The notes below the pieces were generated by a model, which was given only the letters and a program-made list of their open reading frames with translations, was not told the DNA's origin and ran no database searches. Made by a program: the position numbers and the translations under genes. Positions 1 to 20,000 of a stretch of DNA of 20,000 bases are shown here, one piece after another. The stretch is taken from assembly GCA_002010215.1 (NCBI GenBank), contig MTMY01000033.1, forward strand, positions 52,271 through 72,270. Reading direction: 5' to 3'. Position 1 is the stretch's first letter. Each line of letters opens with the position of its first letter. The DNA comes from Archaeoglobus sp. JdFR-37 (GTDB lineage Archaea > Halobacteriota > Archaeoglobi > Archaeoglobales > Archaeoglobaceae).

Positions 1-728
1 GTGATTATATCTGGCTGAACTCCGAAATGCTCTTTGGCAAACCACTTCCCAATTCTGCCGAACCCTGTTTGGATTTCGTCAAAAATGACCAAATAGTTGT
101 ACTCATCCCTCAGCCTCATGATCTCTTGGATAAACATCTGTTCTGCAGGATAAACTCCTGCCTCTCCTTGGACAGGCTCTACTATCACCGCTGCAGTCTC
201 ATTATCAACTGCTTTATTCAAATCATCCACGTTGTTATATTCTGCAAACTCTACAGGATGAATTAGTGGTTCAAAGGGTTTTCTGAATTTCTCCTTGTAA
301 GTGACAGAGAGGGCCCCCATTGTTCTGCCATGAAATGCATTGCTGAAAGCTACAAACTTCTTTCTGCCCGTTACTTTCCTTGCAATTTTTAATGCAGCTT
401 CAACAGCCTCAGTTCCACTGTTACAGAAGAAAAACCTGTCCATACCAGTGATTTTCCCCAGCATTTCAGCCAGCTCCACCTGTGGAGTTGTATAGTAGAG
501 GTTTGAAACTTGAATGAGTCTGGAAAGCTGCTCAGAGACCTTTTTGACAAAGTAAGGGTGGGAGTGGCCGAGCACAACGCATGCTATTCCTGCAACCAAA
601 TCAAGGTATTTTCTCCCCTCTACATCGTAGAGCCAGCATCCCTCGCCTCTTTCAAACACAACTTTCTGTCGCCTGAAGAATTGTATCAAAAATTCTGCCT
701 CCCTCTTGATGATATCGTCGGCATTCAT
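1..728 (-). CDS. argD: Acetylornithine aminotransferase (class III PLP aminotransferase); 3' end runs off the window
   Basis: Translated by hand from ATG at 728 (absent from the ORF track): MNADDIIKREAEFLIQFFRRQKVVFERGEGCWLYDVEGRKYLDLVAGIAC...FFCNSGTEAVEAALKIARK...AFHGRTMGALS...IVEPVQGEAG...IFDEIQTGFGRIG...PDIIT. The frame is open to the window edge. Confidence 0.9.
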   Translation of the reverse strand, partial: MNADDIIKREAEFLIQFFRRQKVVFERGEGCWLYDVEGRKYLDLVAGIACVVLGHSHPYFVKKVSEQLSRLIQVSNLYYTTPQVELAEMLGKITGMDRFFFCNSGTEAVEAALKIARKVTGRKKFVAFSNAFHGRTMGALSVTYKEKFRKPFEPLIHPVEFAEYNNVDDLNKAVDNETAAVIVEPVQGEAGVYPAEQMFIQEIMRLRDEYNYLVIFDEIQTGFGRIGKWFAKEHFGVQPDII

Positions 729-761
729 AACTACCCCTACCCGATGGAAACCCTACAACCT

Positions 762-1676
762 CTACTCATACTCGATGGTGGCGGGAGGTTTGGGAGTAAT
801 ATCGTAGACCACTCTTGCAACCTCTGGGATTTCTCCTGTTATCCTCAAAGCCATTTTTCTGAGCTTTTCATAGTCGATTTGAATGGGGTCTGCTGTCATG
901 CCATCCCTACTTTCTACAGCCCTGATGGCAATTATGTAACCATAAACTCTGATATCTCCCTTAACGCCTGTTGCTTTTCCAATCAAGGCAGCAAATGCCT
1001 GCCATTTTGGATAATCCTTGAGTTCGTCCTCCACTATTTTTGTGGCTCTTCTTACAACCTCTACTTTCTCAGGTGTTACCTCTCCGACAATCCTGACTGC
1101 CAGTCCAGGGCCAGGAAACGGCATTCTTTCTGAAATCTCGTCAGGTAAGCCTAAATACCTTGCAACTTCCCTCACCTCATCCTTGTAAAGTTCTCTCAGA
1201 GGTTCAATAACATCCTGGAAGGTATAGTGAAGCGGAAATCCGCCAACGTTGTGATGACTCTTTATCCCACCCTGGCTTTCGATGATGTCTGGATATATTG
1301 TTCCCTGTATCAGGTAATCTGCCTTGTGCTCTTCGGCAACCCTCTCGAATATCCTCACAAATAGCTCTCCAACAACCTTTCTCTTTTCTTCTGGGTCGAT
1401 AATACCTTCAAGTGCCTTGAAAAACTCATCCTTCGCATCAACAAAAACCAGATTCATTTTGCCAAATATCTCTCGAACTCTCTCTGGCTCGCCTTCTCTC
1501 ATAAGCCCCGTATCAACAAAAACCGGGATCAATCTCTCGCCTATTGCTTTGTAGGCCAGAACGGTACATACAGAGCTATCAACACCGCCCGATAGGGCAA
1601 TTATCGCTTTTCCTTCACCAACCTTTTCTTTTATCTCTTGAATCGCTTCCTCAACGAACTTTTCAACATTCACCAT
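762..1676 (-). CDS. guaAB: GMP synthase, ATP pyrophosphatase subunit B (archaeal split enzyme)
   Basis: SGGVDSS PP-loop, [26 protein letters not shown] and C-terminal KPPATIEYE. Start moved to MVNVEK (1676), preceded by GAAGGTGATC. Confidence 0.95.
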
Positions 1677-1686
1677 GATCACCTTC

Positions 1687-3354
1687 CTAGTTCTCTTCCT
1701 GATATTCCTCCCGACCTTTAATTTGATCTTTAACTTCACCTTCTCCGGCCTCTTTAGCCAGTGTTCCATATTCTTCAGCATAGGAAAGAGCTGCTTTAAC
1801 AAGCCCTACGAAGGGTGGAGATGGTGCATAGGGGCGTGATTTAAATTCAGGATGGAACTGAGTCGCAAAGAAAAACCTCCTGTTCGGAAGTTCAAGAATT
1901 TCCATTCTTCTTCCGCTATCAGAAAAACCTGAGAAAACTATCCCTTTTTCTTCGAATTCGGGGATATACTCTGGGTTCACTTCATAACGGTGCCTGTGCC
2001 TCTCAACAATCTTATCTTTTCCATACAGCTTCCAAGCTATGGTGTTGGGCTTTATGGTTACTTCAATGTCGCCCAACCTCATAGTTCCTCCTAATTTATC
2101 CAGATTCTTCTGTTCTGGAAGCAAATCTATGACTGGATGAGGTGTGTCTGCAAGCTCATTGCTGTTGGCCTCTTCAAGACCTAGCACATTTCTAGCAAAC
2201 TCTATCACCGCCAGCTGAAAACCGAAACAAATGCCCAGAAAAGGAATGTCGTTAACTCTTGCATATTCTATGGCCTTTATCTTACCCTCGCTCCCTCTCT
2301 TTCCGAAACCTCCGGGGACAAGAACTCCATCTGCCTCAATTTCAACCTCATCGAACCACTCGAATTCCTCACTATCTATCCACAATACATTAACCTTACA
2401 GCCTGCTGCAATTCCTCCATGCTTCAATGCCTCTCTTATGCTGATGTATGCGTCTCTCACATCAATATATTTCCCAACCACCGCAATAGTGATCTCTTTT
2501 TCAAGCTCTTTAAGCCGTTTCACCATATCAGTCCACTCTTTTCTCTCCTTCTTTCTGTCAAGCCTGAGCCGTTTTAGAAGAATCTCATCAAGCTTCTCCT
2601 CCTTGAACTTCAAAGGTACTTCATAAATATCTTCAGCGTCTTCAGCGCTGATGACTGCTTCAGGTGAGACATCACAGAACAGGGCGATCTTCTTTTTCGT
2701 GGATTCCTTCAACCTTTCTCTGCACCTTCCCACAATGACGTCTGGATGTAGACCTAAACTCCTCAATTCCTTCACGCTGTGCTGCGTCGGCTTTGTTTTC
2801 TGTTCACCACCGCTGTCTAGAGGCACGAGAGTTACATGCACGAGGATGAAGTCCTCTTCTTTTTCCTCGTTGTGCATCTGCCTTACCGCTTCTAGGAATG
2901 GCATGCTTTCAATGTCTCCTACTGTGCCCCCAATCTCAATTAAACAGATGTCCGCATCATTTTTCGATGCAGTCCTTCTTATCCAAGATTTAATCTCGTC
3001 TGTTATGTGGGGGATTATCTGGACCGTCTGACCGAGATATTCTCCTTTTCTCTCCTTTTCTATAACTCTGCTGTAAACCTTACCTGTGGTTATGTTGTGG
3101 TCTCCTGTTAGCTCTACGCCAATAAAACGTTCGTAATGTCCTAAATCAAGATCAACCTCAGTTCCATCCTTCAAAACATAAACTTCTCCGTGTTGGAATG
3201 GGTTCATGGTGCCGGCATCTATGTTAATATAGGGATCAATCTTGATAGGTGTCACCTTATATCCCATGTCTACCAGCAGCCTGCCTATGCTAGCCGCTGT
3301 AATCCCTTTGCCCAGCCCACTCATGACACCGCCTGTCACAACGATATACTTCAT
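1687..3354 (-). CDS. pyrG: CTP synthase
   Basis: [32 protein letters not shown]; glutamine amidotransferase motifs GICFGFQ, RHRYE, QFHPE. Confidence 0.98.
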
Positions 3355-3386
3355 TGCTTCACCTCAGACATCTAGCTCTCAAGACA

Positions 3387-3566
3387 TCATCTCAATTCCG
3401 GCGGGAGCATGTTTGGAATACCCTCTTCGATGGGATAAATGATGTCGCACTTCTCACAGATCAGCTTTCCAGTTATGATTTCCTCTTCTGTCTCCTCATC
3501 TATCTCAAGCTCGAGATCTCCTTTACACAGTGGGCAGCAGAGTATTTCCATCAGCTTTTTCCTCAT
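3387..3566 (-). CDS. trm112: Trm112-family methyltransferase activator, 59 aa (below the ORF-track cutoff)
   Basis: Hand translation MRKKLMEILCCPLCKGDLELEIDEETEEEIITGKLICEKCDIIYPIEEGIPNMLPPELR, with CPxCK...LxCxxC...YPIxxGIPxML; GAGGTGA site upstream. Confidence 0.9.
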   Translation of the reverse strand: MRKKLMEILCCPLCKGDLELEIDEETEEEIITGKLICEKCDIIYPIEEGIPNMLPPELR

Positions 3567-3618
3567 ATACTCACCTCTTACCTCCTTATCCGGCTCACCA
3601 GCTCACCATTACATCCCA

Positions 3619-4629
3619 TTACAGCTTCTCATCTCTCAAGTCAATTATATGCTCCATTTCAGGGCCAGTGGATATAAGCGTTACAGGTGTTCTGGTGTCC
3701 TCCTCAACTTTCTCAATGAAGGACTTAGCTTTGGATGTCAGCTTCCCCCACTCCTTCACTCCAAAACATTCTTTGTCCAACTTATCTATTCCGGTAATAG
3801 CAATCTGCGTCGCCCCATTAATCATTGCGGAGTACCTTGCAAGCTCACCATCCCAATAGCCAACTCTCCTCCTTCTACCAGTGACCGTGCCATATTCCAC
3901 AATCCCTAGTCTTTCGGCTTCCTCTTCAGGCATCTCCGTTGGGAATGGGCCAGCACCAACTCTCGTTGGGAACGATTTGAAGACCACAACAACATCTTCA
4001 ACTCTTGTAGGCCCGATTCCAACATCAGCGGCCATGGTAGAGGCTGTTGTATCTTTGGAAGTTACATATGGATACGTTCCATAATAAAGACTTAGAGCGA
4101 ATCCCTGAGACCCTTCTACCAAAACGAACTCTCCCTTGTCCATAGCTTCGTTTATGGCAATGGGAACATCTTCAAGAAACGGTTGAAGGGTTTCCACATC
4201 TTTGGCAAGTTTTGCAACTCTCAGCACTCTATCTGCATTTGCTGGCCCACATCCACTTCCTGTTGTGCCAATTTTTTCCTTTAGGTAATCCTTCGAGTCT
4301 GCTTCGATGTGCTTTTGCTCAATAACAGCACACCTATAATCAATAAAAGTTCTGTCATGGGCCTTCAGAAGCTCAACCTCCTTTAGAAACACTTCAGGGT
4401 TAATCAAAACACCAGCCCCAATCATTAACTTAGCATCCCTGTACACAAAACCAGAGGGAATCATTCTAACTCCAAACTTCTTTCCTTCAAAATATACTGT
4501 ATGTCCTGCATTCGGACCCACGCCACCTCTTGCTATTATGCTTGGTTCATCGGTATGTGCGATGTGGGCGATTATTTTCCCTTTACCTTCATCACCCCAA
4601 AATCCTCCAACAACTATAGTTGCCGTCAT
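3619..4629 (-). CDS. purA: Adenylosuccinate synthetase (short archaeal form)
   Basis: [36 protein letters not shown]. Start moved to MTATIVVGG (4629); TTATATA box about 30 nt upstream. Confidence 0.97.
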
Positions 4630-4744
4630 AGCCAATCCCACTAAAGCTCGGGAAGGGTGTATATAAGGTTGATGAATATCCAATATGGTGAGGGTGAAAC
4701 ACCCTATCGGCACTTTTTTATTCAAAGCAATGTTCAATTTCGTC

Positions 4745-5467
4745 ATGCTCTTTGTAATTCTCTTAAGCTCCATCCTTGTAAGCTTGCCTTCACTTGCTGG
4801 AGTAGTAACCCTTTCTATGAGGGAAGATCTCTTCAGAAAAATAATCTTCATGCTTGTAAGCCTTTCTGCAGGAGTTCTCATGGGTGCATCGCTTCTCCAC
4901 CTGATACCTGAGGCTATAGAGGAGATAGAAGTAAGAACAGTAATGCTGATTACATTACTGGGTTTTTCCTCCTTTTTCCTCCTTGAGAGGGTGATGAGGT
5001 GGCGGCACTGCCATGAAGATGAATGCGATGTTCATCCGGTAACGTACCTCGCACTGATAGGCGATAGCCTCCACAACTTTATTGATGGAGTCATCATTGC
5101 GGGAAGCTACCTCATAGACTTTAACGTGGGATTGATAACTACAACAGCAGTACTGCTGCATGAGGTTCCTCAAGAGCTAGGAGATTTTGCAGTTCTCGTA
5201 CACGGCGGTTTTACAAAGAATAAGGCCATTATGTTTAATTTTGTAACAGCATTGACTTCTGTCTTGGGAGCGGTTCTTGGGTATTTCCTCCTCTTTTCTG
5301 AAAATTTTGTTGTCTTCATCCTGCCTTTTGCTGCAGGAAACTTTCTGTATATAGCAAGCTCAGACCTGATTCCTGAGCTACATAAAGAGACCGAGATCAG
5401 GAGATCAGCTACAAGCTTTACGATATTCCTCCTTGGATTGGGAATTATGGTCCTGTTCTCCATCTGA
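4745..5467 (+). CDS. ZIP-family metal (zinc) transporter
   Basis: Multiple hydrophobic segments, His/Cys loop [16 protein letters not shown] and HEVPQELGD motifs. Start is uncertain (4730 or 4745); 4745 chosen from a TATA-like TTTTTATT near 4715. Confidence 0.9.
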
Positions 5468-5550
5468 TGCAAATTGAAATTATTTTACATTACAAAAACT
5501 CAACGTTAAGCTTCCTAAAAATTATAAATCCCATTTGACAACTGGACATC

Positions 5551-6048
5551 ATGAAACTTACCGGTAAAGCATGGAAATTCGGTGACGACATTTCCACCGA
5601 CCATATTACTCCAGGAAGGTACTACCATTTAAGAAGCAAAATGGAAGAGCTTGCAAAACACGTAATGGAGGATGCTGATCCTGAATTTCCCAAGAAAATG
5701 AAACCCGGAGATTTTATTGTTGCTGGAAAAAATTTCGGTATGGGGAGCAGCAGAGAACATGCTCCTCTGGCTCTGAAAATAGCTGGTGTTTCAGCGATTA
5801 TAGCAAAATCTTTTGCCAGAATTTTCTACAGAAATGCCATCAATATTGGCCTTCCGGTCCTCATTGCTGATACTGATGCTATTGAGGAAGGGGATGAACT
5901 TGAAGTTGACCTCTCCACAGGTGTTATAAAGAACCTGACAAAGGGAAGTGAGATAAAGGCAAAGCCAATGCCGAAAGTAATGATAAGAATCCTTCAGGAA
6001 GGTGGACTGGTAAATTTCGTCAAAAAACACGGTGATCTGGCAGTATGA
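5551..6048 (+). CDS. leuD: 3-isopropylmalate/homoaconitate dehydratase small subunit (LeuD/HacB/DmdB family)
   Basis: [39 protein letters not shown]. The paralogue specificity cannot be determined from sequence alone. Confidence 0.85.
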
Positions 6049-6134
6049 GATGCCCGAATTGTGGTAACGGATCGTATTTCAGCAGTTCTGGCGGTAAAGT
6101 AAGATGCGACGTTTGTGGAGAAGAGATAGGATAG
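6045..6134 (+). CDS. Putative CPxCG zinc-finger microprotein, 29 aa
   Basis: [33 protein letters not shown] overlap with the leuD stop, GGTGAT at 6031-6036, and two CxxCG knuckles. Confidence 0.65.
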
Positions 6135-6139
6135 ACAGG

Positions 6140-6520
6140 GTGGATGAGACTGCCCCCAAGAAGGCTATTAGAAGGGGGTTGTTGATGGCCATGATAGAAG
6201 CCTCCAAGAGCAGTCACCCTTACGAGTTTGTAGCACTTTTGACAGGTAAAAAAGGCGTGATAGAAGAATTCATAATGCTACCCTATGAGAGTGGCGAGAC
6301 AATGGCCATTATTCAAACTCATGCTCTTCCTATTGGAGTCAAGATAATGGGAACCGTTCACAGCCATCCCTCACCGAACCCAACACCATCCGATGAGGAC
6401 TTAAACATGTTCTCCTCTTATGGTGGTGTACATATAATCATTCATTACCCCTATTGCCAGAATTGCTGGAAAGCATACAATGTAAGGGGTGAAGAGACGG
6501 AACTGGAGGTGATAGATTGA
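6140..6520 (+). CDS. JAMM/MPN+ metalloprotease (AfJAMM-like)
   Basis: HPYEF glutamate plus HSHPSPNPTPSDED (HxHx7Sx2D). Start is uncertain; GTG 6140 preferred over ATG 6104 because the latter overlaps the microprotein. Confidence 0.88.
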   Translation: MDETAPKKAIRRGLLMAMIEASKSSHPYEFVALLTGKKGVIEEFIMLPYESGETMAIIQTHALPIGVKIMGTVHSHPSPNPTPSDEDLNMFSSYGGVHIIIHYPYCQNCWKAYNVRGEETELEVID

Positions 6521-6969
6521 AAAGGGTGGTGGCAACCGGTACTTTTGACATCATACATCCCGGTCACATTACCTTTCTTGAGGAGGCAAAAAAACTGGGA
6601 GATGAGCTAATCGTAATTGTAGCCAGAGAAAAGAATGTTAAACACAAGCCCAAGCCCGTTATTCCAGAGGAACAGAGGAGAAAAGTTGTTGAAGCCCTTA
6701 AACCCGTAGATAAGGCAATTCTGGGAGATAGAGACGATATTTTTAAACCAATAATGGAGCTAAAGCCAGATGTTATAGTTCTCGGGTACGATCAGCACTT
6801 TAACGAATCTTGGCTTGAGAATGAACTAATGAAAAGGGGTCTTAACTGCAGAGTTGTAAGGATAGAAAAAAGGGTTGAGTGCGAACTCTGCAGCTCTGCT
6901 AAGATTATTGAAAGAATTCTTGGCTTGAAATTGCAGCAAGAACAGCAAGAACAGAAACAGCAGCCTTGA
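6517..6969 (+). CDS. ribL: Archaeal FAD synthase (cytidylyltransferase family)
   Basis: ATGTFDIIHPGH, LGYDQ, C-terminal CELCSS; TTG start with GGAGGTGA site. Confidence 0.85.
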   Translation: MKRVVATGTFDIIHPGHITFLEEAKKLGDELIVIVAREKNVKHKPKPVIPEEQRRKVVEALKPVDKAILGDRDDIFKPIMELKPDVIVLGYDQHFNESWLENELMKRGLNCRVVRIEKRVECELCSSAKIIERILGLKLQQEQQEQKQQP

Positions 6970-7147
6970 GATTTATCATAAAATCATCTATGGCAGATAT
7001 AACCGACTCTACTCTCGATTCTACTTCTATAACCACCCCGTCTTCAAACCTGCTTTTTGCCCATGGCTGGTCATCAGGATTCAGGGAAGCTGCTAGAATC
7101 TCAGAATTCTCATGGCATATGTCTATACGGACGCGAACTCGTAGCAA
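6905..7147 (-). CDS. pcc1: KEOPS complex Pcc1-like subunit
   Basis: About 80 aa with ILAASLNPD and SAIDDFMINLKAA patterns; lies directly after a RecJ-like DHH gene, a common archaeal arrangement. Confidence 0.7.
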   Translation of the reverse strand: MLRVRVRIDICHENSEILAASLNPDDQPWAKSRFEDGVVIEVESRVESVISAIDDFMINLKAAVSVLAVLAAISSQEFFQ

Positions 7148-8427
7148 AGTCTGTCAACCTCCTTTATAAACTCTTCAACCCTCTCGGGAGGTACTGTAGC
7201 TCCTGCAGCAACGCTATGGCCACCACCAGTCCCTCCAACTTTTTCTGCAGCCATTCTCATAACTGCTGCCAGATCAATCTTTTCAGCAATTCTGGCATTG
7301 GATCTGGCTGAAACCTTGGCGATACTGTTCTTGATGTTTACTACAATCAGTGGCCTATCACTGAAGAGGCATCTTGAGAGAGCTGAAGCTATCGGACCGG
7401 TTGTTGGAGCTCTTTCCATAATGAGATATCTTATGCATTCTCCTTCCTGTACTTCTGCCCTTCTCTTTCTGATCTCCTCTACAACTTCACTCTGGAACCT
7501 CATCCAAATTTCGTAGGCTCTATGGAGGTAACTCTCATCCCTCATGCATAATGCAAATCCTACAGAATGCTCAGATACTCTCCCACATGCATTTACAATT
7601 TCAGAGAGCATAAATGCGTTATTTACAAGTTCGTGTCTGAGCCAGTATTTCCTACCAATGAACTGTTCAAAGACGCCTTCATAGGCGTTATTCCCTAGCA
7701 ACCTGATTGCTATGGCGTTTGCAAGCTTCTCTTCCGATTCCTCATCCAGTTCATCAAGTTCTATGTCACCTGAAAGGCTGATATCCTCGAGAAATTCATC
7801 AACTTCAGCTGGCTCATTAAAACCTAGATACGGCTCAGTGGAAAGCCAGAGAACATCCTTGAGTTTGCCTGAGATCATGTTGAGTCCTTTTCTTTCTTCT
7901 ATAAATCCTCTTTCTAAACCTTCTTTGACGATTTGAGCGTTTCCAGCAGTTATTTGCTGCTTATCACCTATGATTCCAAGAAGCGCAATCGTCGAAAGGT
8001 CGTGATTTTCTCCGAGTTCGCTCGCCACAAAATATGCTGTCCCACTTCCAGAAAGTTCAAAACTACCGTCAAGCCCGGCAAGATGTGGGTTTACGTGAAC
8101 AAATGTTCTGGTAGGTGTTGCCTTACCATATGGGAAGTGATGGTCTATTACTATGATGTCAGCGTTTATGGATGAGATCACCTCTGGATACCCGCTGCCC
8201 ATGTCCTGAAAGATTACTAACTCATCGCTGCTGTACTCCAGTTCATCGCTAGCAGGATTGCGTACGTATGAAATATGAAAAGGCTTCCCTGCTCTGAGTA
8301 AAGATGTAGCAAGAACGGCGGAAGCAGATATACCATCTACATCATAGTGGGCGAAGATTCTTATGAAATCATGCCTCATTATCAGCTCTGCTGCTTTTCT
8401 CGCTTCAGCTCTCAGTAAATCAAACAT
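7123..8427 (-). CDS. RecJ-like DHH/DHHA1 phosphoesterase
   Basis: HYDVDG, DMGSG, IDHH, IIGD, C-terminal VSARS and GGGHSVAAG. Confidence 0.92.
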   Translation of the reverse strand: MFDLLRAEARKAAELIMRHDFIRIFAHYDVDGISASAVLATSLLRAGKPFHISYVRNPASDELEYSSDELVIFQDMGSGYPEVISSINADIIVIDHHFPYGKATPTRTFVHVNPHLAGLDGSFELSGSGTAYFVASELGENHDLSTIALLGIIGDKQQITAGNAQIVKEGLERGFIEERKGLNMISGKLKDVLWLSTEPYLGFNEPAEVDEFLEDISLSGDIELDELDEESEEKLANAIAIRLLGNNAYEGVFEQFIGRKYWLRHELVNNAFMLSEIVNACGRVSEHSVGFALCMRDESYLHRAYEIWMRFQSEVVEEIRKRRAEVQEGECIRYLIMERAPTTGPIASALSRCLFSDRPLIVVNIKNSIAKVSARSNARIAEKIDLAAVMRMAAEKVGGTGGGHSVAAGATVPPERVEEFIKEVDRLCYEFASV

Positions 8428-8474
8428 GAAATCACCTTAAAATTGGGGGTGGAGTGAGGTGTTGGTTGTGCATA

Positions 8475-8549
8475 TAGCGGGGCGTGGATTTGAACCACGG
8501 ATCTGCGGGTTATGAGCCCGCCGGGATTACCTAGCTACCCCACCCCGCT
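8475..8549 (-). tRNA. Initiator tRNA-Met (CAT), intronless, CCA not encoded
   Basis: AGCGGGG...GCGGG-CTCATAA-CCCGC...GGTTCAAATCC...CCCCGCTA. The A1-U72 pair and three G-C pairs next to the anticodon loop are initiator hallmarks. Confidence 0.96.
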
Positions 8550-8573
8550 TCATGATGTAGAGGCGGCATGCTG

Positions 8574-8586
8574 TATTTAAATTTTT
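8574..8586 (-). promoter_or_regulatory. BRE/TATA promoter of the initiator tRNA
   Basis: AAAAATTTAAATA on the minus strand, about 25 nt upstream of the tRNA 5' end. Confidence 0.7.
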
Positions 8587-8750
8587 AGCTCATATTGTTC
8601 AGCCATGTTTTCTGGATTTTGTTGCCCATCAGTAAAACCCTTTTATAGAGATAAGTAGCCCACATACCTTTACCTACCTCATAAAGGATTTGTATCAAAT
8701 TGAGGAAAGTGTTAAATCTGGCAGCTTAGCTTCAGACCACTAAGAACACA

Positions 8751-9314
8751 TTAAGAACCAACAATCTTTTTTATGGCACCCTCTATATCTTCGGGCTTCT
8801 CCAGAATATAAATCCCATCCATTGCCTTGAGTTTTTCTACGTGTTCAACATCCTCCTTCCTTATCCTTAGCCTTAGCTTCCTGCCATCTGGTAGCTCTGT
8901 AGTAACTTCACCCTCCTCATAATCTGAAGGCATGATATATACTGGTACAAAAGCCTTGAGGGCCATGAGGGCTGCATTGGATAACAATGTGTCTGCTATA
9001 CCGCTGGCAATTTTTGCTACAGTGTTTGAAGTAGCAGGAGCAATAACCAGCATGGCGTACTTACCAATTTGAACCTCACCGGCAAGAAAAGGAGAATTAG
9101 CATTCACCTCAACTGCAAATCTGTCAAAAGAACTCTTAACATCATCGTAAACTTTATACCACTTGAGAACTTGTTCTCCAGCCTTTGATGCAAAAATCCT
9201 GATCTCAACCAGATACAACTTTTTCACTTTCTTCATTACGTCGATTGTCTCTCTGAGCCTATCCCCTGCCCCTGTTATTCCCCAAGCTATCCTCACTTTT
9301 CCTATATTTTCCAT
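8751..9314 (-). CDS. afpA: Archaeoflavoprotein AfpA family (HFCD fold)
   Basis: IAWGITGAG, IAPATSNTVAKIASGIADTLLSN, PVYIMPSD; adjacent to an iron-sulfur flavoprotein gene. Confidence 0.85.
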   Translation of the reverse strand: MENIGKVRIAWGITGAGDRLRETIDVMKKVKKLYLVEIRIFASKAGEQVLKWYKVYDDVKSSFDRFAVEVNANSPFLAGEVQIGKYAMLVIAPATSNTVAKIASGIADTLLSNAALMALKAFVPVYIMPSDYEEGEVTTELPDGRKLRLRIRKEDVEHVEKLKAMDGIYILEKPEDIEGAIKKIVGS

Positions 9315-9888
9315 ACATTCTCAAATATTCCGCAAACTTCTTAAGAGTTTTCCTGAGGCTTCTAAACCCCTCCTCATCGTCCATTACTCCTTCAAGAGTA
9401 TCTCTGCTCCATAGCGTTGCACCCAGATTGGCTCCAAAGAATCCACCACTCACAGGTATTACCCCGTTGAGAATGAAAAATGCATGGATCTGGAGAAGAG
9501 CAATCTCCTGTCCACCCATCCTGTCCCCTCCTACTGCAATACCCATTCCTACCTTACCTCGTAATGCGTTGGGATTTTTAGCCATGAGTGCACGGGTTCT
9601 GTCCATCACCGTTTTGAGTTGGGCAGAAACTCCGCTGTTGTAAACCGGAGTTGCGAATATCAACCCTTCTGCATCTTCAAGAACGTCATATATTTCCCCC
9701 ATTCCGTCTTGGAATATACACTCTTTCGCTTTTAAACAGTGATCGCAATGAATGCAGAAATTTATTTTCCGACCCCTAACGGTAATAAGCTTAGTTTCGA
9801 AACCCTCGTCTTCAAGGTATTTAAGTGCCTGAGAGAGCACATATTCTGTTGTTTTCTTTCTGGGGCTGCCTGAAATCCCAAGAATCAT
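9259..9888 (-). CDS. Iron-sulfur flavoprotein (Isf, flavodoxin-like)
   Basis: GISGSPRK, CIHCDHCx5C cluster motif, ATPVY, GGQE. Confidence 0.9.
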   Translation of the reverse strand: MILGISGSPRKKTTEYVLSQALKYLEDEGFETKLITVRGRKINFCIHCDHCLKAKECIFQDGMGEIYDVLEDAEGLIFATPVYNSGVSAQLKTVMDRTRALMAKNPNALRGKVGMGIAVGGDRMGGQEIALLQIHAFFILNGVIPVSGGFFGANLGATLWSRDTLEGVMDDEEGFRSLRKTLKKFAEYLRMYGKYRKSEDSLGNNRGRG

Positions 9889-9968
9889 ATTTATAATGCT
9901 TGATTTACTAATTTAAATTTTGGGATAAATGTCGAAATTAAAATATACTTCCCCGTTAAATTAACATT

Positions 9969-10592
9969 ATGAGCGATGCTGATTTGCTTGTGATTGCCGA
10001 TCCTGGCGTTGAAGGCTCATCTCTCCTATTTGACCTTGCTACATCTGTTTCGGACAATGTTATATGGCTCGCATCAGAGCCAGCATTCACGATAAAAAAT
10101 ATTATTTTTTCCCACGATTATTCACCCGATAAATTCACCATTTTCACAACCAAACAGATTGAAGGGTTCCATTTCGCCAACCTGATGAACCTCAATGAGA
10201 TAAGCATAGGAATCTCCAAGGCAACATCTGGATTGAAGGATTTCAGCATGATAATCACGCTTCTTCCTGAACTCCTCCTGATCCATGGTCTGGAAAAAAC
10301 ATACATGTTCATGCTGAATACTATGTGGAAGATTCACAATCAGAACGGCAGGATATTCTGTCTTCTCACAAGGGGGGCTCAGCCAGAGAGAGATGAAATA
10401 ATAGTTGGTCGGCTTTTTGCAATAGCCCTCAAACTTATCAGGAGGTTCTCAGAAAAGGCCTTCGAGCGGTATATTTTGCTGGAAACCCCTGTGGAGAGTG
10501 TAAAAGAAGATGTTTTTCCCGTCTCTACTGAAGGGTACAAAACGGTAATACCCCCTGCCCTCAAACACAAGCTTGTTGAAATAATGAAATAA
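9969..10592 (+). CDS. Hypothetical protein, possibly a degenerate RecA/KaiC-like domain
   Basis: LLVIADPGVEGSSLLFDL resembles a decayed Walker A; alternating beta/alpha pattern. Confidence 0.5.
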   Translation: MSDADLLVIADPGVEGSSLLFDLATSVSDNVIWLASEPAFTIKNIIFSHDYSPDKFTIFTTKQIEGFHFANLMNLNEISIGISKATSGLKDFSMIITLLPELLLIHGLEKTYMFMLNTMWKIHNQNGRIFCLLTRGAQPERDEIIVGRLFAIALKLIRRFSEKAFERYILLETPVESVKEDVFPVSTEGYKTVIPPALKHKLVEIMK

Positions 10593-10601
10593 ATTTATAA
10601 A

Positions 10602-11531
10602 CTATTTTCCATACATATATTCAAGCGATTTTACAAGCATTGTTATGACCTTATTCGCTTTCACATCAACTCCTAACTTTTCGCCTTCTGCAACTATCGC
10701 ACCATTTAGAGTATCAATCTCTGTTCTGCGCTTTGCCTCCACATCCTGAAGCATAGAAACCTTATTATCTTTGGTTCCAGCGAAGGCCTGATAAACAAAG
10801 TCAGTGATGTTTTCCATCTCCGGGAAGTAGATTCCCCTGGCTCTGGCAACATCCACGACTTCCTCTGCCAGCATCCTGATTAGCTCCTTAGTCTCACTGC
10901 ATGCTAAGGCTTCAATACTGGTCATCCCGGTTATGGCTGCAACAGGGTTGCAGGCGACATTAGCAACGAGCTTCTTCCAAATGACTGCCTCGATATCGTC
11001 AACTACTTCAATCTGCTCTCCGGTCTTCTTCAGTTCGCCTATTACCTCCCAAAATCTCTCGTCAGGTTGCTTGTCGTACTTTCCAATCATCAAGAGGGGG
11101 CCATATCCACCAACGTACCTTATCACGTTCGGCTTCACAGGCATGCCGCTGTGAGCAGTTATTCCGGCAATAACTTTCTCCTTTCCTACAATGGATGCAA
11201 TTATATCGTGAACTAGACCGTTCTGCACAGAAAGCACCATAGTGTCGTCTCCAATCATTGGCAATGCACCCTTTGTTGCGGGTTCAGTGGCATAACCTTT
11301 TACAGAAATCTGCACAAGGTCGACAACTCCGACTTCTTTAGGATTGGAGGTCACATTGATATTGTCAACGTGAACTTCAGAGCCGTCGGGCATGATTATC
11401 ATAAATCCCTCTTTCCTGTACAGATCCACTTTATCCTTCACAACCTCGATCAGTGTAACTTCATGGGCTTTACTGAATATGTATGCAAAAATGCTACCGA
11501 TAACTCCAGCCCCAACAATTGCAACCCGCAT
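10602..11531 (-). CDS. panE: 2-dehydropantoate 2-reductase family protein
   Basis: GAGVIG, VKGY, QNG, WKKLVAN, SMLQD, EIDTLNG. Confidence 0.9.
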   Translation of the reverse strand: MRVAIVGAGVIGSIFAYIFSKAHEVTLIEVVKDKVDLYRKEGFMIIMPDGSEVHVDNINVTSNPKEVGVVDLVQISVKGYATEPATKGALPMIGDDTMVLSVQNGLVHDIIASIVGKEKVIAGITAHSGMPVKPNVIRYVGGYGPLLMIGKYDKQPDERFWEVIGELKKTGEQIEVVDDIEAVIWKKLVANVACNPVAAITGMTSIEALACSETKELIRMLAEEVVDVARARGIYFPEMENITDFVYQAFAGTKDNKVSMLQDVEAKRRTEIDTLNGAIVAEGEKLGVDVKANKVITMLVKSLEYMYGK

Positions 11532-11641
11532 ATTTAATAGTTACTTTACAGAATTTAAAAACTATTCGTGATAACTTGACACACTGTCTCAGGGTTCCAA
11601 TGTATGATTAGCTTTTAATACTCTCCTGATTGCATAATCTC

Positions 11642-11836
11642 ATGCCCGGCATAATTCCACATCGCCACTGTATAGTTTGTGGGAAAGCTGTTGAACCTGA
11701 TGTTGTATATTGTAGTGATGAATGTCAGGAAACAATGGATAAAGAAAGGAAGAGACAGAGAAATTTCATGATTTTCATGTTCGTGCTCCTTCTGGGCTTC
11801 ATGGTACTCCTCTGGCTGGGTGCTCCGAAAGGTTGA
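11642..11836 (+). CDS. DUF2116-family Zn-ribbon membrane protein
   Basis: PHRHCIVCGKAV...YCSDEC, a basic linker and one C-terminal transmembrane segment. Start moved to ATG 11642. Confidence 0.85.
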   Translation: MPGIIPHRHCIVCGKAVEPDVVYCSDECQETMDKERKRQRNFMIFMFVLLLGFMVLLWLGAPKG

Positions 11837-11909
11837 TGCTACAATACTATGCAAGTCGTTATCCGTCTCACGCAATGCGGTCTTCTCGTCCAATGTTGCT
11901 CAATGTTAG

Positions 11910-12051
11910 GTGAATCACCCCTCGCTCGCCCAAGGGGCTTCGGGACGGGTTTGAGGCGTTAGCCCCCTTACCGCCCCCAAGGGGACACTACCCGCCCGCA
12001 TCCTCTTGCGTATCTTCGCCCTTCGCAAGGAGTCTTGCAAGCAACGGAAAG
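11910..12051 (-). mobile_element. Non-autonomous IS200/IS605-family miniature element, 142 bp
   Basis: Minus strand: TTTAT target (12052-12056), AAGA guide at +16..+19 and a hairpin at the left end; GAAG-CCCCTTG..CGAGGGG-TGATTCAC at the right end. Confidence 0.75.
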
Positions 12052-12103
12052 ATAAAGTGAGAATTCTGGCTTCTTTAAACACCAGTATATTATTCCACAT
12101 CAA

Positions 12104-14707
12104 TTAATAGCCCCCCACAGTCTGGTTTAACTTAGTAAGCACATCTCCAAGCCTTTTAATGGCGTCACCATACCCGCTCCAGTTACCAGCCCTTGCTTCC
12201 TCCAACGCCCTATTATAAAGCTCAACTGATAAATCCACAAGGTCTTGTATGCTTTCCTCCTGGACAACCTTCTCAGCCTTAACTTCTTCACCAAATACCG
12301 CTATCAAAGCTTCGTCAAGCGTTGGCCTCATCACCAGTACACCTTCGTAAACAACTATAACGCCTCTGAGCTCTGGAATCTGGGCATTTTCAGCCCTCAG
12401 ATAGATTGGCTCTACGTAAAGGATGGAATTCTCAACTGGTATAACGAGCAGGTTACCTCTGATGACATTCGATCCGACCTGCCCCCAGAGAGTGAATAAC
12501 TGGGAGATCTCTGCATTTTGATCAATTCTCGCCTCTATCTGCATGGGACCATATATCAGCTGGCCTTTCGGAAATTCATACAGTCTTAACTCGCCGTAAT
12601 CCCCATCACATCTTGCTGCCATCCAAGCAATGATGTTATCCCTTCCTTTCGGTGTGAATGGGAACATTAACAGGAACTCCGGCTCGTGGCTTTCGGGCAG
12701 AGTCAGTACAACATAATAGGGTTCCATTTCTATTCTTTCATCCTCTAAAATCTCCTGCGGGATTTCCCATACATCCTCACGGTTGTAGAATGTCTTAGCA
12801 TCATCCATATGAAAAGTTGCGTAAATCTGAGCCTGAACCTCAAACAGATCGATCGGATACCTTATATGGGCTCTCTTTTCCTCACTCATCTCACCAGCAG
12901 TAAAAAGATCGGGAAACGCTTTCATCAAAACCCTAATGACTGGTTCTTCCTGAACAACGTAGAATTCAGTAGTTCCATTGTAGGTGTCTACAAAAACCTT
13001 AACCGGATTTCGAACGTAGTTGAATGTCGGGTATTTTGCGGAATATGGGAATTTGTCGAGAGTTGTATATGAATCAATTATCCAGTACAATTTCCCATTT
13101 ATTGCGGCTATATAGGGATCTCTGTCGTACATGAGGAAGGGTGCTATTGTGGACACCCTATCAATTATATTTCTGTGATACATCAAACTGCTTTCCGTTG
13201 TGATGTAATCACTCAGAAGAAACTTGATATCACCAAATTTAATTGAGAAAATAAGCTTTTTGAAGTAAGAATCGAGCTCAACCCCTCCCGAACCATTATA
13301 AGTCGTCAGAACATTTCCCTCACCCAATGGATAATCAAATTCTTTTTGCGTAGTTTTAACGATCACATAATTGGTTGTCAGCTCACCATAGTAGATTTCG
13401 GGGCGTTCAATAGCTATTTTTCCCTTTGGAGGGATATCCTCAATTATCAGATCAGGTAGTCCTTCCTTGGTTATAGAATTTACCGGCGAGGCAACGACAC
13501 CGTAGCCATGGGTAAATATCAAATGCTCGTTGAGCCACGTTTTTGCTCTCGGCGATAACAAATCGGTTGAAAGTTCCCTTGCAGAGATCATGATCTGTGT
13601 ATACTTTCCATCAATGTGGTAACGATCTACATCAACATCATTTATAAAGTAATACGTTCTTATCTGCTGCATCTGCCTGTAAACACTGAGCAGGGGACGG
13701 TGATCCCAGATCCTAATATTGTCTATGGTGCCACGATTTCTCTCAATTGTATCGACGCTGAGGTTGTTCTCGGCAGAATAATACATCTTTTCAATGTCCA
13801 GACCGTAGGCAAACCTCGTGAAGTTTATGCCGTGCCGTATGTACTCCTCCTCCTTAACCAGTTCATTCGGTTCAACATTGAGCTTCTGAACCACAGCGGG
13901 CACTACGACGATAGAGAGAAATATTACAGCTGCAAGAACGATTAAGATTACTGGCATCATTTCGAGGTTTTGCTTATAGCCAAGATAAACACTTATTACG
14001 GCGAAAAGAAGAGATAATGCTACGATTAATCCCATCGCCGGGAGTCTCACATATACATCCGTATAGCCAGCACCCATCACTGCCCCATGCGGAGAAGTCA
14101 GTAGATCAAACCTTGCGAAGTAGAAGTAGATTGCTATGAGGACGAAGATGCCAGCCAAAAGCAGAGAGATGTGAATGTACCCCGCTTGAGGGAACAGATC
14201 CCTGAGTTCATCAAAACTCTTTACCCGTCCGAATGTGAGAGTATAGTAAGCTGCCGAGATTAAGACGGCAAGTATGAGCAGTATGATGAAAAAAGAAAGT
14301 ATAGTCTGAATGAATGGGAGTTTGAAAACGTAGAAAGAGACATCGAGTCCAAAAATCGGATCTTTAAGGTTGAAGTCAACCGAGTTCGTGAAGTAAACGT
14401 ACTGCAGCCACATGCGGGAAAAGAGCAAGGCTACGATCAAAGCCAATGATAGATCGAGCCAGAATGGTAATTTGTACTGCTCTCCAAACTCATAGCTCGC
14501 TTTTTGAATGGCAAAACGATTAAGGCTAAGCAGAGCAAGAGCTATGACAAAAAACACCACAAACAAGATAACTTTGTAATACAAAATAGCTATAAAGACT
14601 GAACCAAGATTGAGGGATTCAAACCAGAGAAATTCTGTATAAAGGTTTAGGGCAATACTTAGAGAGACTAAAAAGGCAACGAATACGACCAGAAACAGCG
14701 GTACCAT
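12104..14707 (-). CDS. UPF0182-family membrane protein
   Basis: LWFESL, DPIFGLDVSFYVFKLPF, GAGYTDV, TRFAYGL, NIRIWD, DVDRY, HLIFTHGYG, IYGPMQIE, GNLLVIP, YVEPIYL. Confidence 0.93.
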   Translation of the reverse strand: MVPLFLVVFVAFLVSLSIALNLYTEFLWFESLNLGSVFIAILYYKVILFVVFFVIALALLSLNRFAIQKASYEFGEQYKLPFWLDLSLALIVALLFSRMWLQYVYFTNSVDFNLKDPIFGLDVSFYVFKLPFIQTILSFFIILLILAVLISAAYYTLTFGRVKSFDELRDLFPQAGYIHISLLLAGIFVLIAIYFYFARFDLLTSPHGAVMGAGYTDVYVRLPAMGLIVALSLLFAVISVYLGYKQNLEMMPVILIVLAAVIFLSIVVVPAVVQKLNVEPNELVKEEEYIRHGINFTRFAYGLDIEKMYYSAENNLSVDTIERNRGTIDNIRIWDHRPLLSVYRQMQQIRTYYFINDVDVDRYHIDGKYTQIMISARELSTDLLSPRAKTWLNEHLIFTHGYGVVASPVNSITKEGLPDLIIEDIPPKGKIAIERPEIYYGELTTNYVIVKTTQKEFDYPLGEGNVLTTYNGSGGVELDSYFKKLIFSIKFGDIKFLLSDYITTESSLMYHRNIIDRVSTIAPFLMYDRDPYIAAINGKLYWIIDSYTTLDKFPYSAKYPTFNYVRNPVKVFVDTYNGTTEFYVVQEEPVIRVLMKAFPDLFTAGEMSEEKRAHIRYPIDLFEVQAQIYATFHMDDAKTFYNREDVWEIPQEILEDERIEMEPYYVVLTLPESHEPEFLLMFPFTPKGRDNIIAWMAARCDGDYGELRLYEFPKGQLIYGPMQIEARIDQNAEISQLFTLWGQVGSNVIRGNLLVIPVENSILYVEPIYLRAENAQIPELRGVIVVYEGVLVMRPTLDEALIAVFGEEVKAEKVVQEESIQDLVDLSVELYNRALEEARAGNWSGYGDAIKRLGDVLTKLNQTVGGY

Positions 14708-14812
14708 CTTTCTAATTTATTTCCATCATATTTATTCTTTACGTCTCTATATTTCAAATAACATTATAATTGTGGTTATTAGTACTCAAATACGTGTTTA
14801 GTCCTGCTTAGA

Positions 14813-14857
14813 GTGAATCACCCCCCGCTTCGCAAGGGGTCTTCCCGCCTGATGGAG
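14813..14857 (-). mobile_element. Minimal single-hairpin IS200/IS605-derived element (PATE-like), 45 bp
   Basis: Minus strand TTTAT|CTCCATCAGGCGGGAAGACCCCTTGCGAAGCGGGGGGTGATTCAC. It shares GGGGTGATTCAC and AAGACYCCTTGCGAAG with the 11910-12051 element. Confidence 0.7.
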
Positions 14858-14921
14858 ATAAACCGAATATATGTTCATTAGAGTAAGGAATATATAACAG
14901 TCGTGGTCATGGTAATAATAT

Positions 14922-15392
14922 ATGACATTAACTGCCAAAGCACTTGCCTCATTACTTGCCAGAGCATATTCGGCCGAATTTTCTGAAGCGCAGATAATAG
15001 CAGAGACTTTGCTATATACGGCTGATGATGACATTTGGGGTGCACTTTTCAATTTGATGAAGGACAACGAGATACATAGGATTATGATTGAGGAAGCTGT
15101 TGAGCTCTTAGGCTTCGATGTCAAGAGTTTCAAAGAGTATGCGATAGAAACTATAGGTATAAAAAAGTACGACTTCTCAGAGGAGTATATAACCGAAATT
15201 CTTAATGAAATACTTAAGTGGGAAGTCTGGGCTCAGAAGTACTATTCCCAGCTACTTAACTTCGATTTTTCCGAGATCTCGAAGGAGCTTGGAGATGAAC
15301 CAGTCAATAGAATAAAATATATTCTGAAAGAGCTTGTAGCATGGGAAACCAAGCATGTAGAGATTATTGAGGGACTCCTTTCACAAAAATGA
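14922..15392 (+). CDS. Ferritin/rubrerythrin-like four-helix protein
   Basis: Repeated E...ExxH pattern: SAE...NEIH, then WE...YY...ETKH. Confidence 0.65.
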   Translation: MTLTAKALASLLARAYSAEFSEAQIIAETLLYTADDDIWGALFNLMKDNEIHRIMIEEAVELLGFDVKSFKEYAIETIGIKKYDFSEEYITEILNEILKWEVWAQKYYSQLLNFDFSEISKELGDEPVNRIKYILKELVAWETKHVEIIEGLLSQK

Positions 15393-15397
15393 ATAAA

Positions 15398-17260
15398 TCA
15401 AAATACATCCAGCCTATCTACTTTTTTGAAAACTCCAAGGATTCTGAAAAACGTTGTAACTAATGTGAGTTCCGAGATGTCCTCTTCACTGAGCGCCGCT
15501 TCAACCTCTGCAAAGAAGACATAATCTCCAAGTCCTGTTCCTGAAGGTCTGCTCTCCAGCTTTCTAAGGTTAATACCTTTCCTGTAAAAGACCTCGAGCA
15601 CATCTTTGAGTGATCCTGGCCTGTCCTCCACACCGAAGAAAAGGCAGGTAGTATCCCCACTTCTCTCTCCACCCGCCCGCCTTACAATGTAGAATCTCGT
15701 GATATTGCCCGAGACATCCTGAATGCTTTTTCTAAGCACGTACAACTTATGAAGCCTTGCGGCATTCTCAGAGACTATTGCCGCGGACATATCATCCAGC
15801 ATTGATATTGCATCAGACGTGCTAGTGGTGTAACGGATTTCAGTATGTGGCAGGTAGTTGTTTATAAAACTCATACACTGGGCCACTGCCTGAGGGTGAG
15901 AGAATACGGTCTTTATTTCCCTGAGTGGTATTTTTCTTTTGGCTGCAAGGCAATGGGTGATTTCCAGTTCCATTTCTCCAAAAACCTCAACTTTACTCTT
16001 CATCAGTGCATCCAGCGCCGGAATAACGGTGCCATTCACTGAATTCTCAATGGGTATTATTCCGTAATCCGCCACACCTTTTTCGATTTTTCTTAGAATC
16101 TCTTCAGGAGTTGTGCAGTAAATTAGTGGGGTTCTGCTGCCAGTAAGTTTCATGGCAGCTTCATCACTGAAACTGCCCTGAGGGCCCAGAACCGCCACTT
16201 TTCTCCGAACACCCAGAAGTTTGTACTCTTCCTCTTTTGTTAGCCTCATTATGTCCTCAAAAATCTGGCTAACGAGAAGAGGGTTCAGGGAAGTGTTGGA
16301 GAGCAGTTCTCTGAGTTTAACCTCCTCAACCTCTGCTACCTCTATAGGCTCATCTTTTTCGGCTTTTATTTTTGCAATCCTCTTTCCAGCACTAATTCTC
16401 TTTTCCAGCAGTTTGAGTATCAGGCTATCCACCACCCTCACATAGCCCCTAAGCTGATGTAGAGTTTCTGCGTTCTGGGTGACTTTTGACGCCTCGAGAA
16501 TGATCTCACTCCCTTCGTGATCTCTGAAAATTCCGGAAAGCTCACTGAAAGTCTGTCTGAATTTTTCATCATCATCCATCAAACTCTCAAAGTCCATGAT
16601 GCTTTTCAGAAACTCTCTTCTGGTCTTTGATGCGTTCCTCTGGATATCAAAGTACAGCTTCCAGTCCTGATGAAGCACTCTTGATGCCAGTTTCAGCATT
16701 ACTGAAGCGACTGGCGTCGTGAACCCGATTTCATCTTTTCTCTTAGCCAGAAAGTTTGAGAGAGCCATTAGAATGAAGTGAGTAAGTCCCTGAATTCCTG
16801 CAACAACCTCATCATGTTTTTCTGGAGTAGTCTCGCTCAAAATAGCTCCGGCCCTTTCGAACTCTTCTAGAATCTTCTTTTCTTCACCTCTCCCTGATTT
16901 CTTTACAATGGCTATATATGACATCCCTAGCTCACTATCCGGCCCGAACATAGGATGAATGCTGAGGAAATCAAAGCCAGAAGACTCGAGAAGAGGTATG
17001 ACGTCTTTCTTGATGGAAGATACATCTACCAGTAGCGCTTTTTGCGTTCTTTCTTTGAGAAATTCAAGAACTTCTGGAATCTTATCCATAGGAGTGCACA
17101 GGAATATCACGTCAAATTCAGGGATTTCTTGTGGATCAATCTCATTTTTCTCTGGTTGTATGTCGTATCCCCTTACATAGTATCCTCTTTCCTTGAAAAA
17201 CTTGTGGAAGAGAGTCCCCATCCCTCCCATTCCAAAAATCAGCACTTTCATAGTCTTCAT
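15398..17260 (-). CDS. pheA: Trifunctional prephenate dehydrogenase / chorismate mutase / prephenate dehydratase with ACT domain
   Basis: GMGGMG, DVSSIK, HPMFGP, HD..QGLTH (dehydrogenase); LRGYVRVVDSLILKLLEKR (AroQ mutase); LGPQGSFS, PIENS, SHPQA, NITRF, ESRP (dehydratase-ACT). Start at 17260 chosen from GGTGA spacing. Confidence 0.95.
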   Translation of the reverse strand: MKTMKVLIFGMGGMGTLFHKFFKERGYYVRGYDIQPEKNEIDPQEIPEFDVIFLCTPMDKIPEVLEFLKERTQKALLVDVSSIKKDVIPLLESSGFDFLSIHPMFGPDSELGMSYIAIVKKSGRGEEKKILEEFERAGAILSETTPEKHDEVVAGIQGLTHFILMALSNFLAKRKDEIGFTTPVASVMLKLASRVLHQDWKLYFDIQRNASKTRREFLKSIMDFESLMDDDEKFRQTFSELSGIFRDHEGSEIILEASKVTQNAETLHQLRGYVRVVDSLILKLLEKRISAGKRIAKIKAEKDEPIEVAEVEEVKLRELLSNTSLNPLLVSQIFEDIMRLTKEEEYKLLGVRRKVAVLGPQGSFSDEAAMKLTGSRTPLIYCTTPEEILRKIEKGVADYGIIPIENSVNGTVIPALDALMKSKVEVFGEMELEITHCLAAKRKIPLREIKTVFSHPQAVAQCMSFINNYLPHTEIRYTTSTSDAISMLDDMSAAIVSENAARLHKLYVLRKSIQDVSGNITRFYIVRRAGGERSGDTTCLFFGVEDRPGSLKDVLEVFYRKGINLRKLESRPSGTGLGDYVFFAEVEAALSEEDISELTLVTTFFRILGVFKKVDRLDVF

Positions 17261-17267
17261 TACTTCA

Positions 17268-17882
17268 TCACCTGACACCCAAGAGCCGAAGTATTTTATC
17301 AGCCGTTTTCACATGAATCTGACCTGAAACAACAGCACTGCCTGTGTGGCAGTATATGAACGGAGCGCCCATGAGAACTGCCAGAATTCTGGTGTAGCTG
17401 AATTCCCTACCCATTAAAAAGGCTACAACGCTTTCATATTCTGATAGAATCCTGCAAATTGTTACCACATCTTTTTTGCTCCTTCCCATCACCGCGATTT
17501 TAAATATATCGCCTTGTGAAGAATCAATCAGATCAGCTAGGAAATTGTAAGAAGGTGTTTCACTGAAATTGTGGTAAGATTCGATAATTGTGCATGGTAG
17601 ATCGAAAAAAGCATCATAGCTTCCAGTTTCGACATCAGCGTACTGACAAGCTTCTGCATACCTCCCGTAAATCTCCAGTCTTTCTTCATCATTTCCAATA
17701 AACTGCCCACCATCCTCAACCTTTCTTATAGTCAGTATTTTCGCCTTTGTTAGCTCTTTAACGAATTCCACTGATGGAAAAGTATCGAAAAGATCTAAGC
17801 GAAGTTCAATAACGTCCACAGAGGGTAAGGATGATGCCTGCTCTGCTTCACTCAATGAACTCACAGATGCCACGATTTTCAT
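17268..17882 (-). CDS. aroD: Type I 3-dehydroquinate dehydratase
   Basis: IELRLD, LTIR...DGG, SYHNF, FKIA, MG...TR; operon context. Confidence 0.9.
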   Translation of the reverse strand: MKIVASVSSLSEAEQASSLPSVDVIELRLDLFDTFPSVEFVKELTKAKILTIRKVEDGGQFIGNDEERLEIYGRYAEACQYADVETGSYDAFFDLPCTIIESYHNFSETPSYNFLADLIDSSQGDIFKIAVMGRSKKDVVTICRILSEYESVVAFLMGREFSYTRILAVLMGAPFIYCHTGSAVVSGQIHVKTADKILRLLGVR

Positions 17883-17897
17883 GATATCACTTAAGCG

Positions 17898-18884
17898 TCA
17901 TTTCTCGATTATGAACTCTTCAACTTCCATGCCGAAATGACGAGATTTTGTGCCAAGCCAGACAAGCACTTCATCTCCCACTTTCAGCTCCGAAACAGAG
18001 ACATGTCTGCCATCGGGGGTAACTAGTTTAATGGTTTCAGCATTCTGCAGAATCACTGTCCCCTCTTCTCCATCGACTTCTGCTTTGATAAGCAACAATG
18101 GACGCCGCTCAATCTTGACCCTGCCCACGTAACTCTGTCTCGCTTTCCCATCCCATCTCACTATCTCCACTTCATCTCCGCCCTTCAGCTCCATTAGGTA
18201 TTTCGTCTTACCTCCTACCTTGACGTAAGCGTTCACACTTCCAGCATTGACTCTGAAGGGACGGGAAGCTACGTACTCACTCTCTTCACTCTCGCTTGCT
18301 ACCAGAAACATAAAACCTGCTTTGTTGCCTACTAGCATCCCTTCGCCGGGCTCCATTATTGACACAGTATCTATGCAGACCCTCTCACCGACACCGAGGG
18401 GTCGAATCTCTTTTAATTTCGCTTTCCTGAGTTCAACTCCAGCCTCACCACCACTAGCAAGCTTAAAATATTGAAGGAGTTCTTCTCTGCTTCCGCTTAC
18501 AGCTATCCCATCTGCACCCTTCTCCAGTGTTGTGAGGGCAACTTCTGCATCCTCGTGACCATTTACAATGGCTATAAGCTTTGCATTTCCCTTCATAGCA
18601 ATCAAGTTCTCGAGAGGAATTATCTTCCAGTCCTCAAAGGATACAAATAGCCTTTCAGTCTTCTTTGAGATCTCTGCCGCCCTCATTTGATCATCAGCAG
18701 ACTTTATTTTCAAAAATGGGGCCTCATTAAAACTAATAACTTCTATTCTCCCAAGCTTTTTTGTTCTTTCAACAAATTCATCAGCAACAATGCATCCTGT
18801 AAATCCAATCTCAACAGCATCTTTAATTGCTTTCTTTGCTTTCTCCCAGTCACTTTCTCTGCATATTAGCCATATCTCCTTCAT
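17898..18884 (-). CDS. aroB': 3-dehydroquinate synthase II (archaeal)
   Basis: WKIIPLENLIA, LEKGADG, RVCIDT, RPFRVNAG, KIERRPL, LQNAETI, RHFG. Confidence 0.95.
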   Translation of the reverse strand: MKEIWLICRESDWEKAKKAIKDAVEIGFTGCIVADEFVERTKKLGRIEVISFNEAPFLKIKSADDQMRAAEISKKTERLFVSFEDWKIIPLENLIAMKGNAKLIAIVNGHEDAEVALTTLEKGADGIAVSGSREELLQYFKLASGGEAGVELRKAKLKEIRPLGVGERVCIDTVSIMEPGEGMLVGNKAGFMFLVASESEESEYVASRPFRVNAGSVNAYVKVGGKTKYLMELKGGDEVEIVRWDGKARQSYVGRVKIERRPLLLIKAEVDGEEGTVILQNAETIKLVTPDGRHVSVSELKVGDEVLVWLGTKSRHFGMEVEEFIIEK

Positions 18885-19653
18885 TCAGCACCACCATTGC
18901 TTCCTCGACATCCACATCCTCATGCACGATCATTCTTATAGCTCTGGCAATCAGTTGGGGCTTTGGATGTTCAAACACGTTTCTGCCCACTGCCACGCCT
19001 GCAGCACCGGCAAGTACTGCATCTCTTATCATCAGAAGGAGCTCTTCCTCGCCTTTTTTGCTCCCGCCTGCCATCACAACTGGGATTCCAACACTCTCCA
19101 CAACCTTCGCAAAGCTCTTCAGAGAACCCGTGTAGGTCACCTTAACAATATCTGCTCCGAGCTCGTAACCAACTCTTGCCGCATGGATTACATTATCTAC
19201 ACTTTTCTCTTCCAAGTCAACTCCTCTGGCATACACCATTGCCAGCAGTGGAATGCCGAAGTCATCGCACACTTCAGCTACGAAACCAGCTTCCTTGAGC
19301 TGCTCGTGTTCAGTATCAGAGCCGATATTAACATGGATGCTGACCGCATCTGCACCAAGCTGAATTGCTTTCTCAACACTTCCAACAATCGTCTTTCTGT
19401 TGGGGTCTGGTGATATTGACGTTGAAGCGCTCAGATGTATTATCAACCCCATATCACTCCTCTGAATATGACAGGAATGTTTTGCTACACCTTTATGTAA
19501 AACTACAGCATCAGCGATTCCTTCAATCTGGGATAGAACCCTGTCAATGTTGGACAATGTTTCAGATGGTTTCGTTATACCATGGTCCATTGGTACTATG
19601 AATGTTTTTCCACTTTTCAATATTCTTCTCATCCTTCTACCCTTTCCAATCAT
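18850..19653 (-). CDS. aroA': 2-amino-3,7-dideoxy-D-threo-hept-6-ulosonate synthase (DhnA-type class I aldolase)
   Basis: PMDHG, HLSAST, LGADAVSIHVN, ELGADIVK, VAVGRN; directly upstream of aroB'. Confidence 0.92.
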   Translation of the reverse strand: MIGKGRRMRRILKSGKTFIVPMDHGITKPSETLSNIDRVLSQIEGIADAVVLHKGVAKHSCHIQRSDMGLIIHLSASTSISPDPNRKTIVGSVEKAIQLGADAVSIHVNIGSDTEHEQLKEAGFVAEVCDDFGIPLLAMVYARGVDLEEKSVDNVIHAARVGYELGADIVKVTYTGSLKSFAKVVESVGIPVVMAGGSKKGEEELLLMIRDAVLAGAAGVAVGRNVFEHPKPQLIARAIRMIVHEDVDVEEAMVVLNEGDMANMQRK

Positions 19654-19751
19654 TTATTACCACCTTTTATTTAATTTTTCAATAAATTTGAGGTTAAAAA
19701 TTTTGAAACGGTTACAGCCCACACAAACCACGCCAACACCTCCAGAAGATA

Positions 19752-19820
19752 TCAATAGCTAAAGCTAAACCAATAATAGAAATAGAATCCGTAGCTCCAA
19801 ATGGAGACGAACTGAGACAT
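19752..19820 (-). CDS. Putative aromatic-amino-acid leader peptide, 22 aa
   Basis: ATG TCT CAG TTC GTC TCC ATT TGG AGC TAC GGA TTC TAT TTC TAT TAT TGG TTT AGC TTT AGC TAT TGA = MSQFVSIWSYGFYFYYWFSFSY (5 F, 5 Y, 2 W). Its stop is 98 nt upstream of aroA'. Confidence 0.7.
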   Translation of the reverse strand: MSQFVSIWSYGFYFYYWFSFSY

Positions 19821-19843
19821 CTTGCCCAACTTTAGCAAGGTGT

Positions 19844-19857
19844 TATTTAAATTTTTC
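19844..19857 (-). promoter_or_regulatory. BRE/TATA promoter for the leader ORF and aromatic operon
   Basis: GAAAAATTTAAATA, with the same AAAAATTTAAATA core as the tRNA promoter; TATA ends 24 nt before the leader ATG. Confidence 0.7.
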
Positions 19858-19899
19858 CATAATTCGTGGAAGTTTCTACTGGCAGTTCACAGATAACAT

Positions 19900-20000
19900 G
19901 TGAACTACTCCACCCCAGGCAGAGCTTCCTGCTTCAGCGAGAGAACTTGCCCCTCGATCACTTCTCTACACGAGATCACGAGGGGTAGAGGTTCTCCCTC
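19900..20000 (-). mobile_element. IS200/IS605 (IS1341-type) right end with probable tnpB 3' tail and omegaRNA scaffold; continues beyond the window
   Basis: GAAG-CTCTGCC-TGG-GGTGGAG-TAGTTCAC end. Frame 20000-19905 reads EGEPLPLVISCREVIEGQVLSLKQEALPGVE*, resembling TnpB tails. Nested stems GAGAAC/GTTCTC and CCCCTCG/CGAGGGG. Confidence 0.75.

Follow-up and report, generated by a model that had tools for sequence, protein, structure and literature searches.

An aromatic-rich leader ORF at the head of the aro operon in Archaeoglobus and its relatives: a candidate ribosome-mediated attenuator

The aro operon and the short ORF preceding it

We analysed a window of 20,000 nucleotides from the genome of Archaeoglobus sp. 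JdFR-37 which carries, on its minus strand, an operon that covers the common aromatic pathway together with the Phe/Tyr branch (Table 1). Its first enzyme gene, aroA', matched the TIGR01949 profile with 358 bits (cut-off 299), and its start codon could be fixed because the N-terminal sequence MxGKxRR is conserved. Directly 5' of this operon, on the same strand and separated from the aroA' ATG by 98 nt, we found a short ORF (uORF1) in which 12 of the 22 codons are aromatic, including the run FYFYYWF, and whose aromatic zone closes with the conserved TTT AGC TWY stop motif. The initial annotation of this DNA had described a Phe/Tyr/Trp-rich uORF upstream of aroA'-aroB'-aroD-tyrA/chorismate mutase/pheA, preceded by a BRE/TATA at a distance typical of leaderless transcripts; our analysis confirmed both the ORF and the promoter.

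Table 1. Features of the aro operon and of its upstream region (positions in the window)
Feature	Position	Strand	Description
BRE/TATA	19844..19858	-	Operon promoter, ggaaaaatttaaata; TATA end 23 nt before the uORF1 ATG
uORF1	19752..19820	-	Leader ORF, MSQFVSIWSYGFYFYYWFSFSY + TGA; ATG at 19820, stop TGA at 19754-19752; predicted leaderless, at the transcript 5' end
Aromatic zone of uORF1	19755..19793	-	YGFYFYYWFSFSY; last 13 codons, 10 of them aromatic
SD1	19737..19743	-	GGAGGTG; 8 nt past the uORF1 stop
Candidate uORF2	19657..19731	-	24 codons opening with GTG, 5 nt past SD1; TAA ends 4 nt before the aroA' ATG
T-run	19696..19700	-	aaaatttttaacc; run of 5, the only one in the window spacer
A/T-rich block	19663..19680	-	gaaaaattaaataaaagg; resembles a second BRE/TATA; stops 14 nt short of the aroA' ATG
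SD2	19660..19666	-	AAGGTGG; SD of aroA'
aroA'	18850..19653	-	2-amino-3,7-dideoxy-D-threo-hept-6-ulosonate synthase (ADH synthase), 267 aa; TIGR01949; ATG at 19653
Rest of the operon	15398..18884	-	aroB', aroD and tyrA/chorismate mutase/pheA, downstream of aroA'
aroB'	17898-18884	-	DHQ synthase II
aroD	17268-17882	-	Type I dehydroquinase
tyrA/chorismate mutase/pheA	15398-17278	-	Fusion of prephenate dehydrogenase, chorismate mutase and prephenate dehydratase, 626 aa

Conservation, chance and codon selection

An equivalent ORF was present 5' of the aroA' orthologue in 75 of the 76 assessable genomes of the class, which are related to one another so that the counts are not independent. The leader-bearing genomes span about 16 genera in two families, with aroA' proteins that are 52–64% identical (92% in the case of the same-genus genome G001), and their leaders range in length from 18 to 38 codons. 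The TATA end lies 21–26 nt before the leader ATG in 73 of the 75 leaders, which implies a leaderless mRNA; in both exceptions, the second in-frame ATG fits. We had looked upstream of aroA' orthologues for short F/Y/W-rich ORFs with synonymous variation, a search suggested in the initial annotation, and the leaders retrieved exhibited both this variation (TTT/TTC, TAT/TAC) and the interchange of F, Y and W at single positions. Within their last 12 codons, 549 of 900 (61%) encode F, Y or W. Each of the three is enriched (341 F, 38%; 129 Y, 14%; 79 W, 9%), which fits the earlier idea that one peptide would sense all three end products. Trp accounts for 8.8% of these codons as compared with 1.06% in genes.

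With 37–43% T in the spacers, and since TTT and TAT codons are favoured by T-rich DNA, uORF1 might be thought to have arisen in the spacer by chance, a caveat which the initial annotation had itself raised for low-complexity sequence. The data dispel it. In aromatic fraction, uORF1 ranks first among the 14,823 ATG ORFs of 15–60 codons found in the six frames of this 1.97-Mb genome and is the only one to reach at least 0.5; its long ORFs have an aromatic content of 9.2%. It is also the only one of 28 leaderless-type uORF candidates in the genome to be strongly enriched in the end products of its own pathway, and a TATA-like box at leaderless distance occurs at just 7 of the 780 ATGs in the window. 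Control loci pointed in the same direction. The second aldolase-family (Fba-type) homologues of the same families were not preceded by any leader with at least six aromatic codons, the maximum being three in the last 12 codons (loci L026, L042, L052, L053 and L084). Counts of at least seven were reached by 2 of 76 non-orthologue loci (L039 and L100, the latter itself scored as an analogous leader) and by none of the 30 loci of a second control set. The eightfold enrichment in Trp (TGG) and the fixed positions of start and stop codons are equally foreign to a chance ORF. Genome rank, conservation in relatives and rarity of the promoter geometry exclude chance, the comparative data having already refuted such an origin, to which we attach a negligible probability; the observation is real.

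The constraint on the leaders appears to bear on composition. Their aromatic zone is of low complexity and variable in both sequence and length, and 239 of the 334 single-nucleotide codon differences between leaders keep an aromatic codon, as against about a quarter expected from random change (our own estimate from the codon table). Between close pairs, divergence amounts to 0.12 per site in the aromatic zone versus 0.43 in the N-terminal part. Aromatic identity is kept and the N-terminal half is free to drift, a pattern that marks a regulatory leader peptide. As judged from these comparisons, selection acts on the identity of aromatic codons, with composition being kept rather than sequence. 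The ORF could also be considered to encode a functional aromatic-rich micropeptide, for example membrane- or enzyme-associated, that is co-expressed with the operon without acting as a sensor. Its conservation and co-transcription with the operon (see below) agree with this possibility, as does the alternating F-S/G pattern, which in our reading could form a beta-strand. However, a functional peptide would hardly have an N-terminal half that is essentially unconserved, a length anywhere between 18 and 38 codons, a composition maintained in place of a sequence, and a codon choice constrained beyond the amino acid. We therefore consider a micropeptide very improbable.

Codon choice itself is informative. 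Phe and Tyr are encoded in the leaders by TTT (76%) and TAT (84%), as compared with 46% and 47% in genes, representing a shift to wobble-read codons; the Aragorn scan retrieved tRNA-Phe with the GAA anticodon only. Among Ser codons, AGC represents 141 of 157 in the aromatic zone versus 13 of 75 (17%) in the N-terminal part and 26% in genes, indicating a nucleotide-level constraint beyond what codon sensing alone explains. In fact, the best conserved nucleotides of the leaders are those of a hexamer periodicity, TTT-NGN, and of the terminal TTTAGCT motif. Accordingly, the TTTAGC repeats might serve a DNA-binding regulator as its operator or an RNA-binding protein as its site, the reading frame being incidental or secondary. 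UAG triplets spaced by 3 nt in the leader, which we take to resemble TRAP and HutP sites, also speak for such an element. An ungapped-helix test further revealed that the zone motif pairs with the transcript 5' end in two genera (AUGCCAGCUAAACC with GGUUUAGCUGGUAU, and AUAGCCAAAGC with GCUUUGGCUAU), with p ≤ 0.05 in 24 of the 75 leaders. Nevertheless, this helix is confined to certain lineages and of borderline significance in the window (p = 0.047), the genome (94.5% complete) contains no TRAP-like protein (PF02081), and the region 19500–20000 yielded no covariance-model match to Rfam 15 at E ≤ 1. More importantly, a nucleotide element leaves unexplained why the TATA and an ATG are separated by the leaderless distance in 73 of 75 cases, why a stop codon follows right after the zone in leaders of such different lengths (18–38 codons), why F, Y and W replace each other at single positions with Trp enriched eightfold, and why TTT/TTC and TAT/TAC vary. 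An element of this type as the primary function of the region seems distinctly unlikely.

Transcripts, spacer and predicted RNA structure

The family includes cultured members, and RNA-seq exists for one. For G041, a relative with a complete genome, the RNA-seq evidence consisted of assembled contigs from four runs of two studies, with one depth figure per contig. These contigs (7.8, 7.8, 4.7 and 7.8 kb) span aroA', the spacer and the uORF, and they end at positions 302, 293, 293 and 289 of the corresponding locus (L133), within 0–12 nt of the uORF ATG at position 301, either at this ATG or 8–12 nt inside the ORF. None of the four runs covered the 102-nt promoter gap, an observation that speaks against carry-over of DNA. 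At contig level, aroA' is thus co-transcribed in this relative with the uORF, with the 5' end of the transcript at the ATG. A main transcription start downstream of the uORF had been named initially as one of the observations that would refute a leader; since the contigs of the four G041 runs extend to the uORF ATG and end there, a start solely downstream of the uORF is not the rule.

The spacer between uORF1 and aroA' contains, in addition to the aroA' SD, a first SD close to the leader stop. An SD-like core is located 0–18 nt past this stop in 43 of the 51 long-spacer leaders, and application of a single fixed rule detected a bridging short ORF, equivalent to the candidate uORF2 of the window, in 35 of the 43 leaders with SD1 versus 18 of 84 control frames. 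The A/T-rich block that resembles a second BRE/TATA cannot serve the aroA' start codon because it is too close to it, at only 14 nt; a comparable A-rich block precedes SD2 in most long-spacer leaders. The T-run of the window is unconserved, reading atcttt in the same-genus relative L002, and runs of at least 5 T occur in only 15 of the 75 spacers.

No GC-rich terminator hairpin had been visible in the initial annotation, and a dedicated search led to the same result. A scan for bacterial-type terminators (GC-rich hairpin plus U-tract) found 0 terminator-like sites in 19400–20000, and RNAalifold predicted 0 consensus pairs, whether run on 42 long spacers or on 25 complete leaders. Folding z-scores were weak over the 75 leaders (mean −0.78, with 14 below −2) and about 0 for the window leader. 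When a stalled ribosome was simulated by masking, accessibility of the aroA' SD was unchanged (0.42 free, 0.43 stalled, 0.43 at stop), as was that of the first SD past the stop (0.36 in each of these three states), and simulations at 37, 60 and 65 °C showed no consistent change in SD accessibility. None of these approaches (RNAalifold, folding z-scores, ribosome masking) found mutually exclusive terminator/antiterminator hairpins overlapping the leader ORF. Under parameters for 37–65 °C, which are not those of the growth temperature, the first SD of the window had a predicted unpaired probability that increased from 0.28 to 0.50 when the ribosome was stalled at codon −3, and the predicted pairing between first SD and aromatic zone was 0.41 in the window as compared with a mean of 0.07, with no consistent effect across 71 leaders. 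According to these predictions, the read-out of the leader is not a classical terminator/antiterminator.

The residues next to the stop codon offer another possible explanation. In the 75 leaders, position −3 is F in 80%, position −2 is S in 64% and position −1 is F or Y in 76%, and aromatic conservation is highest at positions −1, −3 and −5. This conserved C-terminal F-S-(F/Y)-stop might belong to an arrest peptide which, like TnaC or AAP, responds within the ribosome tunnel to free aromatic amino acids, in which case plenty of these amino acids would cause stalling and repression of the operon. SD1, lying 0–18 nt past the stop, could be covered by a ribosome held there, and in the L277/L280 lineage a predicted alternative pairing, read naively, hides the SD when a ribosome occupies the zone, so that sequestration of the SD would be favoured. 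However, in known arrest peptides both the residues and their distances are fixed, whereas the leaders have low-complexity, variable sequences with zones of varying length. In addition, their bias towards the wobble-read TTT and TAT is a better fit to tRNA sensing. We regard an arrest peptide as distinctly improbable.

A putative ribosome-read sensor and its relation to known systems

Taking all this together, we consider it likely that uORF1 is the conserved first cistron of a leaderless aro-operon mRNA and that it mediates a multivalent, ribosome-dependent attenuation via the supply of charged tRNAs. Translation, stalling and the regulatory effect are our inference; what could be observed is the ORF, its promoter geometry, its conservation, the selection on its aromatic codons and, in one relative, a transcript shared with aroA' whose 5' end lies at the ATG. 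A ribosome translating uORF1 would report the supply of charged tRNA-Phe, tRNA-Tyr and tRNA-Trp; a shortage of any of these tRNAs would make it stall within the last ~13 codons, and this stall would alter the expression of aroA'-aroB'-aroD-tyrA/pheA. By analogy with bacterial leaders, the direction of control would be induction on starvation, although the pairing predicted in the L277/L280 lineage makes this direction uncertain. The computationally runnable tests were all in favour of the initial interpretation of the locus as a candidate leader-peptide attenuator, which they support.

The stall could be read out in several ways. Possibly, as a rough estimate, what matters is the occupancy of the ribosome-binding site past the stop, corresponding to SD1/uORF2 in long-spacer leaders such as that of the window and to the aroA' SD itself in short-spacer leaders: the steady traffic of terminating ribosomes would hinder this site, which would become free once a ribosome was held upstream. 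More tentatively, the stalled ribosome may keep a termination/cleavage factor off the ORF's U-rich 3' end or off the RNA close to the stop, in a tnaC-like manner with aCPSF1/FttA in the role of Rho. A lineage-specific RNA refolding looks unlikely, and so, to a similar degree, does some other read-out; shielding of the 5' end against 5'-to-3' decay seems more unlikely still. A broader scenario, which we put forward as doubtful, is that archaea have their own structure-independent leader-peptide attenuation in several lineages using the aroA'/aroB' route. The U-rich leaderless ORF would then be a signal or entry site for aCPSF1/FttA, or a gate for the next ribosome-binding site, and a ribosome stalled on hungry Phe/Tyr/Trp codons would mask it. 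If this were true, a single element of 20–30 codons would integrate all three end products without a terminator hairpin.

Analogous aromatic leaders precede aroA'-aroB' in a few other uncultured archaeal lineages. The trp operon of the same genome (C11) is leaderless and has no uORF. We discarded several other candidates: a W-rich ORF on C23, located inside another coding sequence and without promoter; W/F-rich frames (RWFFWTF) situated ~290 nt upstream of aroA' homologues in another family, which have no ATG; and an Ile-rich uORF before a LivG-like gene, which is kept within the genus only. Genome-wide single-residue enrichment scans for leaders yielded mostly SD-derived G-rich artefacts.

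Leader-peptide attenuation is a textbook bacterial mechanism, and the enterobacterial pheL/pheA, trpL and multivalent thr and ilv leaders are cases of classical transcription attenuation. The aro leaders resemble them in being short, with end-product codons clustered near the peptide end, and in standing ahead of their own operon. Sensing several amino acids together would liken them to the thr and ilv leaders, and their bias for wobble-read codons recalls the wobble-read or rare codon bias of the leu leader. In contrast with the enterobacterial leaders, they have neither terminator/antiterminator hairpins nor a hairpin-plus-U terminator, and their predicted mRNA is leaderless instead of SD-led. 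Archaeal RNA polymerase terminates by rules other than the bacterial ones. The tnaC-tnaA system, in which the ribosome, once stalled, covers an entry site of Rho, shares with the aro leaders the conserved residues adjoining the stop codon, a possible target just downstream and the dispensability of alternative hairpins. However, what tnaC detects is free Trp, by means of a specific nascent peptide, and the operon that it induces is catabolic. To our knowledge, archaea are devoid of Rho, and aCPSF1/FttA would have to substitute for it.

The polycysteine leaderless short ORFs of mycobacteria (Ms5788A, the 'Cys ribulon'), in which ribosome pausing is the sensor, provide a further parallel (Canestrari et al., bioRxiv 10.1101/834739). 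As presented there, a leaderless short ORF is likewise the first cistron of a biosynthetic operon and carries a run of end-product codons near its 3' end, followed by an SD-led gene. Compared with these mycobacterial ORFs, the aro leaders are archaeal and have a TATA/BRE promoter, they would sense three amino acids together, and a second, bridging short ORF is common among them. In mycobacteria, the Cys codons are described as forming a duplex with the downstream SD region, whereas the corresponding predicted pairing in the aro leaders is 0.07 on average and 0.41 in the window.

For archaeal aromatic biosynthesis, a published account describes control by a repressor, TrpY, and an activator, Tar (TK0271), both of them DNA-binding proteins acting at promoters, and presents the regulation of such genes as little known and its mechanisms as lineage-dependent (PMC6737238). 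The pathway concerned and the response to aromatic amino acids are the same here; unlike in the TrpY and Tar systems, the conserved element of the aro operon is a predicted translated leader within the transcript. Our full-text literature search retrieved no described archaeal leader-peptide attenuation, and only the DNA-binding TrpY and Tar surfaced in it as controls of archaeal aromatic biosynthesis. Probably, uORF1 acts as a sensor read by the ribosome, a type of element for which no archaeal example has so far been described. The aro leader poses a clear mechanistic puzzle because the hairpin logic of bacteria is absent from it, and, as a naturally occurring case, it would give access to archaeal transcription-translation coupling, leaderless initiation and polarity. 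If it is regulatory, this order-wide conserved leader with transcript support would demonstrate that archaea employ their ribosomes to sense metabolites.

The leader ORF and the aro operon

The initial annotation had described a leaderless-type uORF rich in aromatic codons at the head of the aro operon, and the ORF, its BRE/TATA and the gene order were confirmed in the window (G000:C8:52271-72270, G000 being the genome of Archaeoglobus sp. JdFR-37). A gap of 98 nt separates this leader ORF from the next long gene, aroA'. Position 20000 is the end of contig C8, 142 nt past the promoter, so that the upstream neighbour of the operon lies outside the view of this assembly.

Features of the window and related loci (SD, SD-like sequence; positions without prefix are those of the window)
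Feature	Position	Strand	Description
BRE/TATA ggaaaaatttaaata	19858-19844	-	23 nt 5' of ATG at 19820
Leader ORF, peptide MSQFVSIWSYGFYFYYWFSFSY	ATG 19820, TGA ending 19752	-	F/Y/W in 12 of 22 codons
Aromatic zone	19755-19793	-	F/Y/W-rich 3' part of leader ORF
SD1	19743-19737	-	8 nt from leader stop
uORF2	19731-19657	-	GTG start, 24 codons; TAA ends 4 nt 5' of aroA' ATG
Second BRE/TATA-like block gaaaaattaaataaaagg	19663-19680	-	Ends 14 nt 5' of aroA' ATG
aroA'	Start 19653		267-aa 2-amino-3,7-dideoxy-D-threo-hept-6-ulosonate synthase (TIGR01949, 358 bits)
aroB'			3-dehydroquinate synthase II
aroD			Type I dehydroquinase
Fourth operon gene			626-aa fusion, prephenate dehydrogenase/chorismate mutase/prephenate dehydratase
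trpC-D-E-G-F operon	G000:C11:23252-27393	-	TATA 24 nt 5' of trpC ATG, leaderless
Ile-rich uORF MKIKIIIIKH	G000:C2:97219-97251		L032/L167; 49-82 nt 5' of LivG-like gene
G041 leader MHGVAKTRVFGFYFRFSFGYWFSF	L133 301-227		Relative used for RNA data
L100 leader MKLANAYCNFFSSDFLRASSGFFGYWFFYFK	L100:930-1200		230 nt upstream; TATA ~22 nt 5' of ATG
L214 leader ...GSYFGYWFFYFK			aroA' 95% identical to that of L100
L215 leader ...AAAAYFGYYFYR			aroA' 77% identical to that of L100
L277 leader MSDSLSLVALQQSASGNSYFGYFYFY	L277:490-703		TATA 23 nt upstream
L280 leader MDNLSNSSLFSAVRASYYFGYFYFFW	L280:490-703		TATA 23 nt upstream
L224 leader MANQLMSRPVCLSFSFGSFYYFGC	L224:220-390

Among all 14,823 ATG ORFs of 15-60 codons listed by a six-frame scan of the genome (1.97 Mb, GC 44.8%), the leader ORF had the highest aromatic fraction and was the only one reaching at least 0.5; long ORFs of G000 contain 9.2% aromatic residues and 1.06% Trp. 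A TATA-like box at leaderless distance and a downstream gene accompanied 28 short ORFs, with strong end-product enrichment only in the aro leader. One other of these 28, an Ile-rich leaderless-type uORF, precedes a LivG-like gene (branched-chain amino acid ABC transporter ATPase) and is kept only in a same-genus genome (MKIKIIMIKH...); its meaning is doubtful because a second TATA lies 24 nt 5' of the livG-like ATG. Short M..R(D/E)GGGG 'ORFs' ahead of several genes were discarded as read-outs of GGAGGTG-type SD sequences.

Conservation and codon selection

We searched with the aroA' protein, first in 41 relatives and then in 96 genomes of the class, and examined the DNA 5' of the orthologues, which were told by their N-terminus (MxGKxRR) from a second, Fba-type aldolase-family homologue (GKxIRxER). 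The leader ORF was found in 22 of 24 loci of the first search, the exceptions being L022, which has a 23-codon ORF in the corresponding place yet just 4/12 aromatic codons at its 3' end, and L023, whose upstream sequence stops at the edge of its contig after 104 nt and which was left outside the assessable set. All 53 loci from the further genomes had it; an automatic rule recognised 51 of them, and inspection the other two, L117 and L124. The conserved short F/Y/W-rich ORF that had been anticipated before aroA' orthologues across Archaeoglobi is thus present in 75 of 76 assessable, mutually related genomes (~16 genera, two families), with zero pairs of identical leaders. Since such leaders occur in named records (Ferroglobus sp. 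MAG L034, Archaeoglobus sp. MAGs L035 and L040, Archaeoglobaceae MAG L036), the group was placed in Archaeoglobaceae.

As a control score, we counted the aromatic residues among the final 12 codons of each stop-terminated upstream frame and took the highest value. For 76 other aroA'/Fba homologues (methanogens, Bathyarchaeia, bacteria), 73 scored 1-5 and three were outliers: L069 (6), L100 (8) and L039 (8), the last in AT-rich Methanobrevibacter DNA at -253 without a promoter. The 30 loci taken from further families of the phylum scored 2-6, and the second-homologue loci of the families that carry the leader (L026, L042, L052, L053, L084) scored 3. In eight loci of one family of the phylum (L184, L185, L190, L198, L199, L201, L209, L210), one frame of a conserved stretch ~270-390 nt 5' of aroA' homologues reads ..NKEYKNKHGN.D.RW(F/V/L)F(W/R)(T/A)F.., without ATG; the stretch could be the end of a gene or a conserved non-coding element.

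The 75 leaders have 18-38 codons (median 24) and end with TAA (58) or TGA (17). Their N-terminal parts are of ordinary composition. The last 12 codons (n=900) are 61% aromatic (F 341, Y 129, W 79), the other residues including S 157, G 61 and R 40. Counting back from the stop, the frequency of aromatic codons at positions -14 to -1 lies within 0.36-0.89, except for a minimum of 0.21 at -2, where Ser occurs in 64%; it peaks at -5 (87%), -3 (89%; F 80%) and -1 (77%). A TATA-like box ends 21-26 nt 5' of the ATG in 73/75 leaders, against a background of 7/780 ATGs of the window; in L009 and L014 a second in-frame ATG sits at this distance.

Across 181 leader pairs, not independent of each other, with 1-10 differences over 36 zone positions, 334 single-nucleotide codon differences touched an aromatic codon and 239 of these were aromatic to aromatic, the chance expectation, which we estimated from the codon table, being ~1/4 for TTY or TAY and zero for TGG. 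Divergence per site in 62 same-length pairs, also not independent, was 0.12 in the zone vs 0.43 in the N-terminal part. As judged from these alignments, the zone is under selection for aromatic codon identity, plus a further constraint. Codon usage in zone, N-terminal part and G000 genes is, respectively, 76%, 41% and 46% TTT for Phe, 84%, 60% and 47% TAT for Tyr, and 90% (141/157), 17% and 26% AGC for Ser. TTT is decoded through wobble, since the sole tRNA-Phe found by Aragorn has a GAA anticodon, and a slow-codon bias would sharpen a sensor. The AGC bias is unaccounted for by codon sensing. Non-aromatic zone codons are nearly all NGN (AGC, GGN, AGR, TGC), giving a TTT-NGN hexamer periodicity in the 75 leaders, and, read in one of the two alternative frames, TTTAGC contains a TAG stop. 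In two genera TTTAGC is predicted to pair, over up to 16 bp, with the transcript 5' end, AUG included; over the 75 leaders this helix reached p<=0.05 in 24 and p<=0.01 in 16, the window being marginal (p 0.047).

Transcripts and the spacer downstream of the leader

RNA data came from the relative G041 (a single 2,178,400-bp contig). Six RNA runs of two studies contain the G041 stretch, and we aligned four of them, from three samples, to L133, its aro locus. In each of the four, one long contig (7,814, 7,798, 4,695 and 7,763 nt) spans aroA', spacer and uORF, ending at L133 302, 293, 293 and 289; the uORF ATG is at 301. The promoter gap (303-404) is uncovered in 4/4 runs, and another contig starts at 405-423. 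The initial annotation had named a main TSS downstream of the uORF as a case against it, and the contigs of G041 show the opposite. The pattern is what a leaderless first cistron predicts; as these are contigs, with one depth value each, and not reads, ends near the ATG weakly hint at the transcript end.

Two layouts follow the leader stop. In 24 leaders the spacer is short (22-61 nt), with a strong aroA' SD (GGGGGTG) 12-49 nt past the stop. In the other 51, including the window, it is long (65-105 nt), and 43/51 have SD1 (GGAGGTG/GGGGGTG) 0-18 nt past the stop. A second short ORF, uORF2, defined by one fixed rule (start codon 3-10 nt past SD1, end at -8 to +12 relative to the aroA' ATG), bridges the spacer in 35/43 SD1 leaders vs 18/84 in two shifted frames. 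Its frames vary by clade over the same conserved block, A-rich and containing SD2 (the SD of aroA'), with ends at +4 or +11; the conserved feature is thus predicted to be translation of the spacer and not a peptide. A/T-rich blocks ahead of SD2, like the second BRE/TATA-like block of the window, are conserved across genera at nucleotide level (TAWAAATATAAGAGGTGTTTTATATG), beyond the needs of an SD alone.

Analogous leaders and a possible mode of control

The control outlier L100, an 'uncultured archaeon' record, has an aroA'-aroB' pair with the other N-terminal type, preceded by an aromatic leader. Its 200-nt spacer is an unusual A-rich array in which SD-like GGAGG/GGGGG repeats occur five or six times. 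Among 80 metagenome loci retrieved with its aroA', L214, L215, L277, L280 and L224 carry similar leaders, and the remaining ones (69 with counts 1-5, five with 6-7) have no such ATG ORF or a weak one (L254). The six aromatic uORFs, of leaderless type and from uncultured archaeal lineages that lie outside the order of the window, end in ...YFGY(W/F)(F/Y)F... Hairpins starting at the stop codon and followed by T6-T8 tracts are predicted in L277 and L280 (TAGACTCC..GGGGTCTA and TAGACTCTGG..CCGGGTCTA), where the zone CUUUGGY could also pair with a distal RCCAAAG that, in L280, would alternatively pair with the SD; folding z-scores are -3.56 (L280) and -1.65 (L277). These few, unplaced lineages suggest that the theme is wider than the order and its read-out variable.

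Our full-text search of openly available papers found no archaeal amino-acid leader peptide, and an earlier mention elsewhere is possible. One introductory sentence of a tool paper, citing reviews, states that uORFs regulate in archaea too (PMC10219788); accessible parts of a Haloferax Ribo-seq study report uORFs without an amino-acid leader case (PMC7261190), and those of PMC6737238 give TrpY and Tar as the known archaeal regulators of aromatic biosynthesis genes.

The leader ORF is conserved, promoter-proximal, co-transcribed in G041 and selected for aromatic codons. It would be translated from the transcript 5' end, and shortage of aromatic aminoacyl-tRNAs would slow its ribosomes. In bacterial leaders, ribosome slowing when an aminoacyl-tRNA is scarce raises operon expression. 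Mycobacterial leaderless poly-Cys ORFs behave likewise (10.1101/834739). By analogy, the slowed ribosome may act in the same direction here. Folding z-scores, consensus folding, ribosome masking and a terminator scan revealed no classical hairpin read-out. Candidate read-outs are occupancy of the ribosome-binding site past the stop (SD1 in the window), masking of a factor site, as in the tnaC analogy first drawn for this leader, clade-specific refolding and 5' protection.

The trpC-D-E-G-F operon of G000 lies behind a leaderless promoter of its own, without a leader ORF, so that control of the Trp branch appears unlike that of the common pathway. Within their reach, sequence and public RNA data support the reading of the ORF as a putative leader-peptide control of the aro operon, and a mixture of F, Y and W codons in one leader suits an operon that encodes the first three steps common to Phe, Tyr and Trp plus the Phe/Tyr branch.
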